Source of the DNA: Escherichia coli
GTDB taxonomy: Bacteria; Pseudomonadota; Gammaproteobacteria; Enterobacterales; Enterobacteriaceae
Direction: 5' to 3' (one strand)
NCBI RefSeq assembly: GCF_024223415.1
Contig: NZ_CP100500.1
DNA length: 64,000 nucleotides
Shown: piece after piece, positions 1 through 64,000 of the stretch
How the letters are laid out: each line of letters begins with the position of its first letter
How positions within the stretch are numbered: position 1 is the first letter of the stretch
Notes under the pieces: generated by a model
What the model saw: the letters and a program-made list of their open reading frames with translations, nothing else
What the model was told of the DNA's origin: nothing
The model's database searches: none
Made by a program: the position numbers and the translations under genes

Positions 1-17147: not shown

Positions 17148-18749
17148 ATGTTTAATCGTATTCGAATTTCGACCACGCTGTTTTTAATTTTGATTCTCTG
17201 CGGGATCTTGCAGATTGGCAGTAACGGCATGTCTTTTTGGGCATTTCGCGACGATTTGCAACGACTGAATCAGGTCGAGCAGAGCAATCAGCAACGTGCG
17301 GCATTAGCGCAAACTCGGGCGGTAATGTTACAGGCCAGTACCGCGCTGAACAAAGCGGGCACTCTGACGGCACTTAGCTATCCGGCGGATGACATTAAAA
17401 CGTTGATGACGACGGCGCGCGCCAGTCTGACGCAATCCACCACGCTGTTTAAAAGTTTTATGGCGATGACTGCGGGCAACGAGCACGTCAGGGCATTGCA
17501 AAAAGAGACGGAGAAAAGTTTTGCCCGCTGGCACAACGATCTCGAACATCAGGCGACCTGGCTTGAAAGTAATCAACTTTCGGATTTCCTCACTGCGCCG
17601 GTGCAGGGATCACAGAATGCGTTTGACGTTAACTTTGAGGCCTGGCAGCTGGAGATCAACCATGTGCTGGAAGCCGCCAGTGCGCAAAGCCAGCGTAACT
17701 ATCAGATTTCGGCACTGGTGTTTATCAGCATGATTATTGTTGCGGCGATCTACATCAGCAGTGCGCTGTGGTGGACGCGCAAGATGATTGTTCAACCACT
17801 GGCCATTATCGGTAGCCATTTTGACAGCATTGCTGCGGGTAATCTGGCGCGTCCGATTGCGGTGTATGGTCGCAATGAGATCACCGCCATTTTTGCCAGC
17901 CTGAAGACCATGCAGCAGGCTTTGCGTGGGACGGTGAGTGATGTGCGTAAGGGAAGCCAGGAGATGCACATTGGTATCGCGGAGATTGTCGCAGGCAATA
18001 ACGATCTCTCAAGTCGTACCGAACAGCAGGCGGCATCGCTGGCACAAACGGCCGCCAGTATGGAGCAATTAACCGCCACGGTAGGGCAAAACGCCGATAA
18101 CGCACGACAGGCGTCGGAACTGGCAAAAAATGCCGCGACAACGGCGCAGGCGGGCGGTGTTCAGGTCAGTACCATGACTCACACCATGCAGGAGATCGCC
18201 ACCAGCTCGCAAAAAATTGGCGACATTATCAGCGTTATCGACGGAATTGCTTTCCAGACCAATATTCTGGCCCTGAATGCGGCAGTGGAAGCGGCTCGCG
18301 CCGGAGAGCAGGGGCGTGGTTTTGCGGTAGTGGCAGGTGAAGTGCGCAATCTTGCCAGCCGTAGCGCGCAGGCAGCAAAAGAGATCAAAGGGCTGATCGA
18401 AGAGTCAGTCAATCGTGTCCAGCAGGGTTCGAAACTGGTGAATAACGCCGCCGCGACCATGATCGATATTGTCAGTTCGGTGACCCGCGTGAACGACATT
18501 ATGGGAGAAATTGCCTCTGCGTCGGAAGAACAACAGCGGGGGATTGAGCAGGTTGCACAGGCTGTCAGCCAGATGGATCAGGTGACTCAGCAGAACGCCT
18601 CGCTGGTAGAAGAAGCGGCGGTGGCAACGGAACAACTGGCGAATCAGGCCGACCATCTTTCGTCGCGTGTGGCGGTATTTACCCTTGAAGAACATGAAGT
18701 AGCACGACATGAGTCGGTGCAGTTACAAATTGCGCCAGTGGTATCCTGA
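17148..18749 (+). CDS. tap: Dipeptide/pyrimidine chemoreceptor Tap (533 aa)
   Basis: Starts MFNRIRISTTLF. MCP signalling domain paralogous to Tar. No NWETF tail. Confidence 0.95.
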   Translation: MFNRIRISTTLFLILILCGILQIGSNGMSFWAFRDDLQRLNQVEQSNQQRAALAQTRAVMLQASTALNKAGTLTALSYPADDIKTLMTTARASLTQSTTLFKSFMAMTAGNEHVRALQKETEKSFARWHNDLEHQATWLESNQLSDFLTAPVQGSQNAFDVNFEAWQLEINHVLEAASAQSQRNYQISALVFISMIIVAAIYISSALWWTRKMIVQPLAIIGSHFDSIAAGNLARPIAVYGRNEITAIFASLKTMQQALRGTVSDVRKGSQEMHIGIAEIVAGNNDLSSRTEQQAASLAQTAASMEQLTATVGQNADNARQASELAKNAATTAQAGGVQVSTMTHTMQEIATSSQKIGDIISVIDGIAFQTNILALNAAVEAARAGEQGRGFAVVAGEVRNLASRSAQAAKEIKGLIEESVNRVQQGSKLVNNAAATMIDIVSSVTRVNDIMGEIASASEEQQRGIEQVAQAVSQMDQVTQQNASLVEEAAVATEQLANQADHLSSRVAVFTLEEHEVARHESVQLQIAPVVS

Positions 18750-18767
18750 AGTGATTGAGAAGGCGCT

Positions 18768-19628
18768 ATGACTTCATCTCTGCCCTGTGGGCAAACGTCT
18801 TTATTGTTACAGATGACCGAGCGCCTGGCGCTTTCCGACGCGCATTTTCGGCGGATAAGTCAATTGATCTATCAACGAGCCGGGATCGTTCTGGCTGACC
18901 ATAAACGCGACATGGTTTACAACCGACTGGTTCGTCGTTTGCGTTCGCTGGGACTGACGGATTTCGGTCATTATCTGAACTTGCTGGAATCTAATCAGCA
19001 CAGCGGTGAGTGGCAGGCGTTTATCAATTCGCTGACCACGAATCTGACGGCATTTTTCCGTGAGGCACACCATTTCCCTCTGCTCGCGGATCACGCACGT
19101 CGCCGTTCTGGCGAGTATCGCGTATGGAGCGCGGCGGCTTCGACCGGCGAAGAGCCGTACAGCATTGCGATGACGCTGGCTGACACATTGGGCACCGCGC
19201 CCGGACGCTGGAAAGTGTTTGCCAGTGATATCGACACCGAAGTGCTGGAAAAAGCCAGAAGCGGTATTTATCGCCATGAAGAGTTGAAAAACCTGACGCC
19301 GCAGCAACTGCAACGGTATTTCATGCGAGGGACGGGACCGCATGAAGGGCTGGTACGCGTGCGTCAGGAGCTGGCGAACTATGTTGATTTTGCCCCGCTG
19401 AATCTACTGGCGAAACAGTACACCGTGCCGGGGCCGTTTGATGCGATCTTCTGTCGTAACGTCATGATCTACTTCGATCAAAATACCCAGCAGGAGATTT
19501 TGCGCCGCTTTGTTCCGCTCCTTAAACCCGACGGATTGCTGTTTGCGGGTCACTCTGAAAACTTTAGCCACCTCGAGCGCCGCTTCACGCTGCGTGGTCA
19601 GACGGTGTATGCGCTAAGTAAGGATTAA
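18768..19628 (+). CDS. cheR: Chemotaxis methyltransferase CheR (286 aa)
   Basis: ORF track and synteny. Confidence 0.95.
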
Positions 19629-19630
19629 CG

Positions 19631-21084
<1,454 letters not shown>

Positions 21085-21094
21085 GGATGCGACT

Positions 21095-21739
21095 ATGATG
21101 CAACCATCAATCAAACCTGCTGACGAGCATTCAGCTGGCGATATCATTGCGCGCATCGGCAGCCTGACGCGTATGCTGCGCGACAGTTTGCGGGAACTGG
21201 GGCTGGATCAGGCCATTGCCGAAGCGGCGGAAGCCATCCCGGATGCGCGCGATCGTTTGTACTATGTTGTGCAGATGACCGCCCAGGCTGCGGAGCGGGC
21301 GCTGAACAGTGTTGAGGCGTCACAACCGCATCAGGATCAAATGGAGAAATCAGCAAAAGCGTTAACCCAACGTTGGGATGACTGGTTTGCCGATCCGATT
21401 GACCTTGCCGACGCCCGTGAATTGGTAACAGATACGCGACAATTTCTGGCAGATGTACCCGCGCATACCAGCTTTACTAACGCGCAACTGCTGGAAATCA
21501 TTATGGCGCAGGATTTTCAGGATCTCACCGGGCAGGTCATTAAGCGGATGATGGATGTCATTCAGGAGATCGAACGCCAGTTGCTGATGGTGCTGTTGGA
21601 AAACATCCCGGAACAGGAGTCGCGTCCAAAGCGTGAAAATCAGAGTTTGCTTAATGGACCTCAGGTCGATACCAGCAAAGCCGGTGTGGTAGCCAGTCAG
21701 GATCAGGTGGACGATTTGTTGGATAGTCTTGGATTTTGA
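21095..21739 (+). CDS. cheZ: CheY-P phosphatase CheZ (214 aa)
   Basis: Start at [19 protein letters not shown]-12 length. Confidence 0.95.
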
Positions 21740-21746
21740 TTTGTAT

Positions 21747-21812
21747 TGCCTGATGTGGCGTGACCACGTCATATCAGGCGGTCTGATAAGGCGATGACGC
21801 CGCATCCGACAA
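21747..21812. repeat. REP/BIME element downstream of cheZ
   Basis: Two REP-like units: tgcctgatgtggcg...catatcaggcg and ctgataaggcgatgacgccgcatccgaca. Confidence 0.6.
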
Positions 21813-21940
21813 ACGCACACTATGCTTGATGTGTGGCAGCAAAAGCCCTAAATCCCGCCTGTTTTGCCCCTTACTCAAACCATTGAACGCTTTGCGCTCT
21901 GGCATCATTTACGCTTAATACTCTTTCCAGGATTGGCGAC

Positions 21941-23089
21941 GTGTCTGACGAGAGCGACGACAAAACAGAAGCCCCCACTCCTCACCGACTAGAAAAAGCG
22001 CGGGAAGAGGGGCAAATCCCGCGTTCCCGTGAACTGACCTCACTGCTGATTTTGCTGGTGGGCGTTAGTGTTATCTGGTTTGGCGGTGTGTCGCTGGCCC
22101 GTCGATTGTCGGGCATGCTCTCCGCTGGGCTGCATTTTGATCACAGTATTATCAAAGACCCGAATCTGATCCTCGGGCAAATTATTCTGCTGATCAGAGA
22201 AGCCATGCTGGCGCTGCTACCGCTGATTAGCGGCGTGGTGCTGGTGGCGCTCATTTCTCCGGTTATGCTGGGGGGGCTGGTATTTAGCGGAAAATCCTTG
22301 CAGCCGAAGTTTTCCAAACTCAACCCGCTACCGGGCATAAAACGGATGTTCTCGGCACAGACTGGCGCGGAGTTGCTTAAAGCAATTTTGAAAACCATCC
22401 TGGTTGGTAGCGTGACGGGGTTTTTTCTCTGGCATCACTGGCCGCAGATGATGCGCTTAATGGCCGAGTCTCCGATTACCGCCATGGGTAATGCGATGGA
22501 TCTGGTAGGGCTATGCGCACTGCTGGTGGTGCTTGGTGTCATTCCGATGGTGGGATTTGACGTCTTTTTTCAAATCTTCAGCCACCTGAAAAAGCTGCGT
22601 ATGTCGCGGCAGGATATTCGTGATGAGTTCAAACAAAGCGAAGGCGATCCCCATGTCAAAGGGCGAATTCGTCAGATGCAGCGAGCTGCGGCGCGGCGGC
22701 GGATGATGGCCGATGTGCCGAAAGCGGACGTCATTGTCAATAACCCGACCCACTATTCGGTAGCGTTGCAGTATGACGAAAACAAAATGAGCGCACCGAA
22801 AGTGGTCGCTAAAGGTGCAGGGCTGGTCGCGCTGCGCATTCGTGAAATTGGCTCTGAAAATAACGTCCCGACGCTTGAAGCGCCGCCGCTGGCGCGAGCG
22901 CTGTATCGACATGCGGAGATTGGTCAACAAATCCCGGGTCAACTGTACGCCGCGGTGGCGGAAGTGCTGGCCTGGGTCTGGCAACTGAAACGCTGGCGTC
23001 TGGCTGGTGGACAGCGCCCTGTACAACCTACTCATCTTCCGGTGCCGGAAGCCCTGGATTTTATTAACGAGAAACCGACCCATGAGTAA
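21941..23089 (+). CDS. flhB: Flagellar export gate protein FlhB (382 aa)
   Basis: GTG start. NPTH autocleavage motif present (VNNPTHYS). Confidence 0.95.
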   Translation: MSDESDDKTEAPTPHRLEKAREEGQIPRSRELTSLLILLVGVSVIWFGGVSLARRLSGMLSAGLHFDHSIIKDPNLILGQIILLIREAMLALLPLISGVVLVALISPVMLGGLVFSGKSLQPKFSKLNPLPGIKRMFSAQTGAELLKAILKTILVGSVTGFFLWHHWPQMMRLMAESPITAMGNAMDLVGLCALLVVLGVIPMVGFDVFFQIFSHLKKLRMSRQDIRDEFKQSEGDPHVKGRIRQMQRAAARRRMMADVPKADVIVNNPTHYSVALQYDENKMSAPKVVAKGAGLVALRIREIGSENNVPTLEAPPLARALYRHAEIGQQIPGQLYAAVAEVLAWVWQLKRWRLAGGQRPVQPTHLPVPEALDFINEKPTHE

Positions 23090-25160
23090 TCTGGCCGCGA
23101 TGCTGCGCCTGCCCGCAAACCTGAAATCGACACAATGGCAGATCCTTGCCGGACCGATTTTGATCCTGTTGATCTTGTCGATGATGGTGCTGCCACTGCC
23201 CGCATTCATACTCGACCTGTTGTTTACCTTCAATATTGCCTTGTCGATCATGGTGTTGCTGGTGGCGATGTTTACCCAGCGCACGCTTGAGTTTGCTGCG
23301 TTTCCGACCATTTTGTTGTTTACCACGCTGTTGCGTCTGGCACTTAACGTGGCTTCAACCCGTATCATTTTGATGGAAGGGCATACCGGCGCAGCGGCGG
23401 CAGGGAAGGTGGTTGAAGCGTTCGGTCACTTCCTCGTTGGTGGCAATTTCGCTATCGGTATCGTGGTGTTTGTCATTCTCGTGATCATCAACTTTATGGT
23501 CATTACCAAAGGTGCCGGGCGTATCGCAGAAGTGGGTGCGCGCTTTGTTCTCGATGGTATGCCGGGTAAGCAGATGGCGATTGACGCCGACCTTAACGCC
23601 GGATTGATTGGTGAAGATGAGGCGAAAAAACGCCGCTCCGAAGTCACTCAGGAAGCCGATTTTTACGGCTCAATGGACGGGGCAAGTAAGTTTGTCCGCG
23701 GCGATGCCATCGCCGGGATCCTCATCATGGTCATTAACGTTGTCGGCGGGTTGCTGGTCGGTGTGCTGCAACATGGCATGAGCATGGGACACGCGGCGGA
23801 AAGTTATACGCTCTTGACCATTGGTGACGGTCTGGTGGCACAAATCCCGGCGCTGGTGATTTCTACCGCCGCGGGGGTCATTGTTACGCGTGTCAGCACC
23901 GATCAGGATGTTGGCGAGCAGATGGTGAATCAGCTTTTCAGTAACCCAAGCGTTATGTTGTTAAGCGCTGCCGTGCTCGGTTTACTCGGCCTGGTGCCTG
24001 GAATGCCGAACCTGGTATTTTTGCTGTTCACTGCCGGATTGCTGGGGCTGGCCTGGTGGATCCGTGGACGCGAACAAAAAGCGCCTGCCGAACCAAAACC
24101 GGTAAAAATGGCAGAGAATAATGCCGTTGTCGAAGCGACGTGGAACGATGTACAACTGGAAGATTCTCTGGGAATGGAAGTGGGTTATCGACTGATCCCG
24201 ATGGTCGATTTCCAGCAGGATGGTGAGTTGTTGGGCCGTATACGCAGTATCCGCAAGAAATTTGCCCAGGAGATGGGCTTCCTGCCGCCGGTGGTGCACA
24301 TTCGCGACAATATGGATCTGCAACCTGCCCGCTATCGCATTTTGATGAAAGGCGTGGAGATAGGCAGTGGTGATGCTTATCCGGGGCGCTGGCTGGCGAT
24401 TAACCCTGGAACCGCTGCCGGGACGTTACCTGGTGAGGCGACCATCGATCCGGCATTTGGCCTGAATGCTATCTGGATTGAAAGTGCGCTAAAAGAACAG
24501 GCGCAGATTCAGGGGTACACCGTGGTTGAGGCCAGCACGGTGGTGGCAACGCATCTTAACCACCTCATTAGCCAGCATGCCGCAGAGCTGTTTGGTCGTC
24601 AGGAGGCGCAACAGCTGTTGGATCGCGTCGCCCAGGAGATGCCAAAGCTGACGGAAGATCTCGTTCCTGGCGTCGTCACGCTCACCACACTGCATAAAGT
24701 GCTGCAAAATCTCCTCGATGAAAAAGTACCGATTCGCGATATGCGCACCATTCTCGAAACGCTGGCGGAACATGCACCCATCCAAAGCGATCCACATGAA
24801 TTAACCGCCGTCGTGCGCGTGGCGTTGGGACGGGCGATTACCCAGCAGTGGTTTCCTGGCAAAGATGAAGTCCATGTTATTGGCCTCGATACACCGCTGG
24901 AACGTTTGTTACTACAGGCGCTGCAGGGCGGGGGCGGACTGGAGCCAGGGTTGGCGGATCGTTTACTGGCGCAAACTCAGGAAGCGCTATCCCGTCAGGA
25001 GATGTTGGGTGCGCCGCCAGTATTGTTGGTGAACCACGCGCTGCGACCATTATTGTCTCGCTTTCTGCGCCGCAGCTTGCCGCAGTTAGTGGTGCTGTCG
25101 AATCTGGAACTATCTGATAACCGACATATCCGCATGACGGCGACAATTGGCGGTAAATGA
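23082..25160 (+). CDS. flhA: Flagellar export gate protein FlhA (692 aa)
   Basis: Start at MSNLAAMLRLPANLK inside ORF 23007..25160. Overlaps the flhB stop. Confidence 0.95.
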   Translation: MSNLAAMLRLPANLKSTQWQILAGPILILLILSMMVLPLPAFILDLLFTFNIALSIMVLLVAMFTQRTLEFAAFPTILLFTTLLRLALNVASTRIILMEGHTGAAAAGKVVEAFGHFLVGGNFAIGIVVFVILVIINFMVITKGAGRIAEVGARFVLDGMPGKQMAIDADLNAGLIGEDEAKKRRSEVTQEADFYGSMDGASKFVRGDAIAGILIMVINVVGGLLVGVLQHGMSMGHAAESYTLLTIGDGLVAQIPALVISTAAGVIVTRVSTDQDVGEQMVNQLFSNPSVMLLSAAVLGLLGLVPGMPNLVFLLFTAGLLGLAWWIRGREQKAPAEPKPVKMAENNAVVEATWNDVQLEDSLGMEVGYRLIPMVDFQQDGELLGRIRSIRKKFAQEMGFLPPVVHIRDNMDLQPARYRILMKGVEIGSGDAYPGRWLAINPGTAAGTLPGEATIDPAFGLNAIWIESALKEQAQIQGYTVVEASTVVATHLNHLISQHAAELFGRQEAQQLLDRVAQEMPKLTEDLVPGVVTLTTLHKVLQNLLDEKVPIRDMRTILETLAEHAPIQSDPHELTAVVRVALGRAITQQWFPGKDEVHVIGLDTPLERLLLQALQGGGGLEPGLADRLLAQTQEALSRQEMLGAPPVLLVNHALRPLLSRFLRRSLPQLVVLSNLELSDNRHIRMTATIGGK

Positions 25161-25552
25161 TGAGAACCTTATTAGCAATATTATTGTTTCCGCTGCTGGT
25201 GCAAGCCGCCGGGGAGGGGATGTGGCAGGCAAGTAGTGTCGGAATTACGCTAAATCATCGCGGTGAGTCGATGTCGTCTGCGCCTCTTTCTACGCGACAA
25301 CCTGCTTCAGGATTGATGACGCTGGTAGCGTGGCGTTATCAGCTTATCGGCCCGACACCTGCAGGACTGCGGGTTCGCTTGTGTTCGCAATCTCGTTGTG
25401 TCGAATTAGAGGGGCAGAGCGGAACCACCGTGGCCTTTTCCGGTATAGCGGCAGTAGAACCGTTGCGCTTTATCTGGGAAGTGCCTGGCGGTGGGCGGTT
25501 AATTCCGTCGCTGAAAGTACAACGTAATGAAGTGATTGTGAATTATCGCTGA
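25160..25552 (+). CDS. flhE: Flagellar protein FlhE (130 aa)
   Basis: Starts MRTLLAILLFPLLVQA (signal peptide). Overlaps the flhA stop. Confidence 0.9.
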   Translation: MRTLLAILLFPLLVQAAGEGMWQASSVGITLNHRGESMSSAPLSTRQPASGLMTLVAWRYQLIGPTPAGLRVRLCSQSRCVELEGQSGTTVAFSGIAAVEPLRFIWEVPGGGRLIPSLKVQRNEVIVNYR

Positions 25553-25610
25553 AGGACAAAAAAAATTACGCGCTCGCGAGTATGTTTAATAACTCAGTGA
25601 AAAAGGCTGG

Positions 25611-25656
25611 ATGTTTTGTTGCAATCATTTATCAGGAATAGATTGCAACAAAACAT
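25611..25656. terminator. Bidirectional hairpin between convergent flhE and yecT
   Basis: Perfect 16-bp inverted repeat, ATGTTTTGTTGCAATC / GATTGCAACAAAACAT, with a 14-nt loop. Confidence 0.7.
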
Positions 25657-25672
25657 GCCAAAAATATGTGAA

Positions 25673-26161
25673 TTATCCTCTTGTCAAAGGGCTTGGATAA
25701 AAATCTTCAGAGTTACGGTATAGCTGCAACTGGCGAGTTCGCGTATTGGTCTGTATGATCATACATGATAGCCATTCTGATTCAGAATAAGGGTCACTTA
25801 AATCCTGAACATCCTCATTTGAAAGGATTAATTCACATTCTTTGTCCCTAAAATCCAGCCAGGCTCGCTGTGATTTTTTAAGCAAGTTAAGTTGTTCAGT
25901 ATCAGGTTTTTTTGCACCTGTGCGTGGCACTTGTTCTATATAACGATAAGCTTCACCATAAGCTTTATTTAATTGCGCATCGACGAGATTGTATTCTTGT
26001 CGCAGGCATGATTTGATCACGTTAATGTCAGTATCATCATCTGAATTTTTTTGCCAACAATCTTTGATGGCTGAAATGTCATGGTCGTTTACTATAACCG
26101 TATCTTCTGCGTAAGCCTGGCAAGAGATAATGCCTAATGTTAATACAAGAAATTTAAACAC
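25673..26161 (-). CDS. yecT: YecT (DUF1311/LprI-like periplasmic protein, 162 aa)
   Basis: ORF track. Signal peptide. Synteny. Confidence 0.8.
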   Translation of the reverse strand: MFKFLVLTLGIISCQAYAEDTVIVNDHDISAIKDCWQKNSDDDTDINVIKSCLRQEYNLVDAQLNKAYGEAYRYIEQVPRTGAKKPDTEQLNLLKKSQRAWLDFRDKECELILSNEDVQDLSDPYSESEWLSCMIIQTNTRTRQLQLYRNSEDFYPSPLTRG

Positions 26162-26337
26162 TGCGGTATTCCTTAAATTGAACCGTTATCGTTTTCCTGG
26201 GCCTGGATATTACGCTTCTGGCCTCTTACTCAACAGTGAGAAAACGATGGCATGTCCGTTTTCAGAATACATTTAGATGGCAATAAAAAAGCCTGATCGG
26301 CTAACCCTGATCAGGCTTCACTCTCACGAAAAATCGA

Positions 26338-28071
26338 TTACATACGCTCTACAGTCTCAATACCCAGCGTATCCAGACCCAGCTTCAGCGTCTTCGCCGT
26401 CAGTTGTGCCAGTTTTAGACGGCTGTTACGCACTTCTTCGTTTTCTGCGCTGAGGATCGGGCAGTGCTCGTAGAAGCCAGAGAACAGACCGGCCAGATCG
26501 TACAGGTAAGCACACATTACATGCGGCGTGCCTTCACGGGCAACCACGGTGAGGGTTTCTTCAAACTGCAGCAGGCGAGCTGCCAGTTGCGCTTCACGAT
26601 CTTCACGGATGATAACCGGAGCTGCAGCCAGTTGCTCTTCGTCAATTTCTGCTTTACGGAACACGGACAATACACGCGTGTATGCATACTGCATGTAAGG
26701 CGCGGTATTACCCTCAAACGCCAGCATGTTGTCCCAGTCGAAGATGTAGTCCGTGGTGCGGTTTTTGGAGAGATCCGCATATTTCACCGCACCAATACCA
26801 ACCGCGTTAGCCAGTTTTTCCAGCTCGTCGGCTGGCATATCCGGGTTCTTTTCTGCCACCAGACGGCGTGCACGTTCCAGGGCTTCATCCAGCAGATCGG
26901 CCAGTTTCACTGTACCACCCGCGCGGGTTTTGAACGGTTTGCCGTCTTTACCCAGCATCATGCCGAACATGTGGTGTTCCAGCGGTACGGATTCCGGTAC
27001 ATAGCCTGCTTTACGGACGATCGCCCATGCCTGCATCAGGTGTTGATGCTGACGGGAGTCGATGTAATACAGCACGCGATCGGCATGCAGTGTTTCATAA
27101 CGATATTTCGCACAGGCGATATCAGTGGTGGTATAGAGATAGCCGCCATCTTTCTTCTGAATGATCACGCCCATCGGTTCGCCTTCCTTGTTTTTAAACT
27201 CATCAAGGAATACGACGGTCGCCCCTTCGCTTTCTACTGCCAGACCTTTGGCTTTGAGATCCGCCACGATTCCTGGCAGCATCGGATTGTAGAGGCTTTC
27301 GCCCATCACGTCATCACGGGTCAGCGTCACGTTGAGACGATCGTAGGTGATCTGGTTCTGCGTCATGGTGATGTCGACCAGTTTGCGCCACATCTCGCGG
27401 AAATATTCGTCACCGCTTTGCAGTTTTACCACGTAGTTACGTGCACGCTCGGCAAACTCTTCATCTTCGTCGTAATGCTTTTTCGCATCGCGGTAGAAAC
27501 CTTCAAGGTCAGCCAGCTCCATTTCACCGGCGTTTTCCTGCTGCTGCTTTTCCAGCCATGCAATCAGCATACCGAACTGAGTGCCCCAGTCGCCGACGTG
27601 GTTTGCGCGAATCACTTTGTGACCGAGGAACTCCAGAGTACGCACTGCTGCGTCACCAATAATGGTAGAGCGCAGGTGACCGACGTGCATCTCTTTCGCC
27701 ACGTTTGGCGCAGAGTAGTCAACCACAATGGTCTGTTTTTCTGGCGTAGCAACACCGAGACGATCGGACGCCAGCGCCTGCTGAACATGTTCAGCCAGGA
27801 ATGCCGGATCAAGGAAAATGTTGATAAAGCCTGGACCGGCGATCTCAACTTTGCTGGCGATACCGTTAAGATCCAGATGAGTCAGCACCTGCTCTGCTAA
27901 TTGTCGCGGTGCCATACCCAGTTTTTTAGCAACTGCCATCATGCCGTTAGCCTGATAGTCGCCGAACTGAACTTTTGCTGACTGACGAACCTGCGGTTCG
28001 CAATCCGCAGGCGCGCCTGCCGCAATCATGGCCTGACGGACTTTTTCTGAGAGAAGAGCCTGAATATTCAC
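26338..28071 (-). CDS. argS: Arginine-tRNA ligase (577 aa)
   Basis: HVGH (HIGH-type) motif is present. K-12 length. Confidence 0.97.
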
Positions 28072-28286
28072 CGGAATACCTTACATTGATGAAGCGAGCA
28101 AAAATTGCCCGCACCAGTTAAAGAAATTAGGGCGGGAGTATACTGCAAATGGCTGTTTTCGTCAGCAACGTGCACGTGGCGTATTGCCGTTTTCACTATT
28201 GCATCAGAAGCGGCGTGAAATCAGCGGTTGGTTGGCGCAGGGCAACAGGGTAAATTAACGCTTTTACTGAAAGACGAAGAGTGATT

Positions 28287-28853
28287 ATGGCGAACTGGCA
28301 ATCTATCGACGAGCTGCAGGATATTGCATCGGATTTACCGCGATTTACCCACGCATTAGATGAACTTTCCCGCCGTTTGGGGTTGGATATCACTCCGTTG
28401 ACTGCCGATCACATTTCCTTGCGTTGCCATCAAAACGCCACCGCTGAACGCTGGCGTCGCGGGTTTGAACAGTGCGGCGAGCTTTTGTCAGAAAATATGA
28501 TCAATGGCAGACCGATTTGTCTGTTTAAATTGCATGAACCGGTACAGGTTGCGCACTGGCAGTTTTCCATTGTGGAGCTACCGTGGCCTGGGGAAAAACG
28601 TTACCCGCACGAAGGTTGGGAACATATTGAAATCGTTCTGCCGGGTGATCCAGAAACGCTGAATGCCCGTGCGCTGGCATTGCTTTCTGATGAAGGACTC
28701 AGCCTACCGGGGATCTCAGTGAAAACCAGTTCGCCAAAAGGTGAGCATGAACGATTACCGAATCCGACGCTGGCGGTCACCGATGGCAAAACAACCATTA
28801 AATTTCATCCGTGGTCCATTGAAGAGATTGTTGCCAGCGAGCAGTCGGCGTAA
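28287..28853 (+). CDS. yecM: YecM (188 aa)
   Basis: Start at MANWQSIDELQDIASDL inside ORF 28281..28853. Confidence 0.85.
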   Translation: MANWQSIDELQDIASDLPRFTHALDELSRRLGLDITPLTADHISLRCHQNATAERWRRGFEQCGELLSENMINGRPICLFKLHEPVQVAHWQFSIVELPWPGEKRYPHEGWEHIEIVLPGDPETLNARALALLSDEGLSLPGISVKTSSPKGEHERLPNPTLAVTDGKTTIKFHPWSIEEIVASEQSA

Positions 28854-28857
28854 TTAA

Positions 28858-29692
<835 letters not shown>

Positions 29693-30000
29693 ATCCCTGA
29701 ATAGTGTAAAAAATGAACGATTACCGCGATCTGTTGAGCGGGTGACAGTGCACATAGCGTTGTGCTAAAAATATTTTATATATTCACATTAATTATGTGA
29801 TTTAAATTGCTAAAACTGACAAATATATATTCTAAATAACAACTGGATTATTCCTTAGCAATTAATGATTACATTGTAATAAATCATATTCTTTAGCGAT
29901 TATTTCAGGCAGTGTTGTGCCGAATTAAGCAAGTAGTCAATTCGTTGTATATTTATTTATACAATGATTTCGGTGTTCTGGAATTTAATTAGAGGAATCT

Positions 30001-31101
30001 ATGCGAGGGAAAAAACGCATTGGGTTATTGTTTTTGCTGATAGCGGTTGTGGTTGGTGGTGGCGGGTTCTTGCAGGTGCAAAAAGCCTTACATAAAACGT
30101 CGGATACAGCATTTTGCCTTTCCTGCCACTCGATGAGTAAACCTTTTGAGGAATATCAGGGAACTGTCCACTTTTCGAACCAGAAAGGGATACGTGCGGA
30201 ATGTGCCGATTGCCATATTCCAAAGTCAGGGATGGATTATTTATTCGCTAAATTAAAAGCATCTAAAGATATTTATCATGAATTTGTTAGCGGCAAAATA
30301 GACAGTGACGATAAGTTCGAAGCTCATCGCCAGGAAATGGCCGAAACAGTATGGAAAGAATTAAAAGCAACTGACTCTGCAACGTGCCGTAGTTGCCATT
30401 CTTTTGATGCCATGGATATTGCCTCGCAAAGTGAATCTGCGCAGAAAATGCATAACAAAGCACAAAAGGGCGGCGAAACCTGTATCGATTGTCATAAAGG
30501 CATTGCCCATTTTCCGCCAGAAATAAAAATGGATGACAACGCGGCGCATGAGCTGGAAAGTCAGGCCGCTACTTCAGTGACTAATGGCGCACATATTTAT
30601 CCTTTCAAAACTTCTCGCATAGGCGAGCTGGCTACCGTGAATCCTGGTACCGATCTCACCGTCGTTGATGCCAGTGGCAAACAGCCGATCGTTCTGTTGC
30701 AGGGTTATCAAATGCAGGGCAGTGAAAACACGCTCTACCTGGCGGCAGGTCAACGGCTGGCGCTAGCCACATTAAGTGAAGAAGGTATCAAGGCGCTCAC
30801 GGTAAACGGGGAATGGCAGGCTGACGAATACGGCAATCAATGGCGTCAGGCGTCTTTACAGGGTGCGCTTACCGATCCCGCATTAGCGGACCGTAAACCG
30901 CTATGGCAATACGCTGAAAAACTTGACGATACCTATTGCGCTGGTTGTCATGCCCCTATTGCCGCCGACCATTACACCGTCAATGCGTGGCCTTCCATTG
31001 CCAAAGGAATGGGGGCACGAACCAGCATGAGCGAAAACGAACTGGACATTTTAACGCGGTATTTCCAGTACAACGCCAAAGATATTACCGAGAAACAGTG
31101 A
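30001..31101 (+). CDS. torY: Pentaheme c-type cytochrome TorY (366 aa)
   Basis: Multiple CxxCH motifs (CLSCH, CADCH, CRSCH, CIDCH, CAGCH). Confidence 0.95.
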
Positions 31102-31125
31102 TCCTCGTTGATCAGGGAGGAAGTT

Positions 31126-33555
31126 ATGACATTAACAAGACGTGAATTTATTAAACACAGCGGTATTGCCGCTGGAGCGCTGGTGGTGACATCGGCAGCA
31201 CCGCTACCCGCATGGGCAGAAGAGAAGGGCGGTAAAATCCTCACCGCGGGACGTTGGGGAGCGATGAACGTAGAAGTGAAGGACGGCAAGATTGTTTCTT
31301 CGACAGGCGCGCTGGCGAAAACCATACCGAACTCCTTACAGTCTACGGCGGCGGATCAGGTACACACCACGGCGCGTATTCAGCATCCGATGGTGAGAAA
31401 AAGCTATCTCGACAATCCACTGCAACCGGCGAAAGGTCGTGGCGAAGATACCTATGTACAGGTGAGCTGGGAACAGGCATTAAAACTGATTCATGAGCAA
31501 CATGAGCGTATTCGTAAAGCTAACGGACAATCGGCCATTTTTGCCGGATCTTACGGCTGGCGCTCTTCTGGCGTGTTGCATAAAGCGCAAACCTTACTGC
31601 AACGTTATATGAACCTGGCGGGCGGTTATTCCGGGCATAGCGGCGATTATTCAACCGGGGCAGCACAGGTGATCATGCCGCATGTGGTCGGTTCTGTAGA
31701 GGTGTATGAACAGCAGACCTCCTGGCCGCTGATTCTGGAAAACAGCCAGGTTGTGGTGCTGTGGGGAATGAACCCGCTGAATACCTTAAAAATTGCCTGG
31801 AGCAGTACCGATGAGCAAGGGCTGGAATACTTCCATCAGCTGAAAAAATCTGGCAAACCAGTGATTGCCATTGATCCTATCCGCTCCGAAACCATCGAGT
31901 TCTTTGGCGATAATGTCACCTGGATCGCGCCGAATATGGGCACCGACGTGGCACTGATGTTAGGGATTGCGCATACCCTGATGACACAAGGCAAACACGA
32001 TAAAGTGTTCCTTGAAAAATACACCACCGGGTATCCGCAGTTTGAAGAATATCTGACAGGTAAGAGCGATAATACTCCGAAGAGCGCGGCCTGGGCGGCG
32101 GAAATTACTGGCGTACCGGAAGCGCAGATAGTCAAACTCGCTGAACTGATGGCGGCGAATCGCACAATGCTGATGGCAGGCTGGGGAATTCAGCGCCAGC
32201 AATATGGTGAACAGAAACACTGGATGCTGGTGACGCTGGCGGCGATGTTAGGGCAGATTGGTACACCGGGCGGCGGTTTTGGTTTCTCTTATCATTACTC
32301 CAACGGTGGCAACCCGACGCGTGTTGGCGGCGTGCTGCCGGAAATGTCTGCGGCGATTGCCGGACAGGCCAGCGAGGCCGCTGATGATGGCGGAATGACG
32401 GCGATTCCTGTTGCCCGTATCGTCGATGCGCTGGAAAATCCTGGCGGCAAATATCAGCATAACGGTAAAGAACAAACGTATCCGAATATCAAAATGATCT
32501 GGTGGGCGGGTGGTGGTAACTTTACCCATCACCAGGATACTAATCGTCTGATCAAAGCATGGCAGAAACCGGAGATGATCGTCGTTTCTGAATGCTACTG
32601 GACTGCAGCTGCTAAACATGCAGATATCGTATTACCGATCACCACATCGTTTGAGCGCAATGACTTGACGATGACCGGTGATTACAGCAACCAGCATATT
32701 GTGCCGATGAAGCAGGCTGTCGCTCCGCAATTTGAAGCGCGTAACGATTTTGACGTGTTTGCCGATCTTGCTGAATTACTGAAACCTGGCGGAAAAGAGA
32801 TCTATACCGAAGGTAAAGATGAAATGGCGTGGCTGAAATTTTTCTATGATGCCGCTCAGAAAGGTGCCCGTGCGCAACGCGTCACTATGCCAATGTTTAA
32901 TGCCTTCTGGCAGCAAAATAAACTGATCGAAATGCGCCGCAGCGAGAAGAACGAACAGTATGTTCGTTATGGTGATTTCCGCGCCGATCCGGTGAAAAAT
33001 GCGCTGGGTACGCCAAGCGGCAAAATTGAGATTTACTCCAAAACGCTGGAAAAATTTGGCTATAAGGATTGCCCGGCACACCCAACCTGGCTTGCGCCTG
33101 ATGAGTGGAAGGGTACCGCCGACGAGAAGCAGTTGCAGCTTCTGACCGCACATCCGGCACACCGTTTACACAGTCAGCTTAACTATGCGGAACTGCGTAA
33201 AAAATATGCGGTTGCCGATCGTGAACCAATCACTATTCACACCGAAGATGCTGCTCGCTTTGGTATTGCGAATGGTGATCTGGTGCGTGTCTGGAACAAA
33301 CGTGGTCAGATTCTGACAGGTGCGGTGGTGACTGACGGGATCAAAAAAGGCGTGGTATGCGTGCATGAAGGTGCATGGCCAGATCTGGAAAATGGCTTGT
33401 GTAAAAACGGCAGTGCGAACGTGTTAACCGCGGATATCCCCAGCTCGCAGCTGGCAAATGCCTGTGCCGGTAACTCTGCGCTGGTGTATATCGAAAAATA
33501 TACGGGTAACGCACCGAAGTTAACGGCGTTTGATCAGCCAGCTGTTCAGGCGTAA
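31126..33555 (+). CDS. torZ: TMAO/N-oxide reductase TorZ (809 aa), molybdoenzyme with a Tat signal
   Basis: Start at [21 protein letters not shown] (twin-arginine motif) inside ORF 31108..33555. Confidence 0.95.
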
Positions 33556-33606
33556 GACGTGAATAGCGCCCGGAAACGGGCGCAGAGGTTATGCAAACGT
33601 AAAGCT

Positions 33607-33705
33607 GCCTGATGCGCTATGCTTATCAGGCCTACATAGTCCCTGCAATATATTGAATTAGCAAGGTTTTGTAGGCCGGATAAGGCGTTCACGCCGCATC
33701 CGGCA
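33607..33705. repeat. REP/BIME element downstream of torZ
   Basis: gcctgatgcgctatgcttatcaggcctac and gtaggccggataaggcgttcacgccgcatccggca. Confidence 0.65.
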
Positions 33706-33719
33706 GTAATACCAGACCT

Positions 33720-35867
<2,148 letters not shown>

Positions 35868-35919
35868 ACAAACTCCCTTTAAAATGGCCGATGGCACCTG
35901 TCTATGATAGGTGGCAAAT

Positions 35920-36665
35920 TCAGAAAAGAGAAGATTGCTGTGGAATAGCCGGAACTGCTCCGATCTCTGGAAGCGTTTTACGTAAGTCTTCCCACAGGGT
36001 ATGTACCAGTTCCGGTGCCTGGGCAATGTCTGGCGTATGTAAAAAAAGATAAGGCGTAGTGGTCTGATGCCACTGCGCTAATTTCTGTAACCAGACCTGA
36101 AATAATTCCCGGTTTTGCGTCATATCATCACTACCGATAAAACGGATCAGCGGATTTGTCGCCGTCAGTACAGCATGTACCGGAACTTTAGGTTTTTTTC
36201 GTTGAGCGTCGCGAATAGCTTCACTGTGTGGACGTGCTGCATGAACCGGGCGGCTGTCTAAAATCACCCGATTAACGCCGCGCTGATGTAAACCGCGATT
36301 AAGCGTTTGTTCCTCTTCCCCTTTGGCGAAAAACTGTGGATGGCGGACTTCCACACCATAATTAAATTCGCCAGGGAGAGAATCGAGAAAATGCCAAAGC
36401 GCAGGCAGCTCCCGTGGGCCGAATGTGGCAGGCAGTTGCAGCCAGTATTGCCCAATGCGCGGAGCCAACGGTGACATGCGGGTCAAAAATTCAGTCACTA
36501 AATCATCGCAATGTCGTAATGCTGCCTGATGCGAAATGGTCGCCGGAAACTTAAAACAGAAGCGGAAGTCATCTGTGGTCTGTTCACGCCAGCGCAGGAC
36601 AACCTCGGGTTTCGGCAGGGCGTAAAGCGTGGTGTTGCCCTCCACGCAGTTAACATGACGGGTAT
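35920..36665 (-). pseudogene. yecE: yecE (DUF72), 5'-truncated by prophage insertion
   Basis: The ORF reads (GTG)MLAFNTRHVNCVEGNTTLYALPKPEV... K-12 YecE (272 aa, recalled) begins MIYIGLPQWSHPKWVRLGITSLEEYARHFNCVEGN. Homology therefore starts near codon 27, and the residues upstream of it are phage-derived. Confidence 0.85.
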
Positions 36666-36671
36666 TGAAGG

Positions 36672-37985
36672 CTAACACACTGATTTTAATAAGTTTCTTG
36701 TGTCACTTTGGTGACCATGGGACATCATTGGGACATAATCTGCCAGCTTCTGATTCAGCATTGCGATCTGTTCTGCATTACTGTCAGTCATCCATGCTCC
36801 GTATACATTGAACACCATCTGGGCACTTGCATGGCCCATCTGGCTGGCAATGAAGCTTGGGTTTGCTCCGGCAGATAATGACCAGCACGCATAAGTGTGT
36901 CGTGACTGGTATGCTTTCCGGTGCCTGATGCCCGCACGCTTAATGGCTGTTTCCCATGAGTCGCCAATAGAATCTACCTTGTAGATAAAACCGACCTGTT
37001 TGCTTTTTCTAACCACCTGGGGGTTAAATACGAAAGTACATTCATGGTTCACTGTACGTCCATATTCACGTAGTTGAACCTTGATGTGGTGCTGCTTACC
37101 CAGTCTTGTCATTTCAGCCTGATTTTTCAGGACACTGATAGCGGGCTGGATAAGATGCACAACCCTGTTTGTACTTGCTTCAGTTTTAGGTAGAGTGAAC
37201 TCACCGAGTTTCGTATAATTGCGCCTGATAGTAATTGTTCCTGCTTTCAGATCGATATCTTCCCAGGCCAGGGAGACCAGTTCACCATGACGCATTCCTG
37301 TGTACACAGCCAATGACCACAGGTTTTTCGTCTGCTGATGTCGGCAAGCATCTATCAGGCGAATAAATTCGTCACGAGTTAGCGGATCTGGCTCTGCCCT
37401 GGCTCTTTTAAGAGGCTTAATTCCCTGGAAGGGATTTGCTTCTAAGTAACCGTGATCTGCAGCAAACTGAAACATTCCAGCGATTGTCGTCATGTAATAA
37501 TTTACAGTAACGACGCTCCGTCCTTTTGCTGCTGCTTTGTTTTTCGTTGAATTCTGGTACCCGGTCAGCAAATCTTTCCTGATATACAGCAATTCCTCTT
37601 TAGTTACCGATGACACCAGTCTGCTGCCTCCAATTTTCGGAACCATCGTTCTTGCAACGGATTCATAGCGATTGAATGCATTTGCAGAGATCTCCATTCG
37701 TTTCAGATCCAGCCACTTTTCTTCAAGTTCCTTCACCGTAATTTCTTTTTTACTTACCCCAAAAGCCTGAAGGTTAGGGGAGTCAGGGAACTGTGCAGCA
37801 TAATCAAAGCTTCCTGTGCGGATGGCAAAACATACCGATGTCCGCAGTTCCCCGGCGATCTTCCTGTTCTTGGCAGTGTCAGGGACACCAAGATTTTCCC
37901 TGACACGTTTACCTTTAAAATTAAACCAGATGCGTAATGTGCCGCCGTGGTTTTCGACGCCTGTTGGATATTTGACTTTATCCAT
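36672..37985 (-). CDS. int: Tyrosine integrase (437 aa)
   Basis: Lambda-Int-like N-terminal arm-binding region (GTLRIWFNFKGKRVRE). C-terminal catalytic residues (R..HxxR..Y: RHRKAYQSRHTYA...NVYGAW). Abuts the att junction. Confidence 0.92.
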   Translation of the reverse strand: MDKVKYPTGVENHGGTLRIWFNFKGKRVRENLGVPDTAKNRKIAGELRTSVCFAIRTGSFDYAAQFPDSPNLQAFGVSKKEITVKELEEKWLDLKRMEISANAFNRYESVARTMVPKIGGSRLVSSVTKEELLYIRKDLLTGYQNSTKNKAAAKGRSVVTVNYYMTTIAGMFQFAADHGYLEANPFQGIKPLKRARAEPDPLTRDEFIRLIDACRHQQTKNLWSLAVYTGMRHGELVSLAWEDIDLKAGTITIRRNYTKLGEFTLPKTEASTNRVVHLIQPAISVLKNQAEMTRLGKQHHIKVQLREYGRTVNHECTFVFNPQVVRKSKQVGFIYKVDSIGDSWETAIKRAGIRHRKAYQSRHTYACWSLSAGANPSFIASQMGHASAQMVFNVYGAWMTDSNAEQIAMLNQKLADYVPMMSHGHQSDTRNLLKSVC

Positions 37986-38040
37986 TGATACCTCCAGACG
38001 CCCAAGAGCGATACGAGCTTACATACTTCATGGCATTAAA

Positions 38041-38277
38041 TCACCCAGGTTGTTTGTTTTTCATTGAAGCGACCCAGGCATCTATTGCTTTTCTGTTATA
38101 CATACATTCACTGGAAGGCTTTGGATTACCGTCTGGTGATACGTGAATATACTCTCTTCCAACCATCCAGCATTCTTTCCGGGCCCGAAGAATTGTGCCT
38201 GGTTTGAGCCCGGTAATTGCGATTAGAACGCTTTCACAAACCCATTCATTGGGAGCCAGTTGAATCACATTGCCCAT
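38041..38277 (-). CDS. xis: Excisionase-like DNA-binding protein (78 aa)
   Basis: Small basic ORF immediately upstream of int. GAGG RBS. Confidence 0.7.
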   Translation of the reverse strand: MGNVIQLAPNEWVCESVLIAITGLKPGTILRARKECWMVGREYIHVSPDGNPKPSSECMYNRKAIDAWVASMKNKQPG

Positions 38278-38285
38278 GCATTACC

Positions 38286-38432
38286 TCACACAACACTCAG
38301 CCCACGGCAGTGGCACCACACTTCAAACATTCGTTTCACAATTTCACGACAGTAGAAACCGTCAACATCTCGTGTCAGGTCATAGCGATTGCCGTAACGC
38401 TGGTGGACCCATTGTTCAAATGCTTTATTCAT
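38286..38432 (-). CDS. Hypothetical small protein (48 aa)
   Basis: Hand translation gives MNKAFEQWVHQRYGNRYDLTRDVDGFYCREIVKRMFEVWCHCRGLSVV*. AAGGAAG RBS. Tightly packed between neighbouring genes. Below the ORF-track cutoff. Confidence 0.55.
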   Translation of the reverse strand: MNKAFEQWVHQRYGNRYDLTRDVDGFYCREIVKRMFEVWCHCRGLSVV

Positions 38433-38435
38433 TCT

Positions 38436-38678
38436 TTACTTCCTTTTCATGGCCCGTAATTTTTTCAGATGAGTTTCCTGTTCTGTTTCTGCCAGAATTT
38501 GTCGGTATTCCTGATGATCGAGCCGTTCAAACGTTTCATTAAAATCGTTTATTTTTACCGACTGTGTTCGCCCATCCATTCTTCTGTACAACACGGTGTT
38601 ATTTATGCAGCGAATAATTTTTACCGGGTAACCGGCACTGTCGGTATACAGTTGTCCCTGATTAATCAAAGCGAACAT
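38436..38678 (-). CDS. Hypothetical phage protein (80 aa from the internal ATG with an AGGAG RBS)
   Basis: ORF 38436..38801. Start moved to MFALINQGQLY, which follows AGGAGAAAAAATG. Confidence 0.6.
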   Translation of the reverse strand: MFALINQGQLYTDSAGYPVKIIRCINNTVLYRRMDGRTQSVKINDFNETFERLDHQEYRQILAETEQETHLKKLRAMKRK

Positions 38679-38709
38679 TTTTTCTCCTGCTCTCTGAATA
38701 GTGAGAACT

Positions 38710-39075
38710 TCAGAGTCGTATGTTTGTAGCGGGTTCAATGCTGATGATTTCTGCTGAGATAAGCATCCCGGCCAGCCAGAGCTCTCCGGACAGGTTTTCA
38801 TCCTTGCATTCCAGTCCGCCGATATTAATGGTGGCTATGATATCGCGCTTATCCTCGACTTCTTCATAAGGCAGCGTTGCGTACAGGCTTTCAATAGCGC
38901 AACTGATAACATCCAGTCCGGTCAGATTGCCGCCGACAGTGACTTCGAATGTTTCGCGGTATTCCCATAGCCCGAAAGTTAATCGAACGGTTTGTTTTGC
39001 CATGCGCCCGCATGACGTCAGATTCGGGTCATAGTTCATTATTTGCGGTTGAGTATTCTGGGCGTTCATCTGCAT
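38710..39075 (-). CDS. Hypothetical phage protein (~121 aa)
   Basis: ORF 38710..39141. The start at MQMNAQNTQ avoids overlap with the upstream gene. Confidence 0.55.
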   Translation of the reverse strand: MQMNAQNTQPQIMNYDPNLTSCGRMAKQTVRLTFGLWEYRETFEVTVGGNLTGLDVISCAIESLYATLPYEEVEDKRDIIATINIGGLECKDENLSGELWLAGMLISAEIISIEPATNIRL

Positions 39076-39109
39076 TTCCCTTAGCCCGGCGGCCTGCCGG
39101 GCGTATAAG

Positions 39110-39937
39110 TTATTTAACCTGGATAAATGGTGTATTAGCACCGCTGGTCATGTATTGCGGCAGTGTGCCGTTCCATTTATTGATGGCTTCCAGCTCCATA
39201 ACGCCGGGGTTCTGACGCAGAGCTTCACCGCGTAAACGAATAGCATCAGCTTCGGCCTGGGCTTTTGTGCGAATCGCATCAGCCTGTCCGGCAGCTTCTG
39301 CGCGCAACATATTGGCTTCCGCTTCGCGCTGTTTTACTTCCTGCTCGCGCTGCAGTGTTTTCTGGTTCGCCGTGACTTTGGCATTAATGCTGTCGATAAC
39401 TGTTGGCGGGTACTCCGGCTTACCCACATATGAGAGGCTCATTACCTGAATACCGATAGGTGTCATCTCTGCCTGAATGTCTTTAAGAGCTTCATCCAGC
39501 AGCTCAGACTTGCCGCCGTCGATAAATTTGTCAGTGGTCATTTTGCTGGCCAGTCGGTTGAGTGCGTCGGCGATCTTCTGGCGCAGGTCAGTGTCGGTAA
39601 TGTCATCCACGCCTTTGCGGTAGGTCTGAAACACCGTGGTAACTTTGGATGGATCAACTTTGTAGGCCACGCCAATGTGATAGCCGATGGTTGTACCGTC
39701 ACTCATCTGGAAACTGAACGGTTCATCGTAGGTCTTCATTTGTTTGAAGGTGGGGAAGATATAAACTTCAGTATTCCAGCCAGTCCAGTAGCGACCAACA
39801 CCGACCACCTCACCGACGCCTTTGTCGTCGCCCAGTTTATTTACCTTGATGCCAACATTACCTGGTTCAACGCGATCGCAACCGACAAGGCCAATAGTCG
39901 GCAGAACAATGGCTAAAGCAAAAATAATTTTTTTCAT
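39110..39937 (-). CDS. SPFH/band-7 (HflK/C-, prohibitin-like) lipoprotein (275 aa)
   Basis: Signal peptide plus lipobox (GLVGC). Central band-7-like region. Ala/Glu/Arg/Gln-rich coiled-coil tail (QREQEVKQREAEANMLRAEAAGQADAIRTKAQAEADAIRLRGEALRQ). Confidence 0.7.
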   Translation of the reverse strand: MKKIIFALAIVLPTIGLVGCDRVEPGNVGIKVNKLGDDKGVGEVVGVGRYWTGWNTEVYIFPTFKQMKTYDEPFSFQMSDGTTIGYHIGVAYKVDPSKVTTVFQTYRKGVDDITDTDLRQKIADALNRLASKMTTDKFIDGGKSELLDEALKDIQAEMTPIGIQVMSLSYVGKPEYPPTVIDSINAKVTANQKTLQREQEVKQREAEANMLRAEAAGQADAIRTKAQAEADAIRLRGEALRQNPGVMELEAINKWNGTLPQYMTSGANTPFIQVK

Positions 39938-40122
39938 CTTTTATCCTTAGTGAAAGAAAGACCCTTGTAAATGGCATAAATGCAGGGCGGGGTCAGAAAC
40001 GCCAGTGCAAAGCCAGAAATAACTGCTATCGTATCCTTCATGGATATAAGGAACGGAACGAGTAATCCGTAAATGCATGCGATAATTGCCAGTAAAATTA
40101 CTATTGTGAAATACAGTCTCAT
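39934..40122 (-). CDS. Small two-TM membrane protein (62 aa), translationally coupled to the SPFH gene
   Basis: ORF track. Two hydrophobic segments. Its stop overlaps the SPFH start (ATGA). Confidence 0.6.
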   Translation of the reverse strand: MRLYFTIVILLAIIACIYGLLVPFLISMKDTIAVISGFALAFLTPPCIYAIYKGLSFTKDKR

Positions 40123-40145
40123 TGGTCTGTGGTATCCCGATATTT

Positions 40146-40253
40146 TTAACCGACTGACAGCGCAATAAAGAGAATAATGATTTCTGTTAGTGTCAGCACT
40201 GTGGCAAGGATTAAAATCAGTTTTACTCTGTTTAATTCACGGTTGCTTTTCAT
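40146..40253 (-). CDS. Candidate single-TM peptide (35 aa)
   Basis: Hand translation gives MKSNRELNRVKLILILATVLTLTEIIILFIALSVG*. Below the ORF-track cutoff. Same strand and operon. Confidence 0.35.
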   Translation of the reverse strand: MKSNRELNRVKLILILATVLTLTEIIILFIALSVG

Positions 40254-40298
40254 ATAAACGGTTAGTAAAAAACGGAAGAATTATTTTCTTCTTAATAT

Positions 40299-40880
40299 TT
40301 AATGTGTCACTGGCGCTTCTGGCATACCATGAGTATTCAGGTCGTGAATCATTTCATCCAGAAGGAGTTCAAGCCCTTCGCGCCCCATAGCAGAGAGAAT
40401 GAAACCATTATCAGGATCTGCGATGAGCATTTTTTGATAGAGAAACAGAACTCGCCCCATGCCTTCAGTTTCGCCATATTTTTCAATAAATCCCCATTCG
40501 ACATGGTTTTGCAGGGCAATGCGAAGTGGTCCTGGGTATATACTTATGCAACCATGTTTCCCCTTGTAAATAACTGCGCGATCTGTCGTCCCGTTATCGT
40601 TAGGGATATCAATAGTGCCGTTCTTGTCTTCCTCTTCACTGATAAACTTCATCACATACAGCCAGCGCCACTGAGCAACCTTCAGATCGACTGAAAATCT
40701 TCCCAGCAATCCGGCATCATCAGCTTCGGCAAGACATTGCATGATTCTTAAACCGTGCCAGTATGGATTATCGAATTCGCCATCATTAAGCCGCTGTACG
40801 GCCTGAATATAATCAATGGTTGTATTACCAATTTTTATGCCATGTGGCGTTACTTCTGGTCGGAACTCTGAATGATTCAT
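40299..40880 (-). CDS. Hypothetical phage protein (193 aa)
   Basis: ORF 40299..40937. Start at MNHSEFRPEV, which overlaps the upstream stop (ATGA). No recognisable motif. Confidence 0.6.
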   Translation of the reverse strand: MNHSEFRPEVTPHGIKIGNTTIDYIQAVQRLNDGEFDNPYWHGLRIMQCLAEADDAGLLGRFSVDLKVAQWRWLYVMKFISEEEDKNGTIDIPNDNGTTDRAVIYKGKHGCISIYPGPLRIALQNHVEWGFIEKYGETEGMGRVLFLYQKMLIADPDNGFILSAMGREGLELLLDEMIHDLNTHGMPEAPVTH

Positions 40881-41065
40881 AATATTTGCTCCTTTGCTGG
40901 TGGAATAATCGTGTAGCCAGCTCTTTTTGCCATCCACAGAAATGTATCCATGCAGCCAACGAATTCATTATCCAGCAGATGTTTTGAGTAAATTACTTCA
41001 CCATTTTCAATGGTTAGCAACACTCTTACTTTTTTATGTGTTATGTTTTGTTGTTTTTCTTCCAT
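40877..41065 (-). CDS. Hypothetical phage protein (62 aa)
   Basis: ORF 40877..41080. Start at MEEKQQNITHKK after a GGGAG RBS. Confidence 0.5.
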   Translation of the reverse strand: MEEKQQNITHKKVRVLLTIENGEVIYSKHLLDNEFVGCMDTFLWMAKRAGYTIIPPAKEQIL

Positions 41066-41069
41066 TGAC

Positions 41070-41183
41070 TTATCTCCCATATGCTTTGCGCAAATACAGG
41101 TTGGCTATATGAAGATAAGAATCTCCATGTTGTGCAATGAGGCAGGCAGTTTTATACGATGCCTTATGTTTCAGGAAAGTCAT
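41070..41183 (-). CDS. Candidate small protein (37 aa)
   Basis: Hand translation gives MTFLKHKASYKTACLIAQHGDSYLHIANLYLRKAYGR*. AGGAG RBS 7 nt upstream. Confidence 0.35.
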   Translation of the reverse strand: MTFLKHKASYKTACLIAQHGDSYLHIANLYLRKAYGR

Positions 41184-41261
41184 AACATAATCTCCTGCGA
41201 ATAAAGGTTGCAACAATCCCCGGCGATAAAACCGTAATAAACATTCAGGGAATATTTATTG

Positions 41262-41627
41262 TTATTGCGCTAATTCTTTTTCGGCAGCAGATTTTGCATA
41301 TTCACATGCAAAATTCAGAATTTCGCTGCCAAGTGTTTTTGTTTCGTGATTACTGGACATATGTAATACCTGTGTTGCATGCAATAAATGATAAACATTT
41401 ACCGCAAATGAGTCCGGCTCCAGACAAATGCCTTCATAATCATCTTGTTGTGAGGTTGTTTCTGTCATTGCTCCTGAAGTGCATGCGAGCCTGTTTTTGA
41501 CAATTCTCTTTCCTCTAATCACTATATCGGCAACATCTATTGCCTTTACAACCTCCGGGAGAAGTTCCGGGTTTGTATAATCAAAGTCATCAACATGGAG
41601 AACAGTTATGTTTTCGAACTTTTTCAT
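41262..41627 (-). CDS. Hypothetical protein (121 aa). Its C-terminal ~65 aa is paralogous to the N-terminus of the adjacent HTH protein.
   Basis: ORF track. GAGGA RBS. Self-alignment by eye with ORF 41756..42304. Confidence 0.65.
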   Translation of the reverse strand: MKKFENITVLHVDDFDYTNPELLPEVVKAIDVADIVIRGKRIVKNRLACTSGAMTETTSQQDDYEGICLEPDSFAVNVYHLLHATQVLHMSSNHETKTLGSEILNFACEYAKSAAEKELAQ

Positions 41628-41868
41628 GGCTTCCTCAGCTGACTTATATGTTCTGCTATATAGCGAGTCTCAGAAGTGTTTTCATATTGAGACTGTTTCC
41701 GCAATGATTGATAAAAATGTTCGCATGTACCTTGAGGGGCGAAGCGGCGATTATGTCACCATTGGTATTGGTTCTTCCGTAGAAGAGCTTCGCGAGATAA
41801 GGAGCAAACTTGTTGAGATGCGTCATGGTGTTGCTGCTCCTCACTTTTTGGTTGCTCCGGAGGAGTAA
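41608..41868 (+). CDS. Possible opposite-strand ORF (86 aa), convergently overlapping the HTH gene by 113 bp
   Basis: ORF track. GGAGA RBS 6 nt before the ATG at 41608. The sequence looks protein-like (LYVLLYSESQKCFHIETVSAMIDKNV...). It overlaps two minus-strand genes, so it is uncertain. Confidence 0.35.
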   Translation: MFSNFFMASSADLYVLLYSESQKCFHIETVSAMIDKNVRMYLEGRSGDYVTIGIGSSVEELREIRSKLVEMRHGVAAPHFLVAPEE

Positions 41869-42304
41869 CCTCGCCAGTTAACAGCCACATCGGATCGCAG
41901 CCAAGAATATTTGCCAGTGGGGTAAGCATACTGATAGTTGGTTCATACTCTCCGCTCTCCCACTGGATGATGATTTCTTCATCGAGATCGAGCAGCCTGG
42001 CGAGTTCGGCGGTTGTTAAGCCGCAGGCTTCGCGTTGGGTGCGAAGGTTAACCAGCCAGCTTTTAGGGAAGGATTGTTTTTGTTGTGCAGGAGAAGCCGT
42101 AGATAGAGCATATTCATGGATAAATTCCATTACCTCAATGCCCAGTTCCTTTGAGCGAGCACAATCCAGAAGATGGAATGTGCGTACAGCACTTAGCAAA
42201 TTTGCAATATTTAATGCAAAGGAATCAAGTTCTAAGCCTTCAAGCGTAACACAGCCGCAGTTGATAAAATTAGTTGTTTCTGGAGTTGCTTTTAGTGTCT
42301 TCAT
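41756..42304 (-). CDS. First gene of the leftward operon: N-terminal shared domain plus an XRE-type helix-turn-helix (182 aa)
   Basis: The HTH region is LRTQREACGLTTAELARLLDLDEEIIIQWESGEYEPTISMLTPLANILGCDPMWLLTGE. It occupies the slot where lambda has N. Confidence 0.7.
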   Translation of the reverse strand: MKTLKATPETTNFINCGCVTLEGLELDSFALNIANLLSAVRTFHLLDCARSKELGIEVMEFIHEYALSTASPAQQKQSFPKSWLVNLRTQREACGLTTAELARLLDLDEEIIIQWESGEYEPTISMLTPLANILGCDPMWLLTGEVTPPEQPKSEEQQHHDASQQVCSLSREALLRKNQYQW

Positions 42305-42334
42305 ATACCCACCAACAATTTTAAATTGAATTTA

Positions 42335-42386
42335 ATCAAGTTATAATTGATGGTGCGATATTATGCTTTGAGAAATAGGCTGTCAA
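42335..42386 (-). promoter_or_regulatory. Candidate pL: near-consensus sigma70 promoter with an operator-like palindrome at the start site
   Basis: On the minus strand: TTGACA (42381-42386), a 17-nt spacer, TAATAT (42358-42363). The 17-bp palindrome ATCAAGTTATAATTGAT lies at 42335-42351. Confidence 0.55.
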
Positions 42387-42413
42387 GAAAAAATTGATAC
42401 CGTGTGTTTTAGG

Positions 42414-42438
42414 CAGAAAAAAACGGGCAAAGCCCGTT
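42414..42438 (-). terminator. Intrinsic terminator after the cI-like repressor gene
   Basis: On the minus strand: AACGGGC-ttt-GCCCGTT followed by a T-run. Confidence 0.7.
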
Positions 42439-42449
42439 AAAATCAAAGA

Positions 42450-43139
42450 CTAACCAAATCTGTTTATATTGAATGGTACTGATGAGATCACTTTAGACTG
42501 GATATAAAGCAGAGCTAACCCCTCTTTTTCGATGCTCCATGGTTGATAATTGGGGTTATCAGATAACACCATGATTTTGCTTCCAATTTTTTGAAGTCTT
42601 TTCACGTAGCATTCTCCATCAAAACAAAATGCATAAATGCCATCGCCATCAAAATAAGTTACTGTCTTATCAAGAAAAAGAAGGTCGCCAGGTGAGATTG
42701 TGGGAGCCATACTGTCTCCTCTGGCGTTACCTATTTCTATATTTTTGAATGCCCGATTTCCAACAAGGCGTCGGGCATATTCAGGATCAAGTTCTATTGA
42801 GCGCACTACATCTATCAAGTCACCACGGACATGAGTTCCATCACCGCAACTAAACTCAACATCAAGGACATTAAACACGACGCTATCTGTTCTTGTCTGG
42901 TGTTTCTCTTGCGAGGAAAAGGTTGGTGAGGAGTCTTCACCTAAGAACCAGGATTGTGGATAACCGCTAATCTCGGATAAATGCGCGAGCTTATCACTCC
43001 GTGGAAATGTTTTTCCTGTTGTCCAGTACTGCACTGATTGCGCACTCACACCTAACTTGCGGGCCAGTTGAGCCTGAGTCCATCCTTTTGCTTTCAGCAT
43101 CGCGGCTATTCGATTTTCCGTGTTTTTGACGTTCTTCAT
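42450..43139 (-). CDS. cI: CI-like prophage repressor: XRE HTH plus S24 (LexA-like) autopeptidase (229 aa)
   Basis: N-terminal HTH (KGWTQAQLARKLGVSAQSVQYWTTGKTFP). C-terminal GDSMAPT (Ser) and YVKRL (Lys) catalytic dyad. ATG at 43137-43139. Confidence 0.85.
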   Translation of the reverse strand: MKNVKNTENRIAAMLKAKGWTQAQLARKLGVSAQSVQYWTTGKTFPRSDKLAHLSEISGYPQSWFLGEDSSPTFSSQEKHQTRTDSVVFNVLDVEFSCGDGTHVRGDLIDVVRSIELDPEYARRLVGNRAFKNIEIGNARGDSMAPTISPGDLLFLDKTVTYFDGDGIYAFCFDGECYVKRLQKIGSKIMVLSDNPNYQPWSIEKEGLALLYIQSKVISSVPFNINRFG

Positions 43140-43272
43140 GACCAAATCCTGTGGGTTTCTTTACAAGGATAAATCTTTACTTGATTTTAGTGTATTCGAT
43201 CCTTTTGCAACTTGCATGTTAATTTAAACTTGATGTATTCTTGATTCATAAAGTTAATGTTGGTGCTTTGTT
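43140..43272. promoter_or_regulatory. Immunity switch region (divergent pRM/pR-type promoters and operators)
   Basis: 133-bp AT-rich gap between the divergent repressor and cro-like genes. Repeated (A)CTTGAT motifs at about 43180, 43229 and 43240. Palindrome TGCAAcTTGCA at 43206-43216. The CTTGAT motif recurs in the pL palindrome. Confidence 0.5.
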
Positions 43273-43572
43273 ATGAAAGGAAATGATTACGATAAACTTC
43301 GTGCATTAATTGCGCAAAATGCCATAGCGCGAAATCTTGGTGTGACGCCGCAAGCGGTGAATCAGTGGTTTTCAAAAAACACAATTCCTGCTCGTTTCGT
43401 TTTACGCGTATGTGAAGTAGTTGCATGGAAGGTCACGCCACATGGCTTAAGGCCAGATCTTTATCCTCACCCTGAAGATGGAATTCCTGATTCGTTACGC
43501 AAAATTTCAAATCCAAGCTTAGCGCGCACGGAAGATGGGCAGAGTGATTCATCAGAAATGTCCACGCGATGA
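43273..43572 (+). CDS. Cro/YdaS-like HTH protein (99 aa)
   Basis: IARNLGVTPQAVNQWFSKNTIPARFVLRVCEV... is YdaS/Cro-like. First gene rightward of the immunity region. Confidence 0.7.
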   Translation: MKGNDYDKLRALIAQNAIARNLGVTPQAVNQWFSKNTIPARFVLRVCEVVAWKVTPHGLRPDLYPHPEDGIPDSLRKISNPSLARTEDGQSDSSEMSTR

Positions 43573-43648
43573 ACGGTTACTGAACGAAAAAAGAAAAGCC
43601 GGGCCGCACTCCATCAGCCCGACTTATTCTGATTAGTAAGGGGATTTC

Positions 43649-44494
43649 ATGATGATCAATAAACAAAAATTAGTCAACCCTGAAAACCTGCCAGTTATTG
43701 CTGGTGTAGAAATTTCAACTGATATGGTTGGGCGCTTTAATCTGAATGCATTGCATCGAGCCAGCGGTCTTGGCCCCAATAAAGCTCCGACGCAGTGGTT
43801 GCGTACTCAGTCAGCTAAACAACTTATTGAAGAGCTGGAAAAAGAAACTATGCAGAATTGCATAGTTTCACTGGAAGGGCGGAATGGCGGTACTTTTGCG
43901 CACGAACTGCTTGCTGTTGAATATGCAGGATGGATTTCTCCTGCGTTCCGGTTGCAGGTGAACCAGACTTTTATTGACTATCGTACTGGCAAACTTACAG
44001 CGGGCAATAATCAGTTGCCCAATTTTGACGATCCGATCGCTGCTGCTGAAGCGTGGATTGAAGCCAAAAAATCCGAACGCCTTGCTCTCGGGTATGCAGA
44101 GCGTCAGGCTCGCTACATCAGCAAACTCGAAAGCCATCTCGCCGATGGCATCACTCCTGTGCAGTTCTGCAAACAGCTCAACGGTGTAAACACTCGTCAG
44201 ATTAATGCGTTCCTTGAAGAGCGTAACTGGCTGTATGACGACCGTCCGGAGGCTATGTATCCGCGCTGGCGTGTAAAAGCGTATGCACGTGACCAATACC
44301 TGACTGAGCGTTCTGGGCAGGTTGAGCAGGAAAACGGGGAAATGCGCGAGATTTTCAAACCACTCCTGAAGAAAAAAGGTGCCGCCTGGTTATATCGCCA
44401 TTATCTGAACGGCGAACTACCGATGAAGAAAACATGGGATGGGCTGTTTACCCATAACACTGAGCTCGCGAATCTTTTACAGGAGAGCAAATGA
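43649..44494 (+). CDS. KilA-N domain / antirepressor (Ant/KilAC)-type protein (281 aa)
   Basis: N-terminal KilA-N-like region (RFNLNALHRASGLGPNKAPTQWLR...TFAHELLAVEYAGWISPAFRLQV). C-terminal antirepressor-like domain. Confidence 0.65.
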   Translation: MMINKQKLVNPENLPVIAGVEISTDMVGRFNLNALHRASGLGPNKAPTQWLRTQSAKQLIEELEKETMQNCIVSLEGRNGGTFAHELLAVEYAGWISPAFRLQVNQTFIDYRTGKLTAGNNQLPNFDDPIAAAEAWIEAKKSERLALGYAERQARYISKLESHLADGITPVQFCKQLNGVNTRQINAFLEERNWLYDDRPEAMYPRWRVKAYARDQYLTERSGQVEQENGEMREIFKPLLKKKGAAWLYRHYLNGELPMKKTWDGLFTHNTELANLLQESK

Positions 44495-44703
44495 TGCAAA
44501 CCAAGACATGTGTAACTGGTGATGTCGATCTGAAACCTTGCCCGTTCTGCGGAAATCCGGAAGTACAACTCATTGAGGTGAAATATTTTCTGGATGGCGA
44601 TGATGGTTATTACGTCGCATGTACTTGCTGTAACGCAAACCAGATTCCTGATTCGAAAGAACGTGCTGTTCATGACTGGAACCAGCGCGAAAACGCGGAT
44701 TGA
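44491..44703 (+). CDS. lar: Lar-family restriction alleviation protein (70 aa)
   Basis: KPCPFCG...CTCC zinc-ribbon pattern typical of Lar-family proteins. ATGA overlap with the upstream gene. Confidence 0.6.
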   Translation: MMQTKTCVTGDVDLKPCPFCGNPEVQLIEVKYFLDGDDGYYVACTCCNANQIPDSKERAVHDWNQRENAD

Positions 44704-44797
44704 CGGCGAGTAGGTACAAAATGATCCGCAACCAACATATTGATTCTGCAATTTCGGGACGTTACACTGTTCCAGCACCTTATAAAGCGGGTGCCGG

Positions 44798-45006
44798 GAT
44801 TGGAACCCCGGAATTGCATACGGCGATATACGACGCGCCAGCGTCTTTTTTATCGTCCGCGCTCACGCACGCCAGAATTATGGTGGGCTGGGCAGGGGAG
44901 CCGAAAGGCTCGCCGGTTTCCGTATGCGCCGGTAGTTCCAACCCTGTCCAGTTCACCACCAGTGAGATTGGAACCTCCGGTGGTGGAAGTTATCCATTGC
45001 ATACGG
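44798..45006 (+). ncRNA. Candidate structured cis-regulatory RNA / triple-repeat element between lar and rha
   Basis: Three copies of GRTTGGAAC..CCGG..GCATACGG: 44798-44823 direct, 44920-44943 inverted, 44966-45006 direct. A 16-bp helix pairs 44882-44897 with 44942-44957, and its 3 non-Watson-Crick pairs are all G-U on the + strand. A GAGCC-GAAA-GGCTC tetraloop hairpin lies at 44898-44911. A terminator-like hairpin plus T6 lies at 44832-44851. Confidence 0.4.
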
Positions 45007-45017
45007 AGGCTGCCATC

Positions 45018-45380
45018 ATGGCTACAGTCCCAACTTCCCCATACCTGAAAATCGAAGTCGTCAACGGCAAGGCCGTTATTTTCTCCCTGCATGTTGCCTG
45101 CCATTTCAAGCGCATGCACCAGAACATCGTCGACAAAATCGAGTATCTGAACTGCTCGCGCGAATTTTTTACCCGCAATTTCATACCGGGTACTTATCAC
45201 ATCTATGGTGACTCCCTGCGTGGTTATTACATCACCCTTGATGGTCTGATGATGCTTCAGCTTGGGTTAAGTCTACGCACAATGCGGTACTACGAGAGCT
45301 GCATTGAAGCATTCCAGGAGGCAGGGAACAGCCTGAATCTTACCGCTTTCCGCCGTAATCAGTGGGAGGCGCGTCCATGA
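45018..45380 (+). CDS. rha: Rha-family phage regulatory protein (120 aa)
   Basis: A GGAGG RBS precedes the ATG at 45018. KAVIFSLHVACHFKRMHQNIVDKIEYL...YYITLDGLMMLQLGL...IEAFQE fits the Rha domain pattern. The longer TTG-initiated ORF (44700) adds a non-protein-like GC-rich N-terminus. Confidence 0.6.
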   Translation: MATVPTSPYLKIEVVNGKAVIFSLHVACHFKRMHQNIVDKIEYLNCSREFFTRNFIPGTYHIYGDSLRGYYITLDGLMMLQLGLSLRTMRYYESCIEAFQEAGNSLNLTAFRRNQWEARP

Positions 45381-45571
45381 TTAGTTACGAAATTATTATT
45401 TCCACAACTGAATACAGAAACGATGTATCAGTTAGCACGGATGTATCTGTCTGGCACCGTCGCTATAAATCCAGAAAAACGGCAGAACTGAAAGCGGCAG
45501 AGATGTGTGAAACCATCTCAATGAAAGGTAGCCCGGTTAAATACGTAACTACGGCGGAGGTGCGTCCATGA
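45377..45571 (+). CDS. Hypothetical phage protein (64 aa)
   Basis: ORF 45362..45571. The ATG at 45377 overlaps the rha stop (ATGA). Confidence 0.5.
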   Translation: MISYEIIISTTEYRNDVSVSTDVSVWHRRYKSRKTAELKAAEMCETISMKGSPVKYVTTAEVRP

Positions 45572-45792
45572 TCCGCCACATCGTTAATTTCCGGTATCAC
45601 CGATACAACCATTGCCCCCGTGTGGGGCAGTGGTTCACCACCAGCAACGGCCACGTTCTGCGGGTTTGCCTGGTCAATACAGAAAGCCAGAAGGTTGTCT
45701 GCCAGGTTCAGGGACGTACTCATACCCTGAGTTATCCACTGGCAGTGTTTCAGTCCGGAAAAATGTTTAAACGCCTGGGAGGTGCCGTGTGA
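45568..45792 (+). CDS. Hypothetical phage protein (74 aa)
   Basis: ORF track. ATGA coupling on both sides. Confidence 0.5.
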   Translation: MIRHIVNFRYHRYNHCPRVGQWFTTSNGHVLRVCLVNTESQKVVCQVQGRTHTLSYPLAVFQSGKMFKRLGGAV

Positions 45793-46781
45793 GTCGTTAC
45801 GCACCTACACCGGAAGTTATGGCTATTGGTCAAATTAATATTTCCGGCAATGTCACCCCCGCGAACTGGTGGAAACATATTCGGCTACCCAGTGGTCGTC
45901 CGGATGCGACTGCTATCGCCTTGCTTTCAGAAATTGTTTACTGGTACCGCCCGACAGAACTCCGGGATGAGCATACCGGGGCTTTGCTGGGATATCGCAA
46001 GCGTTTTCAGGGTGACAAACTGCAAAGAAGCTATCAGGCGTTTGCTGAGCAATTTGGCTTCGGGAAAAGGGAAACCGCAGATGCGCTGAAGCGTCTTCGC
46101 GATGCAGGGTTTATTACTCTGGATTTACGCACCGTAGAAATGCTCGATGGTGTGAAATGCAGCAATATTTTGTTTGTCGGGATCAACCCACAGGCAGTTG
46201 CTGCCATTACCACACCTTCTTCTGTTTCGCCAGAAAGTAACAGCAATAACGCAATCAGCGACACAGCTATTACGTTAAAACGGAACACCCCCCAACGTCA
46301 TAACGGAACAGGGGATACGCCGAATGTTGATACAAATACAGAGATTACTACAGAGATTACAACGGAGACTAAAAACACTATTGGCGCATCCGCTGACGCG
46401 TCTGCACCAGCGCGTTCCGCCCGACAGGAATATTCACCGGAATTTGAACAGGTCTGGCAGGAATATCCCAAACGTGCTGGTGGCAATTCCAAGTCAGCAG
46501 CCTTCAAAGCCTGGAAAGCCCGTCTCAGGGAGGGAATAAAACCGGAGACCATGCTTGATGGTGTGAGACGTTATGCCGCCTGGGTACGTGCTACAGGAAA
46601 TACCGGCACACAGTTCGTGAAGCAGGCGTCGACGTTCTTTGGCCCCGATCGGCACTTTGACGAATCCTGGCAACAGCCAGCCGCTCCCGGAGGTGGGCGA
46701 CAGCGACAGGTCGATGTCCTGGCTGGCCTGGGAGCCATGTCTGACAAATTCGGTAAATCCAGTGACAAATTGACATTCTGA
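45789..46781 (+). CDS. Replication initiation / replisome-organiser protein (O-like, 330 aa)
   Basis: Lies immediately upstream of the helicase loader and helicase. Winged-helix-like N-terminal half. TEITTEITTE linker encoded by short tandem DNA repeats. Confidence 0.6.
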   Translation: MSRYAPTPEVMAIGQINISGNVTPANWWKHIRLPSGRPDATAIALLSEIVYWYRPTELRDEHTGALLGYRKRFQGDKLQRSYQAFAEQFGFGKRETADALKRLRDAGFITLDLRTVEMLDGVKCSNILFVGINPQAVAAITTPSSVSPESNSNNAISDTAITLKRNTPQRHNGTGDTPNVDTNTEITTEITTETKNTIGASADASAPARSARQEYSPEFEQVWQEYPKRAGGNSKSAAFKAWKARLREGIKPETMLDGVRRYAAWVRATGNTGTQFVKQASTFFGPDRHFDESWQQPAAPGGGRQRQVDVLAGLGAMSDKFGKSSDKLTF

Positions 46782-46791
46782 GGTGACAGCG

Positions 46792-47670
46792 ATGATGACA
46801 CTTAACCTGCGTGAACAACAAACAAGACTACAGGCGCGGATGGATGAGTTACGGGCAGAGATTGCATTTGCTCAGAATGGCGAAAAGCCATGGCCTTATC
46901 GATCCTGCTGGATGCGTGAAGGGCGCGGGTGTTGCGAAAAACATGGCGAATACCACACACATATTCTGGTGTGGAGCGATCGTAATGGCGAGGATAGAGA
47001 AAAAATTTCATGCTGCCCTGACTGCTTGATAGCTGAGGCCAACGATTTGACCATGGAGCTGTCGTCCCTCAAGGCGGAAGAACTGACTGATAACGCCGGA
47101 ATTGCTCTGCGTTTTCGGGACTGCGAGTTTGATAATTATCTGGAGGTTAATCCTGACGCAGCCAGAAATCTTGCGGCCTGTCGCCGCTATGCGGAGAACT
47201 GGCCAGATATGCTGGAGAACGGTACCAGTCTTGTTATGACCGGCAGTTGCGGTACCGGGAAAAATCATCTGGCGGTATCAATGGCAAAACACATCATCCG
47301 TAACTATCTGGCCAGTGTGGAGATCACCGACGTGATGCGCCTTACCCGTGCTGTGAAAAACTGCTGGCGGAATGACAGTGAAAAAACAGCGGATGACGTC
47401 ATTGAGCATTATGCGTCACTGGATTTGCTGATCATCGACGAAGTCGGCGTTCAGTTTGGCAGTGCGGCTAAAATGGCCATTTTGCAGGAAATTATCAATG
47501 CCCGGTATGAGGGTATTTTGCCAACTATCTTGATCAGCAACCTTTCACCGGAAGAATTGTGGGCGTTCATCAGTCCCCGGATTGCCGACAGGATCACCGA
47601 TGGCGGGCGCAACTGGTTGTCGTTTAACTGGCCCAGCTACCGTTCTCGTATCGGAGGTGTTGCCGCATGA
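46792..47670 (+). CDS. DnaC/IstB-like AAA+ helicase loader
   Basis: Walker A (GSCGTGKNHL) and Walker B (LLIIDEVG). GAGG RBS before the ATG at 46792. The ORF-track GTG is at 46783. Confidence 0.8.
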   Translation: MMTLNLREQQTRLQARMDELRAEIAFAQNGEKPWPYRSCWMREGRGCCEKHGEYHTHILVWSDRNGEDREKISCCPDCLIAEANDLTMELSSLKAEELTDNAGIALRFRDCEFDNYLEVNPDAARNLAACRRYAENWPDMLENGTSLVMTGSCGTGKNHLAVSMAKHIIRNYLASVEITDVMRLTRAVKNCWRNDSEKTADDVIEHYASLDLLIIDEVGVQFGSAAKMAILQEIINARYEGILPTILISNLSPEELWAFISPRIADRITDGGRNWLSFNWPSYRSRIGGVAA

Positions 47671-49067
47671 CCAGCCAGAACACCCCGGCATGGCGTAACG
47701 ATGACCTGGAAGGTGCGGTGATTGGCGCGTTTTTTCTGCGTGGGGCAGATCCGGAAGTGATGGATATTCTGGCCACGCTTCCGGCGGATGTATTTTTCGT
47801 GCGTCAGTACCGGGATATTTACGCGGGGATTTGCAGACAGGCCCGCGTATCCGGCGTCATTGACCCCGTGCTGCTGTGCAATGAGATGCCGGAACTTGCC
47901 CCGGTGATTACCGACACCGGGCGCAAAACCTGGGTGAAGTCTTCACTGGAACACTATGTTGCAGCGCTGCGGCGAAATGCCGTACTGCGCGATGCAGAAA
48001 AAACACTGACCGAAGCATTACAGAATTTACGGGATGCACATACCTGCGAAGCAGCCGAGGATGCCCTGAAGGATGCGCAGAACATGATGGCCTCACTGTC
48101 GACCGGAAAGGGCGTCATTCAGCCGGTTCACATTGATGATGTCCTTCCGGAAGTGGTGGGCCGTGTTGAATGCCGGAATCAGGGACTGGAGAAATCCAGA
48201 ACGCTGATGACCGGTATTGATGAACTGGACGCAAAAACAGGGGGTATGGAGCCAGGCGACCTGGTATTCATTGCGGCTCGTCCTTCGATGGGGAAAACCG
48301 AACTGGCGCTGGACATCATCGACAAGGTGACTGAGCAGGGGCATGGCGTGCTTCTGTTCACCATGGAGATGGCGAACATCCAGATTGGTGAACGTATGGT
48401 GTCTTCTGCCGGTGGAATGCCGGTATCCCGTCTTAAGTCTGCTGCCCGTTTTGAAGACGAAGACTGGGCACGTTTCTCACAGGGTGTGGGACGAATGACG
48501 GGGCGTAATATCTGGATGGTGGACCAGGCAAATCTGACCATTGATGAGATATGTGCAACCACGAGGTACCACCGGATGAAGCATCCGGAAACGGCGCTGG
48601 TGGTGGTTGATTACCTCGGTCTGATTAAAACCCGCAGCACGGGGCGTCACGACCTTGCTGTGGGGGAAATCTCAAAGGGACTTAAAAGTCTGGCAAAATC
48701 CGGCGGTTTCCCGCTGATTGCACTGAGTCAGCTCTCCCGTGGTGTGGAATCCAGACCCAATAAACGCCCCATGAACTCGGATCTGAAAAATTCCGGGGAA
48801 ATAGAGGCGGATGCCGACATCATTCTGATGCTTTACAGGGATGAGGTGTATAACCCGGATACACAGGCCAGAGGCATAGCAGAAATCAACATCACGAAAC
48901 AGCGTAATGGCACTCTCGGGACCATTTACCGGCGTTTTCATAACGGGCATTTTCTGCCTGTGGATCAGGAAAGCGCTCAGGTTCTTTCCACACCCATGAC
49001 GCCGGGCAATCCGCGCAGATACAGCAATAACCGCATGTCGGGCAGTAAAGCGGAGCGTTTATTTTGA
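47667..49067 (+). CDS. DnaB-family replicative helicase (466 aa)
   Basis: Walker A (ARPSMGKTELAL). DnaB C-terminal motifs (VVDYLGL, ALSQLSR). Confidence 0.85.
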   Translation: MTSQNTPAWRNDDLEGAVIGAFFLRGADPEVMDILATLPADVFFVRQYRDIYAGICRQARVSGVIDPVLLCNEMPELAPVITDTGRKTWVKSSLEHYVAALRRNAVLRDAEKTLTEALQNLRDAHTCEAAEDALKDAQNMMASLSTGKGVIQPVHIDDVLPEVVGRVECRNQGLEKSRTLMTGIDELDAKTGGMEPGDLVFIAARPSMGKTELALDIIDKVTEQGHGVLLFTMEMANIQIGERMVSSAGGMPVSRLKSAARFEDEDWARFSQGVGRMTGRNIWMVDQANLTIDEICATTRYHRMKHPETALVVVDYLGLIKTRSTGRHDLAVGEISKGLKSLAKSGGFPLIALSQLSRGVESRPNKRPMNSDLKNSGEIEADADIILMLYRDEVYNPDTQARGIAEINITKQRNGTLGTIYRRFHNGHFLPVDQESAQVLSTPMTPGNPRRYSNNRMSGSKAERLF

Positions 49068-49321
49068 ATAACAGAACAGCCACTGTTTCACCGGAACAAC
49101 TTCGTCGCCAGGCGCAGGAGATGCTTCGTTGTGCTGAACAGATGGAAAAAATGAGCGTGGCAAAGGATACGCTCCGCAAGCAGCTTACTCCGGCGCTTCG
49201 TGATCTGCTGCAGGCAAAACACCGCACACAAAAGGCGGTGGATGAGCTGGTGGATTGCGTGGCGGAACTGGAAGGCAAGGTAAGCCAGTTTGAAACTCTG
49301 GTGAAGGAGTTTACTGCGTGA
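49064..49321 (+). CDS. Hypothetical coiled-coil protein (85 aa)
   Basis: ORF track. Overlaps the helicase stop. Confidence 0.5.
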   Translation: MNNRTATVSPEQLRRQAQEMLRCAEQMEKMSVAKDTLRKQLTPALRDLLQAKHRTQKAVDELVDCVAELEGKVSQFETLVKEFTA

Positions 49322-49366
49322 TGGCTGAATTTTTTCTCCTGTGTTCATGCAATATCGTTCGCTGAG

Positions 49367-50362
49367 GTGACCGTGAGAGCACTACTGACCCCTGAAATTG
49401 CCCCGCGTATGGGGATCGTATTGTTCAGGCCAGGTTCAGAGCTGATGCCCCTGTTTATGCAGGGGCGTGTCCTGCTGGAGCCTGAGCCGGAACGTTATTC
49501 ATCTTTCGCCAGTGGTGCCGTTCCGGCGGCATCACAACCGCTGGCGGATGATCCTGCCGTACGGGCCGTGTTCCGCAATGAGGCAGTAATCCGTCGTGCT
49601 GGTGGCGTGGAATGTCTTGAAAGCTGGTTACTTCGTGAAAAAGGCTGCCAGTGGCCTCATTCCGACTGGCACAGCGAGAACATGACCACAATGCGACACG
49701 CTCCGGGTGCAATCCGTCTGTGCTGGCACTGCGATAACCAGCTGTGCGATCAGTTCACGGAACGGCTGGAATCAATGGCAACGGATAACTGTGCTCGCTG
49801 GGTGTTGTCTGTCGTGCGTCGGGATCTCGGTTTTGATGATAGTCATGTTGTGACAATGCCGGAACTGTGCTGGTGGCTGGTTCGTAATGACCTGGCGGAT
49901 ACCTTACCGGAAAGTGCAGCCCGTAAGGCACTGAGATTACCGAATCCTGTTGTGCCGTCTGTCACCCGGGAGAGTGACCTTGTTCCTTCGGTTCCTGCCA
50001 CCAGCATTATCCAGGATAAAGCGAAAAAGGTGCTGGCGCTGAAAGTGGATCCGGAGTCGCCGGAGTCTTTTATGTTACGCCCAAAACGTCGCCGCTGGGT
50101 TAATGAAAAGTACACGCGCTGGGTTAAGACACAGCCGTGTGCATGTTGTGGAAAGCCTGCTGATGATCCCCACCACCTGATAGGTCACGGTCAGGGGGGA
50201 ATGGGTACAAAAGCGCATGACCTCTTTGTGTTGCCTTTGTGCAGAAAGCATCACGACGAGCTGCATGCGGATACCGTGGCATTTGAAGTGAAGTATGGCT
50301 CCCAGCTGGAGCTGATATTTCGTTTTATCGATCGTGCGCTGGCAACTGGTGTGCTGGCCTGA
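49367..50362 (+). CDS. DUF968-type protein with a C-terminal Cys/His (HNH-like) motif (331 aa)
   Basis: C-terminus reads [45 protein letters not shown]. This is a common lambdoid nin-region gene. Confidence 0.65.
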
Positions 50363-50379
50363 TTTTGTGGAGAAAGTTG

Positions 50380-50802
50380 ATGCGTGATATTCAAATGGTT
50401 CTTGAACGTTGGGGGGCATGGGTCGCAAATAATCATGAAGACGTGGAATGGTCAGGCATTGCCGCCGGATTTAAGGGGCTGATACCGTCAAAAGTAAAAT
50501 CGCGATCGCAGTGTTCCGATGATGACGCGATGATTATATGTGGTTGTATGGCTCGCCTGAAAAAGAACAACGCCGATATGCATGACATGCTGGTTGATTA
50601 CTACGTATATGGGATGACGTTCATGAAGTTAGCAATGAAACATGGATGTTCGGATACGCATATTGGAAAGCGTTTGCAAAAAGCTGAAGGAGTGGTTGAT
50701 GGTATGTTGATGATGCTAGATGTTCGCCTTGAGATGGATCGATATGTGAGCACAAATTATTCGATACGTCGTAAAACTGCGTCCTCCAGGGCAGGGATAT
50801 AA
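50380..50802 (+). CDS. Q: Late-gene antiterminator Q (140 aa)
   Basis: [22 protein letters not shown]...[18 protein letters not shown]... resembles the Q proteins of Stx-type lambdoid phages. Confidence 0.8.
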
Positions 50803-50809
50803 GGCGTAC

Positions 50810-50837
50810 AAAATAAAAAATGGGCGCAAAGCGCCCA
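50810..50837 (-). terminator. Intrinsic terminator (minus strand), downstream of the porin gene
   Basis: TGGGCGC-ttt-GCGCCCA followed on the minus strand by TTTTTTATTTT. Confidence 0.6.
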
Positions 50838-50980
50838 AGTATAAAAACCAAAAAGGTTAATAAATAACAGAAAGTTCGTTGGAAAAGTTAAGTACTGTCC
50901 AACGTTTTGCAGTGGCATGAGGGCACCACTTTATATGCCAGAAAAGTTCTCACTCCCCCGGCATATTCTTACAGAATAAA

Positions 50981-52087
50981 TCAGAACTGATAAACCAGAC
51001 CAACAGCGACAATATCGTCGGTTGATACTCCTGTTCTTTCAGTGAATTTATTTTTATCGAGCATATTGATTTTGTAATCTATGTATGTAGACATATTTTT
51101 GTTGAAGTAATAAGAAGCCCCTACTTCAACGAATTTTTCAATATATCCGTCATCATGTTTTTTACTAATATCAGTACTGGATGAAAGGTTTTTTGCTTTA
51201 GAGTGGGTATAAGCAAGAGACGGGCGTAATCCAAAGTCGAACTGGTATTGTGCCACAACAGTGAAATCTTCGGTTTTATTCGCCACTCCTGAAATATTAT
51301 CACCATACGATATTGCACGGGTATTATTTGTTTCACCATAACTGGCAGCCAGGTACAGATTATTTGCGTCATATTTTACCCCGGTGGCCCACTGTTCAGC
51401 TTTTTTCCCTTTACCAAGCTCAGCCTTTTTCTGATTTTTAGTACGATCAGCAGCGCCGTATGCTGCGACAAAACCAAATCCTTCATATTCATAGCTGACA
51501 GAGCCACCTACACCCTCTCCGTTTGAAGTATCTGGTTTATCCTTGCGTTCATTTTTTCCCAGATACTGAATTGCAAAGCTAAGCCCATCGACCAGTCCAA
51601 AAAAGTCAGTGTTGCGGTATGTGGCAACACCGCCTACACGACCAACGAAGAAGTTATCCTTTTGCGCTGCGGTAGGTCCAAACTCCGGGAAGACGTCAGT
51701 GTAGCTTAATGCGTCGTACACCACGCCGTAGTTACGACCATAATCAAGAGAGCCAGCATCTGCAAGCTTCAGACCAGCGTATGCCAGGCGAGTCTTGTTT
51801 CCAGTTTGAGCTCCATCCCCTTCAGGGTTGTTCCCCTGGAAATTATATTCCCACTGACCAAAACCAGTAATATAATTATTTATTTGGGTTTCACCTCTGA
51901 ATCCAAGGCGTGCGTAAGTCTGATCTCCGTTTTGGTCCTTATCAGAAGAAAAATAATGTAAACCAACTGCTTTACCGTATAAATCCACTTTGTTTGCATC
52001 TTTATTGTATATTTATGCTGCATTTGAAGACGTTGCCAGAAATACTGATGCTGCTACAGCAGAAAGTGCCACTGTTAAATTTTTCAT
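50981..52087 (-). pseudogene. Phage-borne OmpC/NmpC/Lc-type porin gene interrupted by an in-frame TAA just after the signal peptide
   Basis: ATG at 52085-52087 gives MKNLTVALSAVAASVFLATSSNAA, then TAA (52013-52015), then [22 protein letters not shown]... through to the C-terminal ...VGLVYQF. Porins normally read AAEIYNKD here, so GAA has become TAA. Confidence 0.8.
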
Positions 52088-52685
52088 TTTTTATCCTCTG
52101 GTGGGAGTTAATTGGACGACAAAATGCTATCAGGATGAAAATTTAATTTCTGTGTATAATGTATACAAGGAAAATTAAGGAGTCCGATTCTTTATATGTG
52201 ATCACTATCACAAAATAAGAAGTCATGCAAACTAATAAATAGATGGCTATCTTTCACTCAGAAAATTAAGATCAATCTTTTTTATTAGAAGTGCTAAATA
52301 TATTTAATTATTTGGGTTTATGAGTTATTTATATAACCTTAATAAAGACATTACTTTTGAAGAAAAATACGTGCATAGAAGAATGCATAATCTTTAATTG
52401 TATCTTGCCAAACGTCGCAACAATCCAGAGATTGTCTGTGGGGTGAATCATGCAGCATGCAGGGTATGAACAAACACTTTACGATCGTAAAAGTATGCAT
52501 ATCATGGTAAGAGTGGTTCCTACGCCACACAACTTAAACCCGCAGCCAGGCGGTTTTTTACATCGAAAATCTGCACCGGACATTAAGCTCTTTGGCGGAC
52601 CAGATAAGAGGTGCGCTTAGTTGGGTTTGTCGGGCTTTCTCTGAGATTTGCGGTATTAATCCCGTAACGTTATTATGCTGCTCGA

Positions 52686-52761
52686 GGCCCTTTAGCTCAG
52701 TGGTGAGAGCGAGCGACTCATAATCGCAAGGGCGCTGGTTCAAATTCAGCAAGGGCCACCA
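52686..52761 (+). tRNA. tRNA with CAU anticodon (Ile2/Met type, the ileZ-like tRNA of lambdoid phages), CCA encoded
   Basis: Full cloverleaf: GGCCCTT/AAGGGCC acceptor, GCTC/GAGC D-stem, CTCATAA anticodon loop, GCTGG-TTCAAAT-TCAGC T-arm, ACCA 3' end. Confidence 0.85.
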
Positions 52762-52762
52762 A

Positions 52763-52839
52763 CCGCTACTAGCTCATCAGGAAAGAGCGTCAACCCTTTA
52801 AGTTGAGTGCGCTAGGTTCGATTCCCCGCTGGCGGTCCA
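52763..52839 (+). tRNA. Aberrant tRNA-like sequence (UUU in the anticodon position, C at position 33, weak T-stem); probable pseudo-tRNA
   Basis: Acceptor pairs 6 of 7. Good D-arm (GCTC/GAGC). Anticodon stem TCAAC/GTTGA with loop CCTTTAA. T-stem CTAGG/CCCCG has 2 mismatches. CCA is encoded. Confidence 0.4.
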
Positions 52840-52841
52840 GC

Positions 52842-52917
52842 GCCGACTTACCTCAGTCGGCAGAACAGTTTAGTTGTAACCATCAGGCCACCACTTCAAT
52901 TCCGGTAGTCGGCACTA
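52842..52917 (+). tRNA. Decayed tRNA-like sequence: perfect 7-bp acceptor stem, degenerate internal arms
   Basis: GCCGACT/AGTCGGC acceptor. D-loop AGTCGGCA and T-loop TTCAATT are recognisable. The D, anticodon and T stems are mostly mismatched. The 3' end is CTA, not CCA. Confidence 0.25.
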
Positions 52918-53254
52918 AATTTCCAGGCTCGTGCTCACGGCCTGCTTCATATCCGCGCCAGGTCCGTCGCGATTAAACCACAGGGCTTTTCAGGAGGGGC
53001 CACAGAGAGCGTCACACTGACCATTCCCTGTGGCTTGTGCTGAGATCCGGTCAGTGAAATTGTGCAAAGGGAATCTTCGGGAGCTTTGGGCAGAATGTCA
53101 GTTATTGATGTTGACATCCTCCACACCCTGAAGGTCGGGGTTTTACGGCGCACTGGATAAAATACCTGAACAAACAGCCTCTTCGTGCGGCTTTTTTATA
53201 ACGAGATTCTGACTTGCTGCCGTCCGTAATGTCGGATGGCGGAGGTGAGGGACT

Positions 53255-53527
53255 ATGAGAATGGACGAACGATACAGTAACGCTGCATACGGCAGCGCAG
53301 GACTTGTTGCGTTCTTTGCCAGCCTGTCACTGCAGGATTGGGGATTTATTATCGGCGTGGCGTTCAGTATCATTCTTGGCGTTCTTACTTATCGCCTTAA
53401 CAAACGGGAGCAGGAAAAACGAACCCGCATATTGCTCGAAATTCTGGAACGAACTAATGCCGGTAATGTTCCGGCTACGGCACATGCTGTGGCTGAGATT
53501 GCGAAAAAGGCACCAAAAGAAATATGA
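53255..53527 (+). CDS. Holin candidate (90 aa, two TM segments, Met-Arg-Met dual start)
   Basis: GGAGGTGAGGG RBS. Starts MRMDER, comparable to the lambda S MKM dual-start. Hydrophobic segments GLVAFFASLSL and WGFIIGVAFSIILGVLTY. Basic C-terminus. Lies upstream of the endolysin. Confidence 0.6.
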   Translation: MRMDERYSNAAYGSAGLVAFFASLSLQDWGFIIGVAFSIILGVLTYRLNKREQEKRTRILLEILERTNAGNVPATAHAVAEIAKKAPKEI

Positions 53528-53683
53528 CGAATATCCCGGGAGTGAGGGGATAATATACCTTTTAACAAAATCCGGGAACATGAAACGCCCGGAACGTTTC
53601 ATGAGGCATGCCCCGTGGGGAGCAGGGCATAACTGTGCGGAATAGCTTTCATTGTGATATCAATAATCACGGTATTCAAAATA

Positions 53684-54061
53684 TTACGGGCCTGTGGGAT
53701 CAGGTTGTTTTTTGTCTGATTCCAGAGGGAAGGGACGCTGTTTCGGTTCTCTGAACTTTAGTGATAATGAATTGAAAATCCTCATTTTTTGCTGCCATGC
53801 ATAATGTCTGTCCCATGAACAGGGGGGGCTCAATTCTTCATTCACCCATGCGTTAATATCTTGTTTCAGGTGTTGAAGCATACGGGGTGTTAATGCACTC
53901 ATAATAATATCCAGCGTTTTATGCGAGAGTTTACCGTAAGGGTCTGCAAGGATGCTGCTCGTTGCTTCGTTATTATCCACCATAAGTGGAAGTAGCGCTG
54001 ATTTAACTTTTTCTGTCATTAGTTGCAAAAATCTACTGCGCAAATTTTCTTTACTGTTCAT
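53684..54061 (-). CDS. Hypothetical protein (125 aa) on the opposite strand inside the lysis cassette
   Basis: ORF track. No recognisable motif. Confidence 0.5.
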   Translation of the reverse strand: MNSKENLRSRFLQLMTEKVKSALLPLMVDNNEATSSILADPYGKLSHKTLDIIMSALTPRMLQHLKQDINAWVNEELSPPCSWDRHYAWQQKMRIFNSLSLKFREPKQRPFPLESDKKQPDPTGP

Positions 54062-54184
54062 TTCTGAAGCCTCATCTGTTGTCGTTTGGTTTTCCTGAAC
54101 GGGTATGTTTATGAGACATGCTGGTACTGGATTATATACCTGATATATCCAGGGTTATAAACCTTTAGATCCTGATAAATATAC

Positions 54185-54718
54185 ATGAACGCAAAAATCA
54201 GATACGGCCTGTCGGCTGCCGTTCTGGCGCTGATTGGTGCTGGCGCATCTGCTCCTCAGATACTTGATCAGTTTCTGGACGAAAAAGAGGGTAACCACAC
54301 AACGGCATACCGCGATGGGTCCGGCATCTGGACCATCTGTCGGGGTGCCACGATGGTGGATGGAAAACCCGTTTTTCCCGGAATGAAGCTGTCGAAGGAA
54401 AAATGCGACCAGGTTAACGCTATTGAACGTGATAAGGCACTGGCATGGGTGGAGCGCAATATTAAAGTACCTCTGACCGAACCACAGAAAGCGGGTATTG
54501 CGTCATTCTGTCCCTATAACATTGGCCCCGGTAAGTGTTTCCCGTCGACGTTTTATAAGCGGCTTAATGCCGGTGATCGAAAAGGCGCCTGCGAGGCGAT
54601 TCGCTGGTGGATAAAGGATGGTGGGCGCGATTGCCGCATACGTTCAAATAACTGCTATGGACAGGTTATTCGTCGTGACCAGGAAAGCGCATTAGCCTGT
54701 TGGGGGATAGATCAGTGA
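54185..54718 (+). CDS. R: SAR-type endolysin, GH24 lysozyme (177 aa)
   Basis: Gly/Ala-rich N-terminal signal-arrest-release-like segment ([15 protein letters not shown]). E-8x-D-5x-T catalytic pattern ([16 protein letters not shown]). Confidence 0.85.
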
Positions 54719-55182
54719 GCAGAGTCGCCGCGATTATTTATGCTCTGGTTATCTGCATCATCGTCTGCCTGTCGTGGGCGGTCAATCATTACCGTGATAA
54801 CGCCATCGCCTACAAAGAACAGCGAGATAAAAAAGTCAGTGAGCTGAAGCAGGCGACCGCCACCATTACTGACATGCAGCAACGCCAGCGTGCTGCTGAT
54901 GTACTCGATGCTAAATACACGAAGGAGTTAGCTGATGCGAAAGCTAAAAATGATGCTCTTCGGCGCAAGCTTGATAATGGTGGCAGGGTGCTCGTCAAAG
55001 GAAAATGCCCTGTGCCATCCTCAGCCGAAACCTCCAGCGCCTCCGGCATGGGCAATGATGCCACCGTCGAACTCTCTCCAGTTGCTGGACGAAACGTTCT
55101 CGGTGTCCGGGACGGAATTATCCGCGACCAAACAGCACTGAGAACGCTTCAGGAATACATCAGGACGCAATGCCTTCGATGA
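54715..55182 (+). CDS. Rz: i-spanin Rz (155 aa)
   Basis: GTG at 54715 overlaps the endolysin stop. N-terminal TM followed by a coiled coil. Confidence 0.8.
54935..55141 (+). CDS. Rz1: o-spanin Rz1, embedded in the +1 frame of Rz (68 aa precursor)
   Basis: Lipobox LIMVAGC. Pro-rich mature part. Lies entirely inside Rz. Confidence 0.8.
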
Positions 55183-55322
55183 TAGCGATAATTTTACTCA
55201 TCATCCTTCACATCTGGCTCTGTAGACAGGGTGGTGATCACTTCTGGAGTGAATCCAGATTAAACATCTCATTGCTGATTCTTGATATTGAGCATCTGGC
55301 GCGCGGTAAGGGGCTGCGTTGA
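55179..55322 (+). CDS. Candidate 47-aa membrane peptide translationally coupled to Rz
   Basis: Hand translation gives [47 protein letters not shown]. Its ATG overlaps the Rz stop (ATGA). Followed by a terminator. Confidence 0.3.
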
Positions 55323-55356
55323 GATAAGAGCCAGTCATCACAAACACCAGGATTTA

Positions 55357-55380
55357 GCCTCGCATTCGCGGGGCTTTTTA
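55357..55380 (+). terminator. Intrinsic terminator downstream of the lysis genes
   Basis: GCCTCGC-attc-GCGGGGC stem plus T5. Confidence 0.65.
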
Positions 55381-55400
55381 TTGCAACAAAGGTAAAGACG

Positions 55401-55688
55401 ATGGATGAAGAATATCGTAAAAACCTGCAACTGTGGTTTGGTCTTACGCATGCGTCGTTCTGCGTGATGCCGCGAGTATTCATGGAGGCTATGCCACCAG
55501 AATGGCAAGAGAAGATGGCTCAGTTGCTTTTTGAGTATAGCGACACAATCAAAACGGATGTCTGCGGAGTTCACAGCTGTTTTGTTACTGCCAAAGACGG
55601 CAACAACCGCTTTATGAGGATGCCAGAAGATATTCTGAACTATCGTCATCCCCGACGTGAATTCATCGAATCATTTCTGAAGAAGTAG
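55401..55688 (+). CDS. Hypothetical phage protein (95 aa)
   Basis: ORF track. The RBS region is AAAGGTAAAGACG. Confidence 0.5.
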   Translation: MDEEYRKNLQLWFGLTHASFCVMPRVFMEAMPPEWQEKMAQLLFEYSDTIKTDVCGVHSCFVTAKDGNNRFMRMPEDILNYRHPRREFIESFLKK

Positions 55689-55959
55689 CCATTACAAAGC
55701 CTATCTACGGGTGGGCTTGATAATGAAACCAGAATTTATTCTGGGAAACCAGTTACGGCAGTACAGCGAAACAACCCAAGCCAGTAAGTGGGGAAATAAC
55801 ACTGGCAGCCACTGAAAGATGAACCTCCTGCCTTATGGCAAAAAAGATTCTTTGTGGTGGCGGACTGATGGAAAGACATCGGTTATTGCAGAGACCATTC
55901 AATGAGTGGTCTCGACAATGGCTTATACCCTACACGGGATAACTTAACTGATATCCCTT

Positions 55960-56136
55960 TTAACGGATAAAGGTATTCAAGCCTGACATATCATGCGCTG
56001 TATCGTCGCCGTATTCCCGTATTAACAGAGACCGTAGCCCGACGGGGAACTCCTTCTGCGCGAGTGTGCGGGAATAATCAAAAACGATGCACACCGGGTT
56101 TTTACCGCGTTTATGGTTCGCGGGTTTGTCCCTCAT
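55960..56136 (-). CDS. Possible small ORF (58 aa) or gene remnant
   Basis: Hand translation gives MRDKPANHKRGKNPVCIVFDYSRTLAQKEFPVGLRSLLIREYGDDTAHDMSGLNTFIR*. Protein-like, but no clear RBS. Confidence 0.25.
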   Translation of the reverse strand: MRDKPANHKRGKNPVCIVFDYSRTLAQKEFPVGLRSLLIREYGDDTAHDMSGLNTFIR

Positions 56137-56309
56137 GCTCGCCAGTCCGGTGCGATGGTGGAAGAAACCGGAAGCTGTATTACAGAAAGTGCTACTACTG
56201 TATCCTGATGCGATGTATGTAATGTGAGTCAGATAATGGCACAGGATGTGGTGATGTGGCAGTCTGGAACACAGGATATATTGTCAGAATAAGACCCGTA
56301 GGAATAAAA

Positions 56310-56636
56310 ATGAAAAGACGCCTTTCACTACTTTTTCTGTTATCTGCCCTGGCAGTGGGATGCTCGCAGCAAAAAGCTGATGAGCCCCGGCAATTAGTGA
56401 CGGTGTATCCACGATATCCGGAATATGCTGCAGCAAATTATATCAAGGGGCTGGTTGAGGTTAAGTTCGATATTGGTGCTGACGGGACTGTGACACGGAT
56501 CGTTTTTCTCCGCTCAGAGCCTCATAATTTGTTTCGTGATGAAGTGGTGAAGGCCATGGCGAAATGGAGATTTGAAAAGAATAGTCCCCGTCAGGGAGTG
56601 AAGAGACAATTTATCTTTACGCCATCACGTCCCTGA
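56310..56636 (+). CDS. Lipoprotein with a TonB C-terminal-like domain (108 aa)
   Basis: MKRRLSLLFLLSALAVGC lipobox. YPRYPEYAAANYIKGLVEVKFDIGADGTVTRIVFLRSEP..FRDEVVKAMAKWRF fits the TonB_C pattern (YP..A......G.V.V.F.I...G.V). Confidence 0.65.
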   Translation: MKRRLSLLFLLSALAVGCSQQKADEPRQLVTVYPRYPEYAAANYIKGLVEVKFDIGADGTVTRIVFLRSEPHNLFRDEVVKAMAKWRFEKNSPRQGVKRQFIFTPSRP

Positions 56637-56758
56637 TGCTTCCAGGTAGAGAGGGGCTGGAAGCAGGAGAAAAATGAAAGAGCCAGCGGTTATATTTTTG
56701 TCATGGCTGACGAGAAATGATGGAAGAAGGCGTTGTATGCCACACAACGCCTCACTGT

Positions 56759-56905
56759 TCATTTCTTCTTTTTCTCTGGTGTAACCCGATGAATAAGAGT
56801 TGCACTGGTTTCCGATGAGATGGCGATATGCTCGGGCAAAGTATGCTGGCAGTTTTCCAACTGGTCAAAAATACCTGCTCTCGTCTGTTGCAATGCCTGC
56901 AGCAT
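56759..56905 (-). CDS. Possible small ORF (48 aa)
   Basis: Hand translation gives MLQALQQTRAGIFDQLENCQHTLPEHIAISSETSATLIHRVTPEKKKK*. A hairpin (GGCGTTGT..ACAACGCC, 56729-56751) lies just downstream. Confidence 0.25.
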   Translation of the reverse strand: MLQALQQTRAGIFDQLENCQHTLPEHIAISSETSATLIHRVTPEKKKK

Positions 56906-57000
56906 GCGGCGGCAATGCGCCTTTGCTTTTGCTAACCATCTTTCCTTACTCTATCAGTCGCTGCGTGAACTCATCATGGAATACCAGGTAAATGCGGATG

Positions 57001-57252
57001 TTATCGGTTTTGGCTACGCAGCATAGTACAAAACGGACAGGTGCATCCCGGAATGGGGGAGGCGTCACATGTCCCTGTGATGGTTGTTCCGGGTAATGCA
57101 CTGTGTGGGGCATAAAAATGTCCGATAATTTTACTTTCTACCGCAGTTAGTTGATTCGTTGGTCCTGGTAGCACATTGGGCGAGGGTTTAAATGCCAGGC
57201 AACTGAAGGATGATGTTGCAAGGGAGATAGCGAGAATATTTCTGATTTTCAT
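57001..57252 (-). CDS. Small secreted Cys-containing protein (83 aa precursor)
   Basis: Internal start of ORF 57001..57318. Signal peptide MKIRNILAISLATSSFSCLA. C-terminal TCDASPIPGCTCPFC cluster. Confidence 0.5.
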   Translation of the reverse strand: MKIRNILAISLATSSFSCLAFKPSPNVLPGPTNQLTAVESKIIGHFYAPHSALPGTTITGTCDASPIPGCTCPFCTMLRSQNR

Positions 57253-57403
57253 TTGATGATGCCTCTGTGTGAAATGACGGTAAACGACGCACTTGTGCCG
57301 GCACATAATAGCAAGCATCAGAATAGATCAGATTCGATTCTTGCTGTAAGTGATAATTATTCTCGTTTTTTTCGGGTCCTTTCCGGCGATCCAACAGGTT
57401 ACG

Positions 57404-57415
57404 GGGCGTCGACCT
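57404..57415 (+). other. cosN: 12-nt cohesive-end sequence GGGCGTCGACCT
   Basis: CAGGTTACG-GGGCGTCGACCT-CGCGCGTTTTCGCTATTTATGAAAATTTTCCGG is almost identical to the lambda cos sequence (lambda has GGGCGGCGACCT). Confidence 0.85.
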
Positions 57416-57452
57416 CGCGCGTTTTCGCTATTTATGAAAATTTTCCGGGATC

Positions 57453-57551
57453 CATGTCCGGTTTCTCTGCAAGTTAACTATATGAAAAATATAAAAACAT
57501 GCTTTCTGCGAACCGGACATGTGCAAAAAATGTACAAACAAACCGGACATA
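57453..57551 (+). promoter_or_regulatory. cosB-like region: three CCGGACAT(G/A) terminase small-subunit binding repeats
   Basis: Inverted copy at 57453-57461. Direct copies at 57513-57521 and 57543-57551, 30 bp apart. An A/T-rich segment lies between them, analogous to lambda R3-I1-R2-R1. Confidence 0.6.
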
Positions 57552-57627
57552 TGCGTGCGTTTGCATAAAGTTGCTCGCAAGATGCATGTTTAAAACGCAT
57601 GAGGGGAGATTTTTTGCGAGGTGAACA

Positions 57628-58137
57628 GTGGCTACGCAGACTGAAGTTGCCAGGCATTTGAGTCTGACCGATCGCCAGCTTCGCAGACTGCAGAAATTGC
57701 CGGGTGCCCCGATATCGAATAAGCGAGGGCAACTGGATCTGGATGCCTGGCGTGATTTTTACATATCGTATCTGAGAAGAAGTAAAAACGATGTGCCTGA
57801 TGGCGATAGCGAAGACGACTATGAGGAGAAATTGCTTATTGCCAGATGGGAACTGACAGCAGAACAGGCTGTTACACAGCAGTTAAAAAATGAGGTGTCA
57901 AAAGGAAAACTTATTGACACCGGATTCTGTATTTTTGCCCTCAGCAAGCTGGCAATGGCGTTATCCAGTACGCTTGATTCCATCCCTTTATCCATGCAAC
58001 GACAGTTTCCTGATTTAACACCGCGCCATCTTGACCATCTGAAAACCCTTATTGCGAAGGGGGCAAATCAGTGTGCGCGGGCAGGGGATAAATTACCGGA
58101 TTTACTCGATGAATATATCAGAGCAACAACTGAATAA
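57628..58137 (+). CDS. nu1: Terminase small subunit (Nu1-like, 169 aa)
   Basis: GTG start after a GAGGTG RBS. N-terminal winged HTH (TQTEVARHLSLTDRQLRRLQK). Lies between cos and the large subunit. Confidence 0.8.
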   Translation: MATQTEVARHLSLTDRQLRRLQKLPGAPISNKRGQLDLDAWRDFYISYLRRSKNDVPDGDSEDDYEEKLLIARWELTAEQAVTQQLKNEVSKGKLIDTGFCIFALSKLAMALSSTLDSIPLSMQRQFPDLTPRHLDHLKTLIAKGANQCARAGDKLPDLLDEYIRATTE

Positions 58138-60037
58138 TATGATGAGTGCTGTCACAACAGCATTACAGCCCCTGATAAGGGCATTGCCGGTGACGGCAGT
58201 TGAATGGGCTGATCAAAATTATTATCTGCCTAAAGAATCTTCATATGGTGAGGGAGAATGGAAAACGCTGCCGTTCCAGATCGCCATCATGAACTGTATG
58301 GGCAACGATCTGATTCGCACTGTTAACCTGATTAAATCTGCCCGTGTTGGTTATACAAAGATGTTGCTGGGGGTGGTCGGGTATTTTATTGAGCATAAAT
58401 CCCGAAACAGTCTGCTTTTTCAGCCCACGGATTCTGCCGCTGAAGATTTTATGAAGTCTCACGTGGAGACGACGATTAGGGACGTGCCATGCCTGAAAGA
58501 CCTTTCCCCATGGCTGGGTCGTAAACATCGTGATAATACCCTCACGCTGAAACGCTTTTCATCGGGCGTCGGTTTCTGGTGCCTGGGCGGCGCTGCCGCC
58601 AAAAACTACCGTGAAAAATCCGTGGACGTGGTCTGCTATGACGAACTCTCATCGTTTGAACCTGATGTTGAAAAAGAGGGCTCGCCAACCCTGCTGGGGG
58701 ATAAGCGTATTGAGGGCTCTGTATGGCCAAAATCCATTCGCGGCTCGACGCCTAAAATCAAAGGCTCCTGCCAGATCGAAAAAGCCGCTAACGAGTCGGC
58801 ACATTTCATGCGTTTTTATGTGCCCTGTCCGCACTGTGGGGAGGAGCAGTATCTGAAATTTGGTGATGATGCCTCGGCTTTCGGTCTTAAGTGGGAGAAG
58901 AATAAGCCAGAAAGTGTTTTCTACCTTTGTGAGCATCATGGCTGTGTGATCCATCAGTCTGAGCTTGACCAGAGTAACGGGCGGTGGATCTGTGAAAACA
59001 CGGGGATGTGGACCCGTGACGGTCTGACGTTTTTCAGCGCCCGGGGTGATGAAATTCCGCCGCCGCGCTCCATCACTTTCCATATCTGGACGGCGTACAG
59101 TCCGTTCACCACCTGGGTACAGATAGTCTATGACTGGCTGGATGCACTGAAAGATCCCAACGGCCTGAAAACCTTTGTGAACACCACGCTGGGCGAGACC
59201 TGGGAAGAGGCCGTGGGCGAAAAACTCGATCACCAGGTACTGATGGATAAGGTTGTGCGTTACACGGCGGCGGTGCCTGCCCGGGTGGTTTATCTGACGG
59301 CGGGCATTGACTCGCAGCGAAACCGTTTTGAGATGTATGTCTGGGGATGGGCTCCGGGAGAGGAAGCCTTTCTGGTGGATAAAATCATCATTATGGGACG
59401 TCCCGATGAGGAAGAGACGCTGTTACGTGTGGATGCGGCGATCAACAAAAAATACTGCCATGCAGACGGAACCGAAATGACCATTTCCCGTGTCTGCTGG
59501 GACATCGGGGGGATCGATGGCGAAATCGTTTATCAGAGGTCAAAAAAACACGGTGTTTTCCGGGTGCTGCCGGTAAAAGGCGCATCTGTCTATGGCAAGC
59601 CGGTGATCACCATGCCAAAAACCCGCAATCAGCGGGGCGTGTATCTGTGTGAAGTGGGGACGGACACCGCAAAAGAAATTCTCTATGCCCGTATGAAAGC
59701 CGCTCCCACGCCTGCGGATGAATCCACGTCGTATGCCATCCGTTTTCCTGATGATCCGGAGATTTTTTCGCAGACAGAGGCGCAGCAACTGGTCGCGGAA
59801 GAGCTTGTGGAGAAGTGGGAAAAAGGAAAGATGCGTCTGCTGTGGGATAACAAAAAGCGGCGTAACGAAGCGCTGGACTGCCTGGTGTATGCCTACGCGG
59901 CATTACGTGTGTCCGTGCAACGCTGGCAGCTTGATCTGGCTGTACTGGCAAAATCCCGGGAAGAAGAGACGACCCGGCCAACCCTTAAAGAACTGGCAGC
60001 GAAGCTGTCCGGAGGAGTGAATGGTTACAGTCGCTGA
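58109..60037 (+). CDS. A: Terminase large subunit (lambda gpA-like, 642 aa)
   Basis: MNISEQQLNN...AVEWADQNYYLPKESSYGEGEWKTLPFQIAIMNCMG... closely parallels lambda gpA. Confidence 0.93.
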   Translation: MNISEQQLNNMMSAVTTALQPLIRALPVTAVEWADQNYYLPKESSYGEGEWKTLPFQIAIMNCMGNDLIRTVNLIKSARVGYTKMLLGVVGYFIEHKSRNSLLFQPTDSAAEDFMKSHVETTIRDVPCLKDLSPWLGRKHRDNTLTLKRFSSGVGFWCLGGAAAKNYREKSVDVVCYDELSSFEPDVEKEGSPTLLGDKRIEGSVWPKSIRGSTPKIKGSCQIEKAANESAHFMRFYVPCPHCGEEQYLKFGDDASAFGLKWEKNKPESVFYLCEHHGCVIHQSELDQSNGRWICENTGMWTRDGLTFFSARGDEIPPPRSITFHIWTAYSPFTTWVQIVYDWLDALKDPNGLKTFVNTTLGETWEEAVGEKLDHQVLMDKVVRYTAAVPARVVYLTAGIDSQRNRFEMYVWGWAPGEEAFLVDKIIIMGRPDEEETLLRVDAAINKKYCHADGTEMTISRVCWDIGGIDGEIVYQRSKKHGVFRVLPVKGASVYGKPVITMPKTRNQRGVYLCEVGTDTAKEILYARMKAAPTPADESTSYAIRFPDDPEIFSQTEAQQLVAEELVEKWEKGKMRLLWDNKKRRNEALDCLVYAYAALRVSVQRWQLDLAVLAKSREEETTRPTLKELAAKLSGGVNGYSR

Positions 60038-60227
60038 ACTGCAGGCGCTGCGTCAGGCGCGCCTTGATTTATTAACCGGTAAACGGGTGGTGTCTGTCCA
60101 GAAAGATGGTCGCAGAATTGAATATACGGCGGCTTCTCTGGATGAGCTTAACCGGGCGATCAATGATGCGGAGTCGGTACTGGGGACAACCCGACGTCGC
60201 CGTCGTCCGCTGGGAGTGAGGTTATGA
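60021..60227 (+). CDS. W: Head-tail joining protein gpW-like (68 aa)
   Basis: Size and position match lambda W. Confidence 0.8.
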   Translation: MVTVAELQALRQARLDLLTGKRVVSVQKDGRRIEYTAASLDELNRAINDAESVLGTTRRRRRPLGVRL

Positions 60228-61816
60228 AAAGAACGCCTGTCCTGATTGATGTGAACGGCGTTCCGCTTCGTGAGAGTCTCAGCTACAACGGGGGCGGCGC
60301 AGGATTTGGCGGGCAAATGGCGGAGTGGTTGCCACCGGCGCAGAGTGTCGATGCGGCCCTGCTGCCCGCGTTGCGTCTGGGGAATGCCCGGGCAGATGAT
60401 CTGGTGCGCAATAACGGAATAGCGGCTAATGCGGTGGCCCTGCATAAGGATCACATAGTCGGGCATATGTTTCTGATCAGCTACCGTCCGAACTGGCGCT
60501 GGCTGGGGATGCGGGAGACCGCAGCAAAAAGCTTTGTCGATGAGGTGGAGGCGGCCTGGTCGGAATACGCCGAAGGGATGTCTGGCGAGATCGACGTGGA
60601 AGGAAAACGCACGTTCACGGAATTTATCCGGGAAGGCGTGGGCGTTCATGCGTTTAACGGCGAAATCTTTGTGCAGCCGGTCTGGGATGCGGAGACTACG
60701 CAGCTGTTTCGTACGCGTTTTAAAGCCGTGAGTCCGAAACGGGTGGACACGCCAGGATACGGTTTGGGGAACCGCTTTCTGCGGGCCGGGGTGGAGGTCG
60801 ATCGGCATGGACGGGCCGTTGCGTACCATATCTGTGAGGATGATTTTCCGCTCTCTGGTAGTGGACGATGGGAACGGATCCCGCGTGAACTTCCCACCGG
60901 GCGTCCGGCCATGCTGCATATTTTCGAGCCGGTTGAGGACGGGCAGACCCGTGGGGCTAATCAGTTTTACAGCGTCATGGAACGGCTGAAAATGCTCGAT
61001 TCCCTGCAGGCAACACAGCTTCAGTCAGCCATAGTGAAGGCGATGTATGCAGCGACGATTGAAAGTGAACTTGATACCGAAAAGGCCTTTGAATATATCG
61101 CCGGTGCGCCGGAGGGGCAGAAGGATAATCCGCTTATTAATATTCTGGAGAAGTTCTCCAGCTGGTATGACACGAATAACGTGACACTGGGCGGTGTCAA
61201 AATTCCGCACCTTTTCCCCGGTGATGATCTGAAACTACAGACTGCGCAGGATTCAGACAATGGATTTTCTGCGCTTGAACAGGCGCTGCTGCGGTATATC
61301 GCCGCCGGTCTTGGCGTTTCCTACGAACAGTTGTCCCGTGATTACTCGAAGGTCAGCTATTCAAGTGCCCGCGCCTCCGCCAATGAGTCGTGGCGCTATT
61401 TTATGGGGCGGCGAAAATTTATTGCGGCCCGGCTGGCCACGCAGATGTTTTCCTGCTGGCTGGAAGAGGCTCTTCTGCGGGGGATTATTCGTCCGCCACG
61501 GGCGCGTTTTGATTTTTATCAGGCGCGTTCATCCTGGTCACGGGCAGAGTGGATTGGAGCCGGAAGAATGGCCATTGACGGGCTCAAGGAGGTCCAGGAA
61601 TCGGTGATGCGCATTGAGGCCGGACTGAGCACGTATGAGAAAGAGCTGGCGCTGATGGGTGAGGATTATCAGGACATTTTCCGCCAGCAGGTCAGGGAAT
61701 CTGCAGAGCGGGAAAAAGCCGGACTCTCACGTCCGGTGTGGATAGCGCAGGCGTATCAGCAGCAGATAGCGGCGAGTCGCAGGCCGGAAGAGGAGACAAC
61801 ACCACGTGAGACGTAA
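60224..61816 (+). CDS. B: Portal protein (lambda gpB-like, 530 aa)
   Basis: ORF track. Position after W. Lambda-like size. Confidence 0.9.
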   Translation: MKRTPVLIDVNGVPLRESLSYNGGGAGFGGQMAEWLPPAQSVDAALLPALRLGNARADDLVRNNGIAANAVALHKDHIVGHMFLISYRPNWRWLGMRETAAKSFVDEVEAAWSEYAEGMSGEIDVEGKRTFTEFIREGVGVHAFNGEIFVQPVWDAETTQLFRTRFKAVSPKRVDTPGYGLGNRFLRAGVEVDRHGRAVAYHICEDDFPLSGSGRWERIPRELPTGRPAMLHIFEPVEDGQTRGANQFYSVMERLKMLDSLQATQLQSAIVKAMYAATIESELDTEKAFEYIAGAPEGQKDNPLINILEKFSSWYDTNNVTLGGVKIPHLFPGDDLKLQTAQDSDNGFSALEQALLRYIAAGLGVSYEQLSRDYSKVSYSSARASANESWRYFMGRRKFIAARLATQMFSCWLEEALLRGIIRPPRARFDFYQARSSWSRAEWIGAGRMAIDGLKEVQESVMRIEAGLSTYEKELALMGEDYQDIFRQQVRESAEREKAGLSRPVWIAQAYQQQIAASRRPEEETTPRET

Positions 61817-63311
61817 TCTTTCACACATTATTGCCGCAGCATTCAATGAACCGCTGCTTCTGGAGCCCGCCTATGCGCGGGTTTTCTTTTGCGCGCTCGG
61901 GCGCGAGATGGGGGCAGCAAGTCTTTCGGTACCACAACAGCAGGTACAGCTTGATGCTCCCGGAATGCTGGCTGAAACGGACGAGTACATGGCCGGAGGT
62001 AAACGACCGGCCCGTGTTTACCGGGTGGTGAACGGTATTGCTGTACTGCCGGTGACCGGCATGCTGGTGCACCGGCTGGGTGGTATGCGGCCATTTTCCG
62101 GAATGACAGGCTATGACGGCATTGTCGCCTGTCTTCAGCAGGCAATGGCGGACACCGCTGTCCGGGGCGTACTGCTGGACATTGACAGTCCGGGCGGGCA
62201 GGTCGCAGGCGCGTTTGACTGCGCTGACATGATTTACCGCCTCCGTCAGCAGAAGCCGGTCTGGGCACTGTGCAATGACACGGCCTGTTCTGCAGCCATG
62301 CTGCTGGCGTCGGCCTGCTCCCGACGGCTGGTTACCCAGACATCCCGTATCGGCTCCATTGGCGTGATGATGAGCCATCTCAGCTATGCCGGTCATCTGG
62401 CGCAGGCCGGTGTGGATATCACGCTGATTTATGCCGGGGCGCACAAGGTGGATGGCAATCAGTTTGAAGCCTTACCGGAAGAGGTGCGTCAGGACATGCA
62501 GCAGCGCATTGATGCGGCACACCGGATGTTTGCCGAAAAAGTGGCGATGTATACCGGGCTGTCTGTGGATGTGGTCACGGGAACAGAGGCCGCCGTTTTT
62601 GAAGGTCAGTCCGGCATTGAGGCCGGGCTGGCGGATGAATTAGTCAATGCGTCGGATGCCATCAGTGTGATGACCACGGCGCTGTACACACATGATACAG
62701 GAGGCACTATGCCGCAATTAACTGCAACGGAAGCCGCCGCGCAGGAGAACCAGCGAGTGATGGGGATCCTGACGAGTAAGGAAGCGAAAGGACGTGAACA
62801 GCTTGCCACGATGCTGGCGGGACAACAGGGCATGAGCGTTGAACAGGCCCGGGAGATCCTGGCCGCGGCGGCACCACAGCAGCCGGTGGCATCCGCGCAG
62901 AGTGAAGCCGATCGCATTATGGCGTGTGAAGAGGCGAAAGGTCGTGAACAACTGGCGGCAACGCTGGCGGCGATGCCGGAGATGACGGTGGAAAAAGCCC
63001 GCCCGATCCTGGCAGCTTCACCGCAGGCGGATGCCGGACCATCACTCCGTGATCAGATCATGGCCCTGGATGAGGCAAAAGGGGCTGAGGCGCAGGCTGA
63101 ACAGCTGGCTGCCTGCCCGGGAATGACCGTGGAGAACGCCCGGGCTGTGCTGGCTGCGGGATCAGGTAAGGCAGAACCGGTCTCTGCATCCACAACCGCC
63201 ATGTTTGAACATTTCATGGCGAACCATTCACCGGCAGCGGTACAGGGTGGCGTGCCACAGACGTCAGCAGACGGTGATGCGGACGTGAAAATGCTCATGG
63301 CCATGCCATGA
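61806..63311 (+). CDS. C: Prohead protease / minor capsid protein C (S49 ClpP-like, 501 aa)
   Basis: S49 peptidase region (LLDIDSPGG...CSAAMLLASA). C-terminal alpha-helical repeats. Confidence 0.88.
   Translation: MRRNLSHIIAAAFNEPLLLEPAYARVFFCALGREMGAASLSVPQQQVQLDAPGMLAETDEYMAGGKRPARVYRVVNGIAVLPVTGMLVHRLGGMRPFSGMTGYDGIVACLQQAMADTAVRGVLLDIDSPGGQVAGAFDCADMIYRLRQQKPVWALCNDTACSAAMLLASACSRRLVTQTSRIGSIGVMMSHLSYAGHLAQAGVDITLIYAGAHKVDGNQFEALPEEVRQDMQQRIDAAHRMFAEKVAMYTGLSVDVVTGTEAAVFEGQSGIEAGLADELVNASDAISVMTTALYTHDTGGTMPQLTATEAAAQENQRVMGILTSKEAKGREQLATMLAGQQGMSVEQAREILAAAAPQQPVASAQSEADRIMACEEAKGREQLAATLAAMPEMTVEKARPILAASPQADAGPSLRDQIMALDEAKGAEAQAEQLAACPGMTVENARAVLAAGSGKAEPVSASTTAMFEHFMANHSPAAVQGGVPQTSADGDADVKMLMAMP
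62709..63311 (+). CDS. nu3: Nested in-frame scaffolding protein (Nu3-like, 200 aa)
   Basis: AGGAGG at 62699-62704 lies 4 nt before the in-frame ATG at 62709 (MPQLTATEAAAQ...). Lambda expresses Nu3 in the same way from inside C. Confidence 0.55.
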   Translation: MPQLTATEAAAQENQRVMGILTSKEAKGREQLATMLAGQQGMSVEQAREILAAAAPQQPVASAQSEADRIMACEEAKGREQLAATLAAMPEMTVEKARPILAASPQADAGPSLRDQIMALDEAKGAEAQAEQLAACPGMTVENARAVLAAGSGKAEPVSASTTAMFEHFMANHSPAAVQGGVPQTSADGDADVKMLMAMP

Positions 63312-63347
63312 AGCCAGTGCTGACCATCAATAGGAGGTTTTTACAAT

Positions 63348-63695
63348 ATGGTAACGAAAACCATCACTGAACAGCGTGCGGAAGTACGTATTTTTGCCGG
63401 TAATGATCCGGCTCATACCGCCACAGGCAGCAGCGGGATTTCCTCGCCAACACCGGCACTGACGCCCCTGATGCTGGATGAAGCCACCGGGAAACTGGTG
63501 GTCTGGGACGGACAGAAAGCCGGTAGTGCGGTTGGCATACTGGTACTGCCGCTTGAAGGCACAGAGACGGTGCTGACGTATTACAAGTCGGGAACCTTTG
63601 CGACGGAGGCAATCCGCTGGCCTGACAGTGTGGATGAACACAAAAAGGCCAACGCCTTTGCCGGTAGTGCCCTGAGTCACGCGGCGCTGCCGTAA
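63348..63695 (+). CDS. D: Head decoration protein (lambda gpD-like, 115 aa)
   Basis: NDPAHTATG...TPLMLD...KLVVWDG...AVGIL...YKSGTF...AFAGSA parallels lambda gpD. Confidence 0.9.
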   Translation: MVTKTITEQRAEVRIFAGNDPAHTATGSSGISSPTPALTPLMLDEATGKLVVWDGQKAGSAVGILVLPLEGTETVLTYYKSGTFATEAIRWPDSVDEHKKANAFAGSALSHAALP

Positions 63696-63703
63696 CACGT
63701 TAT

Positions 63704-63723
63704 CAGGCCACCGCGGTGGCCTG
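63704..63723 (+). terminator. Perfect 20-bp palindrome/hairpin between D and E
   Basis: CAGGCCACCGCGGTGGCCTG. There is no strong T-run, so it may be an attenuator or a processing site. Confidence 0.4.
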
Positions 63724-63752
63724 ACTGATTTCTGAATGAAAGGAACTGATTT

Positions 63753-64000
63753 ATGGGATTGTTTACGACCCGCCAGTTACTCGGTTATACCGAACAAAAA
63801 GTGAAATTTCGTGCGCTGTTTCTGGAGCTGTTTTTCCGTCGTACGGTGAATTTCCATACCGAAGAGGTGATGCTGGACAAAATTACCGGAAAAACGCCGG
63901 TGGCGGCCTATGTCTCCCCGGTTGTTGAAGGAAAAGTGCTGCGTCATCGTGGTGGTGAAACCCGCGTGTTGCGTCCGGGCTACGTCAAGCCGAAACACGA
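63753..64000 (+). CDS. E: Major capsid protein (lambda gpE-like), N-terminal part, runs off the right edge
   Basis: MGLFTTRQLLGYTEQKVKFRALFLELFFRR...YVSPVVEGKVLRHRGGETRVLRPGYVKPKH parallels lambda gpE. Confidence 0.9.
   Translation, partial: MGLFTTRQLLGYTEQKVKFRALFLELFFRRTVNFHTEEVMLDKITGKTPVAAYVSPVVEGKVLRHRGGETRVLRPGYVKPKH

Follow-up and report, generated by a model that had tools for sequence, protein, structure and literature searches.

The 11 minus-strand open reading frames (ORFs) between the excisionase gene xis and the cI-like repressor gene (42450 to 43145) appear to form the intact early-left operon, under repressor control, of a lambdoid prophage of the phiP27 family in yecE; two of them, E and D, would encode an inner-membrane SPFH scaffold. 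This is the reading toward which we lean, though not strongly. Positions refer to the window, the whole 64,000-nucleotide stretch of Escherichia coli DNA that was analyzed, and the ORFs are labeled A (next to xis) to K (the first gene of the operon). Overall, the region is ordinary and already deposited, with a few modest leads.

The locus and its relation to phiP27

The tyrosine integrase gene (36672 to 37985, minus strand) abuts yecE, giving the flanking order cmoA-yecN-yecE-int, and xis (38041 to 38277, minus strand; DUF1233, phrog_539) lies beside it. The yecE context was the same in E. coli and Citrobacter prophages. A preliminary description of this DNA had spoken of about a dozen ORFs here, close to the 11 that we counted, and had assigned them to the early-left (pL) operon. 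Their position agrees with this assignment, since they come after a terminator-like site 3′ of the repressor gene and read toward xis and int. The small or otherwise singled-out ORFs were recovered on the minus strand at 38286 to 38432 (48 aa), 38710 to 39075 (121 aa), 40146 to 40253 (35 aa), 40299 to 40880 (193 aa), 40877 to 41065 (62 aa), and 41070 to 41183 (37 aa). Many of the genes had been taken to be translationally coupled. ATGA overlaps (H/G and E/D) and gaps of less than 10 nt (3 nt at B/A, 4 nt at I/H, and 8 nt at A/xis) do exist, but they amount to 5 of the 11 junctions; the remaining gaps are 23 to 128 nt. The statement that the genes are unrecognizable was too strong: 9 of the 11 ORFs fall into PHROG families, SPFH/Band 7, DUF5406, and DUF4222 are represented among Pfam families, and K is an HTH_3 protein. 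A plus-strand gene (41608 to 41868), antisense inside the operon, had been missed. The PGAP annotation omits F, I, and this plus-strand ORF.

The nucleotide sequence is 97.5% identical to L02 to L10 of the Stx2e phage phiP27 (Enterobacteria phage; NC_003356/AJ298298) over positions 38000 to 42047, or 73% of a 5.3-kb query. These phiP27 ORFs were deposited in 2002 as "unknown"; A, E, F, and I are unannotated in the GenBank record, and L05 is called "putative serine protease" or "lipoprotein." phiP27 and the present prophage have the same integrase, excisionase, and yecE attachment site, and the ORF order is kept: L03/L04 (DUF4222 and DUF5406), L05 (the SPFH lipoprotein), L06 (G), L07 (H), L08 (J), and L09 (the plus-strand ORF). 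In contrast, they diverge in the immunity region and over the N-terminal part of K, identity breaking off inside that gene. On sequence grounds, the prophage belongs to the phiP27 family of lambdoid prophages at yecE. Parts of the region were found in 943 of 5,426 complete E. coli genomes.

Absence of lambda delayed-early functions

None of the 11 ORFs matched Exo, Bet, Gam, Erf, RecT, SSB, Kil, CIII, or N in searches of Pfam (E ≤ 1), PHROGs, NCBIfam, and PADLOC. The preliminary description, which had reported no exo/bet/gam, kil, cIII, ssb, or N-like gene, thus held up against profile searches of every ORF. It had also named an assignment to recombination or replication families by sensitive searches as evidence that would count against it, and no ORF received one. 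No ORF belonged to the lambda Red/Gam module (YqaJ Exo, Bet/RecT/Erf, Gam) or to the Pfam or PHROG families of lambda CIII, Kil, and SSB, and the predicted models of G and C showed no recombinase-like fold. The right arm carries O-like, DnaC-like, DnaB-like, and Q-like genes, and no recombinase was found among its larger ORFs scanned up to Q. As for N/nut antitermination, the first pL gene encodes a 182-aa HTH_3 protein, and neither a boxA-like site near pL or pR (41 to 43.7 kb scanned) nor an Rfam family above its gathering score was detected. The PADLOC-DB 2.0 defense models gave no match for nine accessory ORFs (A to H and J; I was outside the scan), and K matched RmrA, HTH_VI, and CapH through its generic HTH only. 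Absence of Red or N is not unusual in non-lambda lambdoid phages.

Given that N, Kil, and CIII of phages are short, fast-evolving proteins, some of the ORFs might be too divergent for their sequences to reveal them as recombination, replication, or antitermination proteins. We consider this very improbable given the lack of any HMM match at E ≤ 1, the lack of a boxA-like site, the HTH protein in first position, and the fact that no arginine-rich N-terminal motif was visible in any ORF. The operon resembles the lambda pL operon (N, ral, sieB, cIII, kil, gam, bet, exo, ea genes, xis, and int) in where it lies and how it is oriented with respect to the repressor and xis/int genes, in its predicted repressor-controlled promoter with operator-like sites, and in its mosaic "ea"-type accessory region adjoining xis. 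It differs in having no N/nut, CIII, Kil, Gam, Bet, or Exo, in beginning with an HTH regulator, and in having no strong terminator-like site that we could find along its length.

Control region

Directly 3′ of the repressor stop codon is an intrinsic-terminator-like hairpin followed by a T-run (42422 to 42438, minus strand; 7-bp stem with 5 GC pairs, T8), which would separate the repressor transcript from the early-left operon. The candidate pL promoter (42358 to 42386, minus strand) consists of TTGACA, a 17-nt spacer, and TAATAT. It has 10 of 12 consensus matches and is among the two best-scoring sites in the region, where promoter and terminator calls are consensus matches whose count is not above shuffled expectation. 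An operator-like palindrome, ATCAAN7TTGAT, with exact half-sites lies between the −10 element and the first gene (42335 to 42351), and a related copy is present in the cI-cro intergenic region (43169 to 43185). A second site with one mismatch (42382 to 42398) overlaps the −35 hexamer. The motif has six matches in the window, three of them in the two control regions.

We propose that transcription starts at this sigma-70-like promoter (42386 to 42358), just past the repressor terminator-like site and bracketed by the two operator-like palindromes. The HTH regulator K would be transcribed first, in place of N, and the transcript would continue across some 11 ORFs to reach xis and int. Since nothing resembling a strong intrinsic terminator was found in its path, we infer that the operon neither has nor requires an N/nut system. 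J and G are each followed by a weak hairpin-plus-U feature; if these act as partial terminators, read-through to xis and int is not assured.

Mosaic modules

Presence and absence patterns across 80 loci showed mosaicism; for instance, PhiR49_2 and L013 have Ea22, DUF551, or DUF4752 genes in place of B to F. By this comparison of sequences, the operon was shown to be a mosaic of independently exchangeable accessory modules.

The first module comprises K, its small paralogous partner J, and the antisense plus-strand gene. K (41756 to 42304, minus strand; 182 aa, phrog_4836) carries at its N terminus a domain paralogous to J and, after it, an XRE/HTH_3 domain whose HTH resembles the DNA-binding domain of P22 C2. 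The phrog_4836 label, "CII-like regulator," is a putative annotation. J (41262 to 41627, minus strand; 121 aa, phiP27 L08) matches phrog_5451 and phrog_4587. Its conserved core is the C-terminal 66 to 68 aa (41262 to 41468), the part paralogous to the N-terminal domain of K (45% identity over 47 aa, E = 4e-10), and this short form alone is called by PGAP and in relatives. The J and K alleles are paired in other variants, and J probably modulates K by pairing through the shared domain. The plus-strand gene (41608 to 41868; 86 aa, phiP27 L09) belongs to phrog_6104 (E = 9.6e-50) and overlaps the last 37 codons of K. It has a GGAG Shine-Dalgarno sequence, with TATAAT at 41576 to 41581, and remains intact at 76% nucleotide identity with 16, 11, and 36 substitutions at the three codon positions.

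The second module is the I-H-G block, which is restricted to yecE-type prophages of Escherichia and Citrobacter. I (41070 to 41183, minus strand) encodes a 37-aa microprotein behind an AGGAG Shine-Dalgarno sequence. It has exactly 37 codons in five loci at 73 to 77% nucleotide identity, substitutions are concentrated at the third codon position (9/3/14, 7/3/16, and 10/4/17), and it is 76% identical in Citrobacter prophages. Judged by this codon conservation, I is a real gene. H (40877 to 41065, minus strand; 62 aa, phiP27 L07, phrog_340) overlaps G by ATGA and has no relative in the PDB. G (40299 to 40880, minus strand; 193 aa, phiP27 L06, phrog_1515) is a soluble alpha/beta protein with a confidently predicted model, and neither it nor the likewise confident model of the DUF5406 protein C matched a known fold. 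Frameshifted copies of G and H occur in some genomes.

Between G and E is a conserved leader, which contains the 35-aa hydrophobic ORF F (40146 to 40253, minus strand) and a short hairpin followed by U6. F has no Shine-Dalgarno sequence, shows 3, 2, and 2 substitutions at the three codon positions, is no better conserved than its flanks, and has lost its ATG in one variant; coding by F is doubtful. Of the short ORFs found by hand in the preliminary description, I is thus real and A and H are conserved with PHROG families, but F is unsupported as a coding sequence. The missing coding signature of F, the absence of F, I, and the plus-strand ORF from the PGAP calls, and the frameshifts in G and H might suggest that the ORFs are mostly nonfunctional remnants of a decaying cryptic prophage and that the small ones are annotation noise. 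We give this little credence. I and the plus-strand ORF show codon-position bias, ORFs are intact across E. coli and Citrobacter at 50 to 76% identity, D is 74 to 100% conserved over many genera, and the region is nearly identical to phiP27, which was deposited as a complete phage genome. phiP27 is inducible.

The third module, and the most informative one, is the E-D membrane cassette, treated below. The fourth, adjoining xis, contains DUF5406, DUF4222, and A. C (38710 to 39075, minus strand; 121 aa, phiP27 L04, phrog_3409) is the DUF5406 protein (PF17400, 80.5 bits against a cutoff of 25). Its start may lie at 39075, 39069, or 39039; the conserved part opens with MNYDPN, and Mu-like and lambdoid prophages of Pseudomonas and Serratia encode homologs. 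B (38436 to 38678, minus strand; phrog_285) is an 80-aa DUF4222 protein (PF13973, 58.1 bits against a cutoff of 27) with a Shine-Dalgarno sequence at this start; a longer ORF extending to 38801 is probably unused. A (38286 to 38432, minus strand; phrog_3871) is a 48-aa Cys/His-rich protein that travels with xis and int.

The E-D membrane cassette

D (39110 to 39937, minus strand; phiP27 L05, phrog_200) encodes a 275-aa lipoprotein with the lipobox LVGC and Asp at +2, followed by an SPFH/Band 7 domain (PF01145, residues 22 to 208; 109.2 bits against a cutoff of 23.6) and a coiled-coil tail. The lipobox, Asp +2, and coiled coil were read directly from the sequence, and Asp +2 predicts retention in the inner membrane rather than surface exposure. 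The best specific matches were TIGR01932 (E = 3.9e-6) and HflK in the PDB (E = 4e-4). D is a single SPFH gene and falls far below the equivalog cutoffs of both HflC (25.9 versus 134.4 bits) and HflK (23.1 versus 159.4 bits). Like HflK/HflC, the FtsH-modulating SPFH complex of E. coli (PDB 7vhp/7vhq), D has an N-terminal membrane anchor and an SPFH domain, predicted to be periplasmic, that precedes a coiled-coil tail. Unlike them, it is a single 275-aa protein with a lipid anchor (Cys, Asp +2) in place of a transmembrane helix, and its partner is a 62-aa two-transmembrane protein rather than a second SPFH subunit. An association of D with FtsH is putative.

This partner, E (39934 to 40122, minus strand; phrog_1130), is a predicted inner-membrane protein encoded upstream of D with an ATGA overlap. 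A small membrane protein adjoining and translationally coupled to an SPFH gene is also seen in NfeD-SPFH operons such as YbbJ-QmcA. However, E has no NfeD or OB-fold domain (its one Pfam match, COX8, was at chance level, E = 0.36), no NfeD-like partner for D is present, and orientation and topology differ from those of QmcA, a cytoplasm-facing protein. An E-like ORF precedes or overlaps D in all 79 informative IMG/VR loci, and the pairing recurs in the P2-like phage P88, a P1-like plasmid, the N4-like phage MY01, SSU5-like plasmids, and a Pastis-like contig. On this comparison of sequences, E is an obligate upstream partner of D. The E partners are 61 to 78 aa long in the lineages compared and share 20 to 39% identity with the E of the window (84% for the phiP27-family variant), with six invariant residues. 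D is 74 to 100% identical across many genera, and in an SSU5-like variant Tyr replaces the lipobox Cys.

According to a recent paper (2026), why a phage should encode an SPFH lipoprotein "remains unclear" (PMC13239085). One explanation is that E-D is a lysogenic-conversion (moron) cassette, expressed from the prophage as a virulence or fitness factor that acts on the animal host or at the cell surface. In favor of this, D is a lipoprotein, prophages of STEC and APEC commonly carry the cassette, and the GC content of the D region is about 50% compared to 41 to 45% in its neighbors, which an independently expressed moron would also fit. The analog would be PM0222 of Pasteurella multocida, described as an HflK/C-like SPFH-family protein encoded by a lambda-like prophage island; unlike D, it has been characterized as a secreted virulence factor, which leaves the cell in outer-membrane vesicles, signals through TLR1/2, and adds to virulence (PMC9872710). 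We regard this explanation as unlikely. Asp +2 predicts retention in the inner membrane, and no convincing promoter was found for E-D: upstream are only weak promoter-like sites (9 of 12 matches). Downstream, right after the D stop codon, is a GC-rich hairpin without a U-tract (39076 to 39109, minus strand; −17.1 kcal/mol, z-score −1.98, with 9 of 200 shuffles folding as well). In P2-like and lambdoid phages, the two genes also lie within early operons and overlap by 4 nt. N4-like (Schitoviridae) phages are virulent. They too carry the pair, in early/middle gene clusters (PMC13239085).

Equally unlikely, in our judgment, is that D substitutes for lambda CIII, mimicking or displacing HflK/HflC around FtsH, stabilizing the CII-like K, and biasing the lysis-lysogeny decision. 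HflC and HflK are the best specific matches of D, D shares their periplasmic SPFH topology as read from sequence, its operon, pL, is the one that includes cIII in lambda, K falls in a "CII-like regulator" family, and HflKC modulates FtsH proteolysis of lambda CII, according to work cited in PMC4936722. However, sibling prophages have K and J without E-D, and P2-like, P1-like, SSU5-like, and N4-like phages have E-D without K. In addition, the "CII-like" label is itself only putative, and K is at the position of N, not after cro.

In the scaffold reading that we favor, E and D would act jointly at the inner membrane. E would span it twice with a short periplasmic loop, and D would be exported, lipidated, and held there by Asp +2. 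By analogy with HflK/HflC, D would oligomerize into an SPFH scaffold on the periplasmic face, formed early in lytic growth. This scaffold may enclose or reorganize a host inner-membrane complex to the benefit of the phage, FtsH or a DNA-entry route being purely conjectural targets. The other small proteins would be nonessential early accessory factors, and we infer that the accessory ORFs may serve undescribed host-interaction functions. More tentatively, E-D may be an undescribed, widely mobile phage membrane module that at least five unrelated lineages (lambdoid, P2-like, P1-like, SSU5-like phage-plasmids, and N4-like) deploy in lytic growth, where it might cage or reorganize FtsH through HflK/C mimicry or act on a DNA-entry route, leading to superinfection exclusion; separately, and equally tentatively, G (pLDDT 89, pTM 0.83) may represent a new fold family and I a conserved 37-aa early microprotein.

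Gene content and identity of the early-left region

On this piece of E. coli chromosome, cmoA (34688-35431, minus strand), yecN, and yecE precede the gene for a tyrosine integrase (36672-37985, minus strand), the excisionase gene xis (38041-38277, minus strand), and a block of 11 ORFs, all on the minus strand, that extends to the gene for a cI-like S24/HTH repressor (42450-43145). These ORFs were labeled A to K, with A next to xis. The coordinates given in the preliminary description were all correct. ATGA overlaps join H (40877-41065, 62 aa) to G (40299-40880, 193 aa) and E (39934-40122, 62 aa) to D (39110-39937, 275 aa), and gaps of 3, 4, and 8 nt separate B (38436-38678, 80 aa) from A (38286-38432, 48 aa), I (41070-41183, 37 aa) from H, and A from xis, respectively; the remaining junctions are 23 to 128 nt. 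PGAP names D "SPFH domain-containing," C (38710-39075, 121 aa) "DUF5406," B "DUF4222," and K (41756-42304, 182 aa) "helix-turn-helix." Absent from the PGAP annotation are I, F (40146-40253, 35 aa), and an ORF on the plus strand (41608-41868).

A megablast search of phage records showed that the Stx2e phage phiP27 (AJ298298 / NC_003356) is 97.5% identical to the window at 38000-42047. The phiP27 equivalents of the region are L02 to L10, recorded as "unknown" (genome reference, as cited in PMC7366253: Recktenwald and Schmidt 2002). Of the complete E. coli genomes searched (5,426), 943 contain part of the 5.3-kb region, 28 contain at least 80% of it, and 161 contain the G-I segment. The whole block is a phage region already in databases, from a phage family sequenced in 2002. 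The preliminary description had called these genes unrecognisable, but the ORFs belong to named, if uncharacterised, families and the block had already been deposited. Its observation was confirmed and its interpretation partly supported; as submitted, the finding is a re-description of a known accessory early-left region and is of little importance.

Absence of lambda delayed-early functions

No ORF matched Exo/YqaJ, Bet/RecT/Erf, Gam, SSB, Kil, CIII, or N in scans against Pfam (E ≤ 1), PHROGs, NCBIfam, and PADLOC, which bears out the claim that the usual lambda delayed-early functions are missing here. That the ORFs are classical functions in hidden form is an unlikely alternative. Searches of PDB sequences with G, C, J, H, and B, by both single sequences and profiles, gave nothing meaningful. 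Zero PADLOC matches to defense systems were obtained for the nine accessory ORFs scanned, an Rfam scan gave nothing above chance and no sRNA such as DicF, and no boxA-like sequence was present in the leaders of the candidate early-left promoter, pL, or of the early-right side, pR. The lack of Red or N is no surprise in a lambdoid phage, and a phage specialist would find nothing greatly surprising here.

The larger right-arm ORFs scanned include YdaS/Cro-like, KilA-N/ANT, Lar-like, Ash/Rha, DUF968-HNH, and Q-like antiterminator proteins and O/DnaD-like, DnaC-like, and DnaB-like replication proteins, with no recombinase among them. The Lar-like restriction-alleviation gene (44491-44703, plus strand; PF14354, E = 4.8e-11) belongs to the early-right operon, where it is flanked by the KilA-N/ANT gene and the Ash/Rha gene. 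The gene for the Q-like antiterminator (50365-50802) is closely followed, on the opposite strand, by a complete Gram-negative porin gene (50981-51988, minus strand; Porin_1, E = 4.8e-123) that looks like a phage-borne porin moron. A 74-aa early-right ORF (45568-45792, plus strand; phrog_1153) gave a weak DUF4222 match (E = 0.015); the prophage may thus have two DUF4222 genes, this one being the diverged copy. In another E. coli prophage (L013), a DUF4222 ORF lies just upstream of, and overlaps, a Rha-family gene.

Control region and the J and K proteins

The repressor stop codon is immediately followed by a hairpin and T-run that resemble a terminator (42438-42422). Next comes the sequence TTGACA-17-TAATAT (42386-42358), which, in a scan of 5.8 kb, was one of the two top-scoring candidate promoters. 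The palindrome ATCAAN7TTGAT occurs in six copies at no more than one mismatch in the 64-kb window. Two of these bracket the candidate promoter (42335-42351 and 42382-42398) and one lies in the cI-cro intergenic region (43169-43185); we infer that the copies at control regions are operators. From 42422 to xis, no minus-strand terminator-like site passed the criteria of the scan; weak hairpins, A/U-rich or short and with a U-run behind them, were seen after J (41230-41255) and after G (40265-40290). Upon inactivation of the repressor, the operon would be transcribed from pL through xis and int without N.

The first gene past the candidate promoter is K. Its product consists of an N-terminal domain and, after it, an HTH_3 domain similar to the DNA-binding domain of P22 C2. 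The PHROG family of K, phrog_4836, bears the putative annotation "CII-like regulator." Residues 69 to 115 of J (41262-41627, minus strand, 121 aa) are 45% identical to residues 24 to 70 of K (E = 4e-10), the paralogous domains being encoded on the minus strand at 41262-41468 (J, C-terminal) and 42095-42235 (K, N-terminal). Other immunity types have a different K N-terminal domain, again with a matching small J-like protein. The shared domain and these matched pairs suggest that J may pair with K through this domain and that the small protein may titrate or modulate the HTH regulator.

The SPFH lipoprotein D and its two-TM partner E

D matches the SPFH/Band 7 family (109 bits). Its N terminus, MKKIIFALAIVLPTIGLVGC followed by DR, is a lipobox in which Asp occupies position +2, in E. 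coli lipoproteins the classical inner-membrane retention signal, and its tail is a coiled coil, as is typical for the SPFH family. The closest specific matches were the HflC/HflK models and the HflK structure, all far under equivalog thresholds. In an SSU5-like 110-kb variant (related loci L097/L098, 3001-3831), Tyr takes the place of the lipobox Cys (…GIIGYDR…), which suggests an uncleaved signal-peptide anchor rather than a lipid, with the same predicted topology. A search for related loci that used D alone recovered only near-identical ones; the diversity was reached by protein search and contig look-ups. Proteins 74 to 100% identical to D were found in Escherichia, Salmonella, Klebsiella, Enterobacter, Citrobacter, Kosakonia, Raoultella, and Erwinia or Klebsiella phages. 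The D gene is also present on 221 plasmids, mostly non-mobilizable, the best-scoring ones listed being ∼90 to 95 kb. Directly after the D stop codon is a strong GC-rich hairpin (39076-39109, minus strand; GCCCGGC...GCCGGGC, −17.1 kcal/mol) with no U-tract, which may stabilise the mRNA or mark the boundary of a cassette.

E is a two-TM protein, and its pairing with D is consistent: an E-like ORF precedes D, usually overlapping it, in all 79 informative IMG/VR loci (79/79). The same arrangement was found in the P2-like phage P88, a P1-like plasmid prophage, the N4-like Klebsiella phage MY01, SSU5-like 110-kb phage-plasmids, and a Pastis-like contig. These partners are 20 to 39% identical to the E of the window, except for a close phiP27-family variant (84%), and all keep Y18, P23, S27, V34, G37, and P45; the motif between the two helices is LLPxMISxxD.

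E and D would come together in the inner membrane, the SPFH domain of D facing the periplasm; of the four SPFH proteins of E. coli, HflK/HflC are the only ones known to have this topology. Because the pair is found inside temperate-phage early operons and also in N4-like phages, it would be expected to work in lytic growth. A less likely reading is a lysogenic-conversion factor like Pasteurella PM0222; it is less easily applied to N4-like (Schitoviridae) phages, which are taken to be virulent. A further, likewise less likely alternative makes E-D a CIII substitute acting on K. The likeness of D to HflC/HflK is compatible with it, but the CII-like label of K on which it leans is putative. For a pair acting in lytic growth, the candidate targets would be FtsH, by analogy with HflK/C, or a DNA-entry route. 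Accession-number searches of the literature found no paper on the SPFH protein. A 2026 paper on an SPFH-carrying phage (PMC13239085) classes N4-like phages of this kind as Schitoviridae and says that why the phage carries the gene "remains unclear"; an earlier Pseudomonas satellite paper only remarks on the HflK/C link to lambda CII.

Cassette exchange and the remaining genes

The presence or absence of A to K gave 16 patterns in 80 related loci; E-D was constant in these loci, which were selected via D. A 119-aa and a 130-aa gene can replace G and F, and Bro/Rha-like genes can replace C. Two E. coli prophages, one of them PhiR49_2, retain int/xis/A and G-K, but Ea22, EaA, DUF551, and DUF4752 genes replace the C-to-F (SPFH) block. 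In Citrobacter, prophages inserted at this yecE site still have I, G, and a gene resembling H. Variable cassettes had been expected in related yecE prophages, and the slot, as judged from these comparisons, does behave as a cassette exchange region.

C gave a DUF5406 Pfam match of 80.5 bits, and its homologs extend to Pseudomonas, Stutzerimonas, and Serratia. Some are found in Mu-like early regions, with the transposition ATPase on one side and DUF3164/GemA/Mor on the other; others adjoin the integrase of lambdoid prophages with Erf and SSB. A functional link between DUF5406 and SPFH was rejected, as the Pseudomonas and Serratia homologs, in their Mu-like and lambdoid early regions, have no SPFH gene nearby; for the same reason, C is an independent early accessory gene. 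"DUF5406" is named in no paper of the literature searched.

In a first search, the relatives of G were named only from Escherichia and Citrobacter; an exhaustive profile search gave 132 clusters (50% identity) among 1.84 billion proteins. No Pfam domain was found in any of these clusters, in the 24 homologs scanned, or in the longer members (≤399 aa) checked for fused domains. The structural model is confident (pLDDT 89, pTM 0.83), and Foldseek against BFVD returned nothing at E ≤ 1e-3. As modeled, G appears to be a protein without a known fold, a modest lead. Compared with a relative of 84% identity, the leader separating G from F/E (40254-40298, minus strand) is ∼95% conserved, more than the flanking G. 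Within it, a short hairpin precedes U6; this could be a partial terminator or regulatory element before the SPFH cassette.

Decay is another, unlikely reading of the ORFs, on which F and I bear differently. For F, neither a ribosome-binding site nor codon-position bias was found, the flanks are equally conserved, and one variant has no ATG. F was dropped as part of the SPFH cassette, since it co-occurs with G and not E-D and has no coding signature. In contrast, the 37 codons of I are kept in five E. coli loci at 73 to 77% nt identity, with the most substitutions at third codon positions and the fewest at second. In Citrobacter prophages, I is 76% identical compared to 50% for G and 47% for H. 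By this pattern of substitution, I is a real gene; of the three proteins encoded in the I-H-G block it is the best conserved, and it is left out of the RefSeq annotation in E. coli relatives.

The plus-strand ORF at 41608-41868 (86 aa), between J and K, corresponds to phiP27 L09 (phrog_6104, E = 9.6e-50) and overlaps the last 37 codons of K. It is intact compared with a locus of 76% nt identity, with 16/11/36 plus-frame substitutions by codon position, and in the overlap the K frame is not conserved in that locus. A GGAG ribosome-binding site is present, as is a perfect TATAAT upstream (41576-41581), with no good −35 upstream. Judged by its codon-position pattern, this antisense ORF is a gene that the preliminary description missed.

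Implications

Two genes under purifying selection, encoding the 37-aa I and the antisense 86-aa ORF, are missed by current automatic annotation. Together with the SPFH/two-TM cassette and G, without a known fold, they are reasonable but modest leads. These prophages are common in Shiga-toxin-producing and avian pathogenic E. coli, and effects of the cassettes on induction, exclusion, or host fitness would bear on Stx phage biology. The SPFH lipoprotein and its two-TM partner are kept in many genera of enterobacteria and in no fewer than five lineages of phages, with no function in the literature so far. If E-D acts on FtsH or DNA entry, it would represent a new, general inner-membrane phage strategy.

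Follow-up and report, generated by a model that had tools for sequence, protein, structure and literature searches.

A Two-Gene Phage Module Coupling an SPFH Lipoprotein to a Small Two-TM Protein in a phiP27-Like Stx Prophage of Escherichia coli

Locus and Prophage Setting

The window analyzed here, a 64-kb (64,000-nucleotide) stretch of E. coli DNA, carries a phiP27-like Stx prophage, within which two overlapping genes on the minus strand encode a 62-aa protein with two hydrophobic segments (39934..40122) and a 275-aa SPFH lipoprotein (39110..39937), the latter being the counterpart of phiP27 L05 (P27p05), with 98% identity to phiP27 in DNA and 100% identity to L05 at the protein level. This two-gene module sits in the leftward early region, flanked by a cI-like repressor on one side and by xis/int on the other, an interval in which lambda keeps accessory genes such as cIII; the earlier note on this DNA had placed the module at the cIII position of lambda, and this placement is borne out. 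A promoter and terminator scan locates the module downstream of the terminator and promoter pair that follows cI, and the operon to which it belongs also encodes a 182-aa HTH protein with a "CII-like regulator" PHROG match.

The best candidate for a promoter of the module's own is a weak consensus match (9/12) at 40310-40283, which could permit some expression of the module in the lysogen. On the other side, 8 nt past the stop codon of the SPFH gene, a GC-only hairpin (GCCCGGC-aggcc-GCCGGGC; 39084..39102, minus strand) can be read from the sequence; it has no T-run, is therefore not a canonical terminator, and was missed by the terminator scan. With a promoter-like site this weak and a 3′ hairpin devoid of T-run, a moron layout, that is, a gene unit with its own promoter and terminator, is unsupported. 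An Rfam search of positions 38000-43500 returned no match, and neither did a search for defense systems with PADLOC-DB v2 at E<=0.1, in which the three ORFs of the locus and five neighbors were considered.

The third of these ORFs, which encodes a 35-aa hydrophobic peptide (40146..40253, minus strand), adjoins the pair and is open in 50/50 phiP27-type loci. However, it is present only where an L06-type gene lies upstream and is missing where the upstream neighbor differs (about 30 loci, P88, P1-like, and N4), it lacks a Shine-Dalgarno sequence, and its coding signal is weak, with a pN/pS of 0.53 against 0.85-1.21 in its off-frames. No family match was found for it in Pfam or PHROG. Of the three-ORF unit previously proposed, the 62-aa and SPFH genes are thus conserved together, whereas the 35-aa ORF does exist but was dropped as a member of the module, its presence tracking the L06-type neighbor.

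An SPFH Protein with a Predicted Lipid Anchor and Cage-Type Body

The SPFH protein matches Pfam Band_7 (PF01145) over residues 22-208 with 109.2 bits against a cut-off of 23.6 (E=3e-31), as well as the phrog_200 family, named "lipoprotein" (E=2.7e-114), in which it aligns to positions 81-359 of a profile of 379 positions. The corresponding alpha/beta domain (39314..39874, minus strand) is recovered as strands and helices between residues 20 and 175 of an AlphaFold2 model, whose overall pLDDT is 83.5 and whose values over these residues are mostly 85-95. It is followed by a long CC1-type helix of about 65 residues, rich in Ala, Glu, Arg, and Gln (residues 178-242; 39212..39406, minus strand), and then, as indicated by alignments and by the model, by a short CC2-like helix (residues 244-254) and a flexible tail (39113..39211, minus strand), in which W255 and G257 are invariant and P260 is near-invariant, forming a KW-G-LP motif. 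By analogy with solved SPFH cages, this C-terminal CC2-like region is presumed to be cap-forming (PMC12624060).

When the model was compared with known structures by Foldseek, the best matches were full-length protomers of HflC, erlin, prohibitin, HflK, stomatin, flotillin, and QmcA, with E-values of about 1e-14 to 1e-13 for HflC, erlin, and prohibitin, and of 1e-14 to 1e-9 once stomatin and flotillin are included; a model of a natural partner-SPFH fusion yielded the same set of matches. The full-length alignments to HflC, HflK, prohibitin, and erlin protomers identify the CC1-type helix with the element that forms the wall of SPFH cages. A profile search ranked prohibitin-1 first (E=1.3e-10), then PHB2, HflK, and HflC. 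The description first given of this gene, as encoding an SPFH/band-7 lipoprotein with a lipobox and a coiled-coil tail of the HflK/C-prohibitin type, is hence supported at each point (Band_7 E-value, LVGC lipobox, AlphaFold2 and Foldseek), and the fold that was to be sought by profile and structure search was found by both Pfam and Foldseek. The "serine protease" product names that the gene bears in phiP27 and Stx phages find no support in any protease family match; we think that they go back to an old COG title, "membrane protease subunits, stomatin/prohibitin homologs", which one homolog still carries at JGI.

The protein begins with a signal peptide (residues 1-19) and a lipobox, L17-V18-G19-C20, with Asp21 at the +2 position (39878..39937, minus strand), the N-terminus around the cleavage site reading MKKIIFALAIVLPTIGLVGC followed by DRVEPG. 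On sequence evidence, the arrangement of MKK, a hydrophobic stretch, and LVGC conforms to the lipobox pattern [LVI][ASTVI][GAS]C, and Cys20 is at least 90% conserved in a 128-sequence alignment (A3) and retained in fused forms. In E. coli, an Asp at position +2 of a lipoprotein is a signal for inner-membrane retention (Lol avoidance), and the protein of the window has precisely this residue (C20-D21). The +2 residue varies among 86 lipobox-positive representatives, with S, T, D, G, and E following one another in falling frequency, so that the Asp+2 retention rule applies to the enterobacterial members; as many members outside Enterobacterales have Ser or Thr, inner-membrane retention rests on the fused forms and on the integral-membrane partner. 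The mature protein is under very strong constraint, with a pN/pS of 0.03 and 95-98% identity across unrelated phage backbones.

A Two-TM Partner Coupled to the SPFH Gene

The 62-aa protein belongs to the unnamed family phrog_1130 (E=2.5e-23) and displays a recurrent layout: TM1, P-x-[LM]-[ILV]-S, x(6) V-x-x-G, TM2, and a basic tail. P23, S27, and G37, which flank the predicted periplasmic loop, are invariant in alignment A5, the charges follow a positive-inside pattern, and a pN/pS of 0.21 indicates purifying selection. Its gene ends in a junction typical of translational coupling (39934..39948, minus strand), where an AAGGA Shine-Dalgarno sequence (39944-39948), located inside the partner gene, lies 6 nt upstream of the SPFH ATG, and where the TGA of the partner overlaps this ATG (ATGA, 39934-39937), an overlap already noticed in the first reading of the DNA and confirmed here from the sequence. 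In a set of 80 closely related IMG/VR loci, 79 include upstream sequence, and each of these keeps both an intact partner and the 4-nt overlap, the 80th being cut at the gene start; comparable start/stop overlaps occur in P88, N4, and phiE125.

This association extends well beyond close relatives. A partner HMM detected the protein in 77/80 diverse viral loci, in 72 of which it lies directly upstream and on the same strand, against 0/2,902 opposite-strand ORFs used as a control, and also in 49/58 genome loci, so that the coupling of the two-TM protein to the SPFH protein suggested by the earlier note now stands on a broad sample. A partner of the same family precedes the SPFH gene in P88, P1-like, N4 (gp19), phiE125 (gp44), and Dyella loci, as well as in three T4-like or large phage contigs. 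Moreover, partner and SPFH are joined in frame in at least 17 of the 150 top cluster representatives; these fused forms have three TM helices ahead of the conserved Cys, which implies that the SPFH body lies outside the cytoplasm. Judging from synteny, overlap, and fusions, the partner and the SPFH protein evidently work as one unit. With their retained lipobox Cys, the fused variants also raise the possibility of a polyprotein split by signal peptidase II.

The two proteins nevertheless evolve at different rates: the signal peptide and the partner diverge fast, to the extent that partners are only 21-48% identical between versions of the module in which mature SPFH is 95-98% identical. This is not what a simple passive foot would have predicted. 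As for other identities of the partner, a class II holin would have a similar topology, but only one of 24 partners showed a holin match, which was below threshold (E=0.038), and the gene maps to early regions, well away from the lysis genes (e.g., N4 gp19 vs. the lysis cassette gp60-63).

Distribution Across Phages, Plasmids, and a Chromosomal Locus

Homologs of the SPFH protein occur in 413 of 50,697 phage records (~0.8%, about 1%), including virulent phages (N4 gp19-gp20, rV5-, FelixO1-, and phiCbK-like, crAss-like, and jumbo phages), temperate phages, and plasmids of P1 and pMT1 size. The module is present in ~10% of complete E. coli genomes and on many plasmids sized like P1-like and pMT1/pHCM2-like phage-plasmids, and phages that infect soil, plant, and aquatic bacteria commonly carry it; distant members of the family bear the NCBI product name "prohibitin family protein". 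Its neighbors differ in each phage examined: the cox-to-A early operon of P88 contains the pair (gp11-gp12) without any gap, that of N4 follows the RNAPII genes and has gp18 as a neighbor, and the locus of the fused P0320 carries an Acb2/Tad1-like gene. A stable chromosomal copy of the pair is also found in ~25 Dyella/Rhodanobacteraceae, which implies that the module works without other phage genes. This copy adjoins a BlaI-family repressor gene and a gene for a large protein of 675 aa that lacks annotation, a setting possibly akin to BlaI/BlaR-type envelope signaling.

Two annotations of relatives that would have hinted at a function did not hold. The "RIIB lysis inhibitor" label on the homolog of Klebsiella phage OY979426 is an annotation-offset artifact, as the coordinates given for it contain no ORF and the locus actually encodes, in order, the partner, a 54-aa ORF, and SPFH; a viral fold library likewise showed no rII relation. 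In PhiSH19, the "superinfection exclusion protein" encoded beside the SPFH gene is a separate soluble protein of 106 aa, the true upstream neighbor of SPFH being an unannotated 72-aa two-TM ORF. Neither gene of the module is present in phage SUSP1, for which fitness data from a CRISPRi-ART screen exist.

A Possible Split SPFH Scaffold

On this basis, we tentatively favor, at rather less than even confidence, a reading in which the two genes encode a single membrane machine, a "split" SPFH scaffold, that is, an SPFH cage made in the early lytic phase and facing the periplasm, whose TM foot would be detachable and for which FtsH is the leading candidate client. As its sequence suggests, the SPFH protein would be lipidated at Cys20 and, by virtue of its Asp+2, would stay at the inner membrane, its body projecting into the periplasm. 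By profile and fold, this body is a complete cage-type protomer of the prohibitin, HflK/C, and erlin kind, with SPFH domain, CC1 of ~65 residues, short CC2, and cap-forming tail. The 62-aa two-TM protein is its obligate partner, as synteny, start/stop overlap, and natural fusions show, and would supply, at a ratio of about 1:1, the TM foot that other SPFH proteins have in-chain. That these three elements hold together (lipoprotein topology, cage-type body, and obligate partner) appears highly probable.

The subsequent steps are progressively less secure. Some 20-24 copies would probably assemble into a dome that rises from the inner membrane on its periplasmic side and encloses a patch of it: a published regression that relates the number of subunits to the length of CC1 (subunits = 0.1782 x CC1 length + 10.22; PMC12624060) gives ~22 when extrapolated to the phage CC1, which was modeled as a monomer alone. 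From the position of the genes in P88, in N4, and in the window, it also seems somewhat better than an even bet that the pair is expressed along with early or middle lytic genes rather than in the resting lysogen. The dome would then capture or shield a conserved host inner-membrane client, the first choice being the FtsH protease, whose capture would alter the turnover of its substrates: CII/CIII-type regulators where the phage is temperate and, whatever the phage, sigma-32, LpxC, or small membrane proteins. HflK/C is known to hold the small periplasmic domains of FtsH inside its cage (PMC12624060); still, FtsH as the actual client is rather doubtful, and the client could simply be the partner itself. 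The very strong constraint on SPFH (pN/pS 0.03; 95-98% identity) and the Dyella locus speak for a conserved host client.

The FtsH/lysogeny idea is not new: papers of 2021 and 2023 had already raised it, as speculation, for phage SPFH genes (PMC8540360, PMC10269572). Consistent with the earlier note, which knew of no characterized phage system of this kind, our literature search on the function of any phage SPFH gene returned speculation alone, save for the experimental data on PM0222 of Pasteurella multocida.

Alternative Functions

A first alternative is superinfection exclusion, in which an early periplasmic dome and its TM partner would block the genome entry or the periplasmic attack of later phages, as T4 Imm and Sp do. 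Early small inner-membrane proteins and lipoproteins are a classic form of phage exclusion, and this role would serve virulent and temperate phages alike, in line with the distribution of the module. The fast divergence of partner and signal peptide next to a near-identical SPFH body would be expected if the membrane part carried specificity; besides, the N4 neighbor gp18 is annotated as similar to P22 gp17, and the exclusion system of N4 is still to be identified (PMC12642591). However, superinfection is thought to drive lysis inhibition in N4, yet all of the >60 spontaneous rapid-lysis mutants lie outside gp19/gp20, a result that also led us to drop any link between the module and N4 lysis inhibition. 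The PhiSH19 exclusion protein is not the partner, no PADLOC model matched, and the pN/pS of 0.03 together with the chromosomal copy in ~25 Dyella is easier to reconcile with a conserved partner in the host than with an arms race. With PADLOC, the exclusion or abortive-infection device that the earlier note gave as its alternative thus has no sequence support. We consider exclusion unlikely.

A role in membrane protection or counter-defense, in which the scaffold would steady the inner membrane and the proton-motive force and thereby delay holin triggering or blunt abortive-infection effectors, may also be envisaged, with a low probability. SPFH assemblies are membrane organizers (PMC12624060), the module is found in early regions beside counter-defense genes (e.g., the Acb2/Tad1-like gene at the fused P0320) and in phages with a long latent period and a large burst such as N4, and the Dyella copy, next to a repressor and the 675-aa protein, has a possibly BlaI/BlaR-like setting. 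This support is entirely circumstantial, however: neighbors change in every phage examined, gp19/gp20 again yielded no N4 rapid-lysis mutant, and the module has no similarity to PspA/ESCRT-III-type repair proteins.

In the version put forward by the earlier note, the module would replace lambda cIII and stabilize a CII-like activator through FtsH, so as to act on the lysis-lysogeny decision. The leftward early position between repressor and xis/int and the "CII-like regulator" match of the 182-aa HTH protein of the same operon agree with this proposal, as does the fact that the relatives HflK/C act on CII via FtsH (PMC8540360, PMC10269572). Yet a lysogeny-specific role is weakened because the same module is found in strictly virulent phages (N4, T4-like contigs, rV5-like, phiCbK) and at a nonphage chromosomal locus in Dyella, the objection from virulent phages being already in the literature (PMC8540360), and the module has no similarity to CIII. 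We regard this version as quite improbable. Finally, the SPFH protein could be a lysogenic-conversion or virulence lipoprotein that the prophage expresses, that leaves the cell in outer-membrane vesicles, and that acts on an animal host. This is brought to mind by the "HflK/C-like" SPFH protein PM0222, which is encoded in a prophage island, is reported to activate TLR1/2, and whose deletion attenuates virulence (PMC9872710), and by the Stx-type prophage of a pathogen lineage that the window holds. It is very improbable indeed, considering that TLR2 recognizes any triacylated lipoprotein, that Asp+2 predicts inner-membrane retention, that the module lies in early lytic operons with only a weak consensus match as its own promoter, and that phages of soil, plant, and aquatic bacteria commonly carry it.

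Significance

Structures of several SPFH cages (HflK/C, prohibitin, erlin, stomatin, flotillin) were determined in recent years, and their roles are still debated. The phage module offers a compact form of them, a lipid-anchored SPFH protein with a membrane foot of 60 aa, which viruses have moved through very different lineages. Although the family itself is widespread and already known, genome papers keep remarking on the gene and calling its presence unexplained, the latest in 2026; here, the vague label "band-7 protein" gives way to a defined module of two genes, sometimes fused, shared by virulent and temperate phages and also existing as a host gene, for which N4 gp19-gp20 provides a genetically tractable test bed. 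If the client were FtsH, the module would represent a second phage route to the control of this protease, structurally unrelated to that of lambda CIII. A bolder reading, toward which we remain skeptical, is that of a virus-encoded membrane nanocompartment, self-contained, in which an early, lipid-anchored SPFH dome with a detachable two-TM foot, built on the periplasmic side of the host inner membrane, would cage FtsH or a component of genome entry. Were it true, N4, Stx phages, P1-type plasmids, and crAss-like and jumbo phages would share a widespread and previously unrecognized host-takeover device that reprograms membrane proteostasis or shuts competitors out.

Comparison with Known Systems

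With the HflK/HflC complex that associates with FtsH in E. coli, the phage SPFH protein has in common an SPFH domain, a long CC1, a cap region, and a predicted periplasm-facing body at the inner membrane, and HflK/HflC rank among its best matches in both sequence and fold, with a shared architecture of cage-forming protomers. It is, however, only 14-20% identical to HflK/HflC and prohibitin, and it is an equivalog of neither HflC (TIGR01932, 25.9 bits against a cut-off of 134.4) nor HflK (TIGR01933, 23.1 bits against 159.4). Furthermore, HflK and HflC are side-by-side paralogs, each with an N-terminal TM helix as in-chain anchor, whereas the phage module has a single SPFH gene whose product would be anchored by a lipid and by a separate two-TM protein devoid of SPFH domain. 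By fold, the scores of erlin and stomatin are close to those of HflK/C and prohibitin, and the similarity thus does not single out the partners of FtsH.

Prohibitin (PHB1/PHB2), the partner of the FtsH-type m-AAA protease, is the best full-length profile match (E=1.3e-10) and has a similar CC1 length, the ~22 subunits predicted for the phage protein being as in PHB1/2. The phage protein differs in being bacterial or viral, lipid-anchored, and predicted to form homo- rather than hetero-oligomers.

The SPFH-NfeD pairs (QmcA-YbbJ, PDB 8z5g; Pyrococcus PH1511-PH1510) share with the module an overlapping gene for a small membrane protein in one operon, and QmcA is a structural match of the phage SPFH protein (Foldseek E=1e-8). 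The "NfeD-type" label that the partner had initially received was nonetheless abandoned, as none of 24 partner sequences matches any Pfam family, the NfeD OB-fold (PF01957) included, as 62 aa are too short for such a fold, and as the hhalign probability against YbbJ is 32%, over a generic TM stretch. Gene order differs too, the phage partner being upstream of SPFH and ybbJ downstream of qmcA. QmcA faces the cytoplasm, unlike the phage SPFH protein, which is predicted to face the periplasm.

Among prophage and phage systems, P. multocida PM0222 shares with the protein of the window its SPFH domain and its carriage on a prophage; it is reported to act on macrophages via TLR1/2 after vesicle release (PMC9872710). 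T4 Imm and Sp, small early envelope proteins of a virulent phage, are possible functional analogs purely by analogy. The same family and the same two-gene layout are found, with no substantive difference from the module of the window, in N4 gp19-gp20, phiE125 gp44-gp43, phiP27 L05, P88 gp11-gp12, phiCbK_141-142, and Yersinia pestis pMT1 YPMT1.49c, the phiCbK partner being longer (116 aa, three hydrophobic segments) and diverged.

An SPFH Gene in the Left Arm of a Shiga-Toxin Prophage

Between 36.6 and 43.2 kb, the window holds the left arm of a Shiga-toxin prophage resembling phiP27, and the 1.4 kb round the SPFH locus shows, by DNA comparison, 98.3% identity to phage phiP27 and ~94% to a series of Stx2a/Stx2d-converting phages. 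All on the minus strand, the genes run from an integrase (36672–37985) and an excisionase (38041–38277), through a DUF4222 ORF listed between the excisionase and a DUF5406 ORF (38710–39141 as listed), to the 275-aa SPFH ORF (39110–39937; L05 of phiP27), a 62-aa two-TM ORF (39934–40122), a 35-aa ORF (40146–40253), three ORFs of unknown function, a 182-aa HTH protein matching a "CII-like regulator" PHROG (41756–42304) and a cI/LexA-like repressor (42450–43145). Since the repressor gene is followed by a terminator-like hairpin (42438–42422) and a good promoter-like site (TTGACA-17-TAATAT, 42386–42358), the SPFH module falls within the leftward early operon. Ahead of the 35-aa ORF there is only a weak promoter-like match (9/12), and the hairpin downstream of the SPFH stop has no T-run.

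Two neighboring genes deserve comment. The DUF5406 ORF has probably been given the wrong start, by mechanical ORF calling as well as in the phiP27 annotation: its PHROG match starts only at residue 25, and an AAGGGA Shine–Dalgarno sequence (39082–39077) lies 7 nt ahead of an ATG at 39069, a start that leaves a 40-nt spacer holding a GC hairpin (39102–39084). Farther upstream, a 121-aa ORF (41262–41627, minus strand; L08 of phiP27) matches phrog_5451 and phrog_4587, as does the N-terminal part of the 182-aa HTH protein, so that the two have a duplicated domain in common.

Rereading the window bore out every sequence statement that the earlier note had made on the ORFs. The 275-aa protein opens with MKKIIFALAIVLPTIGLVGC, followed by DRV, a textbook lipobox with Asp directly after the Cys; Asp at this position keeps E. 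coli lipoproteins in the inner membrane. The SPFH/band-7 fold proposed there also stands, with a Pfam Band_7 match of 109 bits (cut-off 23.6) and a confident AlphaFold2 model (pLDDT 83.5, 128-sequence alignment) comprising an alpha/beta SPFH domain, an unbroken helix at 178–242, then a short helix and a flexible tail. By sequence alone, the PDB returned only HflK and a prohibitin-2 fragment (E 4e-4 to 5e-3); a family profile search put prohibitin-1 at the top (E=1.3e-10, full length), ahead of prohibitin-2, HflK, HflC and QmcA. In fold comparison, the protein matched best the full-length protomers of all SPFH cages solved so far (HflC, erlin, prohibitin, HflK, stomatin, flotillin, QmcA and vault) at 14–19% identity. 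HflK or HflC equivalog identity was rejected, the cut-offs being missed by a wide margin; together with the fold and profile matches, this places the protein in a distinct subfamily of cage-type SPFH protomers. Extrapolating from the published relation between the length of CC1, the long coiled-coil helix of SPFH cages, and subunit number (PMC12624060), its 65-residue helix would correspond to about 22 subunits.

A Two-TM Partner, Separate or Fused

As the earlier note had reported, the TGA of the 62-aa ORF overlaps the SPFH ATG, and an AAGGA Shine–Dalgarno sequence lies inside the 62-aa ORF, 6 nt upstream of the SPFH start. Among 80 close IMG/VR loci, the 62-aa ORF is intact and the overlap kept in every locus with upstream sequence, and a two-TM small ORF overlapping the SPFH start also occurs in P2-like P88, a P1-like phage-plasmid and N4. 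Across 50 phiP27-type loci, pN/pS (Nei–Gojobori) is 0.03 for the SPFH gene, 0.21 for the 62-aa ORF and 0.53 for the 35-aa ORF. An alignment of 24 partner sequences revealed a signature (TM1, P-x-[LM]-[ILV]-S, short polar loop, V-x-x-G, TM2, basic tail) in which Pro23, Ser27 and Gly37 are invariant. The HMM built from it, applied to 80 diverse viral loci whose SPFH proteins are 53–70% identical to the query, matched a single ORF in 77, which in 72 of these lay immediately upstream of the SPFH gene and on its strand, and none of 2,902 opposite-strand ORFs; over the whole 64-kb window, the 62-aa ORF was its only match. In bacterial genomes, the partner lies directly upstream at 46 of 58 loci and is fused at 3. 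This conservation marks the 62-aa protein as a true partner of the SPFH protein. The ORF is unannotated in the public records NC_003356 (phiP27), MH445380 (P1-like) and JN126049 (PhiSH19), though conserved and overlapping the SPFH start.

The NfeD-type identity once proposed for this partner does not hold: 62 residues with two TMs have no room for the defining C-terminal OB-fold, a Pfam search of partner sequences matched no family, and profile comparison with E. coli YbbJ recovered only a generic TM-plus-basic stretch (probability 32%). Likewise, of the three-ORF module initially described, the 62-aa ORF is conserved beside the SPFH gene, but the 35-aa ORF is lost with other upstream neighbors. 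Indeed, among the 80 close loci the latter is present only where the phiP27-type L06 gene is the upstream neighbor and is gone in ~30 with a 131-aa or 92-aa ORF in the place of L06; it is also absent from P88, the P1-like phage-plasmid and N4, despite their two-TM partner. It travels with the L06-type gene instead and is rejected as a module member. With no Shine–Dalgarno sequence and no family match, it is open in 50/50 phiP27-type loci, and its off-frames give pN/pS of 0.85–1.21; it may be a genuine small membrane peptide. Just ahead of the partner gene lies a swap point (in loci L033, L055, L012 and other IMG/VR relatives), a slot that holds the L06-type gene plus the 35-aa ORF, the 131-aa ORF (MIDNRT...) or the 92-aa ORF (MSNQNK...).

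Natural fusions bear on the same question. Among the best 150 cluster representatives (50% identity), 26 are 320–392 aa long. In at least 17 of them the partner forms the N-terminal domain of a single reading frame, joined through a basic linker to a third hydrophobic helix still ending in [GAS]-C. Two independently recovered fusions, P0320 and P0356, share this architecture; P0356 retains an internal MKK...GC signal-peptide start, and the P0320 model (pLDDT 90) shows TM1 (3–25), a loop, TM2 plus helix (30–65), TM3 (72–84), then Cys, SPFH and a 65-residue helix, with the same list of fold matches at up to 20% identity. Consistent with fused family members, phrog_200, the PHROG matched by the 275-aa protein, has 379 positions, and the protein aligns to 81–359 only. 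Taken together, the fusions, the overlap and the synteny show that SPFH protein and partner work as a single functional unit. With three TM helices ahead of it in the fusions, the SPFH body would lie outside the cytoplasm, as the lipobox also predicts. In P0160, P0164, P0320, P0356 and other fusions, the lipobox-like [GAS]-C is kept after the third TM helix; signal peptidase II might thus cut them internally and release the two proteins that the split genes encode.

Mosaic History and Breadth of Carriage

Among phiP27-type, P88 and P1-like versions, mature SPFH is 95–98% identical, versus 40–58% for signal peptides and 21–48% for partners; the DNA match between these phages begins and ends inside the SPFH gene, whose core has 50–54% GC versus 38–45% in the partner and flanks. 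Within the phiP27-type set, pS is ~3x higher in the SPFH gene (0.198) than in the 62-aa (0.057) and 35-aa (0.074) ORFs. These contrasts imply different histories for core and membrane part and suggest recombination at the signal-peptide/mature junction, the sole account we offer and not a firm explanation. Across phage backbones the direction is reversed, the SPFH protein being conserved and the partner diverged, despite high SPFH pS within the phiP27-type set.

At E<=1e-3 the subfamily comprises 3,019 clusters, and 228 remain at E<=1e-30; most are of 270–300 aa and matched end to end, distant members being named "prohibitin family protein" at NCBI. By tblastn, 413 of 50,697 phage records have SPFH homologs, 378 of them near full length. 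In N4, gp20 is the homolog (62% identity) and gp19 the partner; immediately upstream, gp18 (1907–2221 of the N4 locus L091) is annotated as similar to P22 gp17, a protein linked to escape from superinfection exclusion. Other carriers are rV5-like, FelixO1-like, PaP3-like, phiCbK-like, crAss-like, Lak and jumbo phages and Myxococcus Mx1, and temperate ones include Burkholderia phiE125 (gp43 with gp44). For distant members, context look-up found the pair in T4-like genomes marked by Gp23, T4 RNA ligase and SegE/NUMOD3, as well as in phage-like contigs of 169 and 42 kb; the fused form has small early-type ORFs around it and adjoins an Acb2/Tad1-like gene. In the rV5-like Klebsiella Mydovirus OY979426, an extra 54-aa soluble ORF separates partner and SPFH gene, and CDS coordinates at 2132–3379 are offset from the real ORFs; the "RIIB lysis inhibitor" label over the SPFH gene results from this offset and was discarded.

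Beyond phage records, a DNA match occurs in 569 of 5,426 complete E. coli genomes (217 with the window's partner type) and an SPFH homolog in 612 plasmid records, 593 of them non-mobilizable. Sampled plasmids with a homolog measure 92–138 kb, matching P1-like and pMT1/pHCM2-like phage-plasmids in size, and Y. pestis plasmids (99 and 138 kb) are among the carriers. In ~25 Dyella/Rhodanobacteraceae species, the pair occupies one conserved chromosomal neighborhood (loci L084 and L179–L231), with a BlaI-family repressor and a 675-aa protein divergent from partner–SPFH and ribonucleotide reductase beyond, which implies that the module can function without other phage genes. Some Dyella genomes hold a second, ~70% identical copy elsewhere.

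Possible Functions and Relation to Known Systems

Gene position points to probable expression in lytic growth rather than in the lysogen: P88 has the pair set gapless in its cox-to-A early operon, N4 has it after the RNAPII genes, and in the window it belongs to the leftward operon, downstream of both the terminator that follows the repressor and a strong promoter-like site.

From the extreme constraint on the SPFH body, the spread of the module over unrelated phages and bacterial phyla, and its domestication in one bacterial lineage, we favor as client a conserved component of the host inner membrane, or that membrane as such, rather than a phage target that evolves fast. FtsH would be the obvious candidate, since the HflK/C cage encloses the periplasmic domains of FtsH (PMC12624060) and the mitochondrial FtsH homolog has prohibitins as partners; by this analogy, we regard it as a possible but tentative client. 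The HflK/C–FtsH–CII idea of the earlier note had already been printed (PMC8540360; PMC10269572), one of these papers noting as well that the gene occurs in strictly lytic phages. Superinfection exclusion and membrane protection are less probable, each about as much as the other, but still live alternatives: N4's own exclusion system awaits identification, yet no hit in gp19/gp20 turned up among >60 spontaneous rapid-lysis mutants of N4 (PMC12642591). A role restricted to the lysis–lysogeny decision is unlikely as a general function.

The module is thus a member of a widespread phage gene family, already annotated and without assigned function, and its first description was real and correct save for the third ORF and the NfeD label. 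A 2026 genome paper notes the gene and calls its role unclear (PMC13239085), and a Pasteurella prophage SPFH protein that may or may not belong to this subfamily has been studied as a TLR1/2-activating virulence factor (PMC9872710). Against the searchable literature, the obligate, sometimes fused two-TM partner, the predicted lipid-anchored periplasmic topology and the breadth of carriage, model phage N4 included, appear new. What emerges is less a surprise than a well-defined module open to testing, which in its arrangement works like an SPFH–NfeD operon but is not one.

What the first reader, a model, noticed from the sequence alone, without database searches (positions are those of the whole stretch)
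41262..42304. Two adjacent pL-proximal proteins share a ~65-aa domain, with a possible convergently overlapping opposite-strand gene between them
Seen: the N-terminus of the 182-aa HTH protein (..ATPETTNFINCGCVTLEGLELDSFALNIANLLSAVRTFHLLDCARSKELGIEVMEFIHEYALS..) aligns by eye with the C-terminus of the 121-aa protein (..AMTETTSQQDDYEGICLEPDSFAVNVYHLLHATQVLHMSSNHETKTLGSEILNFACEYAKS..). One copy is fused to an XRE HTH and the other to a different 55-aa N-domain. Between them, an 86-aa + strand ORF (41608-41868) has a good GGAGA RBS and protein-like sequence. It overlaps the first 7 codons of the 121-aa gene and the last 113 nt of the HTH gene. Inference: a sensor/regulator pair built on a shared interaction domain, possibly with an antisense-encoded third component. 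The layout is reminiscent of toxin-antitoxin or exclusion modules next to cI (the rexAB slot in lambda). Alternatively the + ORF is spurious and the HTH gene simply has a disordered tail.
Basis: seen in the sequence. Interest (0 to 1): 0.6.

Follow-up and report, generated by a model that had tools for sequence, protein, structure and literature searches.

The report
Prophage regulator, hairpin partner, antisense gene
At the start of the early-left operon of an E. coli lambdoid prophage, a DNA-binding regulator and a small neighbouring protein really do share a two-helix domain, and a real, conserved small gene lies between them on the opposite strand; all three are uncharacterised, and the opposite-strand gene is optional.

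Summary
The 121-aa and 182-aa minus-strand proteins share a helical-hairpin domain: BLASTP 21/47 identical, E=4e-10, and 0 of 5000 shuffles reach the score. The significant core is 47 aa, not about 65.

The 86-aa + strand ORF is a genuine gene.
- It is intact at 64-87% identity in Escherichia, Salmonella and Citrobacter, with the same three-gene layout.
- Its pN/pS is 0.15 outside the overlap and 0.39 inside it.
- AlphaFold2 gives a confident beta-beta-alpha-beta-alpha fold.

The last 38 codons of the HTH gene are an unconstrained read-through into this gene. Their frame has pN/pS 3.2, and frameshifted and nonsense variants exist.

- The genes follow a cI terminator and an operator-flanked pL-like promoter, so they are not in the rex slot.
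- No toxin-antitoxin or defence family matches.
- The + gene is absent, replaced or IS-disrupted in about 30% of related prophages.
- The hairpin-protein gene follows this regulator whatever the regulator's N-domain class (45/48 versus 48/60 loci).
- The regulator's N-domain tracks the cI allele one-to-one.

Best reading: a conserved regulator and hairpin-protein pair, possibly SinR/SinI-like, with an independent accessory antisense gene in a variable slot. Function is untested.

The parts
42450..43145 (-). cI-like repressor (XRE HTH + S24 peptidase), which defines the immunity type
   Evidence: Pfam Peptidase_S24 4e-17 and HTH_3 5e-8. Annotated as cI or XRE regulator in PhiR49_2 and TUM1881.
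42422..42438 (-). terminator-like hairpin plus T-run that ends the cI transcript
   Evidence: Consensus scan: 7-bp stem, 5 GC pairs, then TTTTTCTG.
42358..42386 (-). pL-like promoter, TTGACA-17-TAATAT
   Evidence: 10 of 12 consensus matches. It lies between the cI terminator and the HTH start codon.
42316..42398 (.). three operator-like palindromes (TCAAG...CTTGA half-sites). The same half-sites recur three times in the cI-cro spacer at 43169-43244.
   Evidence: Repeat families D4, I1-I3, I5 and I7.
41756..42304 (-). 182-aa regulator, the first gene after the pL-like promoter
   Evidence: ORF. phrog_4836 1.5e-77. Homologues of 138-265 aa.
42095..42235 (-). N-terminal helical-hairpin domain of the regulator (aa 24-70), the copy shared with the 121-aa protein. 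It belongs to the immunity module.
   Evidence: BLASTP E=4e-10. The DNA recombination breakpoint lies near 42046, at aa 86. N-class and cI class correspond 1:1 in 73 loci.
41882..42046 (-). XRE/Cro-C1 HTH domain (aa 87-141), conserved across immunity types
   Evidence: Pfam HTH_3 2e-10, above its cutoff.
41759..41872 (-). unconstrained C-terminal tail of the regulator (aa 145-182), which reads antisense through the + gene
   Evidence: The tail frame has pN/pS 3.17. The tail is absent in many homologues, frameshifted in P0032 and cut by a nonsense codon in L122/L130/L144.
41608..41868 (+). 86-aa conserved small protein gene (phrog_6104), convergent with the regulator gene and divergent from the 121-aa gene
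   Evidence: phrog_6104 9.6e-50. Homologues at 64-87% identity in Salmonella and Citrobacter with the same synteny. Variable sites by codon position 16/7/32 and 13/7/21. pN/pS 0.15 and 0.39, with no stops in 8 loci. AlphaFold2 pLDDT about 90 over aa 11-70.
41597..41601 (+). GGAGA Shine-Dalgarno for the + gene, 6 nt before the ATG at 41608
   Evidence: Read from the sequence. GGAG is conserved in 8 diverged loci, but it is also antisense to conserved Leu-His codons of the 121-aa gene.
41497..41525 (+). weak candidate promoter for the + gene, TTGACA-17-CACTAT, inside the 121-aa gene
   Evidence: TTGACA is kept in 7 of 8 diverged loci, third codon positions included. It coincides with the conserved IVKNR and ADIVI motifs of the 121-aa protein, so this is inference only.
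41262..41627 (-). 121-aa protein gene: N-domain (aa 1-48), disordered linker, C-terminal helical hairpin
   Evidence: phrog_5451 3.5e-83. AlphaFold2 model. The length is 121 aa in 8 diverged loci and the N-domain pN/pS is 0.47.
41283..41423 (-). C-terminal helical-hairpin domain of the 121-aa protein (aa 69-115), the second copy of the shared domain
   Evidence: BLASTP. Helices 71-89 and 94-120 with pLDDT 86-89. The same domain occurs alone as 60-90-aa proteins.

Best explanation
SHOWN. This is the head of the early-left (pL) operon of a phiP27/PhiR49_2-like lambdoid prophage of E. coli. The first gene after the cI terminator and an operator-flanked promoter encodes an XRE-HTH regulator. Its roughly 70-aa N-terminal domain is part of the immunity module and changes whenever cI changes. 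A small protein ending in a two-helix hairpin is encoded downstream: 121 aa here, and a bare 63-69-aa hairpin in some relatives. This gene follows the regulator gene in about 85% of related prophages. In this immunity type the regulator's N-domain is a paralogue of that hairpin.

The DNA between the two genes is a variable slot. Here it holds a real 86-aa gene on the opposite strand. The regulator ORF runs on into the antisense of that gene for 38 unconstrained codons, so the 113-nt overlap is incidental. The 20-nt overlap with the 121-aa gene start is conserved.

INFERRED. The hairpin is a protein-protein interaction module, probably pairing into a four-helix bundle. The hairpin protein modulates the regulator. 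Where the alleles match, as in this window, it probably does so by hetero-association with the regulator's own hairpin, as SinI does with SinR. The 86-aa gene is an independent accessory gene (a moron). Because it faces pL transcription, it is probably expressed in the lysogen. Its transcript would be antisense to the 3' end of the regulator mRNA.
For: Context:
- cI terminator, pL-like promoter and shared operator half-sites.
- Synteny with phiP27, PhiR49_2 and E. coli prophages.

Shared domain:
- BLASTP E=4e-10 and 0 of 5000 shuffles.
- A second independent case of high similarity: the P0028 C-domain against the P0125 N-domain, 57% identity, E=4e-18.
- The AlphaFold2 model shows a hairpin.
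- The family is small, 53 clusters among 1.84 billion representatives. It occurs only alone, at the C-terminus of the 121-aa family, or N-terminal to 1-4 XRE HTH domains.

Pairing of the two genes:
- A hairpin-protein gene lies downstream in 48/60 class-1 loci and 45/48 MINKAT loci.
- In L098 a class-1 regulator is followed, with a 4-nt overlap, by a bare 69-aa class-1 hairpin.
- In MEALQ-class prophages 16 of 17 regulators are followed by a 66-aa hairpin protein.

Immunity linkage: N-class and cI class correspond 1:1 in 73 loci, while slot type and the 121-aa allele are shuffled.

+ gene:
-.
- The tail is dispensable.

Against: - No interaction was tested, and no multimer model could be run.
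- The 121-aa hairpin allele does not co-vary with the neighbouring regulator's N-domain.
- The commonest N-domain class (MINKAT) and the MIDFID class are not detectably homologous to the hairpin. If the two proteins do interact, hairpin-hairpin pairing cannot be the general mode.
- The domain order is the reverse of SinR, and Pfam SinI does not match.
- The link between N-domain and cI may be purely physical. The two lie about 150 bp apart with no conserved sequence between them.
- Expression of the + gene is not shown. Its candidate promoter coincides with conserved codons of the 121-aa gene.
Confidence: 0.45

Rival explanations
1. Mosaic by-product. The hairpin is a shuffled domain that each protein uses separately, for its own homodimerisation or to bind a common third partner such as a host factor. 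The two proteins do not contact each other, and the shared domain in this window is just one product of domain exchange among prophages.
For: - The 121-aa allele and the regulator's N-domain class do not co-vary.
- The pair is equally frequent with non-homologous N-domains.
- Recombination around the conserved HTH-coding DNA is rampant.
- P0212 carries a fragment of the 121-aa N-domain between its HTH repeats.
Against: - Adjacency of the two genes is strongly conserved in E. coli, Salmonella and Citrobacter.
- There are two independent cases in which a hairpin-protein allele is 45-57% identical to a regulator N-domain class, while the classes differ from each other by about 75%.
- A bare hairpin is translationally coupled to a class-1 regulator in L098.
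Confidence: 0.3
2. The hairpin is an immunity-specific recognition module. The regulator's N-domain binds something encoded in its own immunity region (cI, Cro or an operator complex). Hairpin proteins carried by prophages of other immunity types then act in trans on phages of that type, as inter-prophage anti-regulators.
For: - N-domain class and cI class correspond strictly 1:1 over 12 classes, and their sub-alleles diverge together.
- Class-1 hairpin proteins are carried mostly by prophages of other immunity types, for example 34 MINKAT loci.
- There are two separate matches between a hairpin-protein allele and a regulator N-class.
Against: - Tight physical linkage explains the 1:1 association without any function.
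- No evidence of binding.
- The IMG/VR sample was drawn with the 121-aa protein as the probe, so it is biased.
Confidence: 0.12
3. One reading: an obligate three-component toxin-antitoxin or exclusion module in the slot next to cI.
For: - The three genes lie compactly next to the repressor.
- The + gene has invariant polar residues (S19, S21, Q22, C24, H26, E28, N37, R39, D48, E60) and was hit twice by IS elements. This could hint at a costly activity.
Against: - No hit to any toxin, antitoxin-partner or defence model in Pfam, NCBIfam or PADLOC beyond the generic HTH.
- The + gene is missing, replaced or interrupted in 29 of 92 loci while its neighbours stay intact.
- The genes lie behind a cI terminator and a cI-operator-controlled promoter, so they should be silent in the lysogen, unlike rexAB.
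Confidence: 0.06
4. The + strand ORF is spurious, a chance open frame antisense to the regulator's tail and to an intergenic spacer.
For: - NCBI's pipeline does not annotate it in strain TUM1881.
- No Pfam family.
Against: - pN/pS is 0.15 in the 126-nt stretch that no other gene overlaps, and no stops occur in 8 loci down to 58% identity, while the other five frames carry 5-42 stops.
- Variable sites by codon position are 16/7/32.
- 29 residues are invariant.
- AlphaFold2 gives pLDDT about 90 from only 11 sequences.
- The ATG start is conserved in all 8 loci.
Confidence: 0.03

Closest known systems
SinR / SinI (and SlrR / SlrA) of Bacillus subtilis
   Same: An XRE-type HTH regulator carries a two-helix oligomerisation domain. 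An adjacent small protein consists essentially of a homologous two-helix domain, and the conserved residues form the heterodimer surface (PMC3163267). L098 and the MEALQ-class prophages reproduce the layout of a regulator followed by a bare hairpin of about 66 aa.
   Different: - The hairpin is N-terminal to the HTH here, but C-terminal in SinR.
- There is no sequence relationship: Pfam SinI gives no hit.
- In this window the small protein has an extra 50-aa N-domain.
- The hairpin partner also accompanies regulators whose N-domain is not detectably homologous.
- No binding has been shown.
Lambda N, where the specificity-determining N-terminus of the first pL gene product is inherited with the immunity region (own knowledge: the arginine-rich motif and nut specificity in lambda/21/P22 hybrids)
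   Same: It is the first gene of the pL operon. Its N-terminal part travels with cI and the operators, while the rest of the operon recombines freely.
   Different: There is no similarity to N, and no N or antiterminator family hit. The protein is an HTH DNA binder, not an RNA-binding antiterminator. The linkage may be physical only.
Opposite-strand accessory genes inside lambdoid early-left operons (sieB of Rac, lambda and P22), and the OOP antisense RNA against the 3' end of lambda cII (own knowledge)
   Same: A small gene faces pL transcription inside the early-left operon. It is variably present, and its transcript would be antisense to the 3' end of an early regulator mRNA.
   Different: The 86-aa product is soluble and unrelated to SieB. 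It is protein-coding under purifying selection, not merely an antisense RNA. Its function and expression are unknown.
DicA / XRE prophage repressors
   Same: The HTH domain hits NCBIfam 'transcriptional repressor DicA' (1.2e-10) and Pfam HTH_3.
   Different: The DicA score is 41 bits against a cutoff of 101, so this is not a DicA equivalog. The N-terminal hairpin and the tandem-HTH variants are absent from DicA.

Membership tests
XRE / Cro-C1 HTH regulators (Pfam HTH_3, PF01381) | HTH_3 domain scoring above the Pfam gathering score | tested here: met
   41 bits against a cutoff of 23, aa 87-141.
SinR/SinI-type regulator and antagonist pair | The regulator combines an XRE HTH with a two-helix multimerisation domain | tested here: inconclusive
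   The HTH is shown. The hairpin is inferred from homology to the 121-aa C-domain, which was modelled as two helices. The regulator itself was not modelled, and the domain order is reversed relative to SinR.
SinR/SinI-type regulator and antagonist pair | An adjacent small protein is homologous to the regulator's multimerisation domain | tested here: met
   E=4e-10 in this window. A bare hairpin follows the regulator in L098. This is not met in MINKAT-class prophages.
SinR/SinI-type regulator and antagonist pair | Sequence membership of Pfam SinI (PF08671) | tested here: not met
   No SinI hit at E<=1 for the 121-aa protein, the regulator, P0027 or P0028.
SinR/SinI-type regulator and antagonist pair | The small protein forms a heteromer with the regulator and abolishes DNA binding | not testable with these tools
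   This needs two-hybrid, pull-down or EMSA assays. No multimer prediction was available.
Type II toxin-antitoxin module | A recognisable toxin family next to an HTH antitoxin | tested here: not met
   No toxin family in Pfam, NCBIfam or PADLOC for the 121-aa or 86-aa proteins. The HTH gives only generic sub-threshold antitoxin hits.
Type II toxin-antitoxin module | The components are inherited together as an obligate unit | tested here: not met
   The + gene is absent, replaced or interrupted in 29 of 92 loci. The hairpin gene is absent in 15 of 108 loci.
rexAB-type exclusion genes (cI-operon slot) | Co-transcribed with cI in the lysogen, with no terminator or operator-controlled promoter in between | tested here: not met
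   A terminator-like hairpin at 42422-42438 and a TTGACA-17-TAATAT promoter flanked by operator-like sites lie between cI and the HTH gene. This rests on sequence prediction only.
Protein-coding gene (for the + strand ORF) | Purifying selection in its own frame, and an open frame in diverged relatives | tested here: met
   pN/pS 0.15 and 0.39, no stops in 8 loci, and third-position variation dominates.
GIY-YIG nuclease superfamily (considered for the + gene product) | Sequence or profile similarity to GIY-YIG domains, with the catalytic Tyr/Tyr/Arg/Glu spacing | tested here: not met
Lambda N-type antiterminator (first pL gene) | Similarity to N-family proteins | tested here: not met
   No N or antiterminator family among the Pfam or PHROG hits. 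Only the position in the operon is shared.

The most novel reading that the evidence does not exclude
The helical hairpin is an allele-specific recognition module tied to phage immunity. The regulator's N-domain recognises a partner encoded by its own immunity region. Prophages of other immunity types carry free or fused copies of a rival's hairpin (the 121-aa or 66-aa proteins) in order to interfere in trans with that rival's early regulator. This would be a protein-mimicry form of inter-prophage competition. The opposite-strand 86-aa gene would be a lysogen-expressed accessory factor whose transcription also damps leaky pL expression.
Probability: 0.1. Interest if true: 0.7.

Novelty: new variant of a known kind. 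Interest (0 to 1): 0.4.

Why it matters
If the hairpin protein does modulate the regulator, this would be an enterobacterial prophage counterpart of the SinR/SinI logic. It would sit at the very first gene of the early-left operon, in phages that lack an N-type antiterminator there. That would point to an unstudied control step in the lysis-lysogeny decision of a prophage group present in about 6% of complete E. coli genomes (313 of 5426), including relatives of the Stx2e phage phiP27.

The finding also gives a clean, quantified example of a real antisense-overlapping small gene that standard annotation misses. NCBI's pipeline also truncates its neighbour, the 121-aa gene, to 68 codons. It further shows that a module boundary can fall inside a gene, so that one domain of a regulator belongs to the immunity module.

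None of this changes a long-standing question. All functions remain inferred.

Tried and rejected
1. Co-variation of the 121-aa C-domain with the neighbouring regulator's N-domain. Rejected: the same allele sits beside at least 6 N-classes. P0028, a class-4 hairpin, sits next to a MINKAT regulator.
2. The '68-aa stand-alone' versions annotated by NCBI. In L097 and TUM1881 these are annotation choices, because the full 121-codon ORF is present. True stand-alone hairpins do exist elsewhere (P0027 and P0170).
3. GIY-YIG fold for the + gene product. Rejected.
4. LexA-box control. There is no CTGT-N8-ACAG site near the genes, and the window-wide count is no higher than in shuffles.
5. Known RNA families in 40500-43600. 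None.
6. Fold search with the 121-aa model. Only non-specific helical-hairpin matches.
7. Scan of genome contigs with the 121-aa profile. No confirmed locus. The afdb50 library was unavailable.
8. Literature searches on phiP27 immunity, Stx-phage regulators and mosaic immunity regions. Nothing characterises these genes.
9. Polymorphism among close relatives (17 sites). Too few sites to judge whether the + ORF is coding, so diverged loci were used instead.
10. Conserved palindromes as possible binding sites for the regulator in 40950-41900. Only an AT-rich hairpin after the 121-aa stop codon.
Full report
**What is there**

The window around 39-45 kb is the immunity and early-left region of a lambdoid E. 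coli prophage. Its closest relatives are phage PhiR49_2 (95.5% identity over 98% of a 1351-nt query) and prophages in 313 of 5426 complete E. coli genomes. The Stx2e phage phiP27 shares the left part.

On the minus strand lie, in order:
- a cI-like S24 repressor, 42450-43145;
- a terminator-like hairpin, 42438-42422;
- a TTGACA-17-TAATAT promoter, 42386-42358;
- the 182-aa HTH gene, 41756-42304;
- the 121-aa gene, 41262-41627.

Three palindromes with TCAAG/CTTGA half-sites surround that promoter. The same half-sites occur three times in the cI-cro spacer. The two genes are therefore the first genes of an operator-controlled pL operon. They are not cI-operon (rex-slot) genes. This step rests on sequence prediction only.

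**The shared domain**

The shared domain is real.
- BLASTP aligns residues 69-115 of the 121-aa protein with residues 24-70 of the regulator: 21/47 identical, E=4e-10.
- The Smith-Waterman score is 97, against 27.7+-4.7 in 5000 shuffles, and no shuffle reaches it.
- The PHROG profiles of each family cross-hit the other protein.
- AlphaFold2 models the 121-aa protein as a small beta/alpha N-domain (aa 9-45, pLDDT about 70), a disordered linker, and a helical hairpin (helices 71-89 and 94-120, pLDDT 86-89).
- Structure search returns only generic hairpins.
- No Pfam, NCBIfam or PADLOC model covers the hairpin or the N-domain.

A profile of the hairpin, searched against 1.84 billion representative proteins, finds only 53 clusters. 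The domain occurs in three settings: alone (60-90 aa), at the C-terminus of the 121-aa family, or N-terminal to proteins with one to four XRE HTH domains.

**How the domain is distributed**

I compared 92 related loci from IMG/VR, E. coli, Salmonella and Citrobacter.

The regulator's N-terminal domain falls into about 12 classes. These correspond one-to-one with the class of the upstream cI gene in all 73 scorable loci. Sub-alleles of the two diverge together. The DNA breakpoint lies at aa 86, near window position 42046. In contrast, the slot downstream of the regulator gene and the 121-aa allele are shuffled freely against the N-class.

The same 121-aa allele (at least 95% identical) sits beside at least six N-classes. 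The commonest of these, MINKAT, is not detectably homologous to the hairpin.

I then sampled without that bias, using regulator N-domains as probes. A hairpin-protein gene lies downstream in 48 of 60 class-1 loci and in 45 of 48 MINKAT loci. The regulator/hairpin-protein gene pair is therefore conserved, but a shared domain is not its general basis.

Three observations still suggest that the similarity is not accidental.
- A second hairpin-protein allele (P0028) is 57% identical to a different regulator N-class (E=4e-18).
- In L098 a class-1 regulator is followed, with a 4-nt overlap, by a bare 69-aa class-1 hairpin.
- In MEALQ-class prophages 16 of 17 two-HTH regulators are followed by a 66-aa hairpin protein.

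**The + strand ORF**

The + strand ORF is a gene.
- It matches phrog_6104 (9.6e-50).
- It has full-length homologues at 64-87% identity in E. coli, E. albertii, Salmonella enterica and Citrobacter freundii.
- These keep the same arrangement: a 121-aa gene overlapped by 20 nt, and an HTH gene overlapped by about 100-140 nt.

I counted variable sites per codon position of the + frame across eight diverged loci. In the stretch that no other gene overlaps the counts are 16/7/32 for positions 1, 2 and 3. In the first 21 codons of the overlap they are 13/7/21.

The geometry of the overlap makes this a clean test. Third positions of the + frame are second positions of the regulator frame, and second positions of the + frame are third positions of the regulator frame. 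Variation falls on + frame third positions, so the + frame is the constrained one.

Mean pN/pS values agree.
- The + frame gives 0.15 outside the overlap and 0.39 inside it, with no stop codon in any sequence.
- The regulator-tail frame gives 3.17.

AlphaFold2 folds the product confidently from only 11 sequences (pLDDT about 90 over residues 11-70) as beta-beta-alpha-beta-alpha. No known fold or family matches. A GIY-YIG lead failed. The ATG at 41608, with GGAGA 6 nt upstream, is conserved in all eight loci. The internal Met7 is not.

**The regulator's tail**

Most homologues of the regulator are 230 aa, with two tandem HTH domains, and end 'LLTGKSEAKE'. Single-HTH forms end a few residues after 'MWLLTG'.

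In this window the ORF continues for 38 low-complexity codons through the antisense of the + gene. The tail varies with whatever occupies the slot. It is frameshifted in P0032. In L122, L130 and L144 it is cut 18 codons short by a nonsense mutation. On the other strand that same mutation is a conservative V69I change in the + gene. The 113-nt convergent overlap is thus incidental read-through, not a dual-coding design.

**The slot is variable**

Among the 92 loci:
- 62 carry the full + gene;
- 19 have it cut after codon 36-38 and replaced by another module, the phiP27 type, which again contains an opposite-strand ORF;
- 8 lack it, and there the regulator's stop codon overlaps the start region of the 121-aa gene;
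- 2 carry IS3-family insertions at different codons.

Both minus-strand genes survive in all of these. The + gene is therefore an accessory gene, not an obligate third component.

**Mechanism**

What is shown is the anatomy, the homology, the selection signatures and the linkage patterns.

What is inferred is the following.
- The hairpin mediates protein-protein association.
- The hairpin protein modulates the regulator. Where the alleles match, as here, this would work by SinI/SinR-like hetero-association (PMC3163267).
- The + gene is expressed against pL transcription, probably in the lysogen.

The main rival is that the shared domain is a mosaic by-product with no contact between the two proteins. 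A more novel reading, that the hairpin is an immunity-specific recognition module used in trans between prophages, is not excluded. It rests only on linkage.

**Verdict**

The region is a new variant of a known regulatory design, made of three uncharacterised families. Interest is moderate.

Noticed in passing
L013 about 2610-3835 and L061 about 2720-3950 (IMG/VR loci; both correspond to positions inside window 41608-41868): IS3-family elements are inserted in the + gene at two different codons (aa 61 and aa 15) in two prophages. This may be chance, a target-site preference, or selection against the gene.
   Followed up: partly
L006/L023 3414-3892 (phiP27 L09 region), replacing window about 41720-41870: In phiP27-type prophages the slot holds a different module: an 82-94-aa same-strand ORF (MRMKNC...) and a 69-75-aa opposite-strand ORF. 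The slot therefore hosts an opposite-strand gene in two unrelated versions.
   Followed up: partly
window 41262-41627 and 41608-41868; L001 6163-6369: NCBI's pipeline annotates only the last 68 codons of the 121-aa gene in strain TUM1881 and omits the + gene. The full 121-codon frame is conserved in length in eight diverged loci, and its N-domain has pN/pS 0.47.
   Followed up: yes
window 42046-42304 and 42450-43145: The immunity module's left boundary falls inside the regulator gene, at aa 86. One domain of the first pL gene product is therefore inherited with cI and the operators, 1:1 over 12 classes.
   Followed up: yes
protein P0212 (333 aa, from the representative search): A four-HTH relative carries 'TADVVIVDGKVVKNR', the signature motif of the 121-aa protein's N-domain, between its second and third HTH. 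This points to past fusions between the two gene families.
   Followed up: no
window 41236-41260: An AT-rich perfect-stem palindrome, AATAAACATTC-agg-GAATATTTATT, lies immediately after the 121-aa stop codon. It could be a protein-binding site or a weak terminator.
   Followed up: no
window 39110-40122: Further along the same leftward operon lie an SPFH/Band-7 lipoprotein gene (275 aa) and an overlapping 62-aa membrane-protein ORF, a pair conserved in phiP27 (L05) and related prophages.
   Followed up: no
window 41497-41525 (+ strand): TTGACA, with CACTAT 17 nt later, is conserved in 7 of 8 diverged loci, synonymous positions of the 121-aa gene included. It is a possible embedded promoter for the + gene, but it coincides with the conserved IVKNR and ADIVI codons.
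   Followed up: partly
L093/L096 about 7100-7730 and 1-440: A Gp49 (HigB-like) plus HTH pair, a likely toxin-antitoxin module, lies on the rightward side of related prophages. It is separate from the genes studied here.
   Followed up: no

What the first reader, a model, noticed from the sequence alone, without database searches (positions are those of the whole stretch)
44798..45006. GC-rich triple-repeat element with + strand-specific G-U helix between lar and rha: candidate structured regulatory RNA
Seen, in five parts.

(1) A bipartite motif occurs three times. GATTGGAACC-CCGG-AATT-GCATACGG lies at 44798-44823. Its inverted form CCGTATGC-G-CCGG-TA-GTTCCAACC lies at 44920-44943. GATTGGAACCTCCGG-(15 nt)-ATTGCATACGG lies at 44966-45006. 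The central copy can therefore pair, in nested antiparallel fashion (TTGGAAC:GTTCCAA and GCATACGG:CCGTATGC), with either the upstream or the downstream copy. The two pairings are mutually exclusive.

(2) GGTGGGCTGGGCAGGG (44882-44897) pairs with CCCTGTCCAGTTCACC (44942-44957) over 16 bp. All three non-Watson-Crick positions are G-U on the + strand, and they would be C-A on the other strand.

(3) That helix encloses a GAGCC-GAAA-GGCTC hairpin (GNRA tetraloop, 44898-44911). It also encloses a second hairpin, GCCGG...CCGGT, whose loop presents CCGUAUGC.

(4) A GACGC-GCCA-GCGTC stem plus T6 (44832-44851) lies between repeat 1 and the core.

(5) The only way to call this stretch coding is a TTG-initiated 105-aa Gly/Ser/Ala/Pro/Thr-rich extension of Rha. 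A GGAGG RBS and an ATG (45018) sit immediately after the element, where a normal-length Rha domain protein begins.

Inference: this is a cis-acting RNA switch controlling read-through into rha and the replication genes. It could be an attenuator or riboregulator, or a factor-independent antitermination RNA in the spirit of the HK022 put elements, which would fit the absence of an N homologue. Alternative readings are a trans-acting sRNA or a set of DNA binding sites (iterons) for a phage protein. I do not recognise it as any named RNA family.
Basis: seen in the sequence. Interest (0 to 1): 0.75.

Follow-up and report, generated by a model that had tools for sequence, protein, structure and literature searches.

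The report
Known phage C4/CI antisense RNA switch
The repeat-rich GC stretch is a real structured regulatory RNA, but it is a well-known one: the antisense-RNA immunity module of phages P1, P7 and P4 and Salmonella Gifsy-1 (IsrK leader plus C4/CI RNA and its target sites), which public annotation mislabels as an "Ash family protein".

Summary
The bipartite motif occurs three times (0.01 expected by chance). The 16-17 bp G-U helix, both inner hairpins, the terminator and the SD/ATG are where stated.

The element is not unknown. Rfam places C4 antisense RNA (RF01695, 84.3 bits, cut-off 45) at 44876-44963. It places isrK (RF01394, 63.6 bits, cut-off 50) at 44775-44851.

The layout matches the annotated P1 immI region and the P4 immunity region: promoter, leader with a1/b1 and a terminator, C4 with b'/a', then a2/b2 over the ribosome-binding site.

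In about 50 homologous loci the C4 helices covary (97% paired; 13 of 27 pairs change on both sides). The two recognition elements co-vary with both target sets (13 x 10 specificity types).

The likely mechanism is inferred from P1, P4 and Gifsy-1. C4 is cut out of the read-through transcript and pairs with a2/b2. This blocks translation of the Rha-like gene and is polar on the downstream replication genes. The IsrK leader competes for C4.

The "Ash" reading frame shows no protein-level constraint. Pfam PF10554 is in effect a translation of this RNA.

Verdict: already known, low interest, useful mainly as an annotation correction.

The parts
44740..44768 (+). Candidate sigma-70 promoter of the module (P-isrK): -35 TTGATT at 44740-44745, 17-nt spacer, -10 TACACT at 44763-44768. 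The inferred start is about 44775.
   Evidence: Read from the sequence. Both hexamers are invariant in 21 distinct homologous loci, while the sequence just upstream of the -35 diverges. Other subclasses have TTGCTT/TATAGT or TTGACC/TACTCT at the same place. The match is 8 of 12 to consensus, so it fell below the threshold of the generic scan. The isrK model starts 7 nt after the -10.
44775..44851 (+). IsrK / P4-seqA-type leader RNA. It has a 5' hairpin, a hairpin showing a1 in its loop, a single-stranded b1 and an intrinsic terminator.
   Evidence: Rfam RF01394 isrK, 63.6 bits (cut-off 50), full model 1-77. The fold is shown.
44800..44806 (+). a1 target site (UUGGAAC), complementary to a' of C4.
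   Evidence: Named after the P1 GenBank annotation, where a is the 5' element.
44816..44823 (+). b1 target site (GCAUACGG), complementary to the b' loop of C4.
44832..44851 (+). Intrinsic terminator of the short IsrK transcript (GACGC-GCCA-GCGUC plus U6). Read-through gives the C4 precursor and the mRNA.
   Evidence: Terminator scan. It is the 3' end of the isrK model. Read-through was shown experimentally for the Gifsy-1 homologue (PMC4825925).
44876..44963 (+). C4/CI-type antisense RNA gene (Rfam model span). The predicted mature RNA is about 44882-44960: a 17-bp outer stem, two inner hairpins and an ACC(A) 3' tail.
   Evidence: RF01695, 84.3 bits (cut-off 45), E = 3.7e-16. MFE -48.5 kcal/mol, z = -6.3. 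The mature ends are inferred by alignment with the annotated 77-nt P1 C4, which runs AU|GGUGGG...CCACC.
44898..44911 (+). Inner hairpin 1 of C4 (GAGCC-GAAA-GGCUC).
   Evidence: Four of its 5 pairs show changes on both sides among homologues.
44912..44933 (+). Inner hairpin 2 of C4. Its loop carries b' (CCGUAUGC, 44920-44927).
   Evidence: The loop sequence co-varies with b1 and b2 across loci.
44935..44941 (+). a' recognition element (GUUCCAA) in the single-stranded joint 3' of hairpin 2.
   Evidence: It co-varies with a1 and a2.
44968..44974 (+). a2 target site (UUGGAAC) in the mRNA leader of the Rha-like gene.
   Evidence: It sits 34 nt after hairpin 2, exactly as in P4.
44999..45007 (+). 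b2 target site (GCAUACGGA). It overlaps the Shine-Dalgarno GGAGG at 45005-45009.
   Evidence: In all but one of the 50 homologous loci the downstream loop target (7-10 nt) lies at the conserved position next to the SD, and in nearly all it ends in GGA of the SD. Same geometry as P1 b2/icd and P4 seqC.
45018..45380 (+). Rha-like regulator gene (120 aa), the first gene under C4 control. It is followed by two small ORFs, a replication initiator (45789-46781) and a DnaC-like loader (46783-47670).
   Evidence: It shows a coding-type substitution pattern, with third positions 1.7 times more variable.
44880..45017 (+). orf45-like leader frame. It starts at the AUG at the 5' edge of C4 and is here fused in frame, with no stop, to the Rha-like gene.
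   Evidence: Read from the sequence. The homologous orf45 of Gifsy-1 is translated and is needed for expression of the downstream gene (PMC4825925). There are no stop positions in this frame in 27 distinct sequences, against 7 and 7 in the other two frames. There is no amino-acid-level constraint.
44721..45380 (+). Span that RefSeq/PGAP calls a single 'ash family protein' in near-identical E. coli prophages. The N-terminal ~100 codons are the translated IsrK-C4 module.
   Evidence: CDS 2522-3184 of L001.

Best explanation
This is an antisense-RNA immunity/regulatory module of the P1/P7 C4, P4 CI and Gifsy-1 IsrK-STnc1160 type. It sits in the early rightward operon of a lambdoid E. coli prophage, between lar and a Rha-like gene.

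Proposed mechanism:
1. A conserved promoter (44740-44768) starts transcription near 44775.
2. Most transcripts stop at the intrinsic terminator (44832-44851). This gives a ~77-nt IsrK/seqA-like RNA that carries the sites a1 and b1.
3. Read-through transcripts contain the C4 precursor. By homology with P1, RNase P cuts between U44881 and G44882. The mature ~79-nt RNA ends in ACC(A) near 44960.
4. The hairpin loop b' and the single strand a' of C4 pair with b2 and a2 in the leader of the Rha-like gene. The b2 duplex covers the Shine-Dalgarno sequence, so translation is blocked.
5. As in P1 and P4, the untranslated message is then terminated prematurely. This also keeps the downstream replication genes off.
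6. The upstream a1/b1 copy is a competing partner. In cis it locks the unprocessed transcript into an inactive fold. In trans the short IsrK RNA titrates the C4 sequence and switches expression on.

Shown here: family membership, structure, covariation, co-variation of antisense and targets, overlap of b2 with the SD, and absence of protein-level constraint.
Inferred from homologues: processing, trans action, Rho-dependent polarity and the IsrK anti-antisense role.
For: - Rfam C4 scores 84.3 bits and isrK 63.6 bits, both full length and above their curated cut-offs. No other copy occurs in the 64-kb window.
- The order and spacing of parts match the annotated P1 region: a1, b1, c4, a2, b2, then icd 10 nt after b2.
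- They also match P4. There C4 and isrK hits lie in the immunity region. a2 and b2 lie at +34 and +65, as here. The GGAGGCTGCCATCATGGCTACA start context is identical.
- On 31 distinct homologues, 97.4% of cells are paired, against 84% in shuffles and 31-51% when the partners are slid. Thirteen of 27 pairs change on both sides.
- In 50 loci there are 13 b' loops and 10 a' elements in 22 combinations. A locus's own targets match over at least 7 nt in 78-98% of cases. Targets of loci with a different element do so in 0.3-2.3%.
- The fold is strand-specific. The full leader's MFE pairs a1/b1 with b'/a' in cis. This matches 'structure A' of the Gifsy-1 study (PMC4825925).
- That study also shows terminator read-through, a processed ~80-nt RNA (STnc1160) and activation by IsrK in trans.
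- The role of P1 C4 as repressor of icd/ant is stated in PMC8198154 and PMC8546580.
Against: - No expression, processing or repression data exist for this prophage.
- The candidate promoter matches consensus at only 8 of 12 positions.
- The published Gifsy-1 model stresses activation by IsrK and translational coupling through orf45, not C4-mediated repression. The relative weight of the two modes here is therefore open.
- The prophage repressor has an S24 self-cleavage domain, so an antirepressor circuit is not obviously needed.
- The Rha-like protein's function is unknown.
- The homologues were collected with a pattern that fixes hairpin 2. That helix therefore carries no evidence, and the sample is biased towards P4-like and enterobacterial relatives.
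Confidence: 0.9

Rival explanations
1. The stretch encodes a genuine protein domain: the N-terminal 'Ash' domain of a 220-aa Ash/Rha protein, as RefSeq annotates it. On this reading the repeats and helices are incidental.
For: - An ORF runs from 44700/44721 into the Rha-like gene.
- PF10554 matches its translation (55.2 bits, cut-off 26), as do several PHROG 'transcriptional regulator' families.
- PGAP calls it 'ash family protein' in roughly 1,000 E. coli genomes.
- A 2022 paper treats Rha/Ash as a two-domain protein (PMC8951638).
- The frame is free of stop codons in 47 of 51 loci, and in 27 of 27 distinct sequences of the C4 part.
Against: - There is no third-position excess in that frame: 0.207/0.196/0.127 for the leader and 0.186/0.159/0.164 for C4. 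The adjacent Rha CDS of the same loci gives 0.133/0.136/0.233.
- Substitutions instead occur as compensatory pairs in RNA helices and in step with distant target sites.
- Four loci have a 1-nt deletion between the SD and the ATG. This puts the upstream frame out of phase, yet the downstream ORF stays intact.
- P1 and three other lineages have in-frame stops.
- In P4, the PF10554 match falls on the obsolete 'cI 137 aa' ORF, which lies over the CI RNA. It does not fall on the epsilon protein, which is PF25738.
- The PF10554 score in the window comes from the translated C4 segment alone (43.5 bits).
Confidence: 0.04
2. It is a purely cis-acting transcription attenuator or a put-like factor-independent antitermination RNA. 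The nascent transcript chooses between repeat 1:centre and centre:repeat 3 pairings, with no diffusible RNA product.
For: - The two pairings are mutually exclusive, and a terminator lies between repeat 1 and the core.
- The full-leader MFE does pair a1/b1 with b'/a' in cis.
- The Gifsy-1 work describes alternative cis conformations A and B.
Against: - The core is a member of the C4 family. Its archetypes act in trans as processed ~77-nt RNAs (P1 annotation; PMC8546580).
- A processed ~80-nt species is seen for the Gifsy-1 homologue.
- The terminator lies upstream of the core. Neither pairing of the core can form before the terminator has been transcribed, so the core cannot act as a classical anti-terminator.
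- The downstream target overlaps the SD, not a terminator.
- The many specificity types, reshuffled between loci, are what is expected of a diffusible immunity determinant.
- No Rfam family other than C4, isrK and c4-a1b1 matches.
Confidence: 0.05
3. The three repeat copies are DNA binding sites (iterons or operators) for a phage protein.
For: There are three copies of a bipartite motif, one of them inverted, close to replication genes.
Against: - The G-U pairs work on one strand only, and the fold is far better on the + strand.
- Helices covary so as to preserve RNA pairing.
- The inverted copy always sits in the loop and joint of a conserved RNA structure.
- The motif sequence itself is free to change, provided complementarity is kept (13 x 10 types). 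A shared DNA-binding protein would not tolerate this.
Confidence: 0.01

Closest known systems
Satellite phage P4 immunity region: seqA, CI RNA (seqB), seqC, then kil/eta
   Same: Both Rfam C4 and isrK models hit the P4 region (74.9 and 60.8 bits). The geometry is identical: a2 at +34 and b2 at +65 after hairpin 2. The SD-to-ATG context GGAGGCTGCCATCATGGCTACA is also identical. In both, the module lies upstream of replication genes. In both, the public protein annotation lies over the RNA ('cI 137 aa' in P4, 'ash family protein' here).
   Different: The recognition sequences differ (P4: UUCACAGG / GUGAGAA; here: GCAUACGG / UUGGAAC). P4 has about 85 nt more between the isrK/seqA part and C4. The first downstream gene is a 120-aa Rha-like regulator rather than P4 kil. 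The host element is a lambdoid prophage with a CI/Cro switch, not a satellite.
Salmonella Gifsy-1 isrK-orf45(STnc1160)-anrP-isrJ locus (PMC4825925)
   Same: The isrK family match is shared. So are the IsrK terminator with read-through, the AUG at the 5' edge of the C4 sequence that opens orf45, and the pairing of the middle of IsrK with the 3' part of orf45 (= a1/b1 with b'/a'). A regulator or antirepressor-type gene lies immediately downstream.
   Different: In Gifsy-1 orf45 ends at an AUGA overlap with anrP. Here the frame runs on into the Rha-like gene without a stop, an arrangement the paper notes for Shigella dysenteriae. This fused arrangement is the commonest in my sample (43 of 51 loci). 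The published model is IsrK-driven activation. It mentions the P4 CI parallel only as a possibility.
Phage P1/P7 immI operon: a1, b1, c4, a2, b2, icd, ant1/2
   Same: The order of parts is the same. C4 has the same three-helix fold. b' is in the hairpin loop and a' is in the 3' joint. b2 lies 10-11 nt before the first start codon. A terminator-like hairpin with a U-run follows b1. The mature 5' end falls in AU|GGUGGG.
   Different: P1's promoter carries a C1 operator (Oc4). The downstream genes are icd and the Ant1/Ant2 antirepressor. P1 has an in-frame stop inside the b' loop, so there is no orf45-type frame. Sequence identity is low outside the conserved core.
Pfam PF10554 Phage_ASH / RefSeq 'ash family protein'
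   Same: The translation of 44700-45017 matches at 55.2 bits. Near-identical E. coli loci carry this label.
   Different: There is no protein-type substitution pattern. The family's P4 member is the ORF lying over the CI RNA, not epsilon. The label describes a translated RNA gene, not a demonstrated protein domain.

Membership tests
C4 antisense RNA (Rfam RF01695; P1/P7 C4, P4 CI) | Covariance-model score above the curated gathering threshold over the full model | tested here: met
   84.3 bits against 45, model positions 1-87 of 87, E = 3.7e-16.
C4 antisense RNA (Rfam RF01695; P1/P7 C4, P4 CI) | A long outer stem enclosing two hairpins, supported by compensatory changes | tested here: met
   The MFE equals the model structure. 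On 31 homologues, 97.4% of cells are paired and 13 of 27 pairs change on both sides. Slid controls give 31-51% paired. Hairpin 2 was fixed by the search pattern and carries no information.
C4 antisense RNA (Rfam RF01695; P1/P7 C4, P4 CI) | Two recognition elements (b' in a loop, a' single-stranded), each complementary to one site upstream and one downstream on the same transcript | tested here: met
   Shown in the window. Across 50 loci the elements co-vary with both target sets: own targets match in 78-98% of cases, non-own in 0.3-2.3%.
C4 antisense RNA (Rfam RF01695; P1/P7 C4, P4 CI) | The downstream b2 site overlaps the ribosome-binding site of the first regulated ORF | tested here: met
   b2 at 44999-45007 overlaps GGAGG at 45005-45009, and the ATG is at 45018. 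The same holds in P1 and P4 and in nearly all of the 50 loci.
C4 antisense RNA (Rfam RF01695; P1/P7 C4, P4 CI) | Excised from a longer precursor (by RNase P in P1) to a ~77-nt RNA that acts in trans | not testable with these tools
   Only homology is available: AU|GGUGGG at the 5' end and an ACC(A) tail after the outer stem, as in the annotated P1 C4. A processed ~80-nt species was seen for the Gifsy-1 homologue.
C4 antisense RNA (Rfam RF01695; P1/P7 C4, P4 CI) | Represses translation, and through polarity transcription, of the downstream genes; acts as an immunity determinant | not testable with these tools
   Inferred from P1 (PMC8198154; PMC8546580) and from P4 as summarised in PMC4825925.
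isrK / P4 seqA leader RNA (Rfam RF01394) | Covariance-model score above the gathering threshold | tested here: met
   63.6 bits against 50, model positions 1-77 of 77.
isrK / P4 seqA leader RNA (Rfam RF01394) | Own promoter, a hairpin displaying a1, b1, and an intrinsic terminator that allows partial read-through | tested here: inconclusive
   The hairpins and terminator are present. The promoter hexamers are conserved in position across subclasses but match consensus only weakly. Read-through cannot be tested here.
isrK / P4 seqA leader RNA (Rfam RF01394) | Hfq binding and trans-activation of the downstream gene | not testable with these tools
   Known only for Gifsy-1.
c4-a1b1 motif (Rfam RF03163) | Covariance-model score above the gathering threshold | tested here: not met
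   22 bits against 46.7 at 44762-44814. The P4 site scores 44.1, also just below the threshold. The overlapping isrK model covers the same sites.
Pfam PF10554 Phage_ASH (protein domain) | HMM score above the gathering threshold | tested here: met
   55.2 bits against 26 for the translation of 44700-45017. The C4 segment alone gives 43.5 bits.
Pfam PF10554 Phage_ASH (protein domain) | Evolves as a protein, with purifying selection on amino acids and third-position excess | tested here: not met
   Per-position diversity is 0.207/0.196/0.127 and 0.186/0.159/0.164, against 0.133/0.136/0.233 in the adjacent CDS. Frame-breaking 1-nt deletions occur with the downstream ORF intact.
HK022 put-type antitermination RNA | A cis-acting nascent RNA of two stem-loops that modifies RNA polymerase, with no antisense targets and no processed product | tested here: not met
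   The architecture is that of the C4 family, with co-varying antisense and target sites. Action on RNA polymerase itself cannot be tested here.

The most novel reading that the evidence does not exclude
The C4 gene is dual-use. The AUG at its 5' edge (44880) opens a leader frame that selection keeps open and that is here fused in phase to the Rha-like gene. Unprocessed transcripts could therefore be translated through the C4 sequence and the a2/b2 sites. That would yield an N-terminally extended Rha isoform, or at least drive translational coupling. RNase P cleavage inside that AUG (AU|G) would destroy the start codon and release the repressor RNA instead. Processing and translation would then be mutually exclusive fates of one transcript.
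Probability: 0.2. Interest if true: 0.4.

Novelty: already known. Interest (0 to 1): 0.15.

Why it matters
As biology it adds little. The C4/CI antisense immunity module has been known since about 1990 for P1/P7 and P4. It is in Rfam, and a close homologue (Gifsy-1 IsrK) has been dissected experimentally.

The practical value is in annotation:
- In roughly 1,000 complete E. coli genomes the module is not annotated as RNA. It is instead merged with the downstream gene as an 'ash family protein'.
- Pfam PF10554 and several PHROG families contain its translation.
- Published work has taken the 'Ash domain' for a protein domain of unknown function in Stx-phage Rha proteins.
- PF10554 has also been used as a marker for the P4 epsilon protein.

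Recognising the RNA explains that 'domain'. It also identifies a second, RNA-based control layer in front of the replication genes of these prophages, Stx phages included.

Tried and rejected
- tRNA-like reading of the minus strand. GGTTCCAATC resembles a T-loop, but ARAGORN finds no tRNA or tmRNA there and the minus strand folds poorly.
- Protein-coding reading. Tested by stop-codon census, codon-position diversity and frame-breaking indels. It is rejected as a constrained protein, although the frame is kept open.
- Generic promoter scan. It did not report the candidate promoter. I relied on conservation across loci instead.
- The original P1 papers (PMC312442, PMC196329) are not held in the library. 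P1 facts therefore rest on the GenBank annotation, secondary papers and my own knowledge.
- About half of the 120 pattern hits in viral contigs were chance matches. They were filtered out by their flanks. L021 was a false positive and L060 is truncated downstream.
- Failed calls for formal reasons only.
Full report
**Observation.**
- The bipartite motif TTGGAAC-N-GCATACGG occurs at 44800-44823 and 44968-45006 on the + strand, and inverted at 44920-44941. That is three matches where 0.01 are expected from dinucleotide-preserving shuffles of the 64-kb window.
- The 16-bp helix 44882-44897 / 44942-44957 has three G-U pairs. It encloses the GAAA hairpin (44898-44911) and the GCCGG/CCGGU hairpin (44912-44933).
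- RNAfold returns exactly this structure for the + strand: -48.5 kcal/mol, z = -6.3, none of 200 shuffles as stable. The complementary strand reaches only -32.2 kcal/mol, z = -2.1.
- The terminator at 44832-44851 is found by the pattern scan.
- The ORF 44700-45380, GGAGG at 45005-45009 and ATG at 45018 are as stated.

**Identity.** A scan against Rfam gives two matches above the curated thresholds.
- C4 antisense RNA (RF01695) lies at 44876-44963: 84.3 bits, cut-off 45, E = 3.7e-16, full model.
- isrK (RF01394) lies at 44775-44851: 63.6 bits, cut-off 50, full model.
- The c4-a1b1 motif gives a sub-threshold match at 44762-44814.

'Repeat 1 plus terminator' is the IsrK leader. 'Repeat 3' is the downstream target.

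The GenBank record of phage P1 annotates the same parts in the same order. It lists promoters P1c4/P2c4, a1, b1, the 77-nt C4 RNA, a2 and b2, with icd starting 10 nt after b2. The P1 sequence shows b' in the loop of hairpin 2 and a' in the joint 3' of it. It also shows a terminator-like hairpin with a U-run after b1.

Phage P4 is closer still.
- Its immunity region gives C4 (74.9 bits) and isrK (60.8 bits) hits.
- Its a2 and b2 sites lie at +34 and +65 after hairpin 2, exactly as in the window.
- They are followed by the same GGAGGCTGCCATCATGGCTACA.

Using the P1 nomenclature, the window sites are:

| Site | Coordinates |
|---|---|
| a1 | 44800-44806 |
| b1 | 44816-44823 |
| b' | 44920-44927 |
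| a' | 44935-44941 |
| a2 | 44968-44974 |
| b2 | 44999-45007 |

b2 overlaps the SD.

**Comparative evidence.** A pattern scan of viral contigs for hairpin 2 returned 120 loci, of which about 55 are genuine homologues.
- On 31 distinct C4 sequences aligned to the Rfam structure, 97.4% of cells form standard pairs. Column shuffles give 84.0%, and sliding the partners gives 31-51%. Thirteen of 27 pairs show changes on both sides, including 4 of the 5 pairs of hairpin 1. Hairpin 2 was fixed by the search pattern and is uninformative.
- The two recognition elements vary a great deal: 13 different b' loops and 10 a' elements, in 22 combinations. In each locus the upstream and downstream targets change with them at fixed positions. 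A locus's own targets are complementary over at least 7 nt in 78-98% of cases. Targets of loci with a different element reach this in 0.3-2.3%.
- In all but one locus the downstream loop target lies at the conserved position next to the Shine-Dalgarno sequence, and in nearly all it ends in the GGA of that sequence.
- This is the signature of an antisense RNA with specificity types, that is, heteroimmunity. It excludes a DNA-iteron reading.
- A promoter-like pair of hexamers sits at a constant distance before the isrK hairpin in every subclass. Homology between loci begins just upstream of it.

**Coding or not.** This needed care.
- RefSeq annotates the near-identical locus in E. coli STEC309 as one 'ash family protein' running from the ATG equivalent to 44721 to the end of the Rha-like gene.
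- Pfam PF10554 (Phage_ASH) matches the translation of 44700-45017 at 55.2 bits.
- PHROG 'transcriptional regulator' families also contain this segment.
- A 2022 paper on Stx phages speaks of Rha/Ash two-domain proteins with an Ash domain of unknown function.

Against a real domain:
- (i) In that frame, nucleotide diversity by codon position is 0.207/0.196/0.127 over the leader and 0.186/0.159/0.164 over C4. There is no third-position excess. The adjacent Rha CDS of the same loci gives 0.133/0.136/0.233.
- (ii) Four loci carry a 1-nt deletion between the SD and the ATG. This puts the upstream frame out of phase while the downstream ORF stays intact. Several lineages, and P1, have in-frame stops.
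- (iii) In P4, PF10554 matches the obsolete 'cI gene product (137 aa)' ORF, which lies over the CI RNA. The real epsilon protein is PF25738.
- (iv) The PF10554 score in the window comes from the translated C4 segment alone (43.5 bits).

PF10554 is therefore in effect a translation of the C4/CI RNA gene.

One nuance remains. In 27 distinct sequences of the segment from the AUG at 44880 to the ATG at 45018, 94 of 141 columns vary. This frame has no stop codon at any position. The other two frames have 7 polymorphic stop positions each. If stop-creating changes fell evenly among frames, the chance would be about (2/3)^14 = 0.003. This is my own estimate, and it ignores the relatedness of the sequences.

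This fits the Gifsy-1 study. There the homologous 'orf45' starts at the same AUG and is translated. It is needed, through coupling, for expression of the downstream anrP, while its amino-acid sequence is not conserved (PMC4825925). In the window the frame is fused to the Rha-like gene without a stop. The paper notes this arrangement for Shigella dysenteriae, and it is the commonest in my sample (43 of 51 loci).

**Mechanism.** The following steps are inferred from homologues unless marked otherwise.
1. Transcription starts near 44775. Most transcripts end at the terminator and give the short IsrK RNA.
2. Read-through gives the C4 precursor. Read-through and a processed ~80-nt species were shown for Gifsy-1.
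3. By alignment with the annotated P1 C4, the mature RNA would start at G44882. The cut falls inside the AUG (AU|G). The RNA would end in ACC(A) at about 44960. From my own knowledge of the P1 literature, the cut is made by RNase P, which recognises the stem plus the CCA-like tail.
4. C4 pairs with a2/b2 and covers the SD of the Rha-like gene. The complementarity and the overlap are shown here.
5. In P1 this blocks icd translation and hence ant expression. In P4 the CI RNA causes premature termination before the replication genes (summary).
6. The genes downstream here are the Rha-like regulator, two small ORFs, a replication initiator and a DnaC-like loader. The likely outcome is therefore that these are kept silent.
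7. The a1/b1 copy competes for C4. The MFE of the whole leader pairs a1/b1 with b'/a' in cis. This corresponds to the translationally inactive 'structure A' of the Gifsy-1 work. Short IsrK supplied in trans activates expression there.

**Verdict.** It is wrong on novelty and partly wrong on mode, because this is a processed trans-acting antisense RNA and not a put-like or purely cis switch. The element is a typical member of a family that is in Rfam and has three experimentally studied representatives. About 1,000 of 5,426 complete E. coli genomes carry a close copy. Novelty: already known. Interest is low. The useful by-product is the annotation point that the 'Ash family/domain' equals the translated C4/CI RNA.

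Noticed in passing
window 44700-45017; L124 (P4) 8168-8584 minus strand: Pfam PF10554 'Phage_ASH' matches translations of the C4/CI RNA gene. In P4 it hits the obsolete 'cI 137 aa' ORF that lies over the CI RNA. The real P4 epsilon protein is PF25738. One published study used PF10554 as a marker for epsilon (PMC8628076). Another calls it an 'Ash domain' of Rha proteins in Stx phages (PMC8951638). PHROG families 995, 821 and 3960 contain the same translated segment.
   Followed up: partly
window 44880-45017 and homologous loci: The frame that opens at the AUG on the 5' edge of C4 has no stop codon in 27 distinct sequences, although 94 of 141 columns vary. The other two frames have 7 polymorphic stop positions each. 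There is still no amino-acid-type constraint. The predicted RNase P cut falls inside that AUG.
   Followed up: partly
L032 (IMGVR_UViG_2671181028_000005), 9739-9760 and 11051-11072, minus strand: Two complete C4 modules lie 1.3 kb apart on one contig, with different specificities: b' UUGAUCG with a' CUGCGAA, and the window's type, b' GUAUGCG with a' GUUCCAA. E. coli genomes carry up to 6 copies of the region.
   Followed up: no
L020, L043, L081, L094 (upstream b1 sites): In some loci the upstream b1 site is not perfectly complementary to the loop although b2 is. An example is GCTCGAGG against the expected GCTCAAGG, which gives a G-U pair. The decoy site may be tuned to be weaker than the regulatory site, or these loci may be recombinants.
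   Followed up: no
window 44747-44758 and 44807-44818: A 12-nt inverted repeat (TGCAATTTCGGG / CCCGGAATTGCA, 92% complementary) links the spacer of the candidate promoter to the stretch between a1 and b1. It would be transcribed only in read-through from the upstream operon. The spacer sequence is conserved among homologues.
   Followed up: no
window 29385-29692 (+), 15316-15393 (-), 33628-33670 (-): Rfam finds the chromosomal sRNAs MicL (373.7 bits), C0465 and ES036. The left half of the window is therefore E. coli-type chromosome and the prophage lies to the right of it.
   Followed up: no
window 52686-52839 (+): Two adjacent tRNA genes lie inside the prophage: tRNA-Met (CAT) and tRNA-Lys (TTT). 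The second scores only 31.2 bits in Rfam.
   Followed up: no
window 43649-44494 (+): A KilA-N plus ANT/KilAC antirepressor-type protein is encoded just upstream, between cro and lar. It lies outside C4 control. The prophage repressor (42450-43145, minus strand) has an S24 self-cleavage domain.
   Followed up: no

Follow-up and report, generated by a model that had tools for sequence, protein, structure and literature searches.

In Stx phages of the 933W type, tRNA genes lie between the Q antiterminator gene and the stx genes. The annotation of phage PA29 (KP682382) gives them as tRNA-Ile, tRNA-Arg and tRNA-Arg, and the second and third genes are tRNA-Arg(UCG) and tRNA-Arg(UCU). Another arrangement is carried by non-Stx lambdoid prophages, in which Ile(CAU), a Lys-like gene (UUU, with C33), Thr(UGU) and Gly(UCC) follow one another, for example in E. 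coli 377323_2f (CP039404) and in phage vB_EcoM-606R7 (ON470580). Its first member is of the ileZ type found in Stx phages, its second belongs to the argN/Arg(UCU) lineage, and alignment to the K-12 genes thrU, glyT and lysT identified its third and fourth members as copies of host thrU and glyT. Full-text literature searches (ileZ/argN/argO; C33/U33 in phage tRNAs) returned no paper on this Ile–Lys-like–Thr–Gly cassette. Lambdoid prophages carry such tRNA cassettes as cargo between the Q gene and the lysis genes. Here we analyzed a 64,000-nucleotide stretch of Escherichia coli DNA (contig NZ_CP100500.1; hereafter, the window), in which a first-pass annotation had recognized three tRNA-like units and compared them with the ileZ-argN-argO cluster of Stx phages. 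The main outcome is a correction, from a decaying ileZ-argN-argO cluster to a decaying Ile–Lys-like–Thr cassette. We consider it probable that the trio is what remains of such a cassette and that only unit 1 is still working, and ordinary gene decay is its most likely history.

The array is located in the late region, downstream of a Q-family antiterminator gene as had been proposed, and the corresponding gene in the module of strain Ch1 is labelled 'antiterminator Q family protein' (Table 1). The three units were confirmed at the positions first drawn, and the ARAGORN boundaries of units 1 and 2 match exactly. Just 5' of unit 1, we identified a sigma-70-like promoter candidate with a -35 element TTGCGG (52648-52653), a 17-nt spacer and a -10 element TATTAT (52671-52676). 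Among 60 distinct upstream sequences from 179 arrays, which are otherwise divergent, TTG and TTATTAT at a fixed spacing were the only positions conserved to at least 90%. Such conservation points to a promoter role, and transcription would start 2-3 nt ahead of the mature 5' end of unit 1. We infer that the array is probably transcribed from this promoter, and probably also by Q-dependent late read-through, and that the transcript would then be cleaved by the normal tRNA-processing enzymes. Further upstream, 52478-52505 resembles a promoter and a 4-bp GC hairpin at about 52540-52559 is accompanied by a U6 run; it is a weak guess that the two make up a pR'/tR'-like pair.

Table 1. Features of the tRNA array and its surroundings in the window
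Feature	Coordinates	Strand	Basis
Q-family antiterminator gene	50365..50802	+	145-aa ORF; annotation taken from the 99.2%-identical Ch1 module
Sigma-70-like promoter candidate for the array	52648..52676	+	Conservation across upstream sequences
Unit 1, ileZ-type tRNA-Ile2 gene, intact, CAU, encoded CCA	52686..52761	+	ARAGORN, Rfam, PGAP
Unit 2, damaged prophage 'Lys-like' tRNA copy, UUU	52763..52839	+	ARAGORN, Rfam, PGAP, stem count
Unit 3, most likely a dead tRNA-Thr(UGU) gene from thrU, ends CTA	52842..52917	+	thrU identity, Rfam, stem count
Holin-like ORF, first of the lysis cassette	53255..53527	+	90-aa ORF; downstream boundary of the cargo slot

On the 3' side of the array there are no stx genes before the lysis genes: the holin-like ORF comes directly next, with lysozyme and Rz genes behind it, and several genomes whose DNA is identical here label it 'phage holin family protein'. 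No stx-like sequence was found in the 340 bases downstream of the tRNAs. These 340 bases are present at full length only in the same 19 genomes that have the window-type unit 3, and their common part with phage records is one 50-base repeat only. A fourth relic was considered when MAFFT placed 52918-52965 on the 3' half of glyT, and it was rejected since the shuffle test score equaled the random mean; likewise, the alignment score of 52918-52990 against glyT, as a search for tRNA-Gly(UCC) after unit 3, was the mean of shuffled sequences.

Unit 1 is most likely the sole unit of the window array that is still a sound gene, in agreement with its first description as an intact CAU tRNA with an encoded CCA. 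The Rfam tRNA model (RF00005) scored it at 67.8 bits against a gathering score of 29, ARAGORN called it with the anticodon CAT, and PGAP, in a strain with identical sequence, annotates it as tRNA-Ile with no pseudogene flag. Its acceptor stem (7/7) and D-stem (4/4) are fully paired, the loop is CTCATAA and the 3' end is ACCA, and the only blemishes are A27·A43 in the anticodon stem (4/5) and G53·U61 beside the four Watson-Crick pairs of the T-stem. It is identical to ileZ of the Stx2 phage PA29 at 73/76 positions. TilS would convert C34 of its product to lysidine, yielding an AUA-reading tRNA-Ile2, and by a crude count ATA occurs 8.0 times per 1000 codons in the prophage compared with 4.2 in neighboring host ORFs.

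Unit 2 has an Arg-family body with a formal Lys anticodon. Its D-arm (4/4) and anticodon stem (5/5) are intact, the loop is CCTTTAA with C33, the discriminator is U73, and the 3' end is CCA, while the T-stem (3/5) has the mismatches U50·C64 and A51·C63. The first-pass description was correct on the D-arm, anticodon arm, T-stem and CCA, but it overlooked a C7·C66 mismatch in the acceptor stem, which otherwise has five Watson-Crick pairs and one G·U. Unit 2 thus departs from a canonical tRNA, which has U33 and fully paired acceptor and T stems. Its Rfam score of 31.2 bits passes the gathering score of 29 as a borderline case. ARAGORN (52763-52839, anticodon TTT) and PGAP, the latter in the identical strain and with no pseudogene flag, both call it tRNA-Lys. 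That it stays above the Rfam threshold and receives these calls speaks against a reading as a decayed gene, and the two calls go halfway towards the outcome that the first-pass annotation had named as refuting its own reading, in which a tRNA finder scores the units as normal tRNAs. The automatic 'tRNA-Lys' label nevertheless calls for caution. Unit 2 is identical to argN at 60/77 positions with an alignment score of 43, which none of 2000 shuffles reached (average ~7). It is a member of the argN/Arg(UCU) lineage by sequence resemblance, and the Lys-like allele is closest to the Arg(UCU) alleles.

Between Arg(UCU) and the Lys-like allele, the anticodon loop would have changed from CUUCUAA to CCUUUAA, whereby the ArgRS determinant C35 was lost, a formal Lys anticodon was gained and U33 became C. 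The allele differs from the Arg(UCU) alleles in U33C, C35U and an A51·C63 mismatch, and each of the three removes a feature of a working Arg tRNA: U33, the ArgRS determinant and a T-stem pair, respectively. The Rfam scores of slot 2 are 54.8 bits for argN, 54.5 for Arg-UCU and 44.4 for the intact Lys-like allele, from which the window copy differs by five changes including C7·C66 and U50·C64. We rejected compensation in the anticodon stem as a sign of selection on unit 2, because a functional Arg(UCU) allele of the L137 type already has this UCAAC/GUUGA stem; the compensatory changes are therefore older than the loop change.

Unit 3 is, judging from its alignments, most likely a thrU-derived pseudogene. 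It scored 19.8 bits over 52842-52914, with E = 0.16 when 501 bases were searched, under the threshold of 29, compared with 73.8 bits for slot 3 of an intact prophage copy. The finders that treated unit 2 as a normal tRNA-Lys did not do so here: neither ARAGORN nor PGAP (strain with identical sequence) calls anything at unit 3. As first described, the acceptor stem is fully paired (7/7), the internal stems are mostly broken (D 2/4, anticodon stem 2/5; T-stem 3/5) and the unit ends in CTA (3' end ACTA); in addition, the conserved G53-C61 pair is broken and the loop is GTTGTAA. By score and by cloverleaf, unit 3 is not a canonical tRNA. It is identical to K-12 thrU at 61/76 positions, with the same acceptor stem, and to a prophage Thr allele at 64/76, whereas its identity to argO is 48/77, where the generic resemblance between thrU and argO is itself 53/77. 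The alignment score with E. coli thrU was 46, and 2000 shuffles averaged ~7 with none reaching 46. From these alignments, the earlier view of unit 3 as an argO relic is largely refuted.

The 15 changes in unit 3 are confined to positions 10-57 and 75 and leave the acceptor stem unaltered (post hoc P ~0.002-0.05), a clustering that uniform simple decay does not predict. Unit 3 could have been retained for a non-decoding role, as a processing signal or a structural hairpin in the polycistronic transcript, acting either by presenting RNase P or RNase E with a mimic of the acceptor/T-arm or through a new 7-bp 5' hairpin, but we regard this as highly improbable. Such a role would agree with the 7/7 acceptor stem and with positions 58-74, the last 17 nt before CTA, being unchanged despite 15 substitutions elsewhere, although the statistic for this clustering was computed post hoc. 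Through A17C and U20C, the D-loop has acquired AGUCGGC, which repeats the 3' acceptor strand, and the resulting hairpin GCCGACU-UACCUC-AGUCGGC has a folding energy of -12.2 kcal/mol (z = -4.5); however, U20C is also polymorphic in functional alleles, so that one hairpin-making change is unique, and no U-tract follows the hairpin. The window-type unit 3 was found in 19 of 5426 genomes as 22 copies, all identical and never annotated, and recent common descent explains this identity equally well. No diverged copies exist for comparison in the genomes or the metagenome scan; the latter, which looked for sequences bridging the functional Thr alleles and unit 3, gave two exact window-type copies only. 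Minimum-free-energy folding exposed the competing 5' hairpin. As the same folding failed to return the cloverleaf of true tRNAs as well, energy folds were not used to judge function.

With thrU as the most likely source of unit 3, the proposal that units 2 and 3 are relics of Stx-phage argN and argO, decaying since the loss of a toxin cargo, becomes very unlikely. In its favor, the PA29 cluster likewise lies downstream of Q, unit 1 closely matches Stx-phage ileZ, and unit 2 is an argN homolog. Against it stands the thrU match of unit 3. Moreover, unit 2 does not derive from argN by direct decay, in that its UUU/C33 loop is an established allele, carried by prophages in 797 of the 5426 complete E. 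coli genomes (~15%); the allele sits within non-Stx Ile–Lys-like–Thr–Gly arrays, and the window copy adds five changes to it. Homology of the window to these arrays stops at the end of unit 3, and the downstream 340 bases, as described above, are free of stx-like sequence. The parent is a non-Stx cassette with no sign of a former toxin. What does stand is that both units are damaged relative to their intact relatives (31.2 vs 44.4 bits and 19.8 vs 73.8 bits).

Relative to the parent cassette, unit 1 of the window has 3 changes, unit 2 has 5 and unit 3 has 15. Arrays also drift as a whole in other cryptic prophages; in YD786, the four units have accumulated 2, 3, 1 and 1 changes, respectively. 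The window-type unit 2 was present in two genomes. In about half of the 797 genomes the slot 2 copy is not called a tRNA by PGAP, and damage to slot 2 is common and independent: for example, one version has lost T12 and carries C70T, others combine U8C and C11U, in some cases together with C4U, and still others are altered at C32. As the hybrid arrays GF4 and ECCNB12-2 demonstrate, recombination exchanges units. Variants of thrU with G42U/U43C, in which the anticodon stem is shortened and the CNG motif is lost, are widespread. Six E. coli alleles of slot 2, picked by identity to slot 2, carry about 12 changes, all of which spare the anticodon stem, the anticodon itself and C33, and within the loop only position 32 varies; this sparing is a weak hint against decay (P ~0.06, post hoc). 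In a phage-contig sample, slot 2 was not more polymorphic than slots 3 and 4, a comparison biased by the search pattern, which fixes part of slot 2. A scan for the C33-UUU frame with one genome per species found it only in E. coli and Shigella and, outside them, in a single unrelated MAG of the Rhizobiales, and therefore yielded no cross-genus copies for a covariation test.

C33 alone is no mark of a dead tRNA. Many phage tRNAs that are otherwise well formed have it, whereas A33 and G33 are rare. For decoding, tRNA-Lys(UUU) relies heavily on its t6A37 and mnm5s2U34 modifications. E. coli TsaBCDE made no t6A37 on the U33C mutant of E. coli initiator tRNA-Met, the sole substrate tested (PMC8887486). 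C33 seems to be tolerated or favored in many phage tRNAs despite the t6A block by the E. coli enzymes. In the Lys-like tRNA, efficient decoding is made less likely by C33 and by the T-stem mismatch.

The same features bear on whether unit 2 is a working non-canonical counter-defense tRNA. It might be a nuclease-resistant stand-in for host tRNA-Lys(UUU), charged by LysRS via the UUU anticodon, or an uncharged decoy occupying a tRNA-Lys-directed nuclease such as PARIS AriB, P2 Old, PrrC or RloC. By the crude codon count, the prophage exceeds the host in ACA (14.7 vs 7.2 per 1000 codons) and AGA (5.3 vs 1.9), as in ATA, but not in AAA (33.7 vs 35.8); codon supply is hence an adequate explanation for Ile, Thr and Arg tRNAs but not for a Lys tRNA. 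PrrC cleaves between residues 33 and 34, and the recurrence of C33 in phage tRNAs is consistent with a counter-defense role. The prime targets of AriB are tRNA-Lys(UUU) and tRNA-Thr(UGU), and the main target of P2 Old, the effector of P2-lambda interference, is tRNA-Thr(UGU) (PMC12409363, PMC12445682), so the UUU and UGU anticodons of the intact cassette coincide with them. AriB requires U36-A-A-U-C|A41, and its cleavage is abolished by U39A (PMC12409363, PMC12445682), whereas the arm of unit 2 is U36-A-A-G-U-U41 instead of UAAUCA and the CNG motif is absent from both stem strands. At the sequence level, unit 2 thus combines a target anticodon with an altered recognition motif, as a replacement tRNA would. 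In published screens, phage tRNA-Lys genes rescued cells from PrrC (PMC11555353) and from AriB (PMC12445682).

Nevertheless, we consider a working counter-defense tRNA at unit 2 quite unlikely, and the suggestion of the first-pass annotation that it serves as a Lys-type decoy or replacement is unlikely for the damaged window copy. LysRS prefers A73 as the discriminator, and unit 2 has U73. The window copy, at 31.2 bits, carries two T-stem mismatches and C7·C66, C33 would block t6A37 formation by the E. coli enzymes, damaged slot 2 alleles are frequent, and among species representatives the allele is limited to E. coli and Shigella. The anticodon arm of the cassette Thr gene is identical to that of the host, which predicts sensitivity to the nucleases; host thrU itself rescued cells from Old poorly or not at all.

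The parent cassette as a whole might be a lambdoid counter-defense module against Toprim nucleases of P2/P4-type rivals (Old, AriB) and/or PrrC-type nucleases, which we judge to be unlikely. In such a module, the Arg-bodied UUU/C33 tRNA would act as a decoy or as a Lys tRNA that resists cleavage, the thrU variants G42U/U43C would be Old-resistant Thr tRNAs, and the window would hold a decayed remnant. On this reading, U33C might more generally be an adaptation that has arisen repeatedly among phage tRNAs. If true, the idea of anti-nuclease tRNA cargo would extend from virulent T5-like to temperate lambdoid phages; PARIS and P2 Old, whose target anticodons the cassette combines, abort lambdoid infection, and a prophage tRNA with an Arg body, UUU and C33 is present in about 15% of complete E. 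coli genomes.

Compared with known anti-nuclease tRNAs, namely T5 tRNA-Lys/Thr/Asn against AriB, phage tRNA-Thr against Old and phage tRNA-Lys against PrrC, the cassette shares the UUU and UGU anticodons, and the Lys-like anticodon arm is free of the published AriB and Old recognition motifs, as in nuclease-resistant phage replacement tRNAs. Unlike those of virulent phages, it is carried by a temperate prophage, its Thr copy is host-identical, and the window copies are degraded. tRNA gene remolding likewise joins the body of one family (here Arg) to the anticodon of another (Lys) through point changes in the loop. In classic remolding, by an alloacceptor anticodon shift, the remolded tRNA was shown to be charged and used; for unit 2, non-function is more likely, and structural decay followed the loop change.

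The Stx cluster and the window array have the same post-Q position and share the conserved promoter-like motif upstream of slot 1. The slot 1 genes are identical at 73/76 positions, and slot 2 (60/77) shares the acceptor stem family and the unusual U73 but differs in the anticodon loop (CCUUUAA in the window, CUUCGAA in the Stx cluster). The two Arg genes of the Stx cluster are represented in the window by a UUU unit with C33 and a thrU-related UGU unit, both damaged, and the Stx cluster leads to stx genes whereas the window array does not. With the parent cassette, the window array shares order, spacing, position, the slot 2 allele family and the thrU-type acceptor stem of slot 3. It differs in that the parent cassette has tRNA-Gly(UCC), whereas the window array, with no demonstrable Gly gene, is joined to a different downstream module that is found in 19 genomes only.

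The tRNA-like trio is a decayed variant of the lambdoid-prophage tRNA cargo cassette, a known kind of array, in which a functional product, tRNA-Ile2, would be expected from unit 1 alone. ARAGORN called unit 1 (anticodon CAT) and unit 2 (TTT) with exactly the boundaries of the first-pass annotation and made no call for unit 3, and the Rfam tRNA model, with a threshold of 29 bits, scored the three units at 67.8, 31.2 and 19.8 bits, respectively. A pair-by-pair count bore out the three-unit arrangement, with a G53·U61 wobble in unit 1, and agreed with the earlier description of unit 2 apart from one overlooked acceptor-stem defect, a C7·C66 mismatch.

Rfam matches to three host sRNAs (C0465, MicL and ES036) show that the first half of the window, which is E. 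coli chromosome, is the cutC region, and a lambdoid prophage occupies the second half. In the prophage early region, the isrK and C4 antisense RNA matches are adjacent. Between Q and the tRNA array lies an opposite-strand porin gene, a placement comparable to that of nmpC in the K-12 prophage DLP12. The stretch from Q to the lysis genes (50380-55384) shares 99.2% identity with a module in strain Ch1 that belongs to a different prophage, inserted beside mlrA; outside the module, the two prophages differ. The unit 3 region is present twice in each of Ch1, GF60 and ECCNB12-2; in ECCNB12-2, an IS5-family element adjoins the porin gene. Downstream of the array, a segment of about 50 bases (…ttgacatcctccacaccctgaaggtcggggttttacggcgcactgg…) recurs at 90-95% identity in HK97, HK106, many Stx phages and many E. 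coli plasmids, where it sits in unrelated contexts.

Features of the window and their positions
Feature	Position	Remark
C0465 host sRNA	15316-15393	Rfam
MicL host sRNA	29385-29692	Rfam
ES036 host sRNA	33628-33670	Rfam
isrK match	within 44775-44963	Rfam, 63.6 bits
C4 antisense RNA match	within 44775-44963	Rfam, 84.3 bits
Q antiterminator gene	50365-50802	upstream of array
Porin gene	50981-52087	- strand; between Q and array
Weaker promoter-like site	52478-52505	possible pR'
Candidate -35 hexamer TTGCGG	52648-52653	conserved motif
Candidate -10 hexamer TATTAT	52671-52676	conserved motif
tRNA-like array	52686-52917	after porin gene
Unit 1	52686-52761	
Unit 2	52763-52839	
Unit 3	52842-52917	
Predicted 5' hairpin of unit 3	52842-52861	7 bp
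Segment of about 50 bases	~53110-53163	
Holin-like ORF	53255-53527	after array
Lysozyme and Rz genes		3' of holin-like ORF

Directly 5' of slot 1, 60 distinct upstream sequences from 179 arrays, otherwise widely divergent, keep TTG and TTATTAT at a fixed spacing, and the motif TTG-N20-TATTAT is shared by all array types, including those of Stx phages. This conservation suggests a dedicated sigma-70 promoter candidate at 52648-52676, independent of pR', from which the array may be transcribed in lysogens too, in addition to late read-through. The weaker promoter-like site upstream, with a short GC hairpin and then a U6 run behind it, is a weak candidate for a pR'/tR' pair.

Relatives of the array were sought in 5426 complete E. 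coli genomes and in phage records. In E. coli 377323_2f and phage vB_EcoM-606R7, intact genes for Ile(CAU), Lys(UUU), Thr(UGU) and Gly(UCC) occupy the same location, whereas the array of Stx2 phage PA29 is the classical set of tRNA-Ile, tRNA-Arg(UCG) and tRNA-Arg(UCU) (ileZ, argN and argO). Among phage contigs, a pattern-selected sample, about 90 arrays were Ile-Arg-Arg and about 24 were Ile-Lys-Thr-Gly. The latter parent, whose slot 2 gene is Lys-like (an Arg-family body with anticodon UUU and C33), appears undescribed in the literature searched, where we found no paper on it. By alignment, its slots 3 and 4 hold host gene copies: the Gly gene matches K-12 glyT at every base, and thrU is identical to most prophage Thr copies and differs by one base from that of 377323_2f. 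Unit 1 matches ileZ at 73/76 positions. The first-pass annotation had taken units 2 and 3 for relics of the arg tRNAs, and for unit 2 this relation stands, as it is a homologue of argN (60/77) with no relation to host lysT. Unit 3, however, matches argO at only 48/77 positions, which is not above the generic likeness of thrU to argO (53/77), and is closer to thrU (61/76, with identical acceptor stems) and to the prophage Thr allele of locus L135 (64/76); it is thus a thrU-derived pseudogene rather than an argO relic.

Homology to the parent cassette stops where unit 3 ends, and the 340 bases that follow are found at full length only in the same 19 genomes as the window-type unit 3. A first reading of a truncated glyT after unit 3 was dropped, as a shuffle test gave no support. 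Hybrid arrays combine intact units 1 and 2 with a dead unit 3 (strain GF4) or a slot 2 Arg(UCU) with a dead unit 3 (ECCNB12-2 and 135), which indicates that the units are shuffled by recombination. A third array type, consisting of Ile, a damaged Lys-like gene (T12 deletion, C70T) and tRNA-Arg, was observed in E. coli 2013C-3277 (L143 524-763) and in many EHEC genomes.

An early stage in the decay of unit 3 is seen in strain M19 (L129 1657-1732), where thrU carries G24A, G42U and U43C. The window-type unit 3 has these three changes plus 12 more, none of the 15 falling in the acceptor stem, and all 22 copies in the 19 genomes are identical and unannotated; metagenomes yielded two identical window-type copies and no intermediates. 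Two of the D-loop changes yield AGUCGGC, which duplicates the 3' acceptor strand, and the hairpin predicted between this copy and the 5' acceptor strand would be a strong competitor structure (-12.2 kcal/mol, z = -4.5).

Slot 2 occurs as Arg(UCG) with the anticodon stem CCAGC/GCUGG, as Arg(UCU) with UCAGC/GCUGA or UCAAC/GUUGA, and as the Lys-like form with UCAAC/GUUGA and the loop CCUUUAA. Since the stem of the Lys-like form also occurs in a functional Arg(UCU) allele and so predates the loop change, compensatory stem changes are uninformative on selection after it. The Lys-like allele differs from the Arg(UCU) alleles by U33C, C35U and the mispairing A51·C63; its score is 44.4 bits, theirs about 54.5. 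Its family is present in 797 of the 5426 genomes, with copies of at least 99% identity annotated as tRNA-Lys in 278 and copies of 95-99% identity, mostly damaged and without a PGAP call, in 474. Independent lesions among sampled copies include T12 deletion with C70T (EHEC strains), U8C with C11U, with or without C4U, and C32U or C32A. Unit 2 of the window has C5U, G50U, G59U, G66C and a change in the variable loop in addition; only two complete genomes and a single metagenome contig contain this allele.

tRNA-Ile2 reads AUA once TilS forms lysidine, and LysRS favours an A73 discriminator. In crude counts per 1000 codons, prophage ORFs exceed host ORFs in ATA (8.0 vs 4.2), ACA (14.7 vs 7.2) and AGA (5.3 vs 1.9) and not in AAA (33.7 vs 35.8), so a codon-supply role suits Ile, Thr and Arg and not a Lys tRNA. 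Decoding by unit 2 is further disfavoured by its structural damage, its U73 discriminator and the block of t6A37 by C33; E. coli TsaBCDE formed no t6A37 on a U33C mutant of initiator tRNA-Met, the one substrate tested (PMC8887486). Alternatively, slot 2 could serve counter-defence, as phage Lys tRNAs protect cells from the nucleases PrrC and AriB (PMC11555353, PMC12445682). The main targets of AriB, the PARIS nuclease, are tRNA-Lys(UUU) and tRNA-Thr(UGU), and it requires U36AAUC|A41, cleavage being lost with U39A (PMC12409363); both anticodons occur in the intact cassette. P2 Old, the effector of P2-lambda interference, cleaves thrU at paired CNG motifs (PMC12445682). As the Lys-like tRNA has U36AAGUU41 and lacks a CNG motif, it is predicted from sequence alone to escape both nucleases. 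However, the slot 2 gene is frequently damaged, C33 prevents t6A formation, and the most common prophage Thr copy is identical to the host gene, which gives little or no rescue from Old (PMC12445682). We consider such a role somewhat more probable for the intact Lys-like allele than for unit 2 of the window, itself among the damaged copies, for which it is improbable. Most simply, units 2 and 3 are non-functional passengers.

U33 is near-universal in tRNAs. When IMG/VR was scanned for a tRNA frame with set anticodon loops, the C33 Lys loop CCTTTAA gave at least 120 matches, compared with 11 for the A33 version CATTTAA and 7 for the G33 version CGTTTAA; outside the E. coli family, the C33 loop occurred in no fewer than 41 distinct sequences, of which about 35 looked like tRNAs. 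Other C33 loops recurred as well, namely CCTGTAA (Thr) and CCGTTAA (Asn), with at least 120 matches each, and CCCATAA (Met/Ile), with 58. Among 2541 ARAGORN tRNAs from fetched loci, position 33 was T in 1962, C in 565, A in 8 and G in 6, and, although the sample is biased, each locus having been picked for one C33 tRNA, C far outnumbers A and G. C33 is spread across Lys, Thr, Asn, Met, Val, Ser, Pro, Glu and Gly anticodons, accounts for as many as one in three tRNAs of some tRNA-rich phages, and sits in otherwise well-formed tRNAs at many IMG/VR loci (such as L154, L158, L171, L172, L181, L191, L210, L357 and L491); it is also found in a Rhizobiales MAG (L148 4059-4135). This recurrence means that C33 by itself is not evidence of decay; phages appear either to tolerate or to favour it. 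We found no paper on it in the literature searched.

The G42U/U43C change of the Thr gene occurs in prophage thrU copies at L129 (M19), L131, L132, L133 and L136-L141. It unpairs two anticodon-stem base pairs and abolishes the 3'-strand CNG motif, and the variants, found in several unrelated array contexts, score 54.8-63.6 bits. L135 (4615-4690) has a fully compensated anticodon stem, GAUGA/UCAUC, and scores 66.9 bits. Phage Thr tRNAs that resist P2 Old have a shortened anticodon stem and an altered CNG motif (PMC12445682), and the G42U/U43C changes resemble these published resistance changes.

What the first reader, a model, noticed from the sequence alone, without database searches (positions are those of the whole stretch)
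56310..56636. Stand-alone TonB C-terminal-domain lipoprotein encoded as a prophage moron
Seen: a 108-aa ORF with a lipobox (LSALAVGC) followed directly by a TonB_C-like domain (YPRYPEYAAANYIKGLVEVKFDIGADGTVTRIVFLRSEP...FRDEVVKAMAKWRF). It lacks the N-terminal TM anchor and the Pro-rich spacer of real TonB. It lies between the lysis genes and cos and ends near a hairpin (56729-56751). Established: the TonB C-terminal domain contacts the TonB box of outer-membrane receptors, and many phages and colicins depend on TonB-dependent receptors. Inference: a periplasmic, lipid-anchored TonB_C decoy could compete for TonB boxes. That would block TonB-dependent phage or colicin entry (superinfection exclusion), or modulate iron uptake.
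Basis: partly seen in the sequence, partly recalled or inferred. Interest (0 to 1): 0.5.

Follow-up and report, generated by a model that had tools for sequence, protein, structure and literature searches.

The report
Prophage lipoprotein copy of TonB's tip
A small prophage gene found in roughly a quarter of E. coli genomes encodes a lipid-anchored copy of the receptor-docking end of TonB that is switched on in lysogens; it probably jams the TonB-powered outer-membrane gates used by iron carriers, colicins and some phages, but nobody has tested this.

Summary
Window 56310-56636 (+) encodes a 108-aa protein with a signal peptide, a lipobox (LAVGC|S) and a complete TonB C-terminal domain. Support: Pfam 50.7 bits; 41% ungapped identity to E. 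coli TonB 150-230; AlphaFold model within about 1 Å of TonB bound to BtuB or FhuA. It has no membrane anchor and no Pro-rich spacer.

It is a real, selected gene. dN/dS is 0.12 between two E. coli clades. It occurs in 1224 (clade 1) and 415 (clade 2) of 5426 complete E. coli genomes, and in phage 21. It belongs to a wider Enterobacterales family of roughly 105-135-aa TonB_C lipoproteins.

In every phage lineage found it is a single-gene insertion between the spanin genes and cos/terminase. Published RNA-seq shows a 96%-identical copy (prophage Perceval, strain LF82, "TonB fragment") transcribed in lysogens while its late-gene neighbours are silent. So it meets the insertion and expression criteria for a moron.

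The proposed function is an outer-membrane-tethered TonB decoy that caps TonB boxes. This is plausible: exported TonB fragments inhibit the Ton system, and Llp/Cor are analogous lipoproteins. It is untested (confidence about 0.45). The gene is already widely annotated but I found no functional study. Interest is moderate.

The parts
56310..56636 (+). CDS of the 108-aa stand-alone TonB_C lipoprotein (stop codon included)
   Evidence: ORF list and sequence. Pfam TonB_C 50.7 bits. dN/dS 0.12. Annotated 'TonB family protein' in 1224 E. coli genomes and 'TonB C-terminal domain protein' in phage 21.
56310..56363 (+). Signal peptide II with lipobox L-A-V-G-C; Cys18 codon at 56361-56363; +2 residue is Ser (outer-membrane sorting inferred)
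   Evidence: PROSITE-type lipobox regex matches. The Cys is kept in 31 of 32 family members aligned. The +2 residue is S/T/A/V and never D.
56388..56618 (+). TonB C-terminal domain proper (residues about 27-103; strand-helix-beta1-beta2-helix-beta3)
   Evidence: AlphaFold2 with a 32-sequence alignment: mean pLDDT 86, above 95 in the domain. Foldseek top hits are 1u07, 2gsk_B and 2grx_C with target-normalised TM 0.88-0.92 and rmsd 0.9-1.3 Å.
56300..56303 (+). Shine-Dalgarno AGGA, 6 nt before the ATG
   Evidence: Sequence. Annotated as RBS for the orthologue in phage 21.
56173..56309 (+). Cassette-specific 5' leader. It must hold or follow the promoter used in lysogens; the best candidate -10 is GATAAT at 56232-56237, conserved in clade 2 (inference)
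   Evidence: Similarity to phages without the gene ends at 56172. Only weak 8/12 sigma-70 matches were found. Autonomous transcription of the Perceval orthologue.
55994..56172 (+). Widely conserved non-coding element that forms the left border of the insertion
   Evidence: 78-96% identical in mEp460, ev243, 933W, ES18 and part of lambda; about 500 phage records. Indels break reading frames. The + strand consensus fold is -45 kcal/mol.
56728..56752 (.). 9-bp hairpin between the convergent TonB_C gene and the minus-strand ORF 56759-56905; weak or uncertain terminator
   Evidence: Fold -13 kcal/mol centroid, z = -1.66, no adjacent U-run. Not conserved in clade 2.
54700..55182 (+). Context: i-spanin Rz with embedded o-spanin Rz1 (54935-55141); end of the lysis cassette
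   Evidence: Pfam Phage_lysis 98 bits and Rz1 75 bits.
57374..57415 (+). Context: cosQ (57374-57380) and cosN (57404-57415), 768 bp downstream of the stop codon
   Evidence: Alignment to the annotated right and left ends of phage 21.

Best explanation
The gene is a lysogenic-conversion moron encoding a lipoprotein. [quoted passage not shown] There it displays a complete, monomeric TonB C-terminal domain on a linker of about 10 residues. It sits directly beneath TonB-dependent transporters but is not connected to the ExbB-ExbD motor. Its beta3 edge pairs with exposed TonB boxes as real TonB does, but no force is transmitted. It therefore competes with the scarce host TonB and dampens TonB-dependent uptake across many transporters at once. 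The expected payoff for the lysogen is reduced entry of group B colicins and microcins, and reduced entry of phages that need energised TonB (T1 and phi80 types). The cost is reduced siderophore and B12 import. What is shown: the fold, the lipobox, purifying selection, the insertion structure, and transcription in lysogens (for a 96% orthologue). What is inferred: outer-membrane location, TonB-box binding, and the exclusion phenotype.
For: TonB_C identity: Pfam, TIGRFAM and PDB sequence matches. Ungapped 41% identity to TonB 150-230, keeping Y163-P164, G186 and all five aromatic residues F180/F202/W213/Y215/F230. Confident model (pLDDT 86) superposing at about 1 Å on TonB in the BtuB and FhuA complexes. 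Similar basic charge (pI 10.2 versus 10.4). Lipoprotein: the lipobox is conserved down to about 31% identity and Asp never occurs at +2. Function under selection: dN/dS 0.12 with dS about 1.45; intact in 80 of 80 IMG/VR loci; present in 1224 and 415 of 5426 E. coli genomes. Moron: clean indel between a conserved element and ylcI/cos. It occupies the same slot after the spanin genes in E. coli clades 1 and 2, a Klebsiella phage, a Rahnella prophage and metagenomic phages, despite different lysis and terminase modules. Expression in lysogens: Perceval LF82_160 had 122-269 reads versus 6-10 for Rz and 15-34 for terS, 8-fold above prophage background (PMC9928086). Precedents: exported TonB 33-239, 103-239 and 122-239 inhibit the Ton system (bioRxiv 10.1101/2020.01.05.895219). 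TonB binds TonB boxes of transporters and of colicin M (PMC11658791). The acylated outer-membrane lipoproteins Llp and Cor block FhuA from the periplasmic side (bioRxiv 10.64898/2026.03.26.714494).
Against: There is no binding or phenotype data for this protein, and ten searches of the held open-access/bioRxiv library found no functional study. The positions equivalent to TonB Q160 and R166, implicated in TonB-box and FhuA contacts, are Y/L and Y here. Isolated TonB C-terminal domain did not bind unliganded FhuA in nanodiscs according to the review, so affinity without ligand may be low. The gene is transcribed constitutively in lysogens and is carried by 23-30% of E. coli, so a strong block of iron uptake would be costly. 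Related lipoproteins sit in ordinary chromosomal contexts in Pantoea, Raoultella and another enterobacterium, which hints at a housekeeping role. It is not represented in PADLOC. It is not linked to any particular tail or receptor module.
Confidence: 0.45

Rival explanations
1. Transporter-specific allosteric blocker in the manner of Llp and Cor. The lipoprotein binds the periplasmic face of one or a few TonB-dependent receptors and changes their surface loops. Phage adsorption or colicin binding is then prevented, rather than TonB being out-competed generally.
For: Llp and Cor are acylated outer-membrane lipoproteins that act this way on FhuA. TonB C-terminal domain binding shifts extracellular loops of FoxA (review). 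The Q160 and R166 substitutions could reflect a changed specificity.
Against: The fold is TonB_C, not the Llp/Cor fold. TonB-box pairing is mostly backbone-mediated and generic (my knowledge of the TonB-receptor complex structures, not checked here). The gene travels with many different tail modules, so it is not matched to the carrier phage's own receptor.
Confidence: 0.15
2. TonB trap. [quoted passage not shown] It inhibits or re-tunes the system from the TonB side rather than the transporter side.
For: The aromatic residues through which TonB C-terminal domains dimerise in vivo (my knowledge of published cysteine cross-linking work, not checked here) are all kept. The preprint tests ExbD-TonB contacts as a possible alternative target of exported TonB fragments.
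Against: A linker of about 10 residues on the outer membrane cannot plausibly reach ExbD near the inner membrane (inference). Longer TonB C-terminal constructs are monomeric (1u07 and 1xx3 are the best structural matches).
Confidence: 0.1
3. Envelope or virulence factor unrelated to the Ton system. The TonB_C fold is used as a peptidoglycan-binding or protein-binding module that tethers or stabilises the outer membrane, comparable to the neighbouring Bor lipoprotein.
For: It shares the bor slot and is often adjacent to bor. Chromosomal relatives occur in non-phage contexts without conserved synteny. TonB homologues can evolve new ligands: FusB binds ferredoxin (PDB 9hi3 among the hits). Peptidoglycan binding by the TonB C-terminus has been reported (my recollection, not checked here).
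Against: The core TonB residues are retained and the model is near-identical to receptor-bound TonB. No peptidoglycan-binding motif was tested or found.
Confidence: 0.12
4. Lysis accessory or spanin-like protein, as the PHROG label 'Rz-like spanin' suggests.
For: PHROG 1267 hit at 2e-40. The gene always lies just after the spanin genes on the late-gene strand.
Against: The window has its own complete Rz/Rz1 pair. The protein has no Rz1 Pfam match. The orthologue is transcribed in lysogens while lysis genes are silent. Related phages lyse without it (ev243, mEp460).
Confidence: 0.03
5. Inert captured fragment of tonB, as the annotations 'partial tonB-like' and 'TonB fragment' imply.
For: Database names. 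Occasional truncated or frameshifted copies exist (P0032, P0035).
Against: dN/dS is 0.12 across saturated synonymous divergence. An added signal peptide and lipobox are conserved family-wide. The protein is closer to other short lipoproteins (96 bits) than to real TonB (55-59 bits). It is transcribed.
Confidence: 0.02

Closest known systems
E. coli TonB C-terminal domain (residues about 150-239; PDB 1u07, 2gsk, 2grx)
   Same: Same fold (target-normalised TM about 0.9, rmsd about 1 Å). 41% identity without gaps. The YP motif, G186 and five aromatic residues are kept. Similar basic charge.
   Different: No N-terminal TM helix and no Pro-rich rod, so no link to ExbB-ExbD and no energy input. Anchored by lipid to the outer membrane instead of the inner membrane. 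Q160 becomes Y or L, and R166 becomes Y. Ends five residues after beta3.
Engineered periplasmic TonB fragments (33-239, 103-239, 122-239) that inhibit the Ton system
   Same: An uncoupled TonB C-terminal domain in the periplasm. This is the direct experimental precedent for a dominant-negative effect.
   Different: Those fragments are soluble, over-expressed laboratory constructs that include the Pro-rich region. This protein is natural, shorter, lipid-anchored and under selection.
Llp (T5) and Cor (phi80, N15, HK022, mEp167) superinfection-exclusion lipoproteins
   Same: Small phage-encoded lipoproteins of the outer-membrane inner leaflet that act on a TonB-dependent transporter from the periplasmic side. 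Acylation concentrates them in the membrane plane.
   Different: Unrelated fold and sequence. Llp and Cor are FhuA-specific and match the carrier phage's own receptor. This protein has the generic TonB-box reader and is not tied to a tail type.
Bor/Iss lipoprotein moron of lambda-like phages
   Same: Same genomic slot between Rz and cos. It is an outer-membrane lipoprotein, is expressed in lysogens, and often lies next to this gene.
   Different: Opposite strand, unrelated fold, and a known serum-resistance role.
Short chromosomal TonB_C lipoproteins of Pantoea, Erwinia, Raoultella and Klebsiella ('TonB family protein', about 105-135 aa)
   Same: Same architecture and family-specific residues (Y39, S69-x-P71, LFD, KWRFE, P93). 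These are the closest relatives by score.
   Different: 31-45% identical. They lie in ordinary chromosomal neighbourhoods without conserved synteny. I found no characterisation of them in the searches run here.

Membership tests
TonB_C domain (Pfam PF03544 / TIGR01352) | Profile score above the curated threshold | tested here: met
   50.7 bits against 24.6 and 48.6 bits against 27.1.
TonB_C domain (Pfam PF03544 / TIGR01352) | Alpha/beta fold of the TonB C-terminus with an exposed beta3 edge | tested here: met
   Model pLDDT 86. Foldseek hits to 1u07, 2gsk_B and 2grx_C with target-normalised TM 0.88-0.92.
TonB_C domain (Pfam PF03544 / TIGR01352) | Binds TonB boxes of outer-membrane transporters | not testable with these tools
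   Needs binding or cross-linking experiments. No multimer prediction was available.
TonB energy transducer (NCBIfam PRK10819 equivalogs) | N-terminal TM helix that couples to ExbB-ExbD | tested here: not met
   The N-terminus is a cleavable lipoprotein signal peptide, and the alignment to TonB starts at residue 149.
TonB energy transducer (NCBIfam PRK10819 equivalogs) | Pro-rich periplasm-spanning spacer and full-length equivalog score | tested here: not met
   108 aa in total. Equivalog scores are 46-67 bits against cut-offs of 265-448.
Bacterial lipoprotein (signal peptidase II substrate) | Lipobox [LVI..][ASTVI..][GAS]C after a basic n-region and hydrophobic core | tested here: met
   MKRR-LSLLFLLSALAVG-C. 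The regex matches and the Cys is conserved in 31 of 32 relatives.
Bacterial lipoprotein (signal peptidase II substrate) | Acylation and outer-membrane sorting | not testable with these tools
   Inferred from the +2 rule (Ser/Thr/Ala, never Asp). Needs globomycin, palmitate labelling or fractionation.
Moron (Hendrix definition) | Extra gene inserted between genes that are adjacent in related phages | tested here: met
   ev243 has the conserved element, then 60 bp, then ylcI. JLK-2012 and L085 have the element, then 667 bp that include the gene, then ylcI. mEp460 also lacks the gene.
Moron (Hendrix definition) | Transcribed autonomously in the lysogen | tested here: met
   This rests on published RNA-seq of the 96%-identical Perceval copy: 8-fold above prophage background while flanking late genes are at background (PMC9928086). 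It was not measured for this window's strain.
Moron (Hendrix definition) | Own promoter and terminator identifiable | tested here: inconclusive
   No sigma-70 match of 9/12 or better on the + strand, only 8/12 candidates. The downstream hairpin is weak.
Cor/Llp superinfection-exclusion lipoproteins | Sequence or fold homology to Llp/Cor | tested here: not met
   The only PHROG matches below E = 0.1 are 1267 and 34172, and no listed family carries a Cor or Llp name. The fold is TonB_C.
o-spanin (Rz1) | Rz1 profile match and role as the partner of Rz | tested here: not met
   No Rz1 Pfam hit. The window already encodes Rz1 at 54935-55141.

The most novel reading that the evidence does not exclude
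Temperate enterobacterial phages have domesticated the receptor-docking tip of TonB as an outer-membrane lipoprotein. It would act as a pan-specific 'TonB-box cap', a single 10-kDa protein that lowers the activity of all TonB-dependent transporters of the lysogen at once. That would give broad protection against TonB-dependent phages, colicins and microcins, a generic counterpart to the FhuA-specific Llp and Cor. In the phage 21 / Perceval lineage the iron cost would be offset by the co-carried TonB-independent SitABCD importer.
Probability: 0.35. Interest if true: 0.7.

Novelty: new variant of a known kind. Interest (0 to 1): 0.5.

Why it matters
The gene is carried by about 23-30% of complete E. 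coli genomes, including STEC and AIEC prophages, and by the classical phage 21. No function has been assigned to it. If it antagonises the Ton system, it would be a natural dominant-negative TonB. That would mean a new, transporter-agnostic mode of prophage-mediated exclusion and colicin tolerance. It would also be a hidden modifier of siderophore, B12 and siderophore-antibiotic (for example cefiderocol-type) uptake in many clinical strains. It would further give a compact natural reagent for probing TonB-box exposure in vivo. If it does something else, then a widespread family of TonB_C lipoproteins has an unknown envelope role.

Tried and rejected
1. Spanin reading (PHROG 1267 'Rz-like spanin'). 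Rejected because the window has its own Rz/Rz1 pair and the orthologue is expressed while lysis genes are silent.
2. Decaying tonB fragment. Rejected by dN/dS of 0.12 and the conserved lipobox.
3. Late-operon-only expression. I first inferred this from the strand and the absence of a promoter. The LF82 RNA-seq overturned it.
4. Promoter search. Nothing better than 8/12 was found. Visual inspection of the upstream sequence showed no convincing Fur box or sigma-E motif; no formal search was run.
5. Rfam on 55100-57700: no hit.
6. PADLOC: no hit.
7. BFVD viral structure library: no match at E of 0.001 or better.
8. First AlphaFold run with a 6-sequence alignment gave pLDDT 54 and was discarded. 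The 32-sequence alignment gave pLDDT 86.
9. The genome-contig scan gave only 4 loci because one genome stands for each species.
10. sitABCD linkage. All 7 clade-1 phage records carry it, but a chromosomal prophage with the identical gene does not. I treat this as a lineage effect, not a rule.
11. Self-receptor blocking. Disfavoured because the gene occurs with many terminase and structural module types.
12. Ten literature searches of the held library found no functional study of this protein.

Full report
**What is there.** Window 56310-56636 (+) is an ATG-initiated ORF of 108 codons, with AGGA 6 nt upstream. The first 18 residues, MKRRLSLLFLLSALAVGC, form a classical signal-peptidase-II signal with a lipobox and Ser at +2. 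Residues 33-102 match Pfam TonB_C (E 2.6e-13, 50.7 bits against a 24.6 cut-off) and TIGR01352. A phmmer search of PDB sequences returns only TonB C-terminal domains, led by E. coli TonB (E about 1e-14). A pairwise alignment is ungapped over TonB 149-230 at 41% identity. It keeps Y163-P164, G186 and the five aromatic residues F180, F202, W213, Y215 and F230. Q160 is Tyr (Leu in the second clade) and R166 is Tyr.

AlphaFold2 with six sequences gave a poor model (pLDDT 54). With a 32-sequence family alignment it gave pLDDT 86, above 95 across the domain. Foldseek against the PDB puts E. coli TonB first: 1u07, 2gsk_B (BtuB complex) and 2grx_C (FhuA complex). Target-normalised TM is 0.88-0.92 and rmsd 0.9-1.3 Å. 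Full-length TonB equivalog models score far below threshold. The protein has no room for a TM anchor or Pro-rich rod.

**Is it a real gene?** Yes. The same gene at 95% identity or better is present in 1224 of 5426 complete E. coli genomes, annotated 'TonB family protein'. A 70%-identical clade is in 415 genomes, with up to four copies per genome. It is gene CPT_21_73 ('TonB C-terminal domain protein') of the classical lambdoid phage 21. It also occurs in ev017, Perceval, three PhiR phages, Stx1a phages, JLK-2012 and Lys8385Vzw. Between the two E. coli clades dS is saturated (about 1.45) while dN/dS is 0.12. Both clades keep exactly 108 codons and the lipobox. All 80 best IMG/VR loci have an intact frame. 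The 'partial' and 'fragment' labels in databases are misleading.

**The wider family.** An exhaustive HMMER search shows that the nearest relatives are not TonB proteins (55-59 bits). They are other short proteins of roughly 105-135 aa with a lipobox followed directly by TonB_C (up to 96 bits). A profile search adds members from Pantoea, Erwinia, Rahnella and a genome labelled Salmonella. The lipobox Cys is present in 31 of 32 aligned sequences, and the +2 residue is S/T/A/V, never Asp. Family-specific invariant positions (Y39, S69-x-P71, LFD, KWRFE, P93) point to a single origin rather than repeated captures of tonB.

Contexts split in two. The first is ordinary chromosomal neighbourhoods without conserved synteny: Raoultella L004 and L005, L091, and Pantoea L092 and L098. 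The second is prophages.

**Genomic position.** In the window the gene follows lysozyme (54185-54718), Rz (54700-55182) and Rz1 (54935-55141), all with Pfam support. It precedes cosQ (57374-57380), cosN (57404-57415, GGGCGTCGACCT) and Nu1/A (57628 onward). In all 80 IMG/VR loci it lies between Rz (or Rz-bor) and the small terminase gene, on the late-gene strand. The flanks vary: lysozyme or SAR endolysin, with or without bor, and several Nu1 and TerL types.

The same slot is used in four further settings:
- the 41%-identical gene of Klebsiella phage ST13-OXA48phi12.4;
- the 31%-identical gene of a Rahnella lambdoid prophage;
- clade 2 phages with HNH-terS-terL packaging modules;
- metagenomic phages L104-L109.

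Comparison with phages lacking the gene shows a clean indel. ev243 has a conserved element, then 60 bp, then ylcI and cos. JLK-2012 and L085 have the same element, then 667 bp containing the gene, then ylcI. mEp460 also stops matching at window 56172.

**Expression.** Consensus scans find no good sigma-70 promoter on the + strand. The best are 8/12 matches, including a GATAAT at 56232-56237 that is conserved between clades. From the strand alone I first expected late-operon expression.

Published RNA-seq contradicts that. In AIEC strain LF82, prophage Perceval gene LF82_160/PERCE_65 ('TonB fragment', 327 bp) is listed among morons at 8-fold above prophage background. Perceval's protein is 96% identical to the window's, and Perceval shares the whole 55994-57403 module at 96% identity. 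The supplementary table gives 122-269 reads for this gene, 6-10 for Rz and 15-34 for the small terminase. Levels are unchanged between LB and macrophages (PMC9928086). So the gene is autonomously transcribed in lysogens and meets the insertion and expression criteria for a moron. Its promoter and terminator remain unidentified. It is weak, lacks a U-run, is not conserved in clade 2, and lies between convergent ORFs.

**Mechanism.** Established knowledge, mostly cited through PMC11658791, is as follows. The TonB C-terminal domain contacts the TonB box of transporters and of group B colicins. Q160L suppresses TonB-box mutations. T1 needs energised TonB for irreversible adsorption. That the contact is beta-augmentation at the beta3 strand, and that phi80 shares T1's requirement, rest on my own knowledge. 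Exported TonB fragments 33-239, 103-239 and 122-239 inhibit Ton-dependent transport (bioRxiv 10.1101/2020.01.05.895219). Llp and Cor show that small acylated outer-membrane lipoproteins can inactivate a TonB-dependent transporter from the periplasmic side, and that acylation helps by confining the partners to the membrane plane.

The present protein combines these features. It has an intact TonB docking domain with TonB-like charge. It is held on a linker of about 10 residues at the inner leaflet of the outer membrane, exactly where TonB boxes emerge. It has no connection to the motor. The most economical reading is a tethered competitive decoy that damps all TonB-dependent uptake and so reduces entry of TonB-dependent phages, colicins and microcins.

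I give this reading about 0.45, because binding, localisation and phenotype are all inferred. Several observations argue for caution:
- Q160 and R166 are not conserved.
- Expression is constitutive and the gene is very common, which argues against a severe iron-uptake block.
- Chromosomal relatives exist outside phages.

Rivals are a transporter-specific allosteric blocker (0.15), a trap for TonB itself (0.10), a Ton-unrelated envelope factor (0.12), a lysis accessory (0.03) and an inert fragment (0.02).

**Comparison and novelty.** The protein is a member of the TonB_C domain family. It is not a TonB energy transducer, not a Cor/Llp homologue and not a spanin (see membership tests). It works most like laboratory dominant-negative TonB fragments, and it occupies the ecological niche of Llp, Cor and Bor. 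The gene is already annotated in thousands of records and was listed as an expressed moron in 2023. Ten full-text searches found no functional study, and the BFVD viral structure library holds no similar fold. I class it as a new variant of a known kind. It is of moderate interest and directly testable.

Noticed in passing
window 55994-56172 (+): A highly conserved non-coding element lies immediately upstream of the cassette. It is 78-96% identical in about 500 lambdoid phage records (mEp460, ev243, 933W, VT2-Sakai, ES18, and part of lambda at 47258-47364), whether or not they carry the TonB_C gene. It is more conserved than the adjacent CDS, and indels rule out coding. The + strand consensus fold is -45 kcal/mol against -23 on the - strand, with G-U-compatible one-sided changes and 4 pairs with double changes. 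No Rfam family matches. It may be a structured RNA in the late transcript, or a recombination linker.
   Followed up: partly
phage 21 record OL657228.1 21967-25416 (locus L008 9968-13417); not in the window: All 7 clade-1 TonB_C phage records (phage 21, ev017 twice, Perceval, PhiR47_2, PhiR57_1, PhiR63_2) also carry sitABCD, a TonB-independent Fe/Mn importer. Only 27 of 50,697 phage records have it. In LF82 both are expressed as morons. A chromosomal prophage with a gene identical to the window's lacks sitABCD. The link may be lineage-bound rather than functional.
   Followed up: partly
window 55401-55688 (+): The 95-aa ORF between the lysis genes and the cassette matches only the C-terminal 92 positions (139-230) of the 233-position profile of PHROG 3527. 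It looks like a truncated gene remnant and has no Pfam hit.
   Followed up: partly
window 55356-55375 (+): A strong intrinsic-terminator-like hairpin (8 bp, 6 of them GC, followed by TTTTATT) lies about 175 nt after Rz. Late transcription must read through it by Q antitermination. It would also insulate the TonB_C gene from upstream transcription in lysogens.
   Followed up: no
window 56759-56905 (-) and 56820-57026 (+): Two small overlapping ORFs lie between the cassette and cos. They match PHROG 4843 (3e-34) and PHROG 3744 (7e-21), both of unknown function. The minus-strand ORF is convergent with the TonB_C gene. In clade 2 the corresponding neighbour is a YlcI/YnfO family gene.
   Followed up: no
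window 56310-56633 (protein): PHROG 1267, which this protein matches end to end (2e-40), is labelled 'Rz-like spanin' in the lysis category. That label appears to be an annotation error that will propagate to phage genome annotations.
   Followed up: yes
L004 7738-8301 (Raoultella) and L003 1232-1858 (Klebsiella phage): A chromosomal TonB_C lipoprotein in Raoultella ornithinolytica appears to sit next to a YagU-like membrane protein; that identification is from reading the ORF, not a profile search. The Klebsiella phage that carries a TonB_C lipoprotein also encodes an annotated DUF1440 protein upstream of its lysis cassette. This may be coincidence or a functional pairing.
   Followed up: no
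proteins P0036, P0043, P0048 and others: The exhaustive search returned many long proteins (about 370-1300 aa) with 3-6 tandem TonB_C-like stretches. This is an architecture quite unlike TonB, and their origin and role were not examined.
   Followed up: no
window 57404-57415: cosN reads GGGCGTCGACCT. That is one base different from the lambda cohesive end as I recall it (GGGCGGCGACCT, from memory). cosQ (GGGTCCT) sits at the position annotated in phage 21.
   Followed up: partly
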